This document shows positions 1 through 64,000 of a stretch of 64,000 nucleotides of DNA, piece after piece (position 1 is the stretch's first letter; each line of letters opens with the position of its first letter). The notes below the pieces were generated by a model. It was not told the DNA's origin, did no database searches, and worked only from the letters and a program-made list of their open reading frames with translations. Source of the DNA: an uncultured Verrucomicrobiae bacterium (GTDB lineage: Bacteria; Verrucomicrobiota; Verrucomicrobiia; Limisphaerales; Palsa-1400); assembly GCA_963707025.1 (NCBI GenBank), contig CAVPOM010000006.1:32001-96000 (forward strand), in the 5' to 3' direction. The position numbers and the translations under genes are program-made.

Positions 1-1
1 G

Positions 2-712
2 GAAGGATACCGCAAGGCGCTGCGCTTAATGCAGTTGGCCGAAAAATTCGGCCTCCCGGTCATTTCCCTGGTGGATACTCCCGGCGCTTTTCCCGGCATT
101 GGCGCCGAAGAACGCCACATTGGCGGGGCCATCGCCGTTAATTTGCGGGAGATGATGTCAATGGCGACGCCCATGATCGCTGCGGTCATTGGCGAGGGCG
201 GTTCGGGGGGCGCTTTGGGGATTGGCGTGGCCGACCGGGTGCTCATTTTGGAAAACGCCTATTACTCGGTCATCAGCCCCGAAGGTTGCGCCGCCATTCT
301 CTGGAAGGAGCGCTCCGCCGCCGCCAAAGCCGCCGAGGCCTTGAAGATCAGCGCCAAGGACCTGCTGGCCCTGGGGTTGGTGGATGAGATCGTGCCGGAG
401 TCCCCCGGAGGTGCGCACAACAACCCCGCGGAAACAGCCGCCTCGCTCAAAGCAGCCCTCCTGCGAAACCTGGAAGAATTGAAAAAATATTCCAGCCCGG
501 ACCTCTTGAAACTGCGTTACGATAAATTCCGCGCCTACGGGCGTTTTACCGAGAAGATAGAGACCCCCGCCATGCCTGTCGCGGCTGCCGTGGCCGCCTC
601 CATCACTCCGCCGGCCAAAGCCGCGGAGGGCAAAGCCCCGTCTCCCCCGGCCTCCATCCTCGCCTTCGCGCCGGGAAATTCGGCGCCGGCCAGACCGACT
701 CTCCAGCTTTGA
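2..712 (+). CDS. accA: Acetyl-CoA carboxylase carboxyltransferase alpha subunit (5' end outside window)
   Basis: EGYRKALRLM, DTPGAFPGIGAEER, IGEGGSGGALGI and YSVISPEGCAAILW are AccA signatures; the frame is open from position 2. Confidence 0.95.
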   Translation, partial: EGYRKALRLMQLAEKFGLPVISLVDTPGAFPGIGAEERHIGGAIAVNLREMMSMATPMIAAVIGEGGSGGALGIGVADRVLILENAYYSVISPEGCAAILWKERSAAAKAAEALKISAKDLLALGLVDEIVPESPGGAHNNPAETAASLKAALLRNLEELKKYSSPDLLKLRYDKFRAYGRFTEKIETPAMPVAAAVAASITPPAKAAEGKAPSPPASILAFAPGNSAPARPTLQL

Positions 713-714
713 CC

Positions 715-1686
715 ATGCTCTCCGTTTTGACCTTCGAGCCGATCCTGAAGGAAAGGATCTGGGGCGGGCGCAATTTGGAGAAGCTCTACGGCAAGAACCT
801 CCCGCCCAATTTGCCCATCGGCGAATCCTGGGAGATCAGCGACCGGCCCGGCGACGAAAGCATTATTGCCGCCGGCCCCTGGCAAGGAAAGACCTTGCAT
901 CAAATCATGCAAGAGCGCCCGGCCGAATTGCTGGGGCCGCTCCCGGAGATGCCACAACGGTTCCCGCTCCTCATCAAGATTATTGACGCCCGCGACAAGC
1001 TTTCCTTGCAAGTTCATCCTCCCGCCATCCAGGCCGCCCAGCTCGGGGGCGAGCCGAAAACGGAAATGTGGTACGTCGTCCAGGCCGGTCCCGCGGCCGA
1101 GTTGTTCGCCGGATTGAAACGCGGGGTGACCCGCGCCGAATTTGAAAAGCAACTGGCCAACGGCGCCGTCGCCAATTGCTTCCACCGCATTCCCGTCAAA
1201 GCCGGCGACGCGCTCTTTCTCCCCAGCGGACGCGTTCACGCCATTGGCGCGGAAACCATGATTTTTGAAATCCAGCAGAACTCCGACACGACCTACCGGG
1301 TCTTTGATTGGAACCGGCTGGATGCGGCCGGCCGGCCGCGCCCGCTTCATCTGGCGCAGTCGCTGGCCAGCATTGATTTTGCCGATTTCGAGCCGTCCTT
1401 GCTGCCCGCCGCAACTGTCCCCGGCCATCCTGGAACTATCCGTCCGCTGGTGAAAGACAAACTTTTCCAGGCCGCTCTGCGGCGTCTGAATCCCGGCGAC
1501 GCCCTCGCCCTGCGCGGCGGGCGGATGAGCATCCTGGGCGTGGTGGAAGGCGCGTTGCGGGTCCACGATCAAGGCGAATCCACCACCCTGTCCGCCGGCG
1601 GCTTCTGTCTCATCCCGGCCTGTTGCAGCCAGGCGGTGGTGCAGGCGGAGGCCGGGGCTGCGTTCTTGCAAGTTGAGTTGGGTTGA
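715..1686 (+). CDS. manA: Class I mannose-6-phosphate isomerase
   Basis: RIWGG, IGESWE, FPLLIKIIDA, LSLQVHP, KTEMWY, EIQQNSDTTYRVFDWNR, LH motifs; ATG at 715. Confidence 0.9.
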   Translation: MLSVLTFEPILKERIWGGRNLEKLYGKNLPPNLPIGESWEISDRPGDESIIAAGPWQGKTLHQIMQERPAELLGPLPEMPQRFPLLIKIIDARDKLSLQVHPPAIQAAQLGGEPKTEMWYVVQAGPAAELFAGLKRGVTRAEFEKQLANGAVANCFHRIPVKAGDALFLPSGRVHAIGAETMIFEIQQNSDTTYRVFDWNRLDAAGRPRPLHLAQSLASIDFADFEPSLLPAATVPGHPGTIRPLVKDKLFQAALRRLNPGDALALRGGRMSILGVVEGALRVHDQGESTTLSAGGFCLIPACCSQAVVQAEAGAAFLQVELG

Positions 1687-1716
1687 TCCATTTTAGTCTG
1701 GGCCATCTGCCCGACC

Positions 1717-2139
1717 ATGAAATCGTTTTTGCTACGCTGGCTTGTCACGACTCTGGCCGTCCAAGTCGCAGCCCAGATCGTCCCTGGCATTAGTTGGGAC
1801 ACTTGGGCGGGCTTGCTGGTCGCGACCCTCCTGTTGGGCCTTCTCAACGCAGTGGTGCGTCCGGTGTTGATCTTCTTTGCCCTGCCGCTGGTGGTCCTGA
1901 CGCTGGGCTTGTTTATTTTTGTGATCAACGCGCTTTTACTTTACTGGGTTGGGCAGCTTAAGGACTTTCATGTGGCCGGCTTTGGCGCGGCGTTATGGGG
2001 TTCCGTCATCATCAGCGTCGTCAGCCTGCTCCTCAACCACCTGACGGGCGCCAACAAGACCCGCATCAATTTCCGCCGCGGCAAACCGCCCCGCCCACCC
2101 CCCTCCGACGAGGGCGGCGGCCCGATGATTGACGTATAA
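1717..2139 (+). CDS. YvlD/DUF360-type 4-TM membrane protein (phage holin superfamily IV-like)
   Basis: GLLNAVVRP, LTLGLFIFVINALL, GFGAALWGS motifs; four hydrophobic segments. Confidence 0.85.
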   Translation: MKSFLLRWLVTTLAVQVAAQIVPGISWDTWAGLLVATLLLGLLNAVVRPVLIFFALPLVVLTLGLFIFVINALLLYWVGQLKDFHVAGFGAALWGSVIISVVSLLLNHLTGANKTRINFRRGKPPRPPPSDEGGGPMIDV

Positions 2140-2558
2140 TCCAACCCCCCGCCCAAGGACTCCTGCGCTCCACACCGTGCCCCAGCGCCGCAGGCCGGAC
2201 CTTGTTGAAGGAAGCGCGGGGTCGTTATCAACCAGTCGGGTGGGCACTCTAGATGGCCGAAATGGTGTGCCAATATGGCACAATATCGCCCTCGAATTAA
2301 TTCTTAAGTTGCTTATTTACAATAAGTTACAAACATTTAATGGCATCCAACAAAATGGGTTCGTTTGGCAAAAACACCATAAATGCCGGCGCTGATCTGG
2401 ATTGGAACAGGCTCCGAAAAATGGCGCGCCCACCCAATGTGACTGGCGCCCCGCGGCTCCCCTGTTGCCTCGTCTTTCACGGGGATGAGTTAAACATAGT
2501 TTCTAACTCCTGTCCATAAAAATCTTTACCGGGCGCACGCTCCATTCTAACGTTCCGC

Positions 2559-2969
2559 ATGGCCAGGAAAACCCCGACTGTGGAAGAACAGGCCGTTCAC
2601 GAGGGCGCGGACGCAAAACCAACGCCGGTTGCGCGCCGCCCCTCCTCCCTGGTGGACACCCGCGTCATCTATTGCGGCGACAACCTGGAGCAACTCGCCA
2701 AACTGCCCGACGCCTGCGTTGACCTCATCTACATTGACCCGCCCTTCAACTCCAATCGCAACTACGAAGTCTTCTGGGGCGAGACCAAGGAAAAGCGTTC
2801 CTTTGACGACCGCCACGCCAGCACCCAGGCCTACATTGAATTCATGCGCCCGCGCTGCATGAAACTCGTCCGCGTCCTTAAAAAGACCGGCAGCTTTTAC
2901 TACCACTGCGACTGGCACGCCAGCCACTACGTCAAAGTCATGCTCGACCAGATTTTCGGCGACAATTAA
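2559..2969 (+). pseudogene. Truncated N6-adenine/N4-cytosine DNA methyltransferase (beta-class N-terminal part only)
   Basis: GDNLEQL, VDLIYIDPPFNS catalytic motif, RVLKKTGS, HYVKVMLDQIFG then stop; no TRD or FxGxG SAM motif follows in the provided frames. Confidence 0.8.
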
Positions 2970-2978
2970 AATTGTAAA

Positions 2979-4010
2979 ATGAATTACGTCGAGAGAATCA
3001 ATTCGTTGCTGCGCCCAAATCCAAGCGGAAAAATCCGCGTGCTGGATTTGTTTGCTGGTTGCGGCGGATTGGCGTTGGGTTTTGAAGCGCAAGGATTTGA
3101 AACGCTAGGCTTTGAGCAAGATGCCGACGCCTGTGAAACATACCGCCGAAATTTAAAGGGCGACTGCCAGCAAATTACGCTGACTCCGGAAACGCAATTC
3201 CCAAAAGCTGACGTAATTATTGGCGGGCCGCCGTGTCAGCCCTTCAGCGTTGGTGGACATCAAATGGGGCTGACAGATTCACGAGACGGATTTCCGATTT
3301 TCATTTCCGCCGTGAAGCAGGTTCAGCCGGAGATTTGGGTTTTTGAAAATGTGCGCGGAGTTCTTTACAGTAACCGCTGGTATTTCGAGCAGATACTCAC
3401 CGCTTTGAAGGCATTGAATTATGTCATCGAGGTGCGGCTCCTCAACGCTGTGAACTACGGTGTGCCGCAGAATCGCGAGCGGGTGATCGTTGTCGGCCAT
3501 CGCGGCGAATTCCAGTTTTTCGATGGGGAGTCCAATCGGGTCACGGCAGGAATAGCATTGGGAGAATCCATGCGACAAGCCCCCCCGGAATCCAAATTCC
3601 TCACGCCGAGCATGGATGAATACGTTGCAAAATATGAACGGGCTTCGTTTTGCATCCGGCCGCGCGACCTTTATCCGGACCAACCGGCCCGCACGGTGAC
3701 CTGCCGGAATCTTGCGGGCGCGACCGGCGACATGCATCGCATTCGTTTGGCTGATGGTCGCCGCCGCCGCCTTTTTGTCCGCGAGGCCGCCAGATTACAA
3801 AGCTTCCCCGATTGGTTTGAGTTTTGCGGTGGCGAAACGAGCCAGTTCAACCAGATTGGCAATGCCGTTCCGCCATTGCTGGCGTGGCATCTTGCCGGCT
3901 CGGTCAAAAAGTATCTGTCCACCACCAAACGGCTCACATCGGGTGAAATCCTCTACCGAAATCTTCCTGACCAGTTTGCTTTGCCGCTGGAATTCAAGGA
4001 GTCCAATGAA
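2979..4010 (+). CDS. DNA (cytosine-5) methyltransferase domain; reads in frame into the downstream endonuclease
   Basis: Motif I DLFAGCGG, motif IV GGPPCQPFS, motif VI ENV, motif VIII QNRER, motif IX REAARLQSFPD, motif X QIGNAVPP. Confidence 0.92.
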
Positions 4011-5025
4011 ATGAAAATTCCAGCATTTGTCACCAACATGGAGAAGCCAGCCAAGCTTGTGAAACTGATCAATGAGGCGCTGCTGGTCCTTTCCAGGCTG
4101 GGCATTCCTCTGGATGACCTGAAACCACGAGAACTGGAAAAGATGGCGATGGCCTTCCTTGCGGTGGCTGATGTGAAGCGCAGCGCCGATTGGTCGAAAG
4201 CGCGGATTCGTGAAGGAAAAGAAACCCTCAAATCGCGGGACATCATCGCTTACCTCAATCAACACTTTGAGGAAAGGATTTCGATGGGTTCTTACGACGA
4301 CATTCGCCGTAAGGATTTAAAACTGCCTGTCGTGGCGGGAATCATCATTGCCAGCGCCAACAAGCCAAACGCCGCCCGCAACGATCCGACACGCGGCTTT
4401 TCTCTGTCTCCCGAATACGTCGAACTCATCCAACGGTTCGGCCAGCCGGATTGGGCGCAAGCGATAGAGGAGTTTATGGCGGACAGACCCACCCTGGCCG
4501 AACGCTTGGACGCCGCGCGTCAGACTCGAGATTGTTCCAATCAAGCTGCCCGATGGTAAAACGATTCAATTCAGCCCCGGCGAACACAACTTGTTGCAAA
4601 AAGCGATTATCGAACAATTCCTGCCACGATACGGACATGGCTCGGAAGTTTTGTATGTCGGTGACACTGCGAAGAAATTTCTGGTTCGGGAGGAAGCAAA
4701 ATTACGCGCCCTGAAATTTTTTGAACTCGAGCATGGAGAACTCCCAGACATCGTTGCATATTCAGCCCAAAAGAACTGGTTGTTTCTCGTTGAAGCAGTG
4801 CATAGCTCCGGGCCAATCTCTCCGCTCCGTCTTCTCGAATTAAAACGGCTGGCCCACGAATGCACGGCAGAAATCGTTTTCGTTACGGCCTTCCTGACGC
4901 GAGACACTTTCCGAAAATTCGCGCCGGAGATTGCGTGGGAAACTGAAGTCTGGATTGCCGATGCGCCGGACCATTTGGTGCATTTCGATGGTGATAAATT
5001 CCTCGGTCCCTACAAATCGAAATGA
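4011..5025 (+). CDS. BsuBI/PstI-family type II restriction endonuclease (one apparent extra base near 4524)
   Basis: Removing one base near 4524 joins the N-terminal part to LEIVPIKLPDGKTIQFSPGEHNLLQKAIIEQFLPRY..YVGDT..HGELPDIV..LFLVEAVHSSGP..TAF..IAWETEVWIADAPDHLVHFDGDKFLGPY, the BsuBI/PstI C-terminal pattern; AAGGAG at 3996-4001 precedes ATG 4011. Confidence 0.85.
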
Positions 5026-5654
5026 GTCTCCCCTAATTGATTGAAAGGCCAGGCCATGGAGGGGGTCCGCCATTTTGTCACTATGACGACGCGCAGGCCC
5101 GCCCGAAAACGCCTCCTCTGCCGCCGTGCCCCGCCCATACTTTTGCGGCCCGCCGCCCGCCCAATTTTGCCCCCCATGAGCGTTTTTTGGAACAGAAGCA
5201 ATCAAAGCAAACGAAGAGGGCAATCCCTTCGTTGCCGTTCCCTTCTATTCGGATTCGGGTGGGCTGAGCCTCCATCCTCGCTTCAATTCCGCATTCCCTT
5301 GACAATCATTGCGGGGGGCTGGGAAAGGTGGTAAAAGGGAGGCATGAATTGTGGCCTTTGTGGTGCTGATCGCCCGTTGCAAAAATCCCTTATTATCCCG
5401 GAATTTTGTTACAAGCCAATTTATGACCCAATCCACCGTATCCAGGTTATTTCATCTGACCCTGCGAAGCCTGATAGGCTCTGGCAAAAAGGGTTACGGG
5501 AAAAGCTTTTATGTGCCTTGTGTGAACAGAAACTCTCGCCGTGGGAGACTTACGCCAAGCGTGTATTTGATGGCGTCGGAGTCAATGTCGTGCGAGACGG
5601 GAAAATGCTGGTCATTTCAAATATCGAATATGCTAAATTTCGGCTATTTCAACT

Positions 5655-7105
5655 CACACCCGTCTCATAAGGGGAAAAGTCTGGTGCTGACCTGTTCATT
5701 TGCAAGGGTTTAATTGGTCTTCGGGGTAAAATGAGATTTTGATTTTTCCGAGTTTGGCTTTTGGGTGTGGTATGCGCCTGTTTGGGCGCGTGTGCTGTCC
5801 CATAGCTTTATTGGAAGCCGGGGAAATACGCCTGCTCGGGCCGCGCCAAGTGGCGAAAGCTGCCGCCTGCTGTCCCATAGCACGCCAGCAAATTGAGCAG
5901 ATCATATTTCTCCCAGAGCGCCGCCCGCAAAATCGTGAACAGCCGGGTGAAGCTGTGCGCCCAGTTGGAGAGGTGACTGAGGTAGCGCAACAGCACGTAG
6001 GTCAACAGCGCCGTCCACACCTGCCAGCGCACGGCGTTGGCGTTGTGGCCCAGAAAATCCGCCAACTGCAAGGTCTGCTTGATTTGTTTGAAGAAGACTT
6101 CGATCTGCCAGCGGCAGCGGTAAAGGTCGGCCACGCTGCGCGGACTCCACTCCAGGTTGTTGGTCAGGAAGGTCATTTCCCGTTCCTCTCCATCAATCTC
6201 GACCAGCGCCACCACCCGGCGCATCAACTCCGGCGCGGGTTTGTTCTCGTTGCTCAGGACGATCACTTCGTCGCGCAAAATCTTCGGGTCTCTGGAGGCG
6301 GGCATTTTCCGCACCACCTCATAGCCCATGTTCTCCTTGGCCCGCGTCACCCAAAAGACCCCGCGCCCGTCCAAATCCCGCAAGTGGCCGAAGTCCACAT
6401 AACCCTTGTCGAACAAGGCGATTTCGCCGCTCTTCAAGTCGGCGCACAGTTCCCGCGCCCGTCGGTTGTCGTGCTCGGCGGCAGTGTCCACAATGACAAA
6501 ACCGGGCAAAAGATTCTGCAGATTCAACCGCATATGGGTTTTGGCGGCGGCCTTGCGCCGGCGGTGCTTGGCCCAGTCCAGGCAGTTGGCCACCAGTTCC
6601 ATGGTCGTGCTATCAATCACATGGATGGGCATCTTGAAACGGAAGGCGGGGCCACGGCGCTGGCCCGCGGCAAAGCCGGGCGTCTGTGCTTTCAAATGCT
6701 CCAGGACCCGCCAGAAGAGTTGTTCGGCCATCTGGGCCGGACGCTCCCGGTTGGCGTGGGAGAGGCCGTTGCGGCTGGGGGCGCTGGCGCCGCGCAAAGT
6801 GGACAGCGGCCCGGAATGCAATTGCAGCGAGTCGCACAGATCGTTGAGTCCGATGCAATGGGTGAGTTGCGCGTCCAGCAAACTGACCGTGTGACTCCAC
6901 GGACTGAAGGTGCGCGACTTATCCAGAGCCCCGGTCTCCCGCGCTATTTTGGAGACTTCATGCGCAGGAATGAGATTGCAAATCTGGCGCAAAACGTTAA
7001 ACCGGGACCGTGTTGGTTTGATTTTTTTGTTTTTCATGCCTGCCTTGTGGCAGGTTCAAATGGTCAAGCCAACACTTTTTTCCAATTTCCTGTGGGATGG
7101 CTGTG
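5655..7105 (-). mobile_element. IS4-family insertion sequence, 1451 bp
   Basis: Imperfect terminal IRs (CACACCCGTCTCATAAGG vs reverse complement CACAGCCATCCCACAGGA); 9-bp target duplication with one mismatch, ATTTCAACT 5646-5654 and AATTCAACT 7106-7114. Confidence 0.9.
5808..7037 (-). CDS. IS4-family DDE transposase (DUF4372-type N-terminus)
   Basis: IDSTT, FDKGY and YRCRWQIEVFFKQIKQ (YREK) motifs. Confidence 0.95.
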   Translation of the reverse strand: MKNKKIKPTRSRFNVLRQICNLIPAHEVSKIARETGALDKSRTFSPWSHTVSLLDAQLTHCIGLNDLCDSLQLHSGPLSTLRGASAPSRNGLSHANRERPAQMAEQLFWRVLEHLKAQTPGFAAGQRRGPAFRFKMPIHVIDSTTMELVANCLDWAKHRRRKAAAKTHMRLNLQNLLPGFVIVDTAAEHDNRRARELCADLKSGEIALFDKGYVDFGHLRDLDGRGVFWVTRAKENMGYEVVRKMPASRDPKILRDEVIVLSNENKPAPELMRRVVALVEIDGEEREMTFLTNNLEWSPRSVADLYRCRWQIEVFFKQIKQTLQLADFLGHNANAVRWQVWTALLTYVLLRYLSHLSNWAHSFTRLFTILRAALWEKYDLLNLLACYGTAGGSFRHLARPEQAYFPGFQ

Positions 7106-7546
7106 AATTCAACTTTCTCTTCTTTGGCGCTTGGGAGTTAGTAAAGCCGATTTCTTTAAGGAGGTAAATCTTGGTGCAAAACACGAAAAGGTGCTGCGGT
7201 TAGCCCTGATGAGTGAAGACCCATTAGACCCTTTGCAATACCCGTGTGCTTTGACCGGAGTTTTGATCGGCGGCACGTTTAATCCAGACGGTATTTTACC
7301 GCCAAGTCGCGTGCGCGGTGCCTACGATCACGGTTATTGTGTCTTGATCGGCGGGTTTCTTTACCATTTCATTGTAATGAGCCATCCCCCCCCGAAGGAG
7401 TTCGCGGGCGTTTGCGTATCCAAGGCGGGACAAATGCGAATACTTGTTCAAGAAGTTCGAGACATCCCTTTTCTCGCTGAAATCGTTCACGAGTTTGGAA
7501 CAGCGATTAGGGATAGGGAGCGGCGCGGGACTTCTTAAACAGAACC

Positions 7547-7601
7547 GTGAAAGTGAAAGTGAAAGGGTCGGTCCTGAAAGGGTAGTGAAAGGGTCGGTCC
7601 T
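7547..7601 (+). repeat. Stuttered GTGAAAGGGTCGGTCCT motif array
   Basis: GTGAAA GTGAAA GTGAAAGGGTCGGTCCT GAAAGGGTA GTGAAAGGGTCGGTCCT read directly. Confidence 0.8.
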
Positions 7602-7888
7602 AGAAAGATGACATGTTTCGTTCTTCGTTCTCTGCCTCCTCCCTCATAAAAAAGTCCCGCAAAATTGCATATTGTTGTTTTCTGGCCGCATGGTTGAGCT
7701 AGTTCGGTTCGGAACCGGCCGAATCGAAGTATAATCGTCCGGCAATGCAGTTCAAGCTCATTTGCCGCAAGGGAACGAAGCGCAACCAGCCGCAACCGAA
7801 TCCGGAATTGCAGAATGGAACAACACTATAAAGTGCGTCAGAGGCGCGGGCAGATCACGCATCCGCCTTCGCCAAGCCAGCGGGCGTA

Positions 7889-7978
7889 AATGTAACGCAA
7901 GGTAACGGGGAGGTAACGGCCCCAAAAGCCTCAAGTCCCTCAGTTTCAACAGGTCTAACGGGGTACCAGGTGTAGCGC
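7889..7978 (+). repeat. 90-bp dispersed non-coding element, copy 1 (copy 2 at 30822-30911)
   Basis: Begins AATGTAACGCAAGGTAAC and ends GGTGTAGCGC in both copies; same length, aligns without gaps. Confidence 0.8.
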
Positions 7979-8081
7979 ATACAAGTGTCCATTCTCTCTT
8001 TTTAAACTTTCGCTTTTTTTCTCGCTCAGGGCAAGTGTCGGTCCCTGATTCCCGCCCAAGTCGAGGATGGCGCACGGCAAG

Positions 8082-8131
8082 AGCGTTCGGCGGGACGCCG
8101 AACGCGGCGGGCGAGACGCCCGCGCTCCCCA
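8082..8131. repeat. REP-like double hairpin
   Basis: GCGTTCGGCG-GGA-CGCCGAACGC followed by GCGGGCG-AGA-CGCCCGC. Confidence 0.6.
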
Positions 8132-8180
8132 AAGATCTGCATTTCGGTGGTGCAATAGGAAGCTATTTATCATTTCTCAT

Positions 8181-9110
8181 TTATAATTTATCATTTCTCA
8201 TTTCCCGCTCAATCGTGTCCGCCATGGCGCCGGGGGTGAGGCCGAAGTGGGCGCGGGCTTCTTCCTGGTCGCAGGTGTCATGCAGAAATTCGTCGCGGGT
8301 GCCGAAACGGAGGAGGCGACCCGGGGCGCGCGCGGCGGCCAGCCATTCGGCCACGGCGCCACCCAGGCCGCCCAGCACACTGTGCTCTTCAATCGTGGCC
8401 ACCCATTTGAATTTGGCAAAGACTTCGGCCAGCAAGGCCTCGTCCAGCGGCTTGATGCTCGGGAAACTGACCACCTTGGCGGAGAGGCCGTGTTTTTCCA
8501 GTTCTTGCGCCGTTTGCATAACGGCGGGCAGCATGGTGCCGGCGCTTAACAGGCAAACGTCGGTTCCGTCGCGGATGGGCAGAGCCTTGCCGATGATGAA
8601 TTGCGGCTCGGTTTTGTGGACGGCCGGTTCCCCCTTTTTGCCGATGCGAATATAGACCGGATGCGGATATTGCAGGGCGGCCTTGAGGGCGCCGCGGACT
8701 TCCATGGCATCGGCGGGAGCGAGGACGGCCAGGCCGGGCAGCAGCCGCAGCATGCCCATTTCCTCGCAGGAATGGTGCGTGGCCCCCAGCGAGGCGTAGG
8801 AAAGACCCGAACCGGTCCCGACCAGCACCACCGGAACATGGTGGTAGCAAACATCCACGCGAATCTGTTCCAGGCAGCGATAGGTGAGGAAGGGGGTGAT
8901 GGTGTAACAGAAGGGGCGCAAACCGCTCATGGCCATGCCGGCGGCCATGCCGATCATGTTGGCTTCGGCGACGCCGCAATTGAAAAAGCGCTCGGGGCAT
9001 TTGGCCTTCAAATTATCGAAAAGCCGGTTGCCGATGTCGCCGGCCAGCAGGACGACGCGGGGGTCTTTTTCCGCCAGCTCGGTGATTTGTTTGGCGAAGG
9101 CGTTTCTCAT
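8181..9110 (-). CDS. Transketolase C-terminal subunit (pyrimidine-binding and C-terminal domains)
   Basis: RFFNCGVAEANMIGMAAG, RCLEQIR, GATHH, YIRIGK, IKPLD, TIEEH motifs; ATG at 9110. Confidence 0.92.
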   Translation of the reverse strand: MRNAFAKQITELAEKDPRVVLLAGDIGNRLFDNLKAKCPERFFNCGVAEANMIGMAAGMAMSGLRPFCYTITPFLTYRCLEQIRVDVCYHHVPVVLVGTGSGLSYASLGATHHSCEEMGMLRLLPGLAVLAPADAMEVRGALKAALQYPHPVYIRIGKKGEPAVHKTEPQFIIGKALPIRDGTDVCLLSAGTMLPAVMQTAQELEKHGLSAKVVSFPSIKPLDEALLAEVFAKFKWVATIEEHSVLGGLGGAVAEWLAAARAPGRLLRFGTRDEFLHDTCDQEEARAHFGLTPGAMADTIEREMRNDKL

Positions 9111-9112
9111 GG

Positions 9113-9145
9113 AAATGCAAAATGCAAAATGCAAAATGCAAAATG
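9113..9145 (+). repeat. (AAATGCA)n heptamer tandem array
   Basis: AAATGCA x4 plus AAATG. Confidence 0.9.
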
Positions 9146-9156
9146 TTTGCTCATAT

Positions 9157-9513
9157 TCACTTTCCGCGACTTTTGTTGATTATGGTGATGAAAATGGCAA
9201 TTAGTTCGCGTGTTTCGCCGAGGAGCGGCGCCGTTTTTGCCGGGCGGACGAGGCCCTCATCAACCAGCAACTCAATCCAGTATTCAGTTTCCTCCAATTC
9301 CCGAAGGGAGTCACCCATCTTGGAAATGAATTCCGCCTTTGACCGCCCGCGGTTTGCCTCGCGATAATTGGCTCCCACAGAAGTCCCGGATCGGAGGAGT
9401 TGCTTTCCGAGGACTTGGGCGACGGTTTCCTTTGGCAATGAAGTGTACAGGTGGATGATGCGCCGCGCATATGCCTTCGTGCGTATTTTCAAATCATGTG
9501 GCTTGTTTTCCAT
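9157..9513 (-). CDS. Four-helix-bundle protein (23S rRNA IVP / TIGR02436 family)
   Basis: DLKIRTKAYA..IIHL..LP..QLLRSGTSVGANYREA..RSKAEFISK..ELEETEYWIELL..ELIAIF family pattern. Confidence 0.92.
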   Translation of the reverse strand: MENKPHDLKIRTKAYARRIIHLYTSLPKETVAQVLGKQLLRSGTSVGANYREANRGRSKAEFISKMGDSLRELEETEYWIELLVDEGLVRPAKTAPLLGETRELIAIFITIINKSRGK

Positions 9514-10375
9514 TTTGCATTTTGCATTCTGCATTTAAGAGTTCTTTCTTTGCCGCCGCAACTTCCTCCGCGGTCGGCACGCGATAATGCCAGTTGTTGT
9601 CGTCCTCCATGAAAGAGACGCCCCGGCCTTTGACGGTGTGAGCCACGATGGCGATTGGCTTGCCGCTGCCATCGGGGATTTTTTCCATGGCCGCCGCCAG
9701 CGCGGCCAGGTCGTGCCCGTCCACTTCGCTGGCGCTCCAGCCGAAGGCGGCGAATTTGTCGCGCAAGGAGGGCAGGGCCATGATTTGGTTGCTGCGGCCG
9801 GTGGCCTGCCACTTGTTGTAGTCAACAATAAGGGCGACGTTTTCCAGCTTCTGATTGGGTGCGAACAGGGCGGCTTCCCACACAGAGCCTTCGTTGCATT
9901 CGCCGTCGCTCATGACCACCAGGACGCGGTAGTCCTGCTTTTGAATGCGGCCGGCCAGCGCCATGCCCAATCCCACCGGCAAGCCGTGGCCCAGGGAGCC
10001 GGTGGCCAGTTCCACTCCGGGCGCGCAGCCCAGCGCCGGCTGCTCGGCCAGCGGGCTGTGATGTTGGGCGAAGCTGTCCAGCCAGGCGGCGGGAAAGAAG
10101 TTCCGCGCGGCCAAGGTCGCATAAAGGGCGCTGGCCGCATGGCCCTTGCTCAGAATAAAGCGGTCGCGCAGCGGGTCGCGCGGGTTGGCGGGGTCTATCC
10201 TCAAGATTTTCCAGTAGGCCGCCACCAGAATGTCCACGCACGACAGCGCCGACCCCAAATGGGGCGTGCCGGCGGCGTGCGACATTTCGATCAATTTGAA
10301 GCGCAATTGGCGGGCGATCCGCTCCAAATCCGCCCCGCCGGCCGGGGCCGGGCTGGTTGCCGGAGCGGGGTTCAT
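9494..10375 (-). CDS. Transketolase N-terminal (ThDP-binding) subunit
   Basis: HLGSALS, RDRFILSKGH, TGSLGHGL, SDGECNEGSVWEA, VDGHD, TVKGRGVSFME, WHY. Confidence 0.93.
   Translation of the reverse strand: MNPAPATSPAPAGGADLERIARQLRFKLIEMSHAAGTPHLGSALSCVDILVAAYWKILRIDPANPRDPLRDRFILSKGHAASALYATLAARNFFPAAWLDSFAQHHSPLAEQPALGCAPGVELATGSLGHGLPVGLGMALAGRIQKQDYRVLVVMSDGECNEGSVWEAALFAPNQKLENVALIVDYNKWQATGRSNQIMALPSLRDKFAAFGWSASEVDGHDLAALAAAMEKIPDGSGKPIAIVAHTVKGRGVSFMEDDNNWHYRVPTAEEVAAAKKELLNAECKMQNGKQAT
9511..9536 (-). repeat. Inverted (TGCATTT)n heptamer array
   Basis: CATTTTGCATTTTGCATTCTGCATTT, reverse complement of the 9113-9145 array. Confidence 0.9.
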
Positions 10376-11409
10376 TTGTGCGGGAAGTGAATCATGCAGT
10401 GGATCACTTCCCCCGAGCGCATTTTGGCGATGCCCTCGTTGATGTCGCGCAACGGGATGCGATGGGAAACAAAGCCGGTGACATCGTAAGCACCATCGCG
10501 CAGCAGGCGCAAATAACGGGGGATGTCCTCCGCCAGGCTGGCGCCGCCGTGCGAACCGGTCAGGACCCTGCCGAAATGGAGCGGGAGGGTGTTGATGGAA
10601 AGTTTATTCTCAAAATGCATCACGCCAAAAATGACGCAGCGTCCCGCCCGCCCCGTCAGGGAAAAGGCCTTTGCCAGCACCTGTGGATTGCCGGTGCCGT
10701 CCACCACCACATCGGGGGCGTGGCCTTCCAGGAGGCGCAAGGCTTCCAGGGCGAAATCGGTTTTGGAGGAATTGATGAGGTGGGTGGCGCCGTAAGCGGC
10801 GGCCTTCTGTAATTTATGGTCGTGGAGATCCACCGCGATAATGGGGTTGGCCCCGGCCAGGCGCGCGCCCAGCACGACGCCCAGGCCGATGCCGCCGCAA
10901 CCGATAATGACCAGCGACTCGCCGATTTTGACCTTGGCATCATTGGAAATGACGCCGAAACCGGTGGTGAGCGTGTCGGCCAGGAGCGAGCAAACTTCGA
11001 AATCTGTGCCCGGGGGAACGGCGGTGAGGCGGTTTTCCGAAATGATGGCGTAGTCGTTAAAAGTGGTGATCCAGCCCGCGCTGGCTTTTTTGCCGTTCCA
11101 GCCATAGACCGGCGGGCGGGCTTCGATGCCTTTGCCCGGACGCCAATGGAGGACGACCCGGTCGCCGGGTTTGACCTGGCGTACTTCGGGACCCACCTCC
11201 ATGACCAGGCCGCCGCCCTCGTGGCCGAGCAGATGGGGCAGAAAAGGATCCGGGCCTTTGACGCCGTCAATTTCTCCCAGTTGCGATCCGCAAATGCGGC
11301 TGACGTGGACTTGGACGAGGACCTGCCCGTAGCTGAGGGGCGGAATCTCCACCTCATCCAGCACGAGGGGATGTTTTTGTTCAACCAGGATGGCGGCGGC
11401 AGTTTTCAC
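10372..11409 (-). CDS. Zinc-binding alcohol dehydrogenase family protein
   Basis: ICGSQ, LLGHEG zinc motif, GCGGIG Rossmann motif. Confidence 0.88.
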   Translation of the reverse strand: MKTAAAILVEQKHPLVLDEVEIPPLSYGQVLVQVHVSRICGSQLGEIDGVKGPDPFLPHLLGHEGGGLVMEVGPEVRQVKPGDRVVLHWRPGKGIEARPPVYGWNGKKASAGWITTFNDYAIISENRLTAVPPGTDFEVCSLLADTLTTGFGVISNDAKVKIGESLVIIGCGGIGLGVVLGARLAGANPIIAVDLHDHKLQKAAAYGATHLINSSKTDFALEALRLLEGHAPDVVVDGTGNPQVLAKAFSLTGRAGRCVIFGVMHFENKLSINTLPLHFGRVLTGSHGGASLAEDIPRYLRLLRDGAYDVTGFVSHRIPLRDINEGIAKMRSGEVIHCMIHFPHK

Positions 11410-11445
11410 AATGGCAATTGACCGGTCCAGCTAAGCACAAGACGC

Positions 11446-12979
11446 TTAAAAATTCAAGAGCGACGAACCGCTGTTGAGCAGGGTGTGCTTGGAGATGGGG
11501 CGCTGGTTGCCGACAATCTTGACCGCCTGGGCGCCGGCCAGTTGGCCCAAAAATGTGCCCAAGGCAATGGGAAGCTGCCGGGCGGCGGCCAGGGCGGCCA
11601 GGGAGAAAAAGGCGTCGCCCGCGCCAATCGTGTCCACCACTTCGGTCTCCAGCGGGGGACACAGGCTTTGCGCCTGGTCCCGCAAACCAATGGTCTGCAC
11701 CGAGCCGCGCGTCAGCCAGGCGTAGCGCGATTTTAAATGCTCGCGCAGTTTCTTTAATTCCGCCAGGTGATCCAGATGGCGGTGCCCGCAGGAGAGCATC
11801 ATTTCCTGTTCGTCCAGGGTGAAGGCGTCGGCCCGGCGATATTGGCGGCTGATGATGTTGAAGCCGTGATTGTTGCTGTTGGTCTGGCAGTTGAGGGCCA
11901 GGAGCGGGGCGGCTTCCTGCACCAGCGCGCGCAGGGGCGGCTGCATCAGGCCGTGGCCGAAATCCAGCAGCAGCACCACGTCGGTCCCGGCGATTTCCTC
12001 GCGCAGCCGGGCCGCCAGGCGGGCCTGCGCCTCCGGGCCGGGGGCGCCGGCATCAATATAATTGACGGAGAAAAGTTTGCTCAATTCCTTGCCTTCCATC
12101 AGCGGCTCGACGTAGCGCTGCTTGATGATGGTGGTGAAGGCCGGGTCGCGGATGGATTTGTCCTCCTCCGGCGCGACCTGCGCGCGCAGGAACGGGTCCA
12201 CCCAGGGTTCGGTTCCGAGCAGGCTGAGGAAGCGCACCTGGCTGGTGAATTGCCGGAACGTGGCGGAAGACGGCCAGGGCGCCGCCGCACTGGGTTTCCT
12301 CGTGGAGAAACCGCCCGGAAATGATGCGGTTTTTGGAGGTCAGTCCCTGCACTTTGAGGAAGGAATAGCGGTCAAAAATGGTGTCGCCCATCACCAGCAC
12401 CTTCAAGCCGGCAAAGCTTTCCACCGCCTCGCGGAAATCTTTCATGGAGAATTCCCGCGCCAGGGCGTGGCAAAAGTCCTTCACCCCCTCCGGCAAATGC
12501 TCGAAATTGTGATTGAGCAATTTGGTGGCGCTGAAAATAACCGAGCCGGCGTAGCGGACCGCGGCCCCGACTTTCCCGGCCGTGGCGAGGTCTTTCTGGA
12601 GAAACTCATTCTTCTGGACGTTCGCCTCGTAATCCTTGCCCAGACAGTAAACATCGGGGCGGACGGCTTCGAGGACGGGGGAGGCGCTGGCAAAGGAGGT
12701 CACCACCACGTAATCCACACAGGACAGGGCGGCCAGGGTGCGGGCGCGCAGTTGTTCTTTGCAGAAGGGGCGGCCCGGGCCTTTGTTGACAAATTTGTCG
12801 GCCGTGAGGGAGACGACGAGCAGGTCGCCCAGGGCGCGGGCCTCTTCCAGATGGACGATGTAGCCCGGATGCAGCAGATCAAAGATGCCGTGGCAAAGGA
12901 CAATGCGCCGGCCCTGCTGCCGCAGGCCGGCAAAGAGGGCGGCGGCGGATTCAAAAGGGATTATTTTGGCGGCGGACAT
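11446..12979 (-). CDS. Bifunctional cytidylyltransferase + PfkB sugar kinase (HldE/RfaE-like), apparent frameshift near 12257
   Basis: N-terminal HGIFDLLHPG, DLLVVSLTADKFVNKGPGRP; C-terminal LLDFGHG, VDTIGAGDAF; two ORFs join by removing one base near 12257. Confidence 0.85.
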
Positions 12980-13127
12980 TTCAGATTTTCAGTTCAAGAG
13001 CCGGTTGCAAATCCCGGCATATTCCGGTCATGTTTTAGCCCGGCATGATTTCACAGGGCGGCGGCGGTTGGCAACCTTTTTTGCCCTGCGAATTTGGCTC
13101 CCGGCACATCCTGACACTGCTGCCGGC

Positions 13128-13229
13128 GGAGTGCGGCCGTCCCCGGCCGCAGCAAGCCAGGGTTTGTTTGCGTGCTCAGGAATATCACCGCCGCGCCGTG
13201 TTTCCCACTCTGCTGCGCCCGGGGACGGG
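13128..13229. repeat. Inverted REP-like pair; right copy is the IS4 target
   Basis: GGAGTGCGGCCGTCCCCGGCCGCAGCA at 13128-13154; inverted copy TGCTGCGCCCGGGGACGGG|CGCACTCC split between 13211-13229 and 15146-15153. Confidence 0.8.
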
Positions 13230-13238
13230 GAATGGCGC

Positions 13239-13586
13239 TTAAATAAGACCTAAAACTTTCTTACCCAGCCTCTTACGACGCGGGGGATGCGGGATGGTTT
13301 CAAACAAGACCTGACGGCTCAAGCGTTGCATGGCTTTGATGGTGGCTTGCACCTCCCGCCACTCGGCAATGGCGTCATGGAGCCACTCATATTGTTCTTT
13401 GGAGAGAGCGACACTGACCGTTTTGCCTTTGACCTTGCGGGTCCACTGATAACAAGGGCCGCCTGCTCCGGGGCCGCGGTCTTGCACGTAGCCCTCGCTG
13501 ATCCAGCCGGTTCTGGCCAGCCGGTCGCGTAATTGGGCGTATTGGGCCTGCCATTGGGCTGGCCGGGTTGTTTTGTGAGTCGGCAT
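13239..13586 (-). CDS. Small basic IS-associated protein (DUF6788-like)
   Basis: G..GPCYQWTRKVKGKTVSVALS.EQ...AI pattern; lies entirely within the IS with its stop in the left TIR. Confidence 0.75.
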   Translation of the reverse strand: MPTHKTTRPAQWQAQYAQLRDRLARTGWISEGYVQDRGPGAGGPCYQWTRKVKGKTVSVALSKEQYEWLHDAIAEWREVQATIKAMQRLSRQVLFETIPHPPRRKRLGKKVLGLI

Positions 13587-13611
13587 AAAGAAAAGAGTAG
13601 CAGACGTGTCA

Positions 13612-13637
13612 ATAAGGCGGTATATATACCGCCTTAT
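13612..13637. promoter_or_regulatory. Perfect 26-bp palindrome between the divergent IS genes, overlapping the transposase start codon
   Basis: ATAAGGCGGTATATATACCGCCTTAT is its own reverse complement. Confidence 0.7.
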
Positions 13638-15124
13638 GCCCGACACCCCCTTCTTCCCGGCCTGGCGGCCCCGTCTGGCGGCGGCGGGCCGCCGCTGTGC
13701 CCACAGCCTGGCGCGCCTCCGTCACGCCACCTTGAGTCAGATCGAGGACCGCCTGGCTCCCGCCTTGCCCACCGACCTCCTGCGAAAACCGGCCGCCGGC
13801 GACTACTCCCGCGAGCAGGTTTACACTCTGGTTCGCACCTGGTGGTGCTGGGTCTGGCCAGTCTTCCAAGCCAACACTTCCTGCCGCCACGTCGTCCTTC
13901 AGGTGCAGGCCCTGCTGGCCTTGGTCCAAGGCCCGGAACCGGAGCCGGACAGCAGCGCCTATTGCCAGGCCCGCGCCAAACTCCCCCTGGCCTTGCTGGA
14001 GCAAGCCTTCGCGGCCAGCGCCGACAGCGCCGAAAAGCGCGCCCCGGCCAGTACGCTGCTACAGGGCCGCCCGTTGAAAGCGGTCGATGGCAGCGGCACC
14101 CACCTGCCCGACACCCCGGCCAATCGGGCGGCCTTTCCCCCCAGCCAAAGCCTGCAGCCCGGCGGCGGCTTTCCCCACCTGCGCGTGGTGGCTCTGTTCT
14201 CCGCCGCCAGCGGCGCCCTTTTGGCCAAAGCCACCGGCAGCCTGCGCTCCTCCGAACTGGCTCTGTTTCTCCACGGCTTGCGCTCGGCTTTGCACCCCGG
14301 CGACATCCTCTTGGGCGACCGCGCCTATGGGGTTTATATTATCGCCGCCGTCCTCCAACTCCTGGGCGTGGATTTGCTCGCGCGGGTCTCCGTGCGCAAC
14401 CGCAAGGTGGATTTCCGCCAGGCCCGCCAACGCCTGGGTCACTGGGACGCGCTCTTTACCTGGTCCAAACCCGGCCGGCCTTCGCCCCTGCTTTCGTTCC
14501 TGGAATGGCTCGGACTGCCGCCGCAGATCACGGTGCGGGTGCTGCGCGCGCGCCTGAGCCGGGCCAGGCTTCCGCACCCGCCACCTGACCCTGGTCACGA
14601 CCCTGTTGGATGCGGCGCTTTTTCCAGCGGAGGAACTGGCGGCCGCTTATGCCCGGCGCTGGCGCATGGAACTGTGCCTGGACGATCTCAAAACCACCCT
14701 GGGCATGCAGAGCCTGCATTGCCTCTGTCCCCGCATGGTGGAGAAAGAACTCCTGCTCTTCCTCACCGCCCATAATTTCCTGCGCTGGATCATGGCCGAA
14801 GCCGCGCAAAGCCAGAACGTGGACTTGGATCGGATCAGTTTCAAAGGCAGCCTGGACGCCTTCCGGCAATGGACGCAGGCACTGGCACAACTCGGACACG
14901 CCCGGAACAAAGGGGGACGGCGCCGCCAATTATGGCAGCGGCTGCTCCGAAGGCTGGCGACCGATCTGGTGCCCAGGCGTCCGGGAAGAGCGGAGCCGCG
15001 CGCTGTCAAGAAACGATCCAAATACCCCCATTTGAACAAATCGCGGCATCAATACCGCCAGCCCTGGAGCCGCAATAAACGCCGCCGTCTGGCCCGGGCC
15101 AAAAGAAAGGCTTCCCTTATTTAA
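13636..15124 (+). CDS. IS4-family DDE transposase (apparent extra G at 14561-14563)
   Basis: SAYCQARAKL, AVDGS, GFP, LLGDRAYG, LVTTLLD, YARRWRMELCLDDLKT (YREK), RPGRAEPRAVK. Confidence 0.93.
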
Positions 15125-15303
15125 GCGCCATTCCCCGGGGACGGGCGCACTCCTGTCGCATTCTTGCGCCTGACGCCGGTAGCAGCGTCAAGATCCGCCC
15201 TTTGGCTCCCGGGAAAACCCGGAAGAGAAAATGGCTTGCGCCGGAACCAGTCTTATGTTTAGTTGCCCATAGCTTGCAATTGCCGCGACGCCATTTGGGC
15301 TTG

Positions 15304-15603
15304 GTGAAGGCGACTAAAACCGCCGCGGGGGGGATTTGCCTGGCCTTGGTGCTGGGGTTGTCGCTTCTGGCCGCCAACCAGTCTCTCCACCGGCTGTTTC
15401 ACAGGGATGCGGATGACGCCGGCCATGAGTGCGCGGTCACTCTTTTTGCTCACGGCCAGGTTCTGCATTCGTTGCCCGAATTGAAGGCCGCTTTGGTGGT
15501 TGTTGGCGTTGCTTGGCTGATGGCCTTGCCGAAATCTGTTATCCCGCCGGCCAGGGCATGGGTGTTGGCACCCGGACGCGGACCGCCTGTTTGCCTCTCC
15601 TGA
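15304..15603 (+). CDS. DUF2946-like small membrane protein with His/Cys cluster and C-terminal RGPP (start uncertain)
   Basis: TM segment, LHRLFHRDADDAGHECAV..HG, ends APGRGPPVCLS. Confidence 0.65.
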   Translation: MKATKTAAGGICLALVLGLSLLAANQSLHRLFHRDADDAGHECAVTLFAHGQVLHSLPELKAALVVVGVAWLMALPKSVIPPARAWVLAPGRGPPVCLS

Positions 15604-15755
15604 TTTGGCAAAGTCTCCGAAGGATGAATTGTGATTTGACGCAATGGTCGCGTCTGCAATCCGCCCAAGGAGAATTCCTTTTACTGTTTACCGGCCTGTC
15701 TGCGGCCAGTTCCGCCATTGCGAAGCAGACGTCGGCCTTAGAGCCGTGGAAACTG

Positions 15756-16499
15756 ATGGATGCTGTTTTAAAAATTGAAAAGCTGCGCGTCGAATTCCGC
15801 TCCAAGGAGCTGGGGCAGCCGCTCAAGGTCGCGGTGAACGATCTGAGCCTGGCCGTGACCGCCGGGCAAGTCTTCGGGTTTCTCGGCCCGAACGGCGCGG
15901 GCAAGACGACGACCATGAATGTGCTGCTCGGTTTCGTGAACGCGACCAGCGGAGACGCCTGGCTTTTTGGAACCAACGTGCGCGAACCGATCGCCCGGCA
16001 GCGCATCGGCTACCTGCCGGAGCTGACCTACTATTACAAGTTTCTCAATGTCGAAGAGCTCCTTCGCTTATACGCCCGTATTTTTAATATCCCGAAAATC
16101 GAGACGGACCGGCGCGTTGACGCGGTTCTGAAACTGGTGGAACTGGATCATGCGCGAAAACGCCTGATCAAGACCTACTCCAAGGGAATGCAACAACGCG
16201 CCGGCCTGGCCCAGGCCCTGATTAACAACCCTGAGTTGTTGATCCTGGACGAGCCGACGAGCGGCCTGGACCCGGTTGGACGAATGAAGGTCAGGGAAAT
16301 CATTCAACGTCTCAAAAACGAGGGCAAAACGGTTTTCTTCTCTTCCCACGAATTGGGCGAGGTGGAGACGGTGTGCGACCGGGTGGCGATCCTGCATGAG
16401 GGGGAACTAAAGGAAGAGGGCAGCGTCAAGGGACTCGCGGAAAAGTATCAGTGCAATCTTGAGCAGGCATTTTTGCGCGTGATTGGCTACCAGGCCTGA
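15756..16499 (+). CDS. ABC transporter ATP-binding protein
   Basis: Walker A GPNGAGKTT, signature YSKGMQQR, Walker B LILDEPTSGLD, SSH. Confidence 0.93.
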   Translation: MDAVLKIEKLRVEFRSKELGQPLKVAVNDLSLAVTAGQVFGFLGPNGAGKTTTMNVLLGFVNATSGDAWLFGTNVREPIARQRIGYLPELTYYYKFLNVEELLRLYARIFNIPKIETDRRVDAVLKLVELDHARKRLIKTYSKGMQQRAGLAQALINNPELLILDEPTSGLDPVGRMKVREIIQRLKNEGKTVFFSSHELGEVETVCDRVAILHEGELKEEGSVKGLAEKYQCNLEQAFLRVIGYQA

Positions 16500-16505
16500 T
16501 TCTTT

Positions 16506-17282
16506 ATGAAAAACATTTGGGCGTTATCGTCTGTCGTTCTGAAAGAAAGCGTGCGTCGCAAGGACTTTTACGTCTTGTTCGTGGTCACGGCCATCATCAC
16601 TTTGGTAATGGGTTCTGTCACCCTGTTCCACGACAGCCAGATTGTGCGTTACCTCAAGGAAATTTGTCTGCTGTTGATTTGGATTTCCTCACTGGTGATC
16701 GCCATTACCATGGCTGCGCGGCAGATTCCCGCGGAACGGGAGAGCCGCACGATTTATCCGCTGCTGGCCAAACCGATTACGCGCACGGAAGTGCTTCTGG
16801 GCAAGTTTCTCGGCTGCTGGCTGGCGATGGCCGTGGCGTTGGTTGCCTTCTATATTTTCTTTGGATTGGTGGCGATGACCAAGGAGCATCATTGGCCGCT
16901 GGCGAACTATTTTCAGGCGGTGTGGCTGCATTGGGTCATGCTGGGCGTGGTCGTCGCCATCAGCCTCTTGGGATCGCTGCTCTTCAGCGCGGTTTCCGCC
17001 AACGTCACCATTTCCTTGGTGGCGGTGACATTCATCTTGTTGATCGGCCGCCATCTGGACCATATCGCCGTGCAATTCGGCGAACCGGCGCGCAGCGGGT
17101 TGATGGCGCTGTTCTTTGTCATTCCCCATTTGGAGTTTTTCGATGTGCGTGATCTGGTCATACATAATTGGCCCTCCATCCACTGGCTGGTCTGCCTGAA
17201 GGCGACGGCTTACGGCGCTGGTTATGGAGCGTTTTTTCTGCTGGCGGCGTGCTGGTCATTCCGCCGCCGCGCTTTGAACTGA
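16506..17282 (+). CDS. ABC-2-type permease
   Basis: ERESRTIYPLLAKPITRTEVLLGKFLG motif; about six TM segments. Confidence 0.85.
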   Translation: MKNIWALSSVVLKESVRRKDFYVLFVVTAIITLVMGSVTLFHDSQIVRYLKEICLLLIWISSLVIAITMAARQIPAERESRTIYPLLAKPITRTEVLLGKFLGCWLAMAVALVAFYIFFGLVAMTKEHHWPLANYFQAVWLHWVMLGVVVAISLLGSLLFSAVSANVTISLVAVTFILLIGRHLDHIAVQFGEPARSGLMALFFVIPHLEFFDVRDLVIHNWPSIHWLVCLKATAYGAGYGAFFLLAACWSFRRRALN

Positions 17283-17294
17283 ACGAAAGGCCAG

Positions 17295-18203
17295 ATGATG
17301 ACCACGCCACCTCCCCAAGCCAGCGCCAAGCGCCCAACCAGGAACTTTTCCGCGCTGCTTTGCTTGTCTCTGCTGCTGGTTTGTGGCTTTTGCCTGGCCA
17401 CGGATTTGAGCCTGTGGTTTCGCGATTGGCCGGGCAACCGGACCCAATCCGCCAATCCCATGACGGTGGCGATGGGTGACGCCTGCCACCTCTTTGCCAA
17501 TCACTTCTTTGTGAAAGCCGACGTGTATTTCCACAGTGGGATGTATCCCACCATTTACGACAACCTCGAATCGTTTAAGACGCCCCACATCGCGGAGGAT
17601 TCCGGGGCCATGAAAAGCAAAAACACCGGCGACGAAACCGCTTTTCTCGGCCCGCCGCGCAACTGGATTGATGCCTTCGGCCGGCAGTTTTACCCGTCGG
17701 TTCACACCCATCTGAGCGATGGCGGCGCCAACGGCCAGGAGGGCGAAGGAACGGTGGGTGAAGTCCTGCCGTGGCTGAAGCTTTCCACGGAGTTGGACCC
17801 AAAACGGGTGGAGGTCTATACGGTCACGGCCTATTGGCTGCGCCGCCTGGACAAGATAGACGAGAGCGAACAAGAGTTGCGGGAAGGATTGAAGGAGAAT
17901 TCGGGCGATCCGCAATTGCTCTTTGACTTGGGCCGGCTGTTTTTTGAGGCCCGCCATAATCCCATCAGCGCGCGCAACGTCTGGGAAGCGGGGCTGCGCA
18001 ATCTGGAGGGCCTGCCGGACAAGGACAGCGACAAGAACAAGTTTGTCGCCGAAGAGATACTCGCCGCCTTGGCGAACTTGGAAGAGACCGAGCATCATCC
18101 CAGCCAGGCCATCCGCTTGCTGGAACGCCTGAAGGAGGTCTCGGCGACCCCGCAAACCGTCCAAGGATGGATAGACCGGCTGAAAGGCCAGAAAGATCCA
18201 TGA
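17295..18203 (+). CDS. Membrane-anchored TPR-like hypothetical protein
   Basis: N-terminal TM, ADVYFHSG, helical repeat-like C-terminus (ELDPK..AYWL..LREGL..NSG..LLFDLG). Confidence 0.7.
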   Translation: MMTTPPPQASAKRPTRNFSALLCLSLLLVCGFCLATDLSLWFRDWPGNRTQSANPMTVAMGDACHLFANHFFVKADVYFHSGMYPTIYDNLESFKTPHIAEDSGAMKSKNTGDETAFLGPPRNWIDAFGRQFYPSVHTHLSDGGANGQEGEGTVGEVLPWLKLSTELDPKRVEVYTVTAYWLRRLDKIDESEQELREGLKENSGDPQLLFDLGRLFFEARHNPISARNVWEAGLRNLEGLPDKDSDKNKFVAEEILAALANLEETEHHPSQAIRLLERLKEVSATPQTVQGWIDRLKGQKDP

Positions 18204-18273
18204 GCGCCACCGCCGCCATTATGATCCGCGCGAACAAGATTGAGGAAAACGCGATAAGCCACCTGAAATCACC

Positions 18274-18960
18274 ATGCCATTACTTGAAATATCCCAACTA
18301 AAAAAGACCTTCGTCGCGCCTGACGGCTCGGAACACACGGTCGTAGATATCAAGAGCTACGGCCTGGCGGAAAAGGCGCAGGTCGCGCTGGCCGGCGAGA
18401 GCGGCTCCGGCAAGACCACGCTCCTGCATTTGATCGCGGGCATCCTCAAGCCGGATGCCGGCTCGCTGGTCTTGGCCGGCACGGAAATGTCCTCGCTGAG
18501 CGAAGCGCAACGCGACCGCCTGCGCGCCACCACCATCGGCTACATTTTTCAAACGTTCAATTTGTTGCAAGGTTACACCTGCCTGGAAAATGTCCTCCTC
18601 GGAATGTCTTTTGGGCCGGGAGCGGACCGCGTTTTCGCACGGGAATTGTTGGAGCGCGTCGGACTGGGAAATCGTCTGAAACATTACCCGCGGCAATTGT
18701 CCTCCGGACAGCAGCAGCGGGTGGCGGTGGCCCGCGCGCTGGCGAACCGGCCAAAATTGGTGCTGGCGGACGAACCGACCGGAAACCTGGACCACAAGAA
18801 CGCGACGGAAGCGCTCTCGTTGATCCGCACGGCGTGCCAGGAAAATGGCGCGGCCTTGCTTTTGGTCAGTCACGACCGCGAGGTGCTGAGCCAATTCGAG
18901 ATGGTGCAGGCCTTGGAGCAAATCAATCAGCCATCTTCCACGGAGGCACAATCTATATGA
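18274..18960 (+). CDS. ABC ATP-binding protein, LolD/MacB type
   Basis: GESGSGKTT, IGYIFQTFNL, LSSGQQQRVAVARAL, LADEPTGNLD, VSHD. Confidence 0.93.
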   Translation: MPLLEISQLKKTFVAPDGSEHTVVDIKSYGLAEKAQVALAGESGSGKTTLLHLIAGILKPDAGSLVLAGTEMSSLSEAQRDRLRATTIGYIFQTFNLLQGYTCLENVLLGMSFGPGADRVFARELLERVGLGNRLKHYPRQLSSGQQQRVAVARALANRPKLVLADEPTGNLDHKNATEALSLIRTACQENGAALLLVSHDREVLSQFEMVQALEQINQPSSTEAQSI

Positions 18961-20165
18961 CACTTTGGCTGATCATCCTGCGGAGCCTGCGCCAGCACGC
19001 CTTGTCCACCGTCATTACGGCGCTGTCCATTGCCCTGGCGGGCGGCCTGCTCATGTCGGTCTGGATCGTCAAGGTGCAATCCCAGGCCACCTTCACCGGC
19101 GTCACGGGCGGTTTTGACGCCGTGCTGGGGGCGCGCGGGTCGAAGTTACAGCTCGTGCTCAATTCGATTTTCCATCTGGAGAATTCGCCGGGAAACGTCC
19201 ACGCGCCCGATTATTTGGACATCAAGAATAATCCTAATGTAGCCCTGGCCATCCCCATAGCCGTGGGCGACAACTATCACGGCTACCGGTTGGTGGGAAC
19301 CATCCCGGAAATGTTCGAGAAGGTGGAGTACTCGCCGGGAAAACATTATGAGCTGGAGCCGGGCGGCCATTTCTTCGACCCCACCCGCAAGGAGGCGGTG
19401 GTGGGGAGTTTTGTGGCGGAGAAAATGGGGCTGAAAGCGGGCGATACGTTTCATCCATATCACGGACTGATTTTCAACGAAAAGGATCAACATGCCGAAA
19501 CGTATGTCGTCGTTGGCGTGATGAAACCGTCCAACACTCCCACCGACCGGGTGATCTGGATTCCGCTGGAAGGCATCCAGACGATGTTGGGGCACGATCC
19601 CAAGGCGGCGACGGATGTGAGCGCGGTCCTGGTGAAATTAAAGGGCGGGGGCATGGTTGGTTTTCGGATGGATCAGATGTACAACAAGCAGGGCAACCGC
19701 CTGACCTTCGCCTGGCCGATTGGAGCGACGATGGCTGATTTGTTCAGCAAGATCAGTTGGTTTGACAAGGTGCTGGAACTGGTTTCCTACCTGGTCGCGC
19801 TGGTCGCCACCGGGTCCATCCTGGCCAGCATCTACAATTCCATGAACGAGCGCCGCCGGGAGATTGCGATTCTGCGCGCGCTGGGCGCCCGGCGTCGCAT
19901 CATCTTCGGCGCGATCATTTTGGAAGCGGCCGCCATCTCCGCCCTGGGCATGTTGGTGGCGTTTGTTTTCTATTGGGCCATCATGACGGGCGCGGCGGTG
20001 GTCATTCGCGCGCAAACGGGCATTGTGCTGGACCCGTTTAAATTCAACCCCGTCATGCTGTGGGCTCCGGCGGCGTTGATCGCGCTGGGCGCTTTTGCGG
20101 GGGTGGTGCCGGCGGTCAAAGCCTATCGAACCGACGTGGCCGGAAATCTGGTTCCAACCTCGTAG
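18957..20165 (+). CDS. ABC permease, FtsX/MacB type
   Basis: GARGSKLQLVLNSIFH periplasmic motif; ERRREIAILRALGA; ATGA overlap with the ATPase gene. Confidence 0.9.
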   Translation: MTLWLIILRSLRQHALSTVITALSIALAGGLLMSVWIVKVQSQATFTGVTGGFDAVLGARGSKLQLVLNSIFHLENSPGNVHAPDYLDIKNNPNVALAIPIAVGDNYHGYRLVGTIPEMFEKVEYSPGKHYELEPGGHFFDPTRKEAVVGSFVAEKMGLKAGDTFHPYHGLIFNEKDQHAETYVVVGVMKPSNTPTDRVIWIPLEGIQTMLGHDPKAATDVSAVLVKLKGGGMVGFRMDQMYNKQGNRLTFAWPIGATMADLFSKISWFDKVLELVSYLVALVATGSILASIYNSMNERRREIAILRALGARRRIIFGAIILEAAAISALGMLVAFVFYWAIMTGAAVVIRAQTGIVLDPFKFNPVMLWAPAALIALGAFAGVVPAVKAYRTDVAGNLVPTS

Positions 20166-20172
20166 GAGTCCC

Positions 20173-20649
20173 ATGAGATTGCCTTCCATCATCATGCTTG
20201 CGCTGGGGTTCGGATTGCTGGCGGGCTGCGGCCACCACCAAAACCACGCATCCGACGACAGTCCTCATTTGCATGTGGATACCCCGCCGCACGGAGGAAC
20301 GCCGGTGGCTTTGGGCGACGATTATCAGATCGAATGGGTGCTGGATGCGCCGGCGGGACTGCTGCAGGCTTACGTCCTGGACGGTGAGATGGAAAATTTT
20401 GTGCGCATCGCCGCGCCGTCGTTTGAACTGCGCGCAAAACTCCCGGGGCGGGAGGAAGTCCTGCATTTTGCGGCAGTCGCCAATAGCGCGACCGGCGAAA
20501 CGGTCGGAAGCACGGCGTTATTCGAGGTCCGGGCGGAATGGCTGAAAACCAACAATACCTTCGACGCCCTGCTGCCGGAAATCAACGTGGAAGGGACCGT
20601 GTTCACCAACGTGACCTTCAATTTCCCCAAGGGAAACGACAAGGACTAG
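20173..20649 (+). CDS. His-rich lipoprotein with PHGG motif
   Basis: Lipobox LAGC; GHHQNH..HLH..PPHGG; AGGAG RBS. Confidence 0.7.
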   Translation: MRLPSIIMLALGFGLLAGCGHHQNHASDDSPHLHVDTPPHGGTPVALGDDYQIEWVLDAPAGLLQAYVLDGEMENFVRIAAPSFELRAKLPGREEVLHFAAVANSATGETVGSTALFEVRAEWLKTNNTFDALLPEINVEGTVFTNVTFNFPKGNDKD

Positions 20650-20690
20650 AACCGATCCAACATAACAGCAATATGATCATGGCAATCAAA

Positions 20691-21374
20691 ATGCGTAAAA
20701 CTGCCCAAGTCGTCTGGATGTTGCTGGCTCTTGGGACGTTCGTCCCCGCCATCTCCGCCCAGCAGGCGGCGGGCAAGAAACCGGTGGCAAAAATCCAGGG
20801 CGAATCCATTGATTCCGCCGGGGACCAGCCGGCCGCAGCCCGGCCGGCGACGAATCCGCCCTCCACCGCGCCGGCCAAGATTGCGACGGCAGCCGAACCA
20901 GGACCGGGAACTGCCAGCGCCGCCACCAATGCGTCCCCGGCGGGAAGCCCCGCCGTCAAGGGAGGATATTTGGTCGTGGATTTTGAGAGGCTTGCCTCGT
21001 TTGACTTTGATCCGCCGTCTTCCTCCGCCACCAATCATGTTGGCGCGGCGGACGAAGCGGACGGGGAGATACCGGCGGACATAAAAGCGCTGGACAAGAA
21101 AAAGGTCATGCTAAGGGGATTTATGATGCCGGTGATAATGGACGGAGACAACACCACAGAATTCTTTATTACGCGAAATCCAATGTGTTGCGCCTTCGGC
21201 ATGCCGGTGAAGTTGAACGAACTGGTGACAGTCAAAGTTGGCGGCAAGGGGCTTGAACCGAACATGGGCCAGCCCGTCACCATCAAAGGAACTCTGCACG
21301 TTGGCGCCATCCGCGACAGCGGCGATGTCACCGGCGTTTACCGAATGGATGGAGAAGCGCTGGTTGAGGAATAA
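20691..21374 (+). CDS. DUF3299-family exported protein (start uncertain: 20673/20679/20691)
   Basis: IKALDKKKVMLRGFMMP..EFFI..CCAFG..P..NELV..GTL..VYRM pattern. Confidence 0.75.
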   Translation: MRKTAQVVWMLLALGTFVPAISAQQAAGKKPVAKIQGESIDSAGDQPAAARPATNPPSTAPAKIATAAEPGPGTASAATNASPAGSPAVKGGYLVVDFERLASFDFDPPSSSATNHVGAADEADGEIPADIKALDKKKVMLRGFMMPVIMDGDNTTEFFITRNPMCCAFGMPVKLNELVTVKVGGKGLEPNMGQPVTIKGTLHVGAIRDSGDVTGVYRMDGEALVEE

Positions 21375-21485
21375 GCGCGTTGATTGATGGCATTCAATCC
21401 CCACTACCGAGAATGAAATGAAGAAGGCTGACGAGGCGGACATGGCGCTGCAAGTATTAGACTGCTGGAAAGAGCGCAAAGAACC

Positions 21486-22259
21486 ATGAGCGCCGCCGCT
21501 GCCATATTGATCCGCACAGGCGTGGCGTTTTTGATCGCCTTGGCCGGCGGCATGGCCAGCGCCTTGATGGCCAGGACGCACAAGCGGCTTTGCGCGCTCA
21601 TCAGCCTTGGGGCGGGGACGTTGTTAGGCGTGACGGTGTTCGCGATTGCACCGGAGTGCCTGGAGGCGTTGCGGGCATGGCAGTTCGCGCTGGCGGCGGC
21701 CAGCGGGTACGGCCTCTTCGCGTTGATTAGCAAGTACGTCTTCCATGTTTGCCCGGCCTGCGCGGCCAGCCATTTTGACGAGGCGACCGCGCACCGCTTC
21801 GGCGAGATCGCGCTGGCCATGATGGTGGCTCTGGCCATCCATTGCACGGTGGACGGGCTGGCCCTGGCGGCAGGCCATGAAGAAACCGGCGAGAACGCGC
21901 ACATGCTCGATACGACGATCATGTTCGCGATTTGTGTTCATAAAGCGCCGGAAGGCATGGCCCTCGGCGCCTTGCTGCTCGGAGCTGGTTTCGCCCCGAT
22001 GAAAATGCTGTGGATGGTTGCAGCCGTCGAATTGACCACCATTTTGGGCGGTGTTCTCGGCCATTTTGTTCTGCACGGAGTTTCCGAATTTTGGCTGGGA
22101 GCGGCCCTGGGTCACGCCGGGGGCGGATTTCTTTTTCTCGCCACGCATGCGATTCTGGGTGAGATTTGGAAGCACCATAAAGGCATCGTGCTCGGGTTTT
22201 TTACCGCCGGGTTTCTTGTCATTGGCCTGTTAGTGGTCGGTTTTCACCTCAAAGATTAG
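21486..22259 (+). CDS. ZIP-family (ZupT/GufA-like) metal transporter
   Basis: AIHCTVDGLAL and CVHKAPEGMA TM4/TM5 motifs; His/Cys loop HVCPACAASH. Confidence 0.85.
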   Translation: MSAAAAILIRTGVAFLIALAGGMASALMARTHKRLCALISLGAGTLLGVTVFAIAPECLEALRAWQFALAAASGYGLFALISKYVFHVCPACAASHFDEATAHRFGEIALAMMVALAIHCTVDGLALAAGHEETGENAHMLDTTIMFAICVHKAPEGMALGALLLGAGFAPMKMLWMVAAVELTTILGGVLGHFVLHGVSEFWLGAALGHAGGGFLFLATHAILGEIWKHHKGIVLGFFTAGFLVIGLLVVGFHLKD

Positions 22260-22348
22260 CCTGGCATGGCGGAGGCTTCTCCCAAAAATAACGGCGCTGG
22301 TTGTGTCATCGCCTCAACCGGTGTGATTGGCTCGCTGTGCCTGGATGA

Positions 22349-22612
22349 TCAAAAATGCGCACATACGTCAGCGTCTTGGTCGGGACCGGCCAATACAATG
22401 CGCTCCAATCTCTCCGAAAAGCGGCACCACTCCGGGATGATGTCAATAAATGCCTGAACGTCCCGCTTGCTGACGACATGGTGGAATCCGCGTCCCGGCG
22501 ACTCGCGATCAAGAGCATATCCCTCGTGCCCGGTGGGGCGATGGCGGTTCTTGCGCTGCACACGCCCGTCTTTGACCTTGGTGGCCGTGCGCCTGTTGAA
22601 GGTGGTGTGCAT
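22349..22612 (-). pseudogene. Probable truncated hypothetical gene fragment
   Basis: Protein-like 87 aa (RRTATKVKDGRVQRKNR..ESPGRGFHHVVSKRDV..FIDIIPEW) ending abruptly. Confidence 0.4.
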
Positions 22613-22717
22613 GGTTCAACAGGTTAAAACAGGAGCGCGCAGAGGCAACAGACATTTCCCCTTTTTCCTCTCCGGGATCTCCCGTTCAAAATCATCTTCT
22701 CCGTCGCCGCGGCGCGC

Positions 22718-25210
22718 TCACTTGTCCAGGTCGGCGCGGATGGTGCGCAGGCCATAGACGGCGCCGATTTCGTTGCCTTGGGTGGCTTCAAAGCGCACGG
22801 TGACTTTCTTTTTGCCTTCCACCAGGGCGGCGGGGATTTTGTACTCGACATCGTAGAACTTCGGCTCGCCGCGCGCTTCGATGGTCTGCTCGCCCACTTT
22901 CTGGCCGTCCACCAGCAGGTCCGCCGTGCGCTTGCGCCACTCGTCCGCGTAATAGGTGCAGACCAGGGTCATGGGATGGGCCGGATCCACCGCCAACTCG
23001 AAGGAAAACCACCGGGTGCCGCGCCGTCCGTAATGGCCCATCGTTTCCTCCGGCGTGCTCTCCTCCGGGCTGGAGGCTTGCTCGTTGGCGTCCCGCTCTG
23101 CCTGCATCTGGCCGGGTTGGACGAAGCCGACGGTGGCCAGTTTGAGCTTCTCCTCCCGCGCGGCTTGGGCGGCGAAGTCAGGCGATTTCGTAATCCATTC
23201 CACGGGTGTGAACGTGTCCCAATAGGCCGCATAAGTGCGTTCGTGCAAACGGTAGAAAGGCGCAAAGGACACGTCGCGGTCGCGGCCCACGCCCACGGAT
23301 TGGAAATTGCCGGGCTGGCCTGGCACCGGTTTGAGCCATTGCTCAATGGAGATTCCGGCGGAAACGAGCACCGGCACATTGTTGGAGGCGGCTCGTCCGC
23401 GCCTTTCCGGCCCAAGGTCGCCTGCCAGCACGAGCGGGCCCCACATCAGGGCCACGCGGCGCGGGTTGTCGGGGAGCGGCTCTTCATGCAGTTCTTTGGG
23501 CAGCACCAGCGCCACGGTGTCGCCGCTTTTCCAGGCGCGGCTGATTTCGACATAGGAACCGGGCTGGGGCAAGTGCGGCACCGGCTGGCCGTTGACGGTC
23601 ACGGAGAAGTTCCGGCCGGCCCAGGAGGGACGCCGCAGGGCCAGGGTGAATTTTCGGGCCGGGGCGAACCCGAGGAAGCCGCTGCCCTGGACGGCGACTT
23701 TCAAGGAGGCGGTTTCGCCTTCCGGGAAGGTGGTGTCCATGACCAGTTTCACCTGCTCGTTTTTCCAATCTGCCGTGCAAGGCGTGTAAAAATTCACCCA
23801 CAACCTGGTGTCTTTCGGGGTCCTGGATTCGTAATAAATGCCGTCGCCGTGGAGGGCGTGGTTTTCCATGCCGGTGCCGACGCAGCAGGTAAAGCTGTCG
23901 AACATATCCTGGTATTCATGGGTGACGCCCCGGCCCACCGGCACCATGTAGCAGGTGCGGCCATCCTTGGGATCCATCGAGCCCAGCACATGGTTGAACA
24001 AGGCCGTCTCCAGGAACGCCGCGTAACGCTCGTCGGGTTGCAGGGCGAAAAGCTCGCGGGTCATTTTGAGCATGTTATAGACGTTGCAACTTTCGTCGTC
24101 GCGCCCGTCAACGTGGTTGCTCAATTTGTCGGGGGGATCGAAGTATTCATCGTGCCCGTGTCCGCCGGTGGCGTAGCTGTGGTGATAGACGACTTGTTCC
24201 CAGAAAAAGCGGGCCGCCTCGCCATCGGTCTGGTTGCCGGTATAAACGTAGCGGGAAAGTTCGCCGATCATTTTGGGGACGAGGGTGTTGCCATGCTTGC
24301 CGCCGAGAATGTCCTTGTGCCCGGCCAGCGGATTGACGATGGCCTTGTGTTCAAATCTGTCGGAAAGGGCCAGCCAGCGCGGGTTGCCGGTGTCGTGGTA
24401 AAGGTCGGCCAGGACTTCGTTCATCCCGCCAAATTCGGTGCTGAGCATGCGCTGGTCCTGGTCCTCGGTCAGCTTGCCCACAATGGACTCGACCCAGCCG
24501 GCGAATTTGATCTCGACCTCCAGCGCCGCGGTATTTGCCGTGCAGCGATAAGCGTCGCGCAAGCCGGCGAAAATCTTGTGCTCGACATACCAGGGCGACC
24601 ACATACCATTGAGATCAAATCCGCCGGATTGAATGGTCCCCTGGGCGATGGCCTCAAAACGTCCTTTGCCATCCAGAACCTGGCCCCGGCCCCGGCGGCC
24701 ACCGGCTGCGGTTGCACCAGCGCCGCCGGCCCCGCGCGGGGGACTGGCCATGAGCGCCCCGATGTAGCCATCGCCCTGTTTGTCCTGGATTTCCCTCAAT
24801 TCACTGACCATGTAATCCACGCGCCGTTTGAATTCAGGATTGCCCGTCGCGGCGTACATATAACTGATGGCGGAAAGGTAATGCCCGGCGATGTGGCCGG
24901 TCAGTTGCCGGGTTGCGCCGGCGTCCCACCCGCCGTAGCCGCCGTCGGCCTTGCCTTGGAGTCCCGCCCGGACGCGCAACCAGTAAAGCATCCGGTCCGG
25001 CTCCAGTTCGAGCAGGTATTTGGCGTCCAATTCCTGCGCGTGTCCGAGCGGGCCGCCCGTCAGGCGCACGTCCGACAACGGCAGCGGCTGGGCCTGGAAG
25101 GGGACCGGTTGGAGGATCGGGCTGGCGGCGCCGGGCGCATTTTGAGCCGGCGCCGTCCGGGCAAGGCAGGCGAAGGCAAGGGCCGTTGAAACACAAGTTA
25201 AAAACTTCAT
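22718..25210 (-). CDS. Secreted beta-L-arabinofuranosidase, GH127/GH146 (DUF1680) family
   Basis: Signal peptide; YGGW, GHIAGHYLSA, EFGGMNEVL, HGNT, ESCNVYNMLK, FTCCVGTGME (Zn/Cys site). Confidence 0.9.
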   Translation of the reverse strand: MKFLTCVSTALAFACLARTAPAQNAPGAASPILQPVPFQAQPLPLSDVRLTGGPLGHAQELDAKYLLELEPDRMLYWLRVRAGLQGKADGGYGGWDAGATRQLTGHIAGHYLSAISYMYAATGNPEFKRRVDYMVSELREIQDKQGDGYIGALMASPPRGAGGAGATAAGGRRGRGQVLDGKGRFEAIAQGTIQSGGFDLNGMWSPWYVEHKIFAGLRDAYRCTANTAALEVEIKFAGWVESIVGKLTEDQDQRMLSTEFGGMNEVLADLYHDTGNPRWLALSDRFEHKAIVNPLAGHKDILGGKHGNTLVPKMIGELSRYVYTGNQTDGEAARFFWEQVVYHHSYATGGHGHDEYFDPPDKLSNHVDGRDDESCNVYNMLKMTRELFALQPDERYAAFLETALFNHVLGSMDPKDGRTCYMVPVGRGVTHEYQDMFDSFTCCVGTGMENHALHGDGIYYESRTPKDTRLWVNFYTPCTADWKNEQVKLVMDTTFPEGETASLKVAVQGSGFLGFAPARKFTLALRRPSWAGRNFSVTVNGQPVPHLPQPGSYVEISRAWKSGDTVALVLPKELHEEPLPDNPRRVALMWGPLVLAGDLGPERRGRAASNNVPVLVSAGISIEQWLKPVPGQPGNFQSVGVGRDRDVSFAPFYRLHERTYAAYWDTFTPVEWITKSPDFAAQAAREEKLKLATVGFVQPGQMQAERDANEQASSPEESTPEETMGHYGRRGTRWFSFELAVDPAHPMTLVCTYYADEWRKRTADLLVDGQKVGEQTIEARGEPKFYDVEYKIPAALVEGKKKVTVRFEATQGNEIGAVYGLRTIRADLDK

Positions 25211-25479
25211 AGGCCTAATATATGGCAATGAACCGGCTTTAGACAATGCACAATCCACGCCGGAATTGACCGCTGATGGATGTAGATTCACCTATCTGCG
25301 GGCAATTCCGGATTCGTTTGCGGTGGGCTGCGCTGTCTCCGCGCAACCCTGGGCTGCAAGCTTCAAACCCGTTGGGATTGGAAAACCAGCTTCAGGCCAT
25401 TTTAGCTTTGACATAACGGGAGGGGTGTGGGATTTTTATTCGTCGTCAGTCAAAGTTGTAAAACCTATTTTAGTTGCTT

Positions 25480-27585
25480 GTGAAAAAAACGTTCCACGGC
25501 GCAGCCGTTTTGCTGCTGTTCTCAAACCTCAATCTTCAACTTTCCACCGCCCACGCCCAGGGCACGGCGTTCACCTATCAAGGCCGCATGCTGGACAACG
25601 GCACGAACTTCAACGGCGCGGGCCAGTTCAAGTTCGCGCTGGTCAGCAGCACCAACCTCAGCAGCCAAGCCACCGCCACAGCCAATATGGGCGGCAGCAG
25701 TCCCTTTGAATTCGTCGAGAGTTATACCATCGTCTCTGGCGGCAGCGGTTATACCACCGCGCCGACGGTGACCGTTGCCGGCCCCGGCGAGTCCGGCTCG
25801 ACGGCTCTCGCCACGGCGACCATCAGCGGCGGCACGGTGACGGCCATCAACGTCATCAGTCCTGGTTCGGGTTACAGCGGCACGCCCATGGTGACGATTG
25901 CCGCGCCCCCACCGGACATCACCTACACGACCTATTGGAGCAATGACGGCACGAGTGTCAACGGCAGCCAACCAACTGCCACCGTGAGTGTGGGCGTCAG
26001 CGATGGGCTGTTCACCGTGGTTTTAGGTGACACCACCTTGGCGAACATGACGACCATTGACCCTTTATTGTTCAAGCAGTCGAACCTGCAATTGCAGATT
26101 TGGTTCAGCGATGGGGTGAATGGTTTTGCGATGCTGAATCCACTGCAAAATTTGACCCCGACGCCGTATGCGATTTATGCGGAAAACGCAAATGGTTTAT
26201 CGGCCTCCCAATTGACCAGCATTGGCAATACCAACGGAGGCTCGGGCAACTTCTTTGTCGGTCCATCGGGCAATCCGACGACGAGCGGCTTTTGGAACAC
26301 GGCCGATGGCGTTGGGGCGTTTGCAACCAACACGAGCGGGTCACTAGACACGGCCATTGGCTATCTGGCTCTTCAGGCCAACACGAGCGGCATCGATAAC
26401 ACGGCCATTGGAACACATGTGCTTCTCGCCAACACGAACGGCTCCGCAAACACGGCCATTGGCACTGGGGCGCTCATCGCCAACACGAGCGGCTTCAACA
26501 ACATCGCGCTGGGCTATCAGGCTGGCTATTTCATCACCACCGGCAGTTCCAACATTGACATCGGCAATAAGGGTCTTTCCACCGACACCAATATTATCCG
26601 CATCGGTAGCGTCCAGAGCCAGACGTTCATCGCGGGCGTCATCAACGGCAACGGCAGCGGGCTGACCAATCTCAATGGCGCGCAATTGACCGGCGTCATC
26701 ACCGGCAACGGGGGCGGGTTGACCAACATTCCTGCCAGCGCGGTTGTGCCTGCTCCCGCCGGCATGGCGCTGATTCCGGCGGGAACGTTCCCGATGGGGG
26801 ACACCCTGGATGGCGAGAGCGACGCCATCCCGACAAACATATATGTGTCGGCGTTTTACATGGACGTGAACCTGGTGAGCTATGCGCAATGGCAGTCGGT
26901 GTATTTTTGGGCCACGAACCACGGGTATGGCTTTGTGAATGCGGGTGCCGGGAAGGCGGCGAATCATCCGGTGCAGACAGTGGATTGGTATGACGCGGTG
27001 AAGTGGGGCAATGCGCGCTCGCAGCAGACGGGTTTGACGCCGGTGTATTACACGGATTCGAACATGACGGTGGTTTATACGAATGGGGAGACGGATGCCG
27101 TCTATGTGAAGTGGTTGGCCAATGGGTATCGGTTGCCGACGGAAGCGGAGTGGGAAAAGGCGGCGCGGGGCGGGTTGAGCGGACAGCGGTTTCCGTGGGG
27201 CAACGTCATCACGGAAAACCTGGCCAACTACAACGGAGATACCGCCGATTTTAGCTATGATTTGGGGCCGAACGGATACAACGCAGCCTTTACGAACGGA
27301 TTGGTGCAACCCTACACGAGTCCGGTGGGATATTTTGCGGCGAACGGGTATGGACTGTATGACATGTCTGGGAATGTTTTTGAGTGGTGTTGGGATTGGT
27401 ATGGAACGCCGTATGGACAACCGACCAACACGAATCCAACCGGACCGGGAACCGGGAGCAACCGCGTGTTGCGCGGTGGCCATTGGCTCGACCCCCCCAA
27501 CAACGCGCGATGCGCGGATCGCCTCGACACCATCCCGCTCAACGTCAGCAACTACCTCGGGTTTCGTTGTGTGAGGGGGCTTTAG
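25480..27585 (+). CDS. Secreted protein with AFTYQG N-terminal domain, GSGY repeat, NTAIG repeats and C-terminal FGE-sulfatase (CLec-fold) domain
   Basis: AQGTAFTYQGR; MALIPAGTFPMG, HPVQTVDWYDA, YRLPTEAEWEKAARGG, NGYGLYDMSGNVFEWCWD, RVLRGG, GFRCV. Confidence 0.9.
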   Translation: MKKTFHGAAVLLLFSNLNLQLSTAHAQGTAFTYQGRMLDNGTNFNGAGQFKFALVSSTNLSSQATATANMGGSSPFEFVESYTIVSGGSGYTTAPTVTVAGPGESGSTALATATISGGTVTAINVISPGSGYSGTPMVTIAAPPPDITYTTYWSNDGTSVNGSQPTATVSVGVSDGLFTVVLGDTTLANMTTIDPLLFKQSNLQLQIWFSDGVNGFAMLNPLQNLTPTPYAIYAENANGLSASQLTSIGNTNGGSGNFFVGPSGNPTTSGFWNTADGVGAFATNTSGSLDTAIGYLALQANTSGIDNTAIGTHVLLANTNGSANTAIGTGALIANTSGFNNIALGYQAGYFITTGSSNIDIGNKGLSTDTNIIRIGSVQSQTFIAGVINGNGSGLTNLNGAQLTGVITGNGGGLTNIPASAVVPAPAGMALIPAGTFPMGDTLDGESDAIPTNIYVSAFYMDVNLVSYAQWQSVYFWATNHGYGFVNAGAGKAANHPVQTVDWYDAVKWGNARSQQTGLTPVYYTDSNMTVVYTNGETDAVYVKWLANGYRLPTEAEWEKAARGGLSGQRFPWGNVITENLANYNGDTADFSYDLGPNGYNAAFTNGLVQPYTSPVGYFAANGYGLYDMSGNVFEWCWDWYGTPYGQPTNTNPTGPGTGSNRVLRGGHWLDPPNNARCADRLDTIPLNVSNYLGFRCVRGL

Positions 27586-27694
27586 TTTTTGTGCTTTTAC
27601 ACTTTAACCCTTTTGAACGAGTGAGTGCGTTTTGATCAAAGTCAAAGGTCAAAGGGTCAAAGGGGTCAAACCATATATTTGCACTGTTTTGCGC

Positions 27695-27723
27695 TTGCCA
27701 CGCTCAGTGCATTGCGGCACGAT
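27695..27723 (+). promoter_or_regulatory. Putative sigma70 promoter for a leaderless transposase mRNA
   Basis: TTGCCA-17 bp-CACGAT, 6 nt before ATG 27730; both hexamers and the spacing are kept in the paralogous copy at 30575-30603 while the spacer has diverged. Confidence 0.55.
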
Positions 27724-27729
27724 GGGCCG

Positions 27730-28669
27730 ATGCCACGGCAATTGCGCATCGAGTATCCCGGGGCGATCTATCATGTCCTGAGCCGGGGAAATCGTCGGGA
27801 AGCCATCTTCGTTGATGATGGCGACTGCCATGATTTTATCAAAACCCTGGCCGAGGCTTGCCAGAAAACCGGCTTCCAAATTCACGCCTTTTGCCTGATG
27901 AAAAACCATTTTCATTTGGTGGTCGAAACGCCGCAAGGCAATCTGGTGGCCGGAATGCGCTGGCTCTTGAGCACCTATTCCAACCGGTTCAATCACCGGC
28001 ATGATCGGTGCGGCCATGTTTTCAGCGGGCGCTACAAAGCACTGGTGGTGGATGGCAGCGGCCGCGGGTATTTGCGCACCGTTTGCGATTACACTCACCT
28101 CAACCCGGTCCGGGCCGGATTATTGCCCGCGGCCAGCCGGCTGCTGGAGTATCCCTGGAGCAGTTTTGGGTTTCTATTTGACGGAGGTGAAACATCGGCC
28201 CGGGTGGCTGCGGGTGGACCGGTTGCTCGGCGAGCATGGCATTGCCAGGGACACGGCCTCCGGGCGGCGGGAATTTGAGGGCCGGATGGAAAGCCGCCGC
28301 GCCGGGGAGGGAGAGGCCGGCCCGTGGAAGGGGATGCGGCGCGGATGGTGCTTTGGAACAGCCGATTTCAAGAAAGGACTGCTGGAAAGGCTGCAGGGAC
28401 ACTTGGGCCCAAACCACTCCGGCAGGCTGCGCCAGGAGGCGGGCCAGGCGGGCGCGGAGGCGCTTATCTCCAAGGCCCTGAGGCGGCTGGGATGGAAAGA
28501 GGAGGAATTGGGCAAGCGGGCCAAAAGCGACCCGGGCAAAGTGAGGTTGGCGGCGCAATTGCGCCAGGAGACGACCCTGACCATCGGGCAGATCGCGCAG
28601 AGGTTGCACATGGGAACCCGCAACACCTTGGCGACAAACCTGCAAGGAAGAAAAGGCACGAACGGATGA
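27730..28669 (+). CDS. Y1 (IS200/RAYT-like) HUH transposase with C-terminal HTH extension (apparent extra T near 28172)
   Basis: MPRQLRIEYPGAIYHVLSRGNRREAIF, CLMKNHFHLVV (HUH), GHVFSGRYK, YTHLNPVRAG, YPWSS; C-terminal LTIGQIAQRLHMG. Confidence 0.9.
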
Positions 28670-28846
28670 ACGGGATAGCGCAAATATGCGGTTTGACCCC
28701 TTCCCCGCCAGGAGACGACCCTGACCATCGGGCAGATCGCGCAGAGGTTGCGCATGGGAACCCGCAACACTTTGGCGACAAACCTGCAAGGAAGAAAAGG
28801 CAGGAACGGAGGAACGGGATAGTGCAATTATGCGGTTTGACCCTTT
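28562..28846 (+). repeat. Tandem duplication (141-bp unit, 144-bp period) of the transposase 3' end plus right IR
   Basis: 28562-28702 repeated at 28706-28846 with a few substitutions. Confidence 0.92.
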
Positions 28847-28850
28847 CGAC

Positions 28851-29573
28851 ATGAACACATCCCATAATTATAAGCTGGCTGTTGTTGTCCCCCTTGTGGC
28901 AATTTGCACATTCATTCCATTCCGTACAAAGGCGCAAGGGAGTTTCCAAAACCTTGATTTTGAGAGCGCCAACCCAGGCACGTTAACGCCAAATCCAACC
29001 GGGCCACCTTATGCTCTCAATGTTCCGGTAGCAAATGCACTTCCGTCGTGGAGTGTATATTACGGCGACATCCAGCAAACGGTTGTCAATGTTAACGATC
29101 CATCTTTGGGGGCCGCAGCCGTCGCGCTCATTGGCCCACAAGACAACCCAATTGATGGAAACTACAGCGTTTTGCTCCAACCTGGCGGTTCCGTAAATTA
29201 CATCAGCGCCTCAATTGCTCAGGATGGCACGATTCCAGTAGGAACGGAAACCTTGCTTTTTAGGGCGTGGCAACCGATGTCCGCGCTGCCGTTTTCCGTC
29301 TCCTTCGCTGGCAACAGTCTTTCGCCCGTCGAGATTTCGTCAGGCCAAAGCCCATTGGGACAAGGCTATAATGTTTATGCCGCCGCAATAGGTGCTTTCG
29401 CGGGGCAAAATGGACAACTGGAGTTCACAGTGAACGGCGAAAACTATAACAGTGTTTTGCTCGACGATATCGCCTTTTCCCCAAACACCGTGCCCGAACC
29501 CCGCACGCTGGCGCTTCTTGTCATGGGTGGGGTGGCGCTGGCCGTGCGCCGCTGGCGCGCCAAGGCTTCATGA
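28851..29573 (+). CDS. PEP-CTERM sorting-domain protein 1
   Basis: Signal peptide; FQNLDFESA; C-terminal VPEPRTLALLVMGGVALAVRRWR. Confidence 0.88.
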   Translation: MNTSHNYKLAVVVPLVAICTFIPFRTKAQGSFQNLDFESANPGTLTPNPTGPPYALNVPVANALPSWSVYYGDIQQTVVNVNDPSLGAAAVALIGPQDNPIDGNYSVLLQPGGSVNYISASIAQDGTIPVGTETLLFRAWQPMSALPFSVSFAGNSLSPVEISSGQSPLGQGYNVYAAAIGAFAGQNGQLEFTVNGENYNSVLLDDIAFSPNTVPEPRTLALLVMGGVALAVRRWRAKAS

Positions 29574-29667
29574 GAACGTAAATGGGTCACCTTCCACTTC
29601 CACCCCCTTCAGACTAAGTATCTCCAGGTCGTAGGAGATCCGTTTGTGATTAAATAGTGAAATTATT

Positions 29668-30384
29668 ATGAAGATTAACACAATAGCACTTCTCCTAATC
29701 TCGGCGACAGTCGAGGATGGCTTTTCGCAAGAAGCGTTCCAGAACCTAAATTTCGAGGCTGCTGATGTTGCTGGTTACGCTCCAAACAGTTCCACGGTTC
29801 CGACCAGCAGCGCATTTCCCGGTTGGCAAGCGATTTATGGCGCGAATCCGCCATCTGCCCAGGTTTGGTATGACGGTCTAAGTATTGGCGGTCCAATGAT
29901 TTCGATTTTGGACAACAAGGCAGGGTCGCCGATCCAGGGAAATTATAGTGCCGATCTCTTTGCGGCAGTTGTAGGTACGACTACCTACAGTGTAACTCTG
30001 AGCCAGACTGGCGTAGTTCCCGCAAGCACAGAATCCATAGAGATGGATGCCAATCAGGCGGCGTCATCTTCATTTGTTGTGACGCTTGGAGGTGAACCCG
30101 TCAACATGGTGCCGTTGCAAAGGTTTGCCAATTACACGTTGTGGGGCGGCGATGCCTCAGCGTTTGCAGGCCAAGACGTGGCATTGAGCATTACCGAGCT
30201 GCCGCCCGCAAATCAAGAATATTCGCCCAGCCTGCTTGAGTTGGATAACATCACTTTTTCCCAAACGACGGTCACACCAGAACCTGGCACCCTGTCGCTC
30301 CTTGTTGTGGGCGCCACGGCATTTGCTGTGCGTTCGTGGTGGAAGCGCGTCAAGGCTTCCCGGCAGAAGCCCAACAAGGCATGA
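29668..30384 (+). CDS. PEP-CTERM sorting-domain protein 2 (paralog of the previous gene)
   Basis: FQNLNFEAA, PIQGNYS, LSQTGVVP, FAGQ, LDNITFS, TPEPGTLSLLVVG..WWKR. Confidence 0.88.
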   Translation: MKINTIALLLISATVEDGFSQEAFQNLNFEAADVAGYAPNSSTVPTSSAFPGWQAIYGANPPSAQVWYDGLSIGGPMISILDNKAGSPIQGNYSADLFAAVVGTTTYSVTLSQTGVVPASTESIEMDANQAASSSFVVTLGGEPVNMVPLQRFANYTLWGGDASAFAGQDVALSITELPPANQEYSPSLLELDNITFSQTTVTPEPGTLSLLVVGATAFAVRSWWKRVKASRQKPNKA

Positions 30385-30821
30385 GTTTATGGCCTCTCCT
30401 GGTCCACTAGGCAACCAATAGCATGGCACTTGGCACCTATTGGAACGGCGCCAAATGAGCTTCGCGTTACTTACCTGCCCTGGCTCAATGGGGAGAGTTT
30501 TCACTTATCATTCCGAACGCCTCAACACATCAAAGGGGTCATCATATATTTGCGCTGTTCGCCCTGTTTTGCGCTTGCCACCCTCTGTTCTTAGCGGCAC
30601 GATGGACCGATTCTCATGTCTTTGGCAAGATACCACGGCGCTTTGTCGTCTTGAGGCCAGAGGTTTATACGGTTTCCGCATCTTTCGGATTTGTTTCCAT
30701 GCAAATCTAAACAGATTCTTTCCCAATGGCGGAAAATGAGGCGTTGAAAAAACTGGACGGGCAGAAAGAAAAAGGCAAGGGCACGGAGGAGAAACAGACA
30801 GAAAGCAGCGCAAAAGAAGGC

Positions 30822-30911
30822 AATGTAACGCAAGGTAACAGGCAGGTAACGGTGGCAGAATCCACAAGTGGCTCACTATCAACAAGTGTAACGGGGTTAC
30901 GGGTGTAGCGC
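30822..30911 (+). repeat. 90-bp dispersed non-coding element, copy 2
   Basis: Colinear with 7889-7978. Confidence 0.8.
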
Positions 30912-30974
30912 TGCAATGCCCCCTTTGGCGAGCGTGGGCCGTGACCGCTCCCAACCTCGCCAAAGGCCACGTTA

Positions 30975-31066
30975 TACCGTTTCCAGTTCGTAACTGCACT
31001 ATTGCCAATGCGATTGGCGGCGGTCACAGACCGCCGCTACAGTGCAAAAGCAAACTGGAAACGGTA
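30975..31066. mobile_element. 92-bp MITE-like element containing a GTAG-type REP, copy 1
   Basis: TIR TACCGTTTCCAGTT / AACTGGAAACGGTA, TTA on both flanks; internal GCGGCGGTCACAGACCGCCGCTAC. Confidence 0.75.
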
Positions 31067-31164
31067 TTAGCCGCGCCGCAGTCGAAGGGGTCCAACAATA
31101 GCTTTGTCCAAGCCTGCTCAAAGAGGGCCATGATTCAAGTTCAAGTTGGGCAAAGCTATAGTTA

Positions 31165-31256
31165 TGCCGTTTCCAGTTCGTAACTGCACTATTGCCAAGG
31201 CGATTGGCGGCGGTCGCAGACCGCCGCTACAGTGCAAAAGCAAACCGGAAAAGGTA
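31165..31256. mobile_element. 92-bp MITE-like element, copy 2
   Basis: Near-identical to 30975-31066, TTA flanks, TIR slightly degenerate. Confidence 0.75.
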
Positions 31257-31328
31257 TTATCTTTGATGACCCCTTTGAGGCTCTCCCGCGAGGAGAGGGG
31301 ACAGCGGTCGTCCTCCGTGGGTTGGCGG

Positions 31329-32612
31329 TTAGTTGCCTGGCGAGTGCGGTTGGGAATTATTCGCCTTTAAAATCAAGCTTCGCACCCGGGCCGGCAACAC
31401 CGGCGGGCGCACTGATTCCATGCCCCAACCGAGGAGGACTTTCGCCGCCGCGCCGCAGATACGCCCCTGGCACGGCCCCATGCCGCAACGGGTCTGCAAT
31501 TTCGCCTCGCGCCAATGGTCGTGCTGGCGCACCCGCCCCAGCGGGATGTCTTCGCACCGGCACAGCAGCGTGTCATCCGCGGCCAGGGTCTTGAGTTCCG
31601 GGCGCAACGCGAAGGCTCTGGCCAGCGCTTGGCGGAATTTGTGCCAGGAGGAGCGCCGGGCGAACAAGGCTTGCGCGCGCGCCGGCTGGTTGCCCGCCGC
31701 ATAACCGGCAATCCGCCCTTCCACCAGCGCGCAATCCGCACCGCCCACGCCCGTCGGCTCGCCGGCGCAGTAAATCCCTTTGACGCTGGTTGCCTGCCAT
31801 GCATCCACCCGCACAAAGCCGTCCTGCAACTGGCAGCCTGCCGCCAGGGCAAGTTCCACGTTGGGCACCAATCCGAAGGCGCACGCCAAGAGGTCGCATT
31901 CCTCCGTCCAGGTGCTTTCTCCATTGGTCAGCGTGACGCTGCGGACTTGGGCGCTGCCTTCCGCGCGCACCGGCCAGACGCCGCAACGGTAAGGCACGCC
32001 GATCAAATGGGACTTGATTTGCGCGCCCTGGCAAAGTTTGGACGGATGGGCCAGCAGACCGAGGCCAAAGCGGATGACGCCCGGCCACCGCGCCTGCTCG
32101 GCAATGCAAAGCACGTCGGCGCCGTGCTTGCGCAATCCTGCGGCCACCGCCAGCAACAGCGGCCCGCTGCCCGCCACCACCACCCGCCGGCCTTGCGCGG
32201 GCCAGCCGTTCTTGACCAGCGATTGCATCCCGCCCGGCCCCATGATCCCCGGCAGCGTCCAGCCGGGAAAGGGCAGGAACAACTCGCGCGCCCCGGTCGC
32301 CAGAATTAAACTGGCATAACATATTTCGCGCGGTCCGGCGTCGCACTCGGCCATGAGCAGCCCTGGCCGCGGCGCGGCAATCACGCTGGTGCGGTCCAAC
32401 AGCGCCGCGCCGCAACGTTGAAAGCGCTCGATCAAATGCAGCGCCTGGCGGGGGCGTCCTTTTTGGCCGCGCCAGATTTGGCCGCCCAGCCAGGGAGTAT
32501 CATCCACCAGCGCCACGCGCCGTCCGCATTCCGCCGCCGCGCAGGCCGCGGCCAACCCGGCCGGGCCGCCGCCCACCACGACAATTTCAAAGTCCAACAG
32601 AGCCTCACTCAT
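31329..32612 (-). CDS. FAD/NAD(P)-dependent oxidoreductase with C-terminal BFD-like Fe-S motif (HcnB-like; D-hydroxyproline dehydrogenase subunit)
   Basis: VVGGGPAG, LGGQIWR, ATGARE..PFPGWTLPG, CRCED, TRCGMGPCQGRICG; operon context. Confidence 0.88.
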   Translation of the reverse strand: MSEALLDFEIVVVGGGPAGLAAACAAAECGRRVALVDDTPWLGGQIWRGQKGRPRQALHLIERFQRCGAALLDRTSVIAAPRPGLLMAECDAGPREICYASLILATGARELFLPFPGWTLPGIMGPGGMQSLVKNGWPAQGRRVVVAGSGPLLLAVAAGLRKHGADVLCIAEQARWPGVIRFGLGLLAHPSKLCQGAQIKSHLIGVPYRCGVWPVRAEGSAQVRSVTLTNGESTWTEECDLLACAFGLVPNVELALAAGCQLQDGFVRVDAWQATSVKGIYCAGEPTGVGGADCALVEGRIAGYAAGNQPARAQALFARRSSWHKFRQALARAFALRPELKTLAADDTLLCRCEDIPLGRVRQHDHWREAKLQTRCGMGPCQGRICGAAAKVLLGWGMESVRPPVLPARVRSLILKANNSQPHSPGN

Positions 32613-32997
32613 CGGTGAGCACCTCCATCCCTTCCTCGCAAAGCGTCTGGCAACTGCGGCAGTGGGCCCGTCCGTTGATCGTCACACAACATTCCATGCA
32701 GATGCCCATGCCGCAGAGCGGCCCGCGGGGCAGGCCGGTCACCGAAGTGCGAAAGCGCGTCACCCCCGCCACGGCAATGGCGCCCGCCACGATCGTCCCC
32801 GCCGCCACCGTCACATCCTTTCCATTGATGCGCAGTTTTACATTAGGAGGAGGATAAGCCCTCACCTCACCCTGACCCTCTCCCCTCCCATCGGATGGGA
32901 GCGGAGAGGGAACAGCATGGGGAGACGCAATGTTGGACGGAAGTGTGCCGGGCGGCGGCTGGTTCAGGGACGTGAGATTGGCGGCTGGTTCAGGCAT
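32605..32997 (-). CDS. 2Fe-2S subunit (HcnA-like) with N-terminal repeat-derived extension
   Basis: RTSVTGLPRGPLCGMGICMEC..TING..SC; ATG 32997 overlaps the upstream stop. Confidence 0.85.
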   Translation of the reverse strand: MPEPAANLTSLNQPPPGTLPSNIASPHAVPSPLPSDGRGEGQGEVRAYPPPNVKLRINGKDVTVAAGTIVAGAIAVAGVTRFRTSVTGLPRGPLCGMGICMECCVTINGRAHCRSCQTLCEEGMEVLTDE

Positions 32998-34129
32998 GAC
33001 AAGTTGCTCCCGCTCCACGGGCAAAGCGCGACGGCGCATAAGGCTCCGGTGGAATCTCACAAGGCCGTTGCAACAGCAAATCCGCCAGCAACCGGCCCGT
33101 GGCCAGCGAAGTGGTGATGCCCAGGCCCTCGTGTCCGGTGGCCAGCCAGATGCGGTCGCTCCCGAGGCTGGGCCCAATCAGCGGCAAAGAGTCCGGCGTG
33201 GCGGCGCGATGGCCTGTCCAGACCCGGATGCTGGAAAGCTCCCCCAGCGCGGGCAGATATTCCAGCGAGCGGCTGAGCATGCGGTTGAGAATGGCGAAGT
33301 CAACCGCCGCATCCTCCGCGTCATACTGGCGGGAGGAACCCAGCAGCATCTGCCCGGTCTTGCGCGGCTGGATGTTGAAGGCCACCGAGTCCTTGCTCAC
33401 CGAATGGGCGTTCTTCAGGTAGCCCAGTTCGACAATCTGATGATGGACAAAGCCCGGATGACGGTCCGTAATCACCAGATGCCCCTTGCGTTTGCGCACC
33501 GGCAAACCGGGCGTCAGCTCCGGCGACCAAGGCCCGGCCGCATTGACGGTCCGCCCGGCCGCGATGGTCGAGCCATCCTCCAAGGCCACGCCTCCTTCGG
33601 CGCGCAAGGCGCGCACTGCCGCCCCGAGGCGCGCTTCCGCGCCGTCGCGTTTGGCCTGTTCCAGCAAAAAGCGCGCGGCGCAAGGCGGATAAAGCACCGC
33701 GTCATCGGGCACGCGCAATCCACCGGCCATCCCGGGCCGGAGATGCGGTTCGGCGCTGGCCACGCCGGCCGCATCCAGCACTTCCACGCGGACGCCGCGC
33801 GCGGTGTAAAACTGCTGCTTGCGACGGACCTCGGCCATTTCCTCCTCGTCCGCCGCCAGCCAGAGGGTGCCGCAGGGGTCGTATTCCACGTCGGCGGGCA
33901 ATTCCGGCAGGCAGCGGCGCCAGAGCGCCCCGGAATAAGCGGTGAGGGCAAATTGCGCCTCCGAGTCATCCATCACGACAATATGCCCCATCCCCGCCGC
34001 CGTCGTGCCGCCCGCCAGCGGTCCGCGATCCAGCACCAGCGTCTTCATGCCGCCGCGGGCGCATTCGGCGGCGCAGGCCGCCCCGACGATGCCCGCGCCG
34101 ACAATAATAATGTCATAGGATTGGCTCAC
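32990..34129 (-). CDS. FAD-dependent D-amino acid oxidase family (HcnC-like; D-hydroxyproline dehydrogenase catalytic subunit)
   Basis: IVGAGIVG, GTTAAGMGH, RKGH, WTGHRAATPDSLPLIG, ATGHEGLGIT. Confidence 0.88.
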   Translation of the reverse strand: MSQSYDIIIVGAGIVGAACAAECARGGMKTLVLDRGPLAGGTTAAGMGHIVVMDDSEAQFALTAYSGALWRRCLPELPADVEYDPCGTLWLAADEEEMAEVRRKQQFYTARGVRVEVLDAAGVASAEPHLRPGMAGGLRVPDDAVLYPPCAARFLLEQAKRDGAEARLGAAVRALRAEGGVALEDGSTIAAGRTVNAAGPWSPELTPGLPVRKRKGHLVITDRHPGFVHHQIVELGYLKNAHSVSKDSVAFNIQPRKTGQMLLGSSRQYDAEDAAVDFAILNRMLSRSLEYLPALGELSSIRVWTGHRAATPDSLPLIGPSLGSDRIWLATGHEGLGITTSLATGRLLADLLLQRPCEIPPEPYAPSRFARGAGATCHA

Positions 34130-35055
34130 GCGCGGATGCCGTAACAGAACGGGTCCTTTTCATCCAGCAGCAGCGTCGCCTCGGCATTGATGTAAGCGGT
34201 TCCGGTGATGGTGGGGGCGATTTTTCCAGCGGCGCGGTCCAGCCAGCGGAAACGCGCGGTGAAGGAACTGCCGATAAAACTTTCCTGCACCCAGGGCGCG
34301 CCCTCGGCCCAGGCGCCGTCGGCCGCCATGCAGGCCAGCTTGGCGCTGGTCCCCGTTCCGCAGGGCGAACGGTCGTAAGCCTTGCCAGGACATTGCACAA
34401 AGTTGCGCGCGTGGCCGCGCGCCGTTTGCGGCGGCCCAACCAGTTCAATGTGATCCACCTCCGGGAACCCCTGGGCGTTGACCGCCTGCCGCACCCGCCA
34501 GGCGTAATCGGTCAACCCTTGCGCATTGGCCGGCGACAAATCCTGCCCGTGCTTTTCCAGCAGATAAAACCAGTTGCCCGACCAGGCCACGTCCCCGCTC
34601 ACCGGCCCGATGCCCGGCACTTCAATCACGGCCCCTTTGGCCTTGCGCCAGCTTGGCACGTTGGCCACCGAAACTTCCCCATTGTCATGCAGAACGATGC
34701 TCACCATCCCAACGCACGTCTCCACCCGGTATTCCCCCGGCTGGATCCGCCCCAAATGCGCCAGGGTCGCCCCCAGGCCGATGCAGCCGTGGCCGCACAT
34801 GCCCAAATAGCCGACGTTGTTGAAGAAAATAATGCCCGTGATGCACGAGGCATCCTGCGGCTCGACCAGCATGGCCCCCACCATGACATCCGAGCCGCGC
34901 GGTTCATTGACCACGGCGGAGCGGAATTCGTCGTGCTTTTTGAGCAGATGCAGCTTGTCGGCAATGCTGCCGCCGCCCAGATCGGGGCCGCCGCTGATGA
35001 CGATGCGCGTCGGCTCGCCGCCGGTGTGCGAGTCAATAATAGCAATTCTTTTCAT
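34126..35055 (-). CDS. Proline racemase family, 4-hydroxyproline 2-epimerase
   Basis: IDSHTGGEPTR, EPRG, YLGMCGHG and DRSPCGTGTSA (two catalytic Cys). Confidence 0.92.
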   Translation of the reverse strand: MKRIAIIDSHTGGEPTRIVISGGPDLGGGSIADKLHLLKKHDEFRSAVVNEPRGSDVMVGAMLVEPQDASCITGIIFFNNVGYLGMCGHGCIGLGATLAHLGRIQPGEYRVETCVGMVSIVLHDNGEVSVANVPSWRKAKGAVIEVPGIGPVSGDVAWSGNWFYLLEKHGQDLSPANAQGLTDYAWRVRQAVNAQGFPEVDHIELVGPPQTARGHARNFVQCPGKAYDRSPCGTGTSAKLACMAADGAWAEGAPWVQESFIGSSFTARFRWLDRAAGKIAPTITGTAYINAEATLLLDEKDPFCYGIRA

Positions 35056-35456
35056 GCAATTTGCCGCTCTTGCGCCGCATTGAATTGACCCGGTGGCGCC
35101 GGCCTGCGCCGGTCGGCTGGCGGCGCGACTCCGGCCTGCCTTTCCTGCTCAGACTATTCCTGCGCACGTTCCCTGTCTTGGCTTGGAATGACAGGAAATC
35201 GGTTAAACTGGACGCAAAGCTGCCCAAGAACTCCATTTTCCGCCACTTTTATTTAACGGGGCAGGCCAGGGAGGGTGCTTTCCAGTTTCTTCAATACCGC
35301 CCGCCCCGCCATCCCAGGAAGTTTATCCCCCATCTGGTGAGCCAGCCCGCGCCGCCTTGGTCCTCCGTCGCGGCCCAACCGCTGCGGAGGGTGAACCAGC
35401 CGCCATCAAATCCCGCCCCCTTTTCCATTTTTCATTTTGCATTCTTCATTTGCCGC

Positions 35457-36216
35457 TCACCCTCCGGCTTCCCTGAACTGAGTCGGCGTCATGCCCGTGG
35501 CCGACCGAAAGGCCCGGGTCATCGCACTATGGTCATAAAATCCGGTGGCATGGGCGATGTCGGCGATGGACCGTTCGGTTTCCCGCAATAATTGCGCCGC
35601 CGCCGCCAGCCGCGTTTGCATGATGAGCTGGTTGGGGCTGATGCGAAAAATCCGCTTGATCAGCCGGGCAAAGCGCACGGGGGGCAAACCGGCCTCCCGG
35701 GCCAGCGACCTGGGCGAGTGCGGGTCTTCCGGGCGCGTTTCCAGGGCCTCCAACGCGCTGGCCAGCCGGGCCGGGATGGCATCCGAGTCGCCGGGCGCCC
35801 GCAAATCGTGCGAGATTCCCACCAGCCCCATCACCTGGCCCTGGGCGTTGCGCATCGGCAGTTTGGTTGTCAGACACCAGCCCGTTTTCCGGCTCTCGTA
35901 CCAATGCAATTCCAAATGCTCCAAAATCGGATGTCCGGTTTTGACCACCATCCGATCCTGCCGCTCATAAACGACCGCCAGTTCTTTGGGAAAAATCTCC
36001 CGCACATGGCGCCCGATCAGATCGTGCTTGTCCCGCACCCGGCAGCGTTCGACCATGGACTGGTTGACCGCCAGGTAACGGCCCTGATTGTCCTTGAGGA
36101 AAAAAGCGGTTTCCCGGAACATGGTCAAAAAGCTGTTCCAGCGCCGCCAGCGCGCCGGAAACGCCCGTCGGCTGCCTGGCAACGGCTGTGGAGGGTTGTA
36201 TTAGGCTGAAATTCAC
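35457..36216 (-). CDS. PAS-domain AraC-family transcriptional regulator (apparent extra base near 36114)
   Basis: LFDHVP|ETAFFLKDNQGRYLAVN, WCLTTKLP; AraC HTH SIADIAHATGFYDHSAMTRAFRSATGMTPTQFR. Confidence 0.85.
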
Positions 36217-36400
36217 ATTTTCGGTGTTATTTTAAGCCAAGACGTTTTCCCATGCAATCTATAAATTGGACACAGAGCAGAACCTGTGATCCGCCCGCAA
36301 TGGCTTTTTGGGGTGCTTGCGCACCGCCAAACCAGCGGGGGACGCGAGCTTAAACAATGATGGCTGACGAATGCGCGGAACGGGCAGCTTTGGATAAACC

Positions 36401-36428
36401 TTGACAAAAATGGCCATTCCGGTAGAAC
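36401..36428 (+). promoter_or_regulatory. Putative sigma70 promoter upstream of the large secreted protein
   Basis: TTGACA-16 bp-TAGAAC. Confidence 0.45.
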
Positions 36429-36750
36429 TGTCGCCATAAGAAAATCCAAAAACGTCCCAAACGAGCATTCAACAGAGAACTCCCGCCGCCGAGGAACCCT
36501 TTGGGCGCAGGCCGGGGCCGGCTGGCGGCATGACACGATGAATTTCGCACTTTTAGCGCTGAACGATCGGGCTGGTTTGGAGGCCGCGTCCGCGCGTGTT
36601 AATCCTTCAGATTCAAATCGTCCTTTGGTCTGCCCGCCCGAAGTGTCCCAAAGAAAATGCCGGTGAGCAACAGATTTTTAAACCCGCAAACTTCAGATCA
36701 ATCAGAATCACAAAACCATCAGTGACCCAAATCAACGAGTCCGAAAGCCT

Positions 36751-39700
36751 ATGAATGATAAAGACATCGCCACCAAGTCGTTTCTCCGCCGGTTGTCTGG
36801 CGGCCAGTCCCCCTCCAACTTCTTATCCCGTTGCCAGGCCGGGTTTTTTGCCCTTTTGGCGTCGGCGCCGCTCCTGGCTGTGCTTATTTCCACCAGCGCC
36901 GTGGCCCAGGTCAAAGTGGCCGGCCAGTTGCTCATTGATCTGAGCGACACTCGCGGCACCAACACGGCCACCGGCATGTCCTCCGTGGCCGGGGAGACCA
37001 ACCTCATCTATTGGACCAACTATGGCACCCTGGGCGGCACCTTCAACATGATAGAGGACTCTGTGTATTCCGTCGGCTACACAGGCGGAACCAATCCTCC
37101 CGTCATGACGCTGCTGACCTCCGGCGCGGTTTCCGCCCTCGCCCCTGATTCCCCCACCGGCCTCCGAATCATGATTGCCAGCTTCCTCACCCCGTCACAA
37201 CTACAGGGAGGCAGCCACTATACCGTCGAAAGCTGGTTTTATAACCTCACCACGGCTAATCCTCGCGGTTTGTTTGACTGGACGCTGGCCGCTCCCACGG
37301 CCGGCTTCGACGCGGGCGAATTCTCCCCAACCTCCACTGCCTCCTGGCACAACGACGGCAACAGCCTGAACTGGAGCGCTGCTGGCACGGCCCCCTCCAC
37401 CGGCGTCTGGCATTACGGTGTCATAACATACGATGGAACCACGGAGAGCGCTTATCTGGATGGTGTCCTGACGGACAGCGCCGTTCACACCCTCAACATT
37501 GACGCGGAAAGCATATATCCAGCCCTCTTCAGCCAGCTTGGCGCGAATCCCCCCACGGGGACCTCGTCCAGCTACAATGGGGCCATCGCGGCGTTGCGGG
37601 TGCATACGGAGGCCTTGGCGGCCTCGGACGTGGCCACCAACTACGCGGCGGGCATTGCGGCGGTGCCGGCGGCCCCGACCAACAGCATCTCGATTGATGC
37701 ATCGCCCGTCACCGCGCTCCTCGGCACCACGGCGACACTGAACGGCATTTTGAACGCCACGACCGATCCGGGCACGACGGCGCTGACCTTCTTCTACGAC
37801 ACCGTGGATCATGGCGACGCGACCAACGCCTGGGGGGTTGGTCACAGCGTTACAGCGACGACTCCGGGGAGCCTGCCGGGGACGTTCTCCGCCAACATCT
37901 CAGGCTTGACGATCGGCACCACCTATTATGTGCGCATTTACGCCGCCGACGCCAATGCCACCAACATGTCGCCCTTTGTCACGTCGTTCATTACCCAGGG
38001 CAAGCCGGTCGTCGCCAACAGCTCCTCCTTTTTCGCGGCGCCGGGATCCGACTACCTGATTGGCAGCCTGGTCAATGACGGCACTGCGGGCGGCGGCGCC
38101 TCCGTCACGATCTACTGGGGACCCACCGACGGCGGCACGACGCCGGCGAGTTGGGCCAATACCGTTCCTTTGGGAACCCAGAACAATGGCAGTTTCAACA
38201 CGCAGGTGTCCGGCCTGACCACCTTGGGCAACTATTATTTCACCGTCTCGGCCCAGAATACTTACGGCACGGCGTTCGCCCCGTCTTCCATGGCCTTCCA
38301 GGAAGGGCTGATGTTTACGCTGAACACGACCAATCTGCCAGCCAACGGAACTGCTGTCGCCTCTTATCCCACCGCCCAGGGTACCCTCGCTTACGATGAA
38401 GGAACCTTTTCCGTATCCGAATTCGGCGGCCAGAAATGGTTGAACGAAACCGCAACCGCTGTTAAAAACATGTGGTTGCCCTTCACCGCCTTCCCTGGAG
38501 GCACGGTTCCGACCACTATTCCCATCAACGGCGGCACCATCGTCGCGGCCTTCAAACCCGAAGGAACTCCGAACACCACTTGGGCTAGTGTTGCGAACGT
38601 GTTTTTCTCTCAACTCGGCATAGCCTTGGATTCCGCCAGCGACGACGTTGCCATCACGGGTAACTCGGTGGCTTCCGTCACGATCAGTTCAGGTGGATCA
38701 GGCTACACCAGCCCGCCCACGGTCGCTTTCGCGCCGCCAGGCGGCATTCCGGCGATGGATGCGACCGCCACGGGAACGGCCCAGATCAGCGCCGGCGGCG
38801 CCGTCACCAACGTCATCATTACTTCCGGTGGCTCGGGTTATCCTTGGCTTGCCTCAGTTGCCAATGCCGGAACCCTCAAAGCCCCCACCGTGACTTTCAG
38901 CGGAGGCGGCGGCAGCGGCGCGGCAGCGACCGCCCACTTGACGGCTGCGACCGGAACTCAACTTCTCCCTGAAGTCAACAGCCAGCGCCCGCCCGACGAT
39001 GCCAACGGCCAGAATGTGGATGGCAACGGCAATGGTGAGAACAGCGCCAACCGGTTGGTCGTTCCCTTCGACCAGGTTTCCGTGGTCAGCGTCGTGGCAG
39101 GGGATGGACGCTCCAGCGGCGTCTCCGGCGATAACAACTACCGCGTTTATGTCAACGGCATCGAGGTGATGGATACCGATTATGGTTTCGTCAGCGGCGT
39201 CTCGTTCACAACGGCGGGTTCCACCAACGGCAACGGCTACACCAACTCCGCTGGGGCCAATGTCGCCCCGACCGTGACCTTCTCCGCCCCCACCGGCACC
39301 AACGGTGTCATCGCCACCGCGACCGGCGTGGCGGTGATGGGCACCGGCGCCAGCCTCGGCACCATCTCCAGAGTCACCATCACCTCGCCCGGCAGCGGCT
39401 ACACCGGTGACGGTTTGGTCAATAACGCTACGGTCACGTTCTCACCCTCTCCATTTGGTGTCACCGCCGTCGGCACGGTTAATCTCGTCAGCCTCGGAGG
39501 TTACACCACGGGTGCCAGCATCATCGGCGCGAAGGCAGCCGGGGAAAACGGCACAGGCATGACGGAACTTGCCTATAACACGCCAACCTATTTTGGAGGT
39601 GCTCCCTATGGTGCCAATGCAACGTTCAACATCGGCAACGATGGCAATTTTAACGACGGTTGGACTTACACGGGCTACCTTGGCAACGTTTCTGTTTACG

Positions 39701-42561
39701 GGGAGGCTCTCAGCGATGCTGCTCGTCAGGCAGTGGAAAATGCCATCGCCGGTCAAGCCGTGCCCACCTCGCCCCTGACCTACGCCATAACCTATACCTC
39801 GGATGCTAATTCCACCATTACTCCCGTCCCCTATTTCTTGAATTCATCGGCGGGCGGGATCACCACGGTCTATGAGGGCGAAAACCAGACCTACTCCTTC
39901 GCAGCGGCCACAGGTTTTGGCCTCCTCTTGTCGGTGGACGGCTCCACTGCCGCCCCGGTCTCCGTTGGAAGCACCTACACCTTCAACAATGTGAACGCCA
40001 CCCATACCATTGCCCTGACCAGCATAGCCATTCCTAACCAGACGGTCACCGTCACCTATGGGGCCACCGGAACAGTCAGCACCAATGGCGCGGTCATCCC
40101 CAGCGGAACGGCCATCGTCGGTGTGCCGGGCGGTTCAACGCTGGTCTTCAATATTGTGCCCAACCCTGGCAATAAAATAACCTCTGTGACGCTCAATGGC
40201 ACGGCGGTGGCTGCCAGCGCGCTGGCGGCGGGTATTTACACCTACCTCAATGTTGGACTGGGCACGGTTGGCACGAACGATGCGGTCAACATCACCTTCT
40301 CCGCCCTGCCGGCCATCAGCCCGGCAGCGAGCCACGTGCCGGAATCGCAGGCCCTGCTCTTCGGAGTGGATACTGCCTCGCTACCTGTGACCAACGGCAC
40401 CACCATCACCAACTGGCCCATTTTTTACTCCAGCACGCCTCAAACTAATCTGGTCAAGGATACCATCAACGCCGGCCTTTCACTCGCGGTGACCTACAAT
40501 GACGCTTCCGGCGTCGTTTGGGAGAACAATATTGATGCGAACAGTACGGCCACCACCTGTTATCAACTCTACCCTACCGTGCTCCCCAATGGCACGTCCC
40601 TCCCGAACACCGGCGGAACCATCATCACGGTCGTCAGCCCCAATGCCGTGGGCATAGGAGCGGGAAACAACAGCGGAGATTGGCATTCCATCGTGGACGT
40701 GTTCTTCGGCTGCTTGGAAATCGGCGTCAGTCCTGTAACTGGCCAGATTCAAGCTTACGTGGATAATGACCAATCCACGCCTTACGACGGCACCGGTTCT
40801 CCCGTCGCCACCAGCACTGTCACCATTCCCAATGGGACCAACGCAGTTCTAAGCTTGGTGGCTCAGCCGGACGGGTCCTTCGCGGTTTATTACAACACGA
40901 TTCTCGTCATCACCAACGCGAGCATTGCCGGGCCTGGCGGGCTCTACCTGACGGCGGGCCGCGAGGGTCAAGCCTTTGCCGCCAACATCACGCTGGGTGA
41001 CGATGGTCCTGACAATTATAATGCCTTCAATGGATTGATCGGTAACACCTACGTTTGGACCACCGCCTTGACTCAGACGGAGCGCACCAACTTGGAAGCC
41101 GCACTCATGACCCAATTCCATGCGGTCGTGCCCCCGAACTTCAACTGGGTTGGCCCCAACAGCGGCAACTGGAGCGACATCAACAACTGGAGCAATACCG
41201 TTCCTTTCGCCGTCACCACCGTCCCAGGATCCGGCGGCGGTCAGGTTCCTCTCTTCTCCCTTGCCGGCGCGGGCGCAACGGTGACCTTGGACGCCCCCGA
41301 ATCGGTCGCCGGCTTGAGCTTCGACACCAACACTGTCATTGTTTCGCCGGCCGGCAATACTCTGACTCTGGACAACGGACCCGGCGATGCCACCGTGACA
41401 GTGGGCAATGGCGCATCGGCCACGATTGACGTCCAGTTGAACGTGCCGCAAGGCCTCAACGTCATTGGGCCAGGCCTGTTGACTTTGGCCACCAATGTCA
41501 CCCTTGGCGCCACGGTCAATGGCTATGTTGAGATTGCGCAAAACGCCAGCAACACCGCCACCCTTGTGCAAACCGGCGGCACGCTCACGACCTTCTCCAT
41601 CGCCCAATCCTGGGCTGTGGGCAATGGCCCCGGCGTCATGCTGGGCGGTGCGGACAATTCTGCCACCTCCGCCACCTATACCCTTAGCGGCGGCACTCTG
41701 ATCACTCCCAACATAGGCTGTGTGACTGAGAACTTCGGGGTGAATCCCGCCGTGTTGGTTCCTCCCAGCACGGATGGCGCCACCGCCATTCTCAATCTGA
41801 ACGGCGGCGTGCTCCAGGCCAGCGACAACGATTCGGTGGACCCAAATGCCCTGGCAGAAGGCAGCGCCCACCTCATCTTTAACACCACCCATACTTACGT
41901 TCAGGCGGGCGGCGCCGTCATCAGCACCGGCTACGCCAATTCCATCTCGGTGCCCCTCGAGCACTCCCCCGCCGGGCCGGGCGTTGACGGCGGCTTGACC
42001 AAGATGGGCACCGGCACCCTGAATCTGCTGGCCGCTTCGACCTATACCGGCCCGACCGTGGTTCAGGCCGGCATTCTGGCCTGCGCGACCGCCGCCTCGC
42101 TGGGTGGCAACTCGGTGACTATCGTCCCCGGCGCTCAACTCCAGTTGGAGTTCACCGGCACAGCCACGGTTTACCAACTGTTCACCAACGGTTCGGCTAC
42201 GTCTGTGCCCCCAGGTGTCTATGGTTCCACCGCCTCCGGGGCCGCTCACGCTGATGACACCGACTTCGTGCCCGGCTCAACCGGGAAACTGACGGTTCTG
42301 GGCGCGATCACGGCGGGGGAGAAACCCTCGTTCACCAGCTCCGCCTTTACCGGCGCCGCTGGCAATGGCAGCTTGCTCTTGCAAGGCACGGGCGGCATCT
42401 CGGGCGGCACTTATCTGGTGTTGGGCAGCACCAACGTGGCGGCCCCTCTGGCCGATTGGGTGACGCTGGGGCAGGGCACGTTCACGGGCGCCGGTTTCAG
42501 CGTCAGCGTTCCGGTGAGTACGGCCGTTCCGCAAGAGTTCATCCGAATTGTTGTGCCGTAA
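36751..42561 (+). CDS. Large secreted 1936-aa protein: LamG-like domains, GSGY repeats, autotransporter-associated beta-strand repeat
   Basis: Signal ..AVAQ; WHYGVITYDG..YLDG (LamG); GGLTKMGTGTLNL..STYTGPTVVQAGIL; C-terminal YLVLGSTNV..W module. Confidence 0.85.
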   Translation: MNDKDIATKSFLRRLSGGQSPSNFLSRCQAGFFALLASAPLLAVLISTSAVAQVKVAGQLLIDLSDTRGTNTATGMSSVAGETNLIYWTNYGTLGGTFNMIEDSVYSVGYTGGTNPPVMTLLTSGAVSALAPDSPTGLRIMIASFLTPSQLQGGSHYTVESWFYNLTTANPRGLFDWTLAAPTAGFDAGEFSPTSTASWHNDGNSLNWSAAGTAPSTGVWHYGVITYDGTTESAYLDGVLTDSAVHTLNIDAESIYPALFSQLGANPPTGTSSSYNGAIAALRVHTEALAASDVATNYAAGIAAVPAAPTNSISIDASPVTALLGTTATLNGILNATTDPGTTALTFFYDTVDHGDATNAWGVGHSVTATTPGSLPGTFSANISGLTIGTTYYVRIYAADANATNMSPFVTSFITQGKPVVANSSSFFAAPGSDYLIGSLVNDGTAGGGASVTIYWGPTDGGTTPASWANTVPLGTQNNGSFNTQVSGLTTLGNYYFTVSAQNTYGTAFAPSSMAFQEGLMFTLNTTNLPANGTAVASYPTAQGTLAYDEGTFSVSEFGGQKWLNETATAVKNMWLPFTAFPGGTVPTTIPINGGTIVAAFKPEGTPNTTWASVANVFFSQLGIALDSASDDVAITGNSVASVTISSGGSGYTSPPTVAFAPPGGIPAMDATATGTAQISAGGAVTNVIITSGGSGYPWLASVANAGTLKAPTVTFSGGGGSGAAATAHLTAATGTQLLPEVNSQRPPDDANGQNVDGNGNGENSANRLVVPFDQVSVVSVVAGDGRSSGVSGDNNYRVYVNGIEVMDTDYGFVSGVSFTTAGSTNGNGYTNSAGANVAPTVTFSAPTGTNGVIATATGVAVMGTGASLGTISRVTITSPGSGYTGDGLVNNATVTFSPSPFGVTAVGTVNLVSLGGYTTGASIIGAKAAGENGTGMTELAYNTPTYFGGAPYGANATFNIGNDGNFNDGWTYTGYLGNVSVYGEALSDAARQAVENAIAGQAVPTSPLTYAITYTSDANSTITPVPYFLNSSAGGITTVYEGENQTYSFAAATGFGLLLSVDGSTAAPVSVGSTYTFNNVNATHTIALTSIAIPNQTVTVTYGATGTVSTNGAVIPSGTAIVGVPGGSTLVFNIVPNPGNKITSVTLNGTAVAASALAAGIYTYLNVGLGTVGTNDAVNITFSALPAISPAASHVPESQALLFGVDTASLPVTNGTTITNWPIFYSSTPQTNLVKDTINAGLSLAVTYNDASGVVWENNIDANSTATTCYQLYPTVLPNGTSLPNTGGTIITVVSPNAVGIGAGNNSGDWHSIVDVFFGCLEIGVSPVTGQIQAYVDNDQSTPYDGTGSPVATSTVTIPNGTNAVLSLVAQPDGSFAVYYNTILVITNASIAGPGGLYLTAGREGQAFAANITLGDDGPDNYNAFNGLIGNTYVWTTALTQTERTNLEAALMTQFHAVVPPNFNWVGPNSGNWSDINNWSNTVPFAVTTVPGSGGGQVPLFSLAGAGATVTLDAPESVAGLSFDTNTVIVSPAGNTLTLDNGPGDATVTVGNGASATIDVQLNVPQGLNVIGPGLLTLATNVTLGATVNGYVEIAQNASNTATLVQTGGTLTTFSIAQSWAVGNGPGVMLGGADNSATSATYTLSGGTLITPNIGCVTENFGVNPAVLVPPSTDGATAILNLNGGVLQASDNDSVDPNALAEGSAHLIFNTTHTYVQAGGAVISTGYANSISVPLEHSPAGPGVDGGLTKMGTGTLNLLAASTYTGPTVVQAGILACATAASLGGNSVTIVPGAQLQLEFTGTATVYQLFTNGSATSVPPGVYGSTASGAAHADDTDFVPGSTGKLTVLGAITAGEKPSFTSSAFTGAAGNGSLLLQGTGGISGGTYLVLGSTNVAAPLADWVTLGQGTFTGAGFSVSVPVSTAVPQEFIRIVVP

Positions 42562-42582
42562 ATAAGGAATAGAGATTGATCC

Positions 42583-42615
42583 TGAGAAGCCGGGGCGAGC
42601 CGCCCCGGCTTCTCA
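42583..42615. terminator. Strong GC hairpin after the large gene (terminator or mRNA stabiliser)
   Basis: TGAGAAGCCGGGGCG-AGC-CGCCCCGGCTTCTCA, 15-bp stem; no clear U tract. Confidence 0.65.
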
Positions 42616-42863
42616 TTAAATGTAATAATATTTGGCGGATTCCAAGGATTCTGGGCGCGTGACAGTATGGGGTCTGGCGGGCAGCGCCTTAATTTGGTGC
42701 AGAGTGGAGCCTGTGGCTCGACTTCGGCGCCCAGCGCCGACACTGCAACAATGAAATTAAGGCACTAAAGTCTGGTTCGGCCGGTTGCAAGGAGTTCGGC
42801 CATGTGTTACCGTGGCGCTGAGTGCGCGATGCAGCCAGGGAGAGCATCGCGGAGAGATAAAAA

Positions 42864-43664
42864 ATGACAAATGGAAAAAGAAATCGCGGGCGGGCCTTTA
42901 CGTTGATTGAATTGCTGGTGGTTATTGCCATCATCGCCATTCTGGCCAGCTTGCTGCTGCCGGTCCTGGCCAAGGCCAAGCTGGCCGCGAGGGACGCCCA
43001 GTGCAAAAGCAACCTCAAGCAGATGATGGTCGCCACTCTTTCCTACGTCAATGACAACAAGAGCAGTTTCTTCCCCAGTTACAACAGCACCGATGGCACT
43101 CTCTGGATAGACAGTCTGGTCGCCTTTGCCGCCAACGTGCGCCCGATACTGACTTGCCCTTGCTGCACCCAGCCGCCGCCAACAGGCGGCGGGGCCGGCG
43201 CGTGTGATCAACCCTGGCAGTGGGAAGCCGGCGTGACGGGCAGCTATAATTTCAACGGCTGGCTTTACCAAAACTCGGCCGATTACCGGGGAGACATCAG
43301 CCCACCGCAATTTACCGCGAACTGTTTTGCCAACCAAAATGCCATTTCACACCTGTCCATGACGCCGGTGCTTCAGGATGCCGTCTGGGTGGACTTTTGG
43401 CCCATCGCCTCGGATCCGCCTAACGCAAACCTCTATCTGGCCGGGGGAGAGGAAAACCCGGCGGAGATTGAACGCATCGTCACCCCGCGTCACGGCGGGG
43501 TTAATGCGAGCGCCGCGCCCCGGAATTTTAATATCACCCAAAAATTGCCGGGTGGCATCAACTTGGGCCTGTCTGACGGCCATGTCGAATATTCCCCGCT
43601 GGAACGTCTTTGGCAATACTACTTTAACGCGACCTGGGTCCCGCCCGCAAGACGACCCATCTGA
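42864..43664 (+). CDS. Prepilin-type N-methylation domain protein with H-X9-DG motif
   Basis: [32 protein letters not shown]...[13 protein letters not shown]. Confidence 0.9.
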
Positions 43665-43672
43665 CCATTGAA

Positions 43673-44461
43673 ATGAAAACTGAATACAGAAATTCCCGAC
43701 GCGCCTTCACTTTGATCGAATTGCTGGTGGTCATCGCCATCATCGCCATTCTGGCCTCCCTGCTCCTGCCCGCCCTGGCCCAGGCCAAGGCGAAAGCCAA
43801 ACGCATGATCTGCTTGAACGACGAACATCAGCAGATCATTGCCCTGTGTATATACGCCGGCGACTACAAGGATGCTTTTCCCGTCAGCGCCGCCGGCTAT
43901 TGGGCTTGGGACATGCCCGTCCCTGTTGCGACGATCCTCACCAACAATGGCACGACCTGGAAGACGTGGTACGACCCCGGCACCCAGCCCATATTTAGCG
44001 ATCAGGATGACCTGGCGCTGTGGAATTTTGAGCCTGACTACCGGGTGGTCGGTTTTGCCCTGACTTTTCCCGGCACCGCCTCTTACGCGGACAGTGGCGC
44101 ATGGCTGTTTTCCACCAACTTAAATTACAAATTGAGCGCCGGCTCGGTCGTGGACACCGGCTCGGGCGTATCCTATCCCATCCATGCTGCGACGCGCGCC
44201 GTGGTGGCTTGTGCCAACATGAACCAGCTTGGCGACAGCACTTCTCCGCTCATAGAAAAAACCTACACTGGCAACGGCGGTTGGACTGACGTTGATGGCG
44301 GCTATTCTAAACACCATACCAGCGCCCACATGAACGGGCCTGTCCCATTGGGAGGCAACGTTGGGACACTGGACGGCCATGTGAGCTGGGTTCCCTTCTC
44401 ACAAATGCTTCCGCGCTGCGGGGATGGCGGGATCGGCGGCGCGCCGTATTTCTATTATTGA
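43673..44461 (+). CDS. Prepilin-type N-methylation domain protein with H-X9-DG motif
   Basis: [37 protein letters not shown]. Confidence 0.9.
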
Positions 44462-44623
44462 ATCAATTCCTATACAGGCAGGGCCGTCGCGTTGCGACGC
44501 CCGCGGACGGTGCGGCGCGCCGTCCCAGCCCGGGGAAATGAAGAAATTAGTCCCGCATCCTTCTGCATGCGCCAACAAATTGAACTTGTCTCAATGATGG
44601 ATTCGTGAAAGATGGGGGGAGTC

Positions 44624-47194
44624 ATGCTCAAGTTCACGACCTTCGCCATTTCATGCCTGCTCTTCTACCGATTGCCGGTCACTCCGCTGCCGGCCGCCAG
44701 CGTCACCATCAATATCAACGCCACCAATCCCGGCCCCCGCCTCAATCCCGGGATGTACGGCATCTTCTTGGAGGAAATCAACCACGGCGTGGACGGCGGC
44801 CTTTATGCCGAGATGATCCGCAACCGGGGCTTTGAAGACGCCAAACCTCCCGAAGGGTTCACCTTCCGGCCGGGCAACGGCGGCCGCCCGGGCCGCTGGA
44901 TGGCCGGACAATACGACGTCGAGTCCTTCGCCCGCTCCCTGCGCCTGGATTATTTCAATCCGGACGGCACGATGAAGGATTTTCCGTATTGGTCGCTGAT
45001 CAAGGACGGCGCGGCCCAGGGTTCCATGAATCTCGACACCAACAACCCGCTCGACCCGGCCGGGCCGCGTTCGCTCCGCCTGGAAATTGATGAGGCCGGT
45101 TCCGGCCGCCTCGGCATCGCCAATGAAGGCTTTTTCGGCATCGGCGTCGCGGCGGGCAAAAAATATAATTTATCATTCTGGGCGCGCGGCGAGGGGTTTT
45201 CCGGCCCGCTCACTGCTTCGGTGGAAGACGCCGCCGGCACTCCTTGCGTCGTGCCGGTCACCCTGAACGGCGTGACGGGCCAATGGACGCAGTTTCATGC
45301 CGCCCTGACCGCCACGATGACCGATGCCAAAGCCCGCTTCGTCCTGACCGCCGGCGCCAGGGGCAAAGTTTGGTTTGACATGGTTTCCCTCTTCCCCGCC
45401 GACACCTTCAAAAACCGCCCCAACGGACTTCGGCCCGACCTGGCGCAGTTCCTGGCCGACCTGAAGCCCGGCTTTGTCCGTTTCCCGGGCGGTTGCGTCA
45501 TCGAAGGCGGCAGCGTGGCAACCGCCTTCAACTGGAAGGATTCCATCGGCCCTCTGCCTGGCCGCCAGGAGCAATTCGGTCCCTGGGGCTACCGCCAAAC
45601 CCACGGCATGGGCCTGCTCGAATACCTGCAATTCTGCGAGGACATCGGCGCGGCCCCTCTTTACGTCGGTTTTTGCGGCGAAACCTGCTACTTCCGCAAC
45701 GTGGAGGACGTGCCCATGGAGCAAATGGGCTGGGTCGCCACCAATTTTCTCGATGCCATTCAATTCGCCAATGGCACGGCGTCCACCCCTTGGGGCAAAC
45801 TCCGCGCCCAGAACGGACACCCCGAATCATTCAACCTTAAACTCATCGAAATCGGCAACGAGGGCCACACCCGGAATTTCCCCCCGCGCTACACCATGGT
45901 TCACAAATTGCTCAAATCCGAATACCCAGACCTCACCTACATCAACGACTTCTCCTTCTACTTGGGTCGCGCCCGCTCGCAAATGGGACCGGAACCCTCC
46001 GACATCGAGGACAACCATTGGTACGAAAACCCCAATTGGTTCATGAACAACACCAATCTGTATGATAATCGCGACCGCAGTCTCCCGCCCGTCTATGACG
46101 GTGAAGTCGCCGTCACCTCCGGCGACCACAGCGACGAACACGGCACACTCCTCGATGCATTGAGCGAAGGCGCCTTTCTCATGGGCCTGGAGCGCAACGC
46201 CGACGTCGTGAAAATGGTTTCCTACGCGCCTCTGCTCGCCAATGTCAGCGGCCGCACCGACTGGCACGGCATGATCTACTTCGATTCCCTTCACTCCTAT
46301 GCCACCGTTTCCTATTACCTCTGGAAATTATTTGGCCTCAACCGCCCGGACTACACCGTCGCGGCCGACGTTGCTTATCAGCCCGACCAATCGGCCGCGA
46401 TCACCGGCGCGGTGGGCGTCGGCACTTGGAACAACAGCGCGGAATTCAAAGACATCCGCGTCGAGAAGGACGGCCAGGTCCTTTACGCCTCCGATTTCAC
46501 CAAGGACGCCGCCGGCTGGAAAACGGAAGGCGGCAGTTGGTCCGTCGTGGACGGCGCCTATCGCCAGCGGGACGCCAACCCCAATGGCCTGCTCAGTTGC
46601 ATGGGCGACGAAACCTGGTCCAACTACACCATCACCCTCAAAGCCCGCAAGGTCGGCGCTCGCGGCGAAGGTTTCCTCATCGCTTTCGGCAAGAAGGGCG
46701 GCGACAAATACTGGTGGAACGTCGGCGGATTTGGCAACACCCAGCACGATGTCGAGTTGAACCAGACCATCATTGGCCGGCCCGTGCGGTCCGTCCTGGA
46801 AGCCGGCCGTTGGTACGACGTTAAAATTGTCCTGAAAGACCGTCACATCCAGTGCTTCCTGGACGACAAGCAGATTCATGATATTGAGGTCCCGGCCCAG
46901 GATCGTTTCTTCGCCAACGCCGGCCGGGACGAGGCCAGCGGGGAATTGGTCATCAAAGCCATCAACCTCTCGCCCAATCCGGTTGCCGGCGCCCTTCACG
47001 TCGCCGGTCTCTCCAATTTTGACTCGCAGGGCGATCTCACCGTCCTCTCCTCCGCCCGTCTTGCCGACAACAACACCCTGGCCGACCCCAAAAAGGTCAT
47101 CCCCGTCACCAGCCCCCTGACCATTCCGGGCGGCGCCTTCACCTGCGATTTCCCGGCCAACTCCCTCACCCTGATAAGGGTCAAAGCCAAATGA
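44624..47194 (+). CDS. Secreted alpha-L-arabinofuranosidase, GH51
   Basis: YGIFLEEINHGVDGGLYAE, RFPGGC, IEIGNE, GLERNADVVKMVSYAPL. Confidence 0.92.
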   Translation: MLKFTTFAISCLLFYRLPVTPLPAASVTININATNPGPRLNPGMYGIFLEEINHGVDGGLYAEMIRNRGFEDAKPPEGFTFRPGNGGRPGRWMAGQYDVESFARSLRLDYFNPDGTMKDFPYWSLIKDGAAQGSMNLDTNNPLDPAGPRSLRLEIDEAGSGRLGIANEGFFGIGVAAGKKYNLSFWARGEGFSGPLTASVEDAAGTPCVVPVTLNGVTGQWTQFHAALTATMTDAKARFVLTAGARGKVWFDMVSLFPADTFKNRPNGLRPDLAQFLADLKPGFVRFPGGCVIEGGSVATAFNWKDSIGPLPGRQEQFGPWGYRQTHGMGLLEYLQFCEDIGAAPLYVGFCGETCYFRNVEDVPMEQMGWVATNFLDAIQFANGTASTPWGKLRAQNGHPESFNLKLIEIGNEGHTRNFPPRYTMVHKLLKSEYPDLTYINDFSFYLGRARSQMGPEPSDIEDNHWYENPNWFMNNTNLYDNRDRSLPPVYDGEVAVTSGDHSDEHGTLLDALSEGAFLMGLERNADVVKMVSYAPLLANVSGRTDWHGMIYFDSLHSYATVSYYLWKLFGLNRPDYTVAADVAYQPDQSAAITGAVGVGTWNNSAEFKDIRVEKDGQVLYASDFTKDAAGWKTEGGSWSVVDGAYRQRDANPNGLLSCMGDETWSNYTITLKARKVGARGEGFLIAFGKKGGDKYWWNVGGFGNTQHDVELNQTIIGRPVRSVLEAGRWYDVKIVLKDRHIQCFLDDKQIHDIEVPAQDRFFANAGRDEASGELVIKAINLSPNPVAGALHVAGLSNFDSQGDLTVLSSARLADNNTLADPKKVIPVTSPLTIPGGAFTCDFPANSLTLIRVKAK

Positions 47195-47736
47195 GACGCA
47201 CCAATTTAACCTGGCTCCTTGCCTTGTGTTGCGCCGCCCCGTCCCTCCGCGCCCAACAAGCCGATGCTCCGGCCACCAACACCCCTGCGCCGCTCTCGCC
47301 CATCATCGCCGCCAGCCAACTCACTCTTTCGGATTACGCGCCTCCGCAGCATCAGATGGTTTGGGTCATGCGTCCGATGAGCCGGAGGAAGGATCCGACC
47401 AATTCGACCGACAGCCACTTTGATTGGTGGCCGCACAAAGACACCAACGAATGGATCCAAGCCGCCTTTGCCAAAGCGGAAACCATTTCCGAAACCCAGG
47501 TCTATTGGTTTGACGACTCCCAGAAAAGAGGCGGCTGCAGCACCCCGGTTTCCTGGCGCGCCTTCTACAAGGACGGCGGGCAATGGAAACCGGTCGAGAC
47601 CACCAACGAGTACACCGTCTCCAAGGATCGGTTCGACAAGATCACCTTCAAACCTGTCACCACCACCGGCCTGCGACTGGAAGTGCAACTCAAGCCCGAC
47701 TGGTCCGGCGGCCTTGAGTCATGGAAGGTCAACTAA
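47191..47736 (+). CDS. Secreted discoidin/F5-8-like carbohydrate-binding domain protein
   Basis: Signal peptide; FDWWPHK..EWIQ..VYWFDD..GGC..SW..F.PVTTTGLRLEV..SGG..W. Confidence 0.7.
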   Translation: MRRTNLTWLLALCCAAPSLRAQQADAPATNTPAPLSPIIAASQLTLSDYAPPQHQMVWVMRPMSRRKDPTNSTDSHFDWWPHKDTNEWIQAAFAKAETISETQVYWFDDSQKRGGCSTPVSWRAFYKDGGQWKPVETTNEYTVSKDRFDKITFKPVTTTGLRLEVQLKPDWSGGLESWKVN

Positions 47737-47748
47737 CCTGAAATTCCT

Positions 47749-50271
47749 ATGCGAAACACACTCAAAGAATTGTTTAAAATCACGATCATTCTGGCGGTTT
47801 TGCTCCCGCTGGCCTCCCGGGCCGACGACGCCCATCCCAGCCCCGGCGGAGGCCGGCGCGGCGCTGGCGGTTTGGGTGGTCCTCCGCAGGGCGTCTATAA
47901 ATCCGTCATCATCCCGCACTGGTTTGCCGGCGACAGCAAGTTTTGGTACCGGAACGCCTTGCGCGGCGGCGCCAGCGAATTCGTGCTGGTGGATGCCGAA
48001 AAAGGAATGCGCCGGGCCGCATTCGATCACGAAAAACTAGCCGCCGCACTTTCCAAAGCCGCCGGGAAGGAATTCAAGGCCGATCATCTGCCATTTACCA
48101 CCATTGAATTCAGCGATGACGGCCAGTCCGTCAAGTTCGACGCCGCCGACAAGTCCTGGCGTTGCGAATTGGATTCGTATCAATGCACTTCCCAGGCCGC
48201 CACGGAAAAGAGCGCGTCGCTGGTTCCGGCCCAACCCCCGGCCATCGCTCCGGCCGGCCTCCCAGACACCGCAGATGCTTATGTCTCCGGCGTATTGGAC
48301 CCTTTCCCCTCTTACGATGAACTCGATCCCGCGCCCCCTCAACAAGACCAAGCCCAGGGACCGGGCCGGGGTGGCCGGGGCGGCCGCGGCGGCGGTCGTG
48401 GCTTCGGTGGCGGCGGTGGCCGCTCCCCGGATGGAAAGTGGTCCGTTACCGTAAAGGATTACAACCTCTACTTGCGCGCCTTGCCTGAGGGCCAGGAAGA
48501 GCAGATCACCCAGGACGGCAAGGAAGGCGACGCCTACGGACGCCTCCAATGGTCCCCCGATTCCAAGACGCTCACCACCTGGCAAACCGTGCCCGGCGAG
48601 CGCAAGCTGGTCTATCTGGTCCAGTCCTCTCCTGCCAATGCAGGCCGCACGGTGGAAACCTCGCGGCCTTACGCGCAGGCCGGCGACAAGTTCACCACCT
48701 ATGAATTGAGCATCTTTGATGTGGCCAGCCACAAGCTGATCAAGCCGGAGGTGGACAAGTTCGAGCACGAATATGAATCGCCCAACATCCATTGGAGCCT
48801 GGACCGTTCCCATTTCACCTATCAGTTGGAAGACCGCGGCCATCAGCGCATGAGGCTCATCGAAGTGGACGCCAGCACCGGCGCGGTGCGCAATCTGGTG
48901 GACGAGCAGACCAAGACCTTTATCTGGACGGCGCACACCGAAGGCCCGCAGCGCTACGGCTTCACGATTTTCTGGTATTTGGAAAAGACCGATGAAGTGC
49001 TCCACCAGTCCGAAAAAGACGGCTGGCGGCACATTTATCTTGTTGACCCAAAAACGGGTGAGAGCAAGCAAGTGACCAAGGGGCAGTGGATCATCCGCGG
49101 CATTTCGAGCGTGGATGAGGACAAGCGCCAGATCTGGTTTGCCGCCAGCGGCATGTATCCGGACCAGGATCCCTATTTCATCAATTATGGCCGCGTCAAC
49201 TTCGACGGCTCCGGCCTGGTCATGCTGACCGACGGCAACGGCAACCACAGCATCGTCTATTCGCCTGACAAGAAATACATTATTGACACATACAGCCGCG
49301 TGGACATGCCGCCCGTCAACGAACTGCGCCGCGCCGCCGACGGCAAGCTGGTCTGCAAACTGGAGGAATCGGACATCACCGAACTGACCGAGCGCGGCTT
49401 CAAGACGCCGGAGGTTTTCACGGCCAAGGGACGTGACGGCGTGACGGACATCTGGGGCGTTATCACCCGCCCGGCCAAATTCGATCCCAACAAAAAATAT
49501 CCCATTTTGGAAAATATCTACAATGGGCCGCAGGACAGCTACGTTCCCAAGTCCTTCAGCGGCGGCGGCGGGCGCGGCGGCGGCTATGGGGCGCTGGGCT
49601 TCATCGTCGTGCAGTGCGACGCAATGGGTACGGCCAACCGCTCCAAGGCCTTTCACGATGTCTGCTGGCACAACCTGGGCGACGGCGGCTTCCCCGATCG
49701 CATCGCCTGGATCAAGGCGGCCGCCGGAAAATATCCGTATATGGACACCAATCGCGTGGGCATATTCGGCACCTCGGCCGGCGGGCAGAACGCGGCGGCG
49801 GCGGTGATTTTTCATTCGGAATTCTACAAGGTGGCGGTGGCCAATTCGGGCTGCCACGACAATCGAATTGACAAGGCCTCCTGGAACGAGCAATGGATGG
49901 GCTACATGCCGCCGGACAAGATCTGGATCAAGAGCGACGACAATTGGTATTCGAAATCATCCAACATAGACAACGCCGCCAGGCTGGGCGGCAAGCTCCT
50001 GCTCATCGTCGGGGAACTGGACCACAATGTCCCTCCCGAATCCACTTTCCGGCTGGTGAACGAATTGATCATGGCCAACAAGGACTTCGAAATGTTGGTG
50101 GTTCCCAACGCCGATCACGGCGCGTCCAGCACACCCACCGGTCTTAATGTCCCGTTCAACCGCACCTACGCCGGGCGGCGGACGCAGGATTTCCTGGTGC
50201 AAAATCTGATGGGCAAAATGCCGCCCAACCGGAACGCCGGCGAAAAGGACCCCGTCAATGCCGCCAATTGA
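47749..50271 (+). CDS. S9B dipeptidyl-peptidase IV family serine peptidase
   Basis: DPPIV-type propeller; GTSAGG nucleophile; GELDHNV; ADH. Confidence 0.9.
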   Translation: MRNTLKELFKITIILAVLLPLASRADDAHPSPGGGRRGAGGLGGPPQGVYKSVIIPHWFAGDSKFWYRNALRGGASEFVLVDAEKGMRRAAFDHEKLAAALSKAAGKEFKADHLPFTTIEFSDDGQSVKFDAADKSWRCELDSYQCTSQAATEKSASLVPAQPPAIAPAGLPDTADAYVSGVLDPFPSYDELDPAPPQQDQAQGPGRGGRGGRGGGRGFGGGGGRSPDGKWSVTVKDYNLYLRALPEGQEEQITQDGKEGDAYGRLQWSPDSKTLTTWQTVPGERKLVYLVQSSPANAGRTVETSRPYAQAGDKFTTYELSIFDVASHKLIKPEVDKFEHEYESPNIHWSLDRSHFTYQLEDRGHQRMRLIEVDASTGAVRNLVDEQTKTFIWTAHTEGPQRYGFTIFWYLEKTDEVLHQSEKDGWRHIYLVDPKTGESKQVTKGQWIIRGISSVDEDKRQIWFAASGMYPDQDPYFINYGRVNFDGSGLVMLTDGNGNHSIVYSPDKKYIIDTYSRVDMPPVNELRRAADGKLVCKLEESDITELTERGFKTPEVFTAKGRDGVTDIWGVITRPAKFDPNKKYPILENIYNGPQDSYVPKSFSGGGGRGGGYGALGFIVVQCDAMGTANRSKAFHDVCWHNLGDGGFPDRIAWIKAAAGKYPYMDTNRVGIFGTSAGGQNAAAAVIFHSEFYKVAVANSGCHDNRIDKASWNEQWMGYMPPDKIWIKSDDNWYSKSSNIDNAARLGGKLLLIVGELDHNVPPESTFRLVNELIMANKDFEMLVVPNADHGASSTPTGLNVPFNRTYAGRRTQDFLVQNLMGKMPPNRNAGEKDPVNAAN

Positions 50272-50328
50272 AATTCTGAATGGCATGGAATACCGTGGCG
50301 CCAACGACGCCGGAAGCGGCCGGCCTGA

Positions 50329-50640
50329 ATGAAAGAGTTGGAAGATTGTTTCGGGCAAAAGGTGCGGATTACGGCGGAGCGGTTGGCGCATATTTTGGAA
50401 CACCCGGAAATGATTGGCATGGCCGCCGAGATTGTGCATGTGCTGCGAGAGCCGCAGTTGGTGCGCCGCTCCGTTTCGGATGCCGCGGCGCGTTTGTTTT
50501 ATGAGTTTTACGCACGCACATTGAGCGGTGGCAATTGGCTCTGCGTTGTGGTTAAATACTTGGAGAATGATGCGTTTGTCGTCACGGCCTACCTGACCGA
50601 CACGCCGAAAGCTGGAGAAGAATTATGGCCGAAAAAATAA
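50329..50640 (+). CDS. Putative BECR-fold toxin (DUF4258/PBECR2-like)
   Basis: VRITAERLAHILEHPEM..EP..LCVVVKY..AFVVTAY; overlaps the next small acidic gene. Confidence 0.7.
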   Translation: MKELEDCFGQKVRITAERLAHILEHPEMIGMAAEIVHVLREPQLVRRSVSDAAARLFYEFYARTLSGGNWLCVVVKYLENDAFVVTAYLTDTPKAGEELWPKK

Positions 50641-50834
50641 AAGTCTGGTTCGATGCCGAGGCCGATTTCCTGGAAGTGCGCTTTTCAGAAGCCGCAGGCT
50701 ATATGAAACAAACCGCCCATGACGCCGTCATGGAACGTTTGGACGCGCAAGGTCATGTCATCGGATTCAGTATTATGGGAGTCAGCCGCTTCAAAAAGGA
50801 CAACCCCATCGAGGCCGACTTGACCGCAGCCTGA
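50625..50834 (+). CDS. DUF2283-family putative antitoxin
   Basis: VWFDAEADFLEVRF..ERLD..G.VIGFSI. Confidence 0.8.
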   Translation: MAEKIKVWFDAEADFLEVRFSEAAGYMKQTAHDAVMERLDAQGHVIGFSIMGVSRFKKDNPIEADLTAA

Positions 50835-50908
50835 GGTCGCTGTTTCCGCCACAAACCGCGCGGCGGTACGGCGCACTCAAGACCCGCGCGTCACCCCACC
50901 ACATTTTT

Positions 50909-53774
50909 ATGAACCAAATTATGCCAAAAAACATCGGCTGGGTCTTCTGCCTCTGCGTCATCGGCCTTTGGTTCACATCCGCCCAGCAGGCTGAAGCCCA
51001 GCGCCGCGGCGGCGGGGGACCTCCCACCCTGGGCCTGACCAACGGCTACCTCGAATTGGAAACGCCGGACTTCAACCTCAAGCTGGTGAAGGACTCGCAG
51101 ACGCTGGCGGCGTTGCAGCCCAAAAGTGCGAACGGATTCGATTTCACTCCCGCCGACCAACTTCCCGCCCGGCAGGCCAACCGCTTTTATCACATTGGCG
51201 ACCTGACTTTCCGGCTGCGCACCAATAACGCGGAGGCGTGGGCCAATTATTCCACCGCGGCGGCGCGCCAGCCGGTCGCGGCCCTGCCGGTGACCGCCCC
51301 GGCCCTGGCGTCGGCCGACCTTTCCGCCACCTTGCCCGATGTCTGCCCGTTCCAGGTCATCCGCACCTGGACGGTGGAGAAGGACCGGCTGGTGCTGAGA
51401 TTTGATGTCAAGAACAAGTTGGATGTTCCGGTGGAAATCGGCGCGCTGGGCATTCCGCTGATTTTCAACAACAACGCGGGCTACAACGGCAACAAGGGGA
51501 GAGTGCAGTCCATGTCGGCCTTTTCCGATCCGGCCATCGGGCTGGACGGAGGTTATGTGCAGGTGACCCGTCTGAACGGGCATGGGCCGGCGCTGGTCGT
51601 GGTTCCCGAAGGCCAGACACCGCTGGAAGCTTACGAGCCGTTGCAAAGCGACAAGATCGGCGACCTGACGCCGACCACCCAGACCTTTGAGGCGTTTTAT
51701 GAATGGATGGTCCATGGCGCCGCCTACGCCGAAAATGAGTGGAAAGCCGAGGGAGACCGCTGGGTAACCGCTCACGGAATGAGCGCGGACTATGCCGCCA
51801 CGGACTGGAAAACCCTGAAACCCTGGAACAGGCCGACTGCGGAATCGCTCGCGCCCGGTGCTACCAGGACATTCGGGCTGAAGTTCCTTGTCTCGCCGGA
51901 AATCCGTGACATCACCAAAACGCTGATCGCGAACAACCGGCCGGCAGCCCTCGGCATCCCGGGCTACATCCTGCCGATGGGGATGGACGGCCAATTGTTC
52001 CTCAATCATGGCGGGATTGGCATCAAATCGTTTGTCTCCGAGCCGGCTGGAGCCATCGAGGTCATGTCGCATTCCACAAACGGCCCGCTCGGAGCCGGCT
52101 GGTCGTCCGAGTTCACGCTCCACGGCAAAACCTGGGGACGCTGCAACCTGCGGATTGAATACGGAGACGGGCTGGTGCAGACGATCAGTTACGATGTCAT
52201 CAAGCCCGAGGCGCAAGCCCTGGCGGACATGGGCCATTTCTTGTTTACAAAGGACTGGTACACCGACACCAACGATCCCTTTCACCGCGCACCCTCGGTG
52301 ATGACCTATGATCGCGGCCATGACCGGATAGTGTTGCAGGATGCTCTCACCTGGAAGGCCGGCCTGGAGGACGAGGGCGGGTCGGGAGGATGGGTGTCGG
52401 CCTGCATGAAGGAATTTGGCGAACCGGCCAAGGCGGAGGTGGAGAAGGAGGAACAATTCATTGATGGCGTGCTTTGGGGCGGCATCCAATACAAGGACGG
52501 CCCCAAGAAATACACCGTGGTCAACAGCATGTTTTATTACCAGCCGGATGAGATCACCAATTATTACACCAACCGTTTCAGTCCGACAGACTGGACCAAA
52601 TGGAATAAACAGCGCGCGCTCACCGGAGGGCGGGATCGTCCGCGCGCCTATAATTATCCGCACGTCGTGGCGGCGTATTGGTCCATGTACCGCCTGGCCC
52701 GCAACCATGCTGGACTGGTGACCAATCACCCTTGGGACTGGTATCTGGATCAGGCTTACCAAACCGTCAATTCTCTCACCCATAACCAGGTGGGTTACCT
52801 GGATGTGGGCCTGATGGAAGGGGACGTATTTGTGCTGCTTTTGCAGGATTTGAAACGGGAAGGGTGGACTGAGAAAGCAGAGACATTGGAGCAGGCGATG
52901 AAAGGGCGCGCCGAGGGCTGGAACCGGGAGCCTTATCCATTCGGGAGCGAACAGGCCTGGGACTCGACGGGCCAGCCGGAGGTTTATGCGTGGACGGAGT
53001 ATTTCGGTTTCCATGAGAAGGCGCAGATTTGCCTGGACTCGATTCTCGGCTACATGCCGACCGTGCCGAGTTGGGCCTACAACGGCAACGCGCGCCGCTA
53101 CTGGGATTTTTACTATGGCGCCGCGCCGCCCGGACAACAGGAGCGCCAGATCCATCATTACGGCTCGGGCATCAATGCCGTTCCGGTCCTGTCCGCCTTC
53201 CGCACCCATCCTGATGACTTGTATCTTTTGTACGTGGGTTACGGCGGGCTGATGGGCGCCCTGGCCTGCATTGATCAGGACGGGTTTCCCTCCGCCGCCT
53301 TTCACGCCAATCCGGCCATCCTCAAGTGGGACACTTACACCGGCGACTGCGGCCCGAATCTTTTCAGCCTGGCCATCAACACCGGCACCTACCTTGTCAA
53401 TCATCCGAATTTCGGCTGGCAGGCCTTCGGGGGCAACGTCCAAACCGGCGGCGACTGGGTGACGGTCACGCCGCTGGACGCCTTCCGCATGAGATGCTAC
53501 GTCGCGCCGCTGGGCCTGTGGCTGACCCTGGACGCCGGCGCATTTGAATCCGTATCTGTCAATACTAAAACTCACGACGTGCGGGTGGAGCTTTCCCCGG
53601 CGGACCGCTACACGCCCCAGGCGCGCCTCCGCATCGAGCAGCCGGCCAGTGGCCGGCGTGGCCGGTTTTCATCCCGCCGGCGGACTGGCTCCTGCGCAGG
53701 AGCGAGGCGCTTGGGTGATTCCCCTCTCGTCCCGGCCCACGCAAGTTGAGTTAAACGACCTGGCCGTCCGATAA
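50909..53774 (+). CDS. DUF5695-family secreted putative glycoside hydrolase (apparent frameshift near 53650)
   Basis: LVKDSQTLAAL, HIGDLTFR, RAYNYPHV, YPFGSEQAWDSTGQ, ERQIHHYGSG; C-terminus continues in the 53544-53774 frame. Confidence 0.8.
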
Positions 53775-53782
53775 ACTTTAAA

Positions 53783-55408
53783 TCACGGAGTGGCCTTCAC
53801 GGGTGTCACTTGCACGAGCACGACGCCGTGATGCGGCACCACGGTGTGGAACTCGCCGGTGAACTTGCCGAGATCCTGCTGCCGCCACAGATCGCGCACC
53901 GTCTGTTCGCCGGCCAGGCCGAGGTCGGACCATTTGGCCACGACATTGGTTTCGGTGTTGTTGCGGTTGAAAAGGCCGACGGCTTTGGAGCCGTCTTCCA
54001 TGTCCTTGGCCCAGATTTCCAGGTTTTGATCCTTCACGACCCGGCCGGCCTGGCGTCCGAGCGGGTCCTGACTGACCGCCAAAACTTCATCGTTGCTCAA
54101 CAGGCTTAAGGTGAAGTCGTCCATCGCCGTCATATCGCAGCCGATCAAAAGCGGTCCCGTCAGCAGACACCACAGGCTGACGTGGACATATTGCTCATTG
54201 GGCGTCAGGCGCGTCGGGTGCAGCGCTCTTCCCGAACCGATGTCCACTTTGCCCACAATCATCATGTCCGGATCATTGAAGTGGCCGGGGCCAGCAAATT
54301 TCTCGTGGCCGAACTGGGAAAAGCCAATGGAGGAAAGGCTGCGCCAATTGTCCTGAATATCCCCTGTGGTGCGCCAACTATTGCCGCCGACGCTCGGCTC
54401 CGCGCCCCACTCCCAGACCTTCCCCCAGCCGTATTGGCACAGGCTGTACATGATGTCGCGCGGCACCTTGTCCAGCGCGGTCCGCATCACTTGATATGGC
54501 TTTTTCAGCGTGGGGAGATCGAAATCATTGGGGCCGCGCCGCCGGCTGGCGTTGGTGCTGGTGGTGCTGACGGGCGCCACTTGGGAGTAACTGCACCAGT
54601 CATATTTCAAGTAGTCAAAGCCCCAATCGGCATAACTTTGGGCGTCCTGCTCCTCGTGCTGATAACTGGCAACACAACCGCCGCAGGTCGTCGGGCCGGG
54701 TCCGGAATAAAGTCCCGCCTTTAAGCCAAGTCCGTGGATGTAGTCGGTCAGGCCTTTCATGTCAGGGAATCGCGGATTGGGAACGATCTTCCCGCTTGCG
54801 TCCCGTCCAGGGCCGCCCAGCGAATCATCGCGGGCCATGCGCCCCCGGTTCTGTTCCCAAAAATCATCGATGTTGATGTAGGTCCAGCCGTGGTTGATGA
54901 GGCCGGTGGCGACCATGGCGTCCGCCGCCGCCTTGACCCGGTCCTGCGTCACCGCGCCTCCCCAAACATTCCAACTATTCCACCCCAGCGCCGGCGTCAG
55001 CCCGATCACCGGGCCGCAGACGATCTTGAACGCGCGGTTGGCGGAACCGAGCCCGTTTTTGGCGCCGAGCGTCACCGTATAGGTTCCTTCCTTCGCGATG
55101 GAGCCGGTGATATGACCGTTGGCGGGGTCCACCGCCAATCCGTCGGGCAATCCCTGGGCGCTGAATGTCATGGGGCGGTCGCCGGTGGCGGCAATGGTGA
55201 AGAGGAAGGGATGGCCGGGGCGGACGCCAAAGACCTTGGCGCCGTTGATGCGCGGCGTGGGCGGCGGCTTGGGGGTGAGAATAATGGCCTCTTCGGCGTT
55301 GGCGGCAGGGGCCGCGGCCTCCTGGGCCGGGACAACCGGGCTTGACAGCAGGGCCATGCCGCAAAAAGCCGCGGCAAACTTCAGAGAATGAACGATCCTT
55401 CTTTTCAT
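53783..55408 (-). CDS. GH27 alpha-galactosidase / beta-L-arabinopyranosidase with putative Ig domain
   Basis: TPALGWNSWN, YINIDDFW, DYLKYDWC, WRTTGDI, NDPDMM; LPDGLAVDP..G.ITG. Confidence 0.92.
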   Translation of the reverse strand: MKRRIVHSLKFAAAFCGMALLSSPVVPAQEAAAPAANAEEAIILTPKPPPTPRINGAKVFGVRPGHPFLFTIAATGDRPMTFSAQGLPDGLAVDPANGHITGSIAKEGTYTVTLGAKNGLGSANRAFKIVCGPVIGLTPALGWNSWNVWGGAVTQDRVKAAADAMVATGLINHGWTYINIDDFWEQNRGRMARDDSLGGPGRDASGKIVPNPRFPDMKGLTDYIHGLGLKAGLYSGPGPTTCGGCVASYQHEEQDAQSYADWGFDYLKYDWCSYSQVAPVSTTSTNASRRRGPNDFDLPTLKKPYQVMRTALDKVPRDIMYSLCQYGWGKVWEWGAEPSVGGNSWRTTGDIQDNWRSLSSIGFSQFGHEKFAGPGHFNDPDMMIVGKVDIGSGRALHPTRLTPNEQYVHVSLWCLLTGPLLIGCDMTAMDDFTLSLLSNDEVLAVSQDPLGRQAGRVVKDQNLEIWAKDMEDGSKAVGLFNRNNTETNVVAKWSDLGLAGEQTVRDLWRQQDLGKFTGEFHTVVPHHGVVLVQVTPVKATP

Positions 55409-55590
55409 GGGAATGTTGTGTTGAACTGGCAATGTGCCGGTGAGTTTGCCTCCAAGCCGCCGGGGCTGTCGAGGGAAATAATAAAGTATAAAGGATAAAG
55501 GATAAATGGAGGCATAGGCGAATCGGGCCGATTGGTCATTGGTATGATAAATGCGGTTGGATGCATGGCAGCCCCCCGCCCAGGCCGGGA

Positions 55591-55650
55591 AGTGAAACCA
55601 GGTGAAATTAAGTGAAACTGGCTGAAATTAGGTGAAATTAGGTGAAATCC
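55591..55650 (+). repeat. Six tandem 10-mers, consensus GGTGAAATTA
   Basis: AGTGAAACCA GGTGAAATTA AGTGAAACTG GCTGAAATTA GGTGAAATTA GGTGAAATCC. Confidence 0.85.
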
Positions 55651-56244
55651 CGGGGTTGGTTTTGAACCGCGAAATACTCCAAATACGCGAACCCCGAACT
55701 CTGGTGGTCCCGCCGTCGCCCGGCGTGGCCGACATGGCCGACAAGGGAGTGATGGAGTGGTGGAGCCAGAAATGCAAAATGCATCCTCCTCCGCAGGGCC
55801 TTCCACTTTCGCATCGGCTATGGAAGACAGGACGGTGGACAGGGAATGCAAAATGGGAGGCTGGCCTTTAACGATAAAGCTGATGGCTTTGCGAACTGAA
55901 GCAAACCAAGGCAACGAAGCGGTTGGACGCTGGAGGATGGCGAATGCAGCGCCGGGAAACCTGTCCAGGGCCCGCCGCCGTCTTCCTTTTCTGTCCTTGC
56001 CCGTCTCCACTATGCAATAATAACGGTTACATAGATATTGTCAACGGCAAAGTGGCAAGATAATGCAGAATGCAAAATGGGTGGAGGGCGGCGGACCCGA
56101 AGCGGGGATTCCGATGGAAAGAACTTGACGGGGCGACAGGATAGTGCGTCTATTGATCAACCATTAGCAATGCTCATAATTTCTAATAGTGAGTATAAGG
56201 AGAGAGGATGCCGACTTGGATGGCGGACAGGAGAAACGGTTGAG

Positions 56245-59200
56245 ATGAAAACGAGAAATTCAGTGTTAAAAAGGCTCAGTTTGGTTGCCAGCGCCTGGGT
56301 CTGGTGCGCCTTGAACCTGGAAGGGCAGAGCGCCCCCACCATCACCAGCCAGCCGGCCAATCAGTCGGTTTTGCCTGGGACCAATGTTGCATTCAGCGTG
56401 GTGGTGGCCGGCTCCGGCCCATTCGGTTATCAATGGCAATTCAACGGTACAAATCTTCCGAACAATAATATGATCGCAACCGTGGCGGGCAACGGTGGCG
56501 GAAACTACGTGGGGGATGGCGGCGCGGCCACCAACGCCAATCTGAATGCTCCGTCGGACGTGGCGTTGGACGCCCTCGGCGAGCTCTACATTGCTGACGC
56601 CGTCCACCAATGCATTCGCAAGGTGGACAACAACGGGATCATCACCACGGTGGCGGGCACCGGCAGCGCTGGCTATGGCGGAGACGGTGGCGTGGCCACC
56701 AAGGCCTATCTACATCAGCCGTACGGCGAAGTGGTAGATACCTCTGGCAACCTTTATATTGCGGACTACTTCAACAACCGCATTCGCCGGGTGGATCCCA
56801 ACGGCATCATCACCACCGTGGCGGGGACGAACGGCACAGGATACTTCGGGGACGGTGGCGCGGCGACCAATGCCTGGCCTGGCTGGCCCCTACGGGGTGG
56901 CCTTGAATTCAGCGGGCGACCTTTACATTGCTGCCTCCGGAAACGGCCGCGTCCGCAAGGTGGACACCAACGGCATCATCACAACGGTGGCCGGTGGAGG
57001 TATCGCCGGGGATGGCGGCGCAGCCACCAACGCTTCGCTGATTACTCCCAGAGCAGCGGCGGCGGATGCTTTCGGCCACATTTACATTGCTGACACCGGC
57101 CACAACCGCATTCGCAAAGTGGACACGAATGGAATCATCACGACGGTGGCGGGCGGAGGTTCCGGCGGTGATGGCGGCCGGGCTACCAACGCCAGCCTGA
57201 ATACTCCCTGCGGCCTGGCCTTGGATGCCGCGGGAAACCTGTATATTGCTGACGCTACTGACGAACGCGTCCGCAAGGTGGACACCGATGGAATCATCAC
57301 CACTATCGCAGGCAATGGCAATGGAGCCTTCTCCGGGGACGGCGGAGCAGCCGCCACTGCCAGCCTGGATTATCCCGAGGGTCTCGCCTTCGATGCCGTT
57401 GGCAACCTGTATATTGCGGACTCCTCCAACAACCGCATCCGCGAAGTCTATCTTGCCGGGTATCCAACGCTGGCGAACACCAATGTGAGCGCCAGCAATG
57501 CCGGCAACTACGCGGTCGTCATCACCAACCCTTACGGCAGCGCCACGAGCGTGGTAGCCACGCTGACGGTGCAAGGGCCGCCAGTCGTCACCCTTCAGCC
57601 AACAAACCAGACAGTTCTGGCAGGAAGCAGTCCTGTTTTCTCGGTGGCGGTTGCCGGCTGGGATCATTTGGGTATTGGTGGTACTTGGACATGACCAATC
57701 TGGTTCAGAGCGGCACGAACAGCATGCTCGCGCTGCCCGGCGTTTCCACGAATAATGCCGGCAGTTACACGGTGGTGGTAACCAACGCTTATGGCAGCGT
57801 GACCAGCCGGGTTGCTGCTTTGACGATAGCGTTTCCGCCCACAGTGACTGCCCAATCCGGCAGCCTGGCGGTGTTGGCGGGAACCAATGTGAGTTTGAGC
57901 GTCACGGTGGCCGGCACCGGCCCGTTCTCCTACCAATGGCTGTTGAACGGCTCCAATTTCCTGACCAACATCATCACGACCGTGGCAGGCAATGGCAACG
58001 GAACGTACGCGGGGGACGGTGGCCCGGCTACCAACGCCAGCATATCCGACCCTTCCAGTGTGGTTTTGGACGGCTCCGGCAACCTCTATATTGCCGACAC
58101 TTTCAACGATCGCATCCGAAAGGTGGACACCAACGGCACGATGACCACGGTGGCGGGCAATGGCCTCAACACCTACGGTGGCGACGGCGGCGCGGCCACC
58201 AATGCCAGCCTGCATACGCCCTGGGGGGTGGCTATGGATGCCGCAAGCAACCTGTATATTGCAGACTACAACAATCAGCGTATCCGCATCGTAAGCCCCA
58301 GCGGCATTATCAGCACCGTGGCTGGCAATGGCACTTCAGGCTATTCCGGCGACGGCGGCGCGGCCACTAACGCCACGCTGGCTTACCCCGCCGGTGTGGC
58401 CTGTGATGCCGCGGGCAACTTGTTTATTGGGGACCCTAACGAGGCCGCCATCCGCGAGGTGGGTATCAATGGCATCATCACCACGGTGGCGGGCACCGGC
58501 AATATAGGCTATTCCGGGGATGGCGGCGCGGCTACCAGCGCCAGTTTGTTTTCTCCCTACGGCGTGGCCTTGGATGCCTCGGGCAACTTTTATATTGCTG
58601 ACCGCAGCAACAACCGAATCCGCAAGGTGGACTCTCACGGCATCATTAGTACCGTCAGCCGGCTCTGGAAACGCTGGCTTTTACGGGGACGGCGGCCCGG
58701 CCACCAACGCCAGCCTGCAATCTCCCTCCGGGGTGGCGGTGGATTCCTCCGGCAACCTGTATATCGCCGACTACGCCCACAATTGCGTCCGCAAGGTGGA
58801 TACCACAGGCATCATCACCACGGTGGCGGGCGGCCTCGCCCGGGGATCTTCCGGGGACGGCGGCGCCGCCACGAACGCCAGTCTTACTAATCCGTCCGGC
58901 GTGGCCTGTGATGCCGCGGGCAACTTGTATATTGCGGACAGCGGCAACCAGCGCATCCGAGAGGTTTATCTTGCCGGGTATCCAACGCTCGCCCTAACCG
59001 GCGTGGGCACCAACAACGCCGGCAACTACACGGTTGTTGTCACCGGTCCTTACGGCAGCGTGACCAGCGCGGTGGCGACGCTTGCCGTCACCATTCCGAA
59101 CACGCCGCCGCAGATCATCACTGGTGATGCCTTTTTCGGCTTCCTGACCAACCAGTTCGGGTTCAATGTCAGCGGCGCGGCCGGGCAGACGATTGTGGTG

Positions 59201-59329
59201 GACGGCTCGACCGACCTGGTGAATTGGACTCCGCTCTGCACCAACACGGTCTGCAGCAACCTATTTTATTTTTGCGATCCGGCCTGGACCAATTTTCCGT
59301 GGTGCTTTTTCCGGGCCAGGTTGCAGTGA
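56245..59329 (+). CDS. Secreted Ig-domain + NHL-repeat (teneurin-like) protein, three apparent frameshifts (about 56872, 57660, 58656)
   Basis: PTITSQP..YQWQFNG Ig modules; repeated GDGGAATNA.L..P.GVA.D..GNLYIAD..N.RIRKVD; C-terminal STDLVNW..FFRARLQ. Confidence 0.85.
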
Positions 59330-59362
59330 GAAACGAACGCAGAATGGAGGAGGGGAAGGCGG

Positions 59363-59407
59363 GATTAAGATTAGGATTAAGATTAAGATTAGGATTGGGA
59401 TTGGGAT
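59363..59407 (+). repeat. Hexamer tandem repeat (GATTRR)n
   Basis: GATTAA GATTAG GATTAA GATTAA GATTAG GATTGG GATTGG GAT. Confidence 0.85.
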
Positions 59408-59437
59408 GCGGAGGGGAAAGGATCGGCAATCCGCGCC

Positions 59438-59466
59438 TTGACGCGGGGGCCGGTGTCCGGTAGTTT
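59438..59466 (+). promoter_or_regulatory. Putative clpP promoter
   Basis: TTGACG-17 bp-TAGTTT. Confidence 0.45.
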
Positions 59467-59487
59467 GCATTATTTCTTGTGAACGTT

Positions 59488-60123
59488 ATGGATAATTTTC
59501 TGGTGCCGATGGTGGTCGAACAAACGGGCCGCGGGGAACGCGGCTATGACATTTATTCGCGGTTGCTGCGGGACCGGATTGTTTTTTTGGGCACGCCGGT
59601 GGATGACATGGTGGCCAACCTGATCATTGCCCAGTTGCTCTTCCTGCAGATGGACGATCCGAAGAAGGACATCCATCTTTACGTCAATTCGCCGGGGGGG
59701 AGCGTGACGGCGGGGCTGGCGGTGTATGACACGATGCAGTTTTTGACCTGCGACGTGAACACGTATTGCATCGGGCAAGCGGCGAGCATGGGGGCCATCC
59801 TGCTGTGCGGGGGCACGAAAGGCAAACGGTTCGCGCTGCCCAATTCCAACATCATGATCCACCAGGTGCTGGGCGGGGCGGAAGGGGCGGCCAGCGACGT
59901 GGAAATCCGGGTCAAGTACATGCTCAAGCTCAAGCACCGCCTCAATTCGATCATCGCCAAACACACCGGCAGGGCGTTTGAACAGGTGGAAAAGGACTGC
60001 GACCGGGATAATTTTATGACGGCGCCCGAGGCCAAGGAGTACGGGCTGGTGGATGAAGTGGTGCAGTCGCGCAAGGAAATTCCGGGTTTGACGGATGGAA
60101 AGACAAATGCCCTCATTCCGTAG
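59488..60123 (+). CDS. clpP: ATP-dependent Clp protease proteolytic subunit
   Basis: [48 protein letters not shown]. Confidence 0.97.
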
Positions 60124-60131
60124 ATTTCAGC

Positions 60132-60479
60132 ATGGCGCAACCTAATAACATCACGCTCTGTAGTTTCTGCGGCAAATCGTACGGGGAGGTCAAAAAGATG
60201 GTTGCCGGCCCCGGCGTCCGTATTTGCGACAATTGCATCAAACTTTGCCACAGCGCGCTCACGGGGCGCCCCGACAACCGCACGCTTTGCAGTTTCTGCG
60301 GGAGAACCCAGGCGGAAGTCAAGATGCTTATTCCCGGCCGCGGCGTTTATATTTGCGAAAAGTGCGTTGTGCTGTGCAAGAGTGTGCTGGACAAGGAGTT
60401 TGCGGCGGATGCCCGGAAGAAGGCGGCCCAGGAAATTCCGGGATTGACCGATGGAAAAACCAATGCCATCATGTCGTAG
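60132..60479 (+). CDS. Stand-alone protein with two ClpX-type C4 zinc fingers and a ClpP-derived tail
   Basis: CSFCGK..ICDNC and CSFCGR..ICEKC; ends [12 protein letters not shown] like ClpP. Confidence 0.85.
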
Positions 60480-60487
60480 ATTCCGAT

Positions 60488-61780
60488 ATGGCGCGACCCA
60501 ACAACATCACTCTTTGCAGCTTCTGCGGCAAATCGCACGCGGAGGTCAAGAAGCTGATTGCCGGCCCCGGCGTCTTTATTTGCGACAATTGCATCACGCT
60601 GTGCAAGAGTGTGCTGGACAAGGAGCTTTCGGCGGACAGCCGCAAAACGGCGACCAAATTCAGTCCGCCCAAACCGCACGAAATCAAAGCGCACCTGGAC
60701 CGGCATTGCGTGGGCCAGGACCACGCCAAGAAAACGCTGGCGGTGGCGGTGCATAATCATTTCAAGCGGATCATGCAGGATCCGCCTGTGGAGCCGGGAA
60801 AAGGGGGCGACGAACTGGGGGCGGCCCGGCACGCGGAAGTGGAGATAGAGAAAACGAACATTCTGCTGATCGGGCCGACCGGTTCGGGCAAAACGCTCCT
60901 GGCCCGCACCCTGGCCAAAATCCTGGACGTGCCTTTTGCCATCGCCGACGCGACCACCCTGACCGAAGCGGGCTACGTGGGCGAGGACGTGGAGAACATC
61001 ATTTTGCGCCTGCTCCAGAATGCGGACTACGATGTGAAACGGGCGCAGATGGGGATTGTCTATATTGATGAGATAGACAAGATCGCGCGCAAGACGGAAA
61101 ACGTGTCCATCACGCGCGACGTGTCGGGCGAAGGGGTGCAGCAGGCGCTGCTCAAGATCCTGGAAGGCACGGTCTGCAACGTGCCGCCGCAAGGCGGGCG
61201 CAAGCATCCGCAGCAGGAATACATCCGGGTGGACACCAGCGGGATCTTGTTCGTCTGCGGCGGGGCGTTCATCGGGCTGGAAAAGATCATTCAACGGCGG
61301 CTGGGCAACCGGGTGATGGGCTTTGGCGCGGTGGAACAGGGGCACAAAATCACCTCGGTGGACCGGGACAAGGTCCTGCAATTTGTGGAACCGGAGGATT
61401 TGATCGCGTTTGGTTTCATTCCCGAATTTGTGGGCCGCCTGCCCATGACGACGGTGCTGGAGGAGCTGACGGAAGGGCAACTGGTCAGCATCCTGACGGA
61501 AACGAAAAACGCCCTGGTGCGGCAGTACGCCAAACTGATGGCGATGGAGGGGATAGAACTGGAATTCACCGAGGACGCGGTGCGCGAACTGGCGGCGCAG
61601 GCGATGAGAAAAGGGACCGGGGCGCGAGCCTTGCGCAGCTTGCTGGAGAAGTTGATGCTGGATGTGATGTTCGAGTCCCCGTCGAGCGACGACATTGCGG
61701 GCATCAAGATCACCCGGCCGGTGGTGTTGGGGGAGACCAAGCCCTTGCTGCGGCGCAAGCCCAATCAGGCGGCCGCCTGA
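60488..61780 (+). CDS. clpX: ATP-dependent Clp protease ATP-binding subunit
   Basis: CSFCGK zinc finger, [29 protein letters not shown] loop, TGARALR. Confidence 0.97.
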
Positions 61781-61788
61781 GCACCTCC

Positions 61789-61881
61789 TGTCGCGGCGGT
61801 CTGTGACCGCCGCACTTCAAGAACGGCGGGGCATTTTTCCGAAGAATAATAATGCGACGGTCATAGACCGCCGCTACAGTG
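61789..61881. repeat. REPIN-like inverted pair of GTAG-type REPs left of the RAYT
   Basis: GCGGCGGTCTGTGACCGCCGC and GCGACGGTCATAGACCGCCGCTAC. Confidence 0.85.
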
Positions 61882-61889
61882 GATGCGAC

Positions 61890-62369
61890 ATGACTGAGCG
61901 CCTGCACCGGCTGGAACGCGTCTATCTCCAAAGCCCGGCTTATTTTTTGACATGCTGCACCGCGGCCCGGCAACCGCTGCTTGCGTCTCAACAAATCCAC
62001 GACGCGTTTTTACAATTCTGCCGTGCAGCTTTGCCAAGAAACATTTTCGTGGCCCGCTACGTTCTGATGCCCGATCATCTTCACCTCTTCGTGAAATTCT
62101 CAGATCTCGCGCCCGATCTCTCTTCCTGGGTAAAGAGCCTGAAGAATTCATTATCCAAGACGCTCCGTGAGTCTGGCCACCCATCTCCGCACTGGCAGAA
62201 GGGCTTCTTCGATCATATCGTTCGCGACACTGAATCGTATTCCGAAAAATGGCTGTCCATGGCGGAAAATCCTGTTCGTGCCGGATTGGTCAAGGACAGG
62301 ACGGAATGGCCCTGGCAAGGGGAAGTATATCCATTACGACTTGATGAAAACCGTAGCGGCGGTCTGTGA
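61890..62369 (+). CDS. REP-associated tyrosine transposase (RAYT, Y1 HUH)
   Basis: YFLTCCT, YVLMPDHLHL, WQKGFFDHIVR, ENPVRAGLV, EWPW; flanked by REP palindromes. Confidence 0.92.
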   Translation: MTERLHRLERVYLQSPAYFLTCCTAARQPLLASQQIHDAFLQFCRAALPRNIFVARYVLMPDHLHLFVKFSDLAPDLSSWVKSLKNSLSKTLRESGHPSPHWQKGFFDHIVRDTESYSEKWLSMAENPVRAGLVKDRTEWPWQGEVYPLRLDENRSGGL

Positions 62370-62508
62370 CCGCCGCAGATCGAGGTTTGGGGGCGGATTT
62401 AGCCGATGAAGCATAGTGCGACGGTCATAGACCGCCGCTACAAATTAAGGAATTGAGGCATTTTTCCGAAGAATAATAATGCGGCGGTCCTGGACCGCCG
62501 CTACAGTG
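62352..62508. repeat. Three GTAG-type REPs right of the RAYT
   Basis: CGTAGCGGCGGTCTGTGACCGCCGC; GCGACGGTCATAGACCGCCGCTAC; GCGGCGGTCCTGGACCGCCGCTAC. Confidence 0.85.
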
Positions 62509-62513
62509 ATGGG

Positions 62514-63689
62514 ATGGAATTCGAGCCGGAAAAGTTCATCTCGCGGGCGGTGGCGGCCATCCCGCGGTCGGGCATCCGCGATTTTTTTGACATCGTCCAG
62601 AGCATGAAGGATGTCATCTCGCTTGGGGTGGGGGAGCCGGATTTTGTCACGCCCTGGCACATTCGCGAGGCGGCGATTTACGCGCTGGAACGGGGCCGGA
62701 CCGGCTACACCTCCAACTTGGGCCTGCTGTCCTTGCGGGAAGCGATCGCGGCGAGCGTGAGCCAACATTTCAAGGCAGACTACGACCCGGCGCGGGAAAT
62801 CCTGGTCGCGGTGGGTGTGAGTGAGGCGATGGACCTGGCCTTCCGCGCCCTGCTCAATCCGGGCGAGGAGGTGATCTATCACGAACCCTGTTACGTCAGC
62901 TATGCGCCGGGCATCGCCCTGGCCGGCGGGGTGCCGGTGGCCGTCTCCTGCCGGCCGGAGCACGCCTTTTCCGTGACGGCGGCGGCCATCGAAAGAGCGG
63001 TCACGCCGAAAAGCAAGGTGCTGGTGTTGAATTTTCCGACCAACCCGACCGGCGGCACGATGGAGCGCGGGGAATTGGAAAAAATCGCGCGCTTGGTCCG
63101 GCGGCACAACCTGGCGGTCATCACCGACGAAATTTATTCCGAACTGACCTTTGAAGGCGAACACGTCAGCGTGGCGGCGCTGCCCGGCATGAAAGAGCGC
63201 ACGGTTTTCCTGCACGGTTTCTCCAAGGCCTACGCCATGACGGGCTTTCGCATCGGCTACGCCTGCGGCCCGGCGGCGCTGATTGACGCGATGATGCGCA
63301 TTCACCAGTATTCCATGCTGTGCGCCAGCATCATCAGCCAGGAAGCGGCCTTGGAAGCCATTCAACATGGCGAAGCCGACACGCTGGAAATGCGCGAGCA
63401 GTACCGCGCCCGTCGGAATTTTATCGTCAGCGCCTTCAACGGCATGGGGCTGCCCTGCCATCTGCCGCGGGGTTCCTTTTACGCTTTTCCGTGCATCCAA
63501 TCCACCGGGCTGAGTGCAAAGGACTTCGCGCGCCAATTGCTGGAGGCGGAGAAAGTGGCCTGCGTGCCCGGCAGCGCCTTCGGCCCGACGGGGGAAGGCT
63601 ATCTGCGCTGCTGTTTTGCCACCGCGCTGGATCGGATTGAAGTGGCGGTCGAACGGATGGCGCGGTTTGTCAAGCGAGTCCGTTCGTAG
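62514..63689 (+). CDS. Class I/II PLP-dependent aminotransferase
   Basis: SGIRDFFD, ISLGVGEPDF, FPTNPTG, DEIYSEL, GFSKAYAMTGFRIGY, VPGSAFG. Confidence 0.93.
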   Translation: MEFEPEKFISRAVAAIPRSGIRDFFDIVQSMKDVISLGVGEPDFVTPWHIREAAIYALERGRTGYTSNLGLLSLREAIAASVSQHFKADYDPAREILVAVGVSEAMDLAFRALLNPGEEVIYHEPCYVSYAPGIALAGGVPVAVSCRPEHAFSVTAAAIERAVTPKSKVLVLNFPTNPTGGTMERGELEKIARLVRRHNLAVITDEIYSELTFEGEHVSVAALPGMKERTVFLHGFSKAYAMTGFRIGYACGPAALIDAMMRIHQYSMLCASIISQEAALEAIQHGEADTLEMREQYRARRNFIVSAFNGMGLPCHLPRGSFYAFPCIQSTGLSAKDFARQLLEAEKVACVPGSAFGPTGEGYLRCCFATALDRIEVAVERMARFVKRVRS

Positions 63690-63706
63690 TGCGGGCGGGT
63701 CGGGCC

Positions 63707-63811
63707 GGGCGGGACTGAGTCGAGCCGTGACTTTTGCCCAAGAAATCGAGTTTCGGCTCGACGGAGTCTCGCCCTACCGTCGTGCGGCGGGCAGAGACTG
63801 CCCGCCCTACC
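63707..63811. repeat. Cluster of other GTAG-type REP hairpins between convergent genes
   Basis: GGGCGGGACTGAGTCGAGCCG...CGGCTCGACGGAGTCTCGCCCTACC; GGCGGGCAGAGACTGCCCGCCCTACC. Confidence 0.65.
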
Positions 63812-63837
63812 ATCCATAACCAACGCTTTGCCCGGGA

Positions 63838-63999
63838 TCAAAGGGCTTCCGCCACCAAATCACCGACTTGCGAGGTGGTGTAACCCATCTTGCCGGCGGC
63901 CAGGCTTTTGACTTTCTCGCGGGTGACTTTGATCACCGCCGTCTCAATGGCCTGGGCCGCCTTGTGCTCGCCCAGGAAAGCGAGCATCATCTGCCCGGC
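63838..63999 (-). CDS. C-terminus of an isopropylmalate/isocitrate dehydrogenase family enzyme (probably LeuB); not in the ORF track
   Basis: Manual translation: AGQMMLAFLGEHKAAQAIETAVIKVTREKVKSLAAGKMGYTTSQVGDLVAEAL*. Confidence 0.8.
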   Translation of the reverse strand, partial: AGQMMLAFLGEHKAAQAIETAVIKVTREKVKSLAAGKMGYTTSQVGDLVAEAL

Positions 64000-64000
64000 G

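Follow-up and report, generated by a model that had tools for sequence, protein, structure and literature searches.

A frameshifted TIRtron and piled-up element ends around a PEP-CTERM gene pair in a variable slot of a Verrucomicrobiae genome

The locus described here raises the question of whether a transposase of the Y1/HUH type assembles genes in the manner of an integron. In a 64,000-nt stretch of DNA from an uncultured Verrucomicrobiae bacterium (hereafter the window), a Y1 gene bracketed by inverted repeats is followed by two PEP-CTERM genes, and the sequence-only reading of this stretch had held that the layout matched neither IS200/IS605 nor RAYTs and was a candidate gene-cassette system. 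The claim of novelty was not upheld: the element at 27660-28702 is a TIRtron (TIRYT, Y1 subclass 2.1, GGGGWSAS ends), a type known since 2013, as assigned by comparing its gene and end features with published descriptions, and its layout is the one given in the available excerpts of PMC3733652 (Di Nocera et al. 2013) for TIRtrons and PMC6006769 (Quentin et al. 2018) for subclass 2.1. TIRtron/TIRYT, TnpA-Y1 subclass 2.1 and RAYT group 1 (Bertels et al. 2017, PMC5581495) are names for one group. The excerpted TIRtron description shares with our element a RAYT-like Y1 gene, a C-terminal extension, GGGGWSAS inverted repeats, and dispersed single and dimeric repeat copies with some recent duplication; the window copy differs in being frameshifted and nested. 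It is a broken member of a known element type and not a novel layout.

The inverted repeats were confirmed, with 22 matches out of 25 between 27660-27684 and 28678-28702. By sequence comparison, the left repeat, of the GGGGTCA type, spans 27660..27685 on the forward strand and the right one (R1) 28677..28702 on the reverse strand; relative to GGGGWSAS, the last position is A instead of S. Of 83 full-length homologs, 67 had inverted ends with a length of 16 nt or more and an identity of 80% or more; across the family such ends are locus-specific, and the neighbouring genes differ at almost every locus. The genome contains a dispersed family of these repeats: the 24-nt end gave 47 matches scoring above 20 (17 of which were profile seeds) versus one in the reversed genome, while the 8-mer AAGGGGTC alone was not enriched (159 occurrences observed versus 147 expected). 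GTAG-footed REP hairpins were looked for on the flanks of the transposase gene at this locus and not found, and the element ends folded no better than shuffled sequences (z 0.13 to -1.27).

The transposase gene (27730..28669, forward strand) carries a +1 insertion at about 28171, overlooked in the sequence-only reading, which was recognized by comparison with an intact copy on another contig (G000 C16:111532-112479; 315 aa, 96% identical to the window copy). The insertion adds a single base to a stretch of T, and the gene is therefore either broken here or affected by an assembly error. The proposal of an HUH nuclease with a C-terminal helix-turn-helix held for the core and for the presence of a helical C-terminal extension. 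PF01797 (Y1_Tnp) was found in 31 of 31 aligned proteins, in which H62 of the HUH motif (H60-F-H62) and Y121 are invariant and H60 nearly so, and the predicted structure gave TnpA-REP (4ER8) as its best fold match. A C-terminal extension is present, and three predicted helices (268-311) end the model; as for the helix-turn-helix, the extension gave only weak matches to HTH_20 (2/31 proteins) and HTH_31, and the domain was not recognized as Bac_DnaA_C, HTH_23 or HTH_28. NF047646 reached 59 bits for a cut-off of 80, when scored on the shortened reading frame of the window copy, and NF033573 24 bits for a cut-off of 55; a sequence search of solved structures with an alignment gave no match.

For the motif that had been reported to recur at gene junctions, a tip ending at 28846 and motif-like sites at 29579-29611, 30530, 31082 and 31260-31278 were confirmed; the motif derives from element ends, but each occurrence is a piece of a larger unit. 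Outside the left tip, a stutter (27636..27659, forward strand) consists of three growing units of 6, 7 and 8 nt, all of which begin 9 nt before the TC of the tip. Downstream of R1 lies R2 (28706..28847, forward strand), a 142-nt copy of the 3' end of the transposase gene with a second right tip; this tip ends at 28846, which leaves 4 nt to the ATG of the first PEP-CTERM gene at 28851. R2 and R1 differ at 7 of 142 positions, four of which are shared with the C16 copy, so that a read collapsed or doubled in assembly does not account for R2. Sister copies at other places resemble R2 more than R1 does, and a recent local duplication was rejected. Between the two PEP-CTERM genes, positions 29579..29611, in which a left-type tip is fused to a right-type stutter, are probably a footprint left by a TIR element that has since been lost; a 13-mer of this segment also occurs in the stutter of the intact copy.

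Further downstream, the left half of a conserved repeat of roughly 250 nt (30403..30529, forward strand), which also adjoins a tip at C6:441536, is cut at the next tip. An attC-like look of 30405-30472 was noticed by eye, and was discarded since this segment folds no better than shuffles and has no Rfam match. The cutting tip belongs to L' (30530..30611, forward strand), a left-end copy of 82 nt reaching as far as the start codon of the transposase gene; it is most similar to the C16 left-end fragment, and nearer to sister copies than to the left end of the window copy itself. Beyond a dispersed GTAAC-rich repeat of an unrelated family (30822..30911) and a first copy (30974..31067) of a 95-nt inverted-repeat miniature element, which has 25 copies in the genome, a gene-less miniature TIR element (31082..31163, forward strand) has its right end interrupted by a second copy of the 95-nt element (31164..31259), the outermost right tip (31260..31278, reverse strand) completing this single miniature element. 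The three listed sequencing runs, none of RNA and all giving low-depth contigs, were uninformative over 28100-31300, and a sigma-70 promoter scan stayed at chance level.

Similar traces were found across the family. Stuttered repeats occurred at 21 of 132 tips, as compared with 15/1721, 22/3000 and 3/396 in controls (under 1%), and started 8-10 nt before the TC, i.e. about 9 nt outside the tip, in 18 of the 21, an exact stutter being absent at the other 111; an extra end lay within the examined flanks of about 24 of 83 elements. Of 33 extra ends, 17 could not be typed, and 15 of the other 16 were direct (co-oriented). The loci behind these stutter and orientation counts are related to one another and do not count as independent cases, and tips rich in A and G may be more prone to slippage than control sequences. 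Gene fragments were on the same strand in 11 of 11 cases, and partial copies in this genome begin at a tip. Together, the stutters and co-oriented extra ends suggest a nick-extend-rejoin chemistry, and TIRtrons likely move by nick-and-copy, as read from the stutters at their ends. The excerpted descriptions of TIRtrons mention neither stutters nor co-oriented partial copies, nor islands bounded by tips.

HUH enzymes form a 5'-phosphotyrosine and release a 3'-OH able to prime synthesis or to attack, according to the part of PMC8266576 available. By this chemistry, the enzyme would nick just outside each end and rejoin the cut end near its own ends, thereby piling them up. The C-terminal helical domain would bind the inverted repeat, and Tyr121 would nick about 9 nt to the 5' side of the GGGG-TC step, keeping the 5' end bound; the free 3'-OH would be extended over a variable distance and then rejoined, giving duplications of 6 nt to hundreds of nt that share one start point. 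The bound 5' end could also be inserted into an older copy or into DNA close by, which would produce nested same-strand ends and cut neighbours, and an element formerly located between the PEP-CTERM genes would have left the fused-tip footprint. We consider it somewhat probable that the whole locus arose in this way, as a frameshifted TIRtron whose ends piled up by nicking and rejoining in a variable slot, the PEP-CTERM pair being a bracketed bystander. That R2 and L' are nearer to sister copies than to the element's own ends counts against this account, as it is expected if the block came from elsewhere, and so does the position of the tip, 4 nt before the complete first PEP-CTERM gene. The junction of a right tip with a truncated RCC1 gene in G003, the RHS island on C12 and a 921-nt tip-anchored unit, all described below, also speak against it.

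The PEP-CTERM genes encode proteins A (28851..29573, 240 aa) and B (29668..30384, 238 aa), both on the forward strand. They had been described as low-GC diverged paralogs, and both their divergence (36% identity) and their lower GC (53% versus 58-68% in the neighbours) were verified; however, low GC is a trait of the PEP family (mean 0.534, range 0.505-0.57 in 20 homologs) and was rejected as a mark of capture. A and B are not sisters, and a local duplication was rejected as well. The nearest relative of B lies in another genus, within a tandem array that lacks the element, and such family arrays, in which the spacers measure about -4 to 20 nt, form without the element: a tip-like motif or transposase relic was found beside the PEP block at 3 of 20 loci, at none of 13 further locus records and at none of 7 metagenomic loci. 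It is likely that the two genes already formed a tandem pair, which the debris brackets, and were not loaded singly as cassettes.

When compared with relatives, the downstream genes were not invariant, which left the sequence-only reading standing on this point. Both flanks of the slot are found in the same-genus genome G003 with a different filling, and homology to G003 resumes at 31281, 2-3 nt past the last tip. The right border of the slot is at a tip and the left one is not: the slot includes a gene for an FGE-sulfatase-domain protein (25474..27585, forward strand) that lies outside the left tip. No true empty site was found.

Cargo transport by the element is plausible from the sequences. 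In its specific form, the block from R2 to L', with both PEP-CTERM genes, would have been brought accidentally by read-through or as a two-end composite, and islands would grow by tip-to-tip additions of arbitrary DNA; we regard this as possible, though rather doubtful. ISCR/IS91 read-through and IS26-type units offer parallels. Both inner ends, R2 and L', are of sister-copy type, and an RCC1-type upstream partner, usual for the PEP family (9/20 loci, tail motif), is missing in the window with a tip in its place; G003 has a right tip directly next to a truncated RCC1 gene, behind which lies a PEP homolog. Elsewhere, a 7.9-kb RHS island on C12 has inward tips at both borders and a 34-bp target duplication, the site being empty in 5 of 5 same-genus genomes with both borders exactly at the tips. 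The duplication is a single case, as target-site duplications around 66 full elements showed no excess over shuffled pairings. A 921-nt tip-anchored unit is found at two sites with 99.9% identity and, together with the C12 island, shows that mobile blocks defined by tips can contain DNA other than the transposase. Only a few nt separate the starts of RHS fragments from tips, 5 of 7 RHS loci have a tip within 3 kb versus 198 of 5569 genes, and one beta-helix-like/SBBP operon is cut at different points by three unrelated copies. By contrast, the PEP block has no second copy in the data examined, the FGE gene is part of the slot yet outside the left tip, the slot in G003 is variable without any tip, and clustering with RHS loci is seen for an IS4-like element too (3/7). 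Empty-site tests beyond the window, at seven other tip clusters, were mixed: borders lay exactly at both tips at C12, roughly at the tips at C6:438k, at the right tip only at C16:111k and away from tips in two islands (C16:59-71k and C5:319k), C18:312k and C5:462k being uninformative. Moreover, insertion followed by adjacent deletion yields identical junctions.

In integrons, variable genes are acquired through the IntI/attI/attC recombinase system and are split by related sites. The corresponding proposal for this locus, a dedicated system recombining single-gene units at a standard site into a surface-protein array, appears highly improbable, even though a tip-like relic lies on both sides of each PEP-CTERM gene (5/600 control spacers also matched) and ends alternate with small low-GC genes at three other loci (L100, L154 and L094). 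Like integrons, the locus has variable genes beside a recombinase-like gene, separated by related sites; unlike them, it has no such tyrosine recombinase and no fixed site-gene geometry, genes are cut, and the enzyme gene itself moves and decays. The tip-to-gene distance ranged from 1 to 977 nt, 25 of 130 tips abutted a frame open at the tip (from rough gene calls), extra ends are missing from the examined flanks of most elements and PEP arrays arise without the element, all of which speaks against gene-unit shuffling. The suggested dedication to surface proteins fared no better: secreted-protein genes were as frequent near the transposase as in the comparison (11 versus 10 of 107), and a family-wide specialization drawn from neighbour lists was abandoned on this flat result. 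A narrower post hoc test was positive (8/151 versus 3/322), with seeds taken from near neighbours and one circular match. A related subclass-2.1 enzyme has been linked to prochlorosin arrays (Laurenceau et al., bioRxiv 10.1101/2020.03.09.984088), a causal claim later withdrawn by its authors; full and C-terminal fragments there also lie among paralogous exported-product genes, but these face the transposase at a conserved distance and inverted repeats were not detected, whereas here spacing is variable and the ends are clear.

That an unrelated process filled the slot, be it another recombinase or homologous recombination acting on PEP tails, and that part of the picture, namely the frameshift and the 142-nt repeat, stems from assembly error, also seems very unlikely. 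A third PEP paralog, in a hydrogenase operon, does occupy another variable slot without tips, whose content differs in every same-genus genome, and the frameshift is a single base in a T run; against this stand the differences between R2 and R1 and the lack of any integron integrase (TIGR02249) above the cut-off in this 88% complete genome.

Among better known systems, REPtrons (E. coli TnpA-REP, PDB 4ER8) and IS200/IS605 share the HUH/Y1 core fold and 5'-phosphotyrosine chemistry with our element, but the GTAG-footed hairpins of REPtrons (RAYT groups 2 and 3) are absent here, and a 315-aa protein and ends without significant folds replace the short TnpA and subterminal hairpins of IS200/IS605. 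End-anchored partial copies, same-strand arrays and arbitrary junctions are alike in IS91/ISCR, Helitron capture and IS26-type units (excerpt of PMC10288648 for IS91/Helitron), and by analogy the element may work like one of these; it differs in its enzyme family and in the symmetry of its inverted ends, partial copies and stutters arising from either end. In a literature survey that included few subscription papers, no study of TIRYT mechanism or biochemistry, of the stutters or of links to RHS or PEP-CTERM genes was found, and the accessible part of a mobilome preprint concerns E. coli REPs only.

The locus is ordinary debris of a known element, and its value lies in the family: no Y1 subclass is larger than that of the TIRYTs, present in 14.9% of strains according to the excerpt of PMC6006769. 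A tentative generalization, which we would not favour at present, is that they are two-ended rolling-circle-like transposases with a fixed nick outside their ends and self-end targeting, which in Verrucomicrobia build islands by capturing 3' segments, taken arbitrarily from operons for RHS toxin/immunity and surface proteins, without any need for cassette sites. If capture occurs, it would be an added route for the renewal of bacterial toxin/immunity and surface-gene arrays. The stutters predict the enzyme's cut site, about 9 nt outside the TC step, and the intact gene with both ends in this genome, together with the exact-border empty site of the C12 island, makes TIRtron movement and neighbour carriage directly testable. 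The different filling in G003 and the C12 RHS island point to some role of the element in variation.

The Y1 gene of the window starts at 27730, between inverted repeats at 27660-27684 and 28678-28702 that match at 22 of 25 positions. Its protein contains a Y1_Tnp core whose H60-F-H62 and Y121 residues are conserved among 31 homologs, and a structure model (mean pLDDT 84), with three helices at its end, has TnpA-REP 4ER8 as top match. Relative to an intact 315-aa copy on contig C16 of the same genome (96% identical), the gene has one additional base at ~28171, which may be an assembly error. In the available portions of the cited works, TIRtrons are RAYT-like genes flanked by inverted repeats with GGGGWSAS (Di Nocera 2013, PMC3733652), are equated with subclass 2.1 (Quentin 2018, PMC6006769) and form the group with the top duplication rate among true RAYTs (Bertels 2017, PMC5581495). 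The window element is probably a member of this family, a type known since 2013 to which it would add one member; we found no mechanistic work in the literature on TIRYTs, the Y1 enzymes of TIRtrons.

Enzyme homologs were present in 34 of 41 relatives, and the closest named homolog records were, by title, mostly from Verrucomicrobiota. Inverted ends were found on 67 of the 83 full-length copies with usable flanks, and among the immediate neighbours (n=165), transposases apart, clear orthology was seen in only one pair (87%). The mobile unit is therefore the TIRYT gene together with its ends. The 24-nt end does form a dispersed family, with 47 matches in the genome (17 seeds included) vs 1 in the reversed genome; the 8-mer of the end motif is at chance level (159 vs 147 expected).

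Short tandem repeats outside the tips (stutters) share one common start and reach into the element by varying lengths; there are three at the left end in the window. In counts drawn from loci related to one another, stutters occurred by an exact-repeat test at 21/132 tips vs 15/1721, 22/3000 and 3/396 in three controls, purine-rich tips being possibly more prone to slippage than control sequences, and extra ends near an element were in direct orientation in 15/16 typed cases, 17 of the 33 extra ends being of no assignable type. The stutter started 8-10 nt before the TC step in 18 of 21, partial element copies in this genome also begin at a tip, and gene fragments lay on the same strand in 11/11. 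No general target duplication was found around the elements. HUH enzymes hold the 5' end covalently, leaving a free 3'-OH able to prime synthesis or attack, according to the available text of PMC8266576. Judging from sequence, this is most likely a self-targeting nick-and-copy element: the enzyme would nick ~9 nt outside the TC step, extension of variable length and rejoining would follow, and additional joining could occur into older element copies. Replitrons, Helitrons and IS91 are likewise HUH copy-and-paste elements, but are described, in the portion of PMC10288648 available, without inverted ends of the TIRtron kind. At locus L095, a TIRtron has an IS and >130 nt of flanking sequence mirrored on both sides. 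Four gene-less elements of 660-700 nt start at a TIR tip (C2:62421, C9:358230, C12:343165 and C18:315966), and three of them directly abut the end of another TIR family.

The motif sites named by the sequence-only reading exist as parts of larger features: a 142-nt copy of the Y1 gene's 3' end plus tip (28706-28847), an 82-nt left end stopping at the transposase start codon (30530-30611) and, at 31082-31278, a miniature element that carries no gene and is interrupted by a 95-nt repeat. The motif it saw between the two PEP-CTERM genes, A (28851-29573) and B (29668-30384), is borne out: a left-type tip lies there with a right-type stutter fused to it. This spacer measures 94 nt, vs about -4 to 20 nt in native PEP tandem arrays, and contains a 13-mer found elsewhere only at the right tip of the intact C16 copy; 5/600 control spacers also matched. 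We read it as the putative footprint of a lost element. A 95-nt inverted-repeat miniature element with TA at its edges lies at 30974-31067 and 31164-31259 and has 25 genome copies. Another conserved repeat (~250 nt, sharp left edge; window 30403-30529, L214-L222) occurs in 12/31 family genomes, often directly after RHS and small low-GC genes; it had no Rfam match and could be either the remnant of a gene or a site of recombination.

The PEP pair could have been carried in as accidental cargo, a possibility we hold tentatively. The second right tip (that of the 142-nt copy) and the 82-nt left end are closer to sister copies than to the window copy's own ends. A 7.9-kb island on C12 (L004:2153-10103; C12:94152-102102), with RHS fragments, small low-GC genes and transposase copies, is absent from 5/5 same-genus genomes, its inward tips adjoining a duplicated 34-bp stretch of the empty site; it is the best test case for cargo transport. 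A 921-nt tip-started unit, whose 86-aa ORF had no Pfam match, is 99.9% identical at C12:94245-95166 and C13:130972-131893. In the same-genus genome G003, both flanks of the window slot are retained at about 90% identity around a wholly different filling, with no transposase, PEP or FGE gene, and homology restarts at 31281, just beyond the last tip, mid hairpin repeat. The left border, however, falls 2.3 kb beyond the left tip, and among other islands compared two had borders away from tips and two were uninformative. Because insertion plus adjacent deletion accounts for the same junctions, cargo transport by the element is no more than plausible. That TIRYTs build islands by capturing neighbouring DNA seems doubtful. 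RHS loci were near tips in 5/7 cases, but also near an element that we take to be IS4-like in 3/7. A broad test gave no enrichment of secreted genes near the transposase (11 vs 10 of 107), whereas a post hoc test gave a modest one (8/151 vs 3/322, p 0.006). The G003 slot (L202:7300-9150) is occupied by an array of A/T-rich hexamers and a low-GC gene for a 189-aa beta-propeller-like protein. Unrelated TIRtrons at L044, L099, L021 and L015 adjoin one and the same secreted-protein operon (the tail of an upstream gene and an SBBP gene) at differing cut points; at L038 and L043, two genomes carry different TIRtrons behind a DUF5069 gene that they share, and the genes downstream differ. The starts of several RHS fragments (L006:7024-10660, L004:4343-6502) fall within almost the same stretch of residues, and in two cases a tip is a few nt away.

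On balance, we lean towards a PEP pair bracketed by element debris rather than loaded by the element. The integron-like array proposed from sequence, in which the nuclease would shuffle surface-protein genes as true cassettes, is highly improbable. Its nearest precedent is the prochlorosin arrays with subclass-2.1 enzymes, a link for which its own authors later saw no strong evidence of cause (bioRxiv 10.1101/2020.03.09.984088). Unlike in integrons, the distance from tip to next gene varied from 1 to 977 nt over 130 tips, 25 tips abutted a frame open at the tip (by rough gene calls), and no IntI integrase scored above cut-off in this genome, which is 88% complete. The PEP family, present in 21/31 family genomes and often in tandem, is of low GC as a whole and often lies downstream of a large RCC1-type gene (9/20 loci, by tail motif). 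A tip-like motif or transposase relic stood beside the PEP block at 3/20 loci, and at 0/13 further locus records (6 genomes) and 0/7 metagenomic loci. A and B are not sisters; B's sister (support 99/95) stands third in an array that lacks the element. The genome's third PEP paralog occupies a tip-free hydrogenase-operon slot whose content differs in every same-genus genome. This paralog (L001:3642-4355; C6:747641-748354) sits between two operon genes and is bounded at either end by a 9-nt direct repeat. In G002 the slot, devoid of TIR, holds a DUF433/DUF5615 pair; G003 and G005 have other genes there, and in G004 it is empty. At L131-L136, L141, L143, L144 and L148, large RCC1-repeat genes have one to three PEP-CTERM genes behind them, and the unit of 3' fragment plus PEP gene is sometimes repeated, a layout like that of toxin-tip/immunity arrays.
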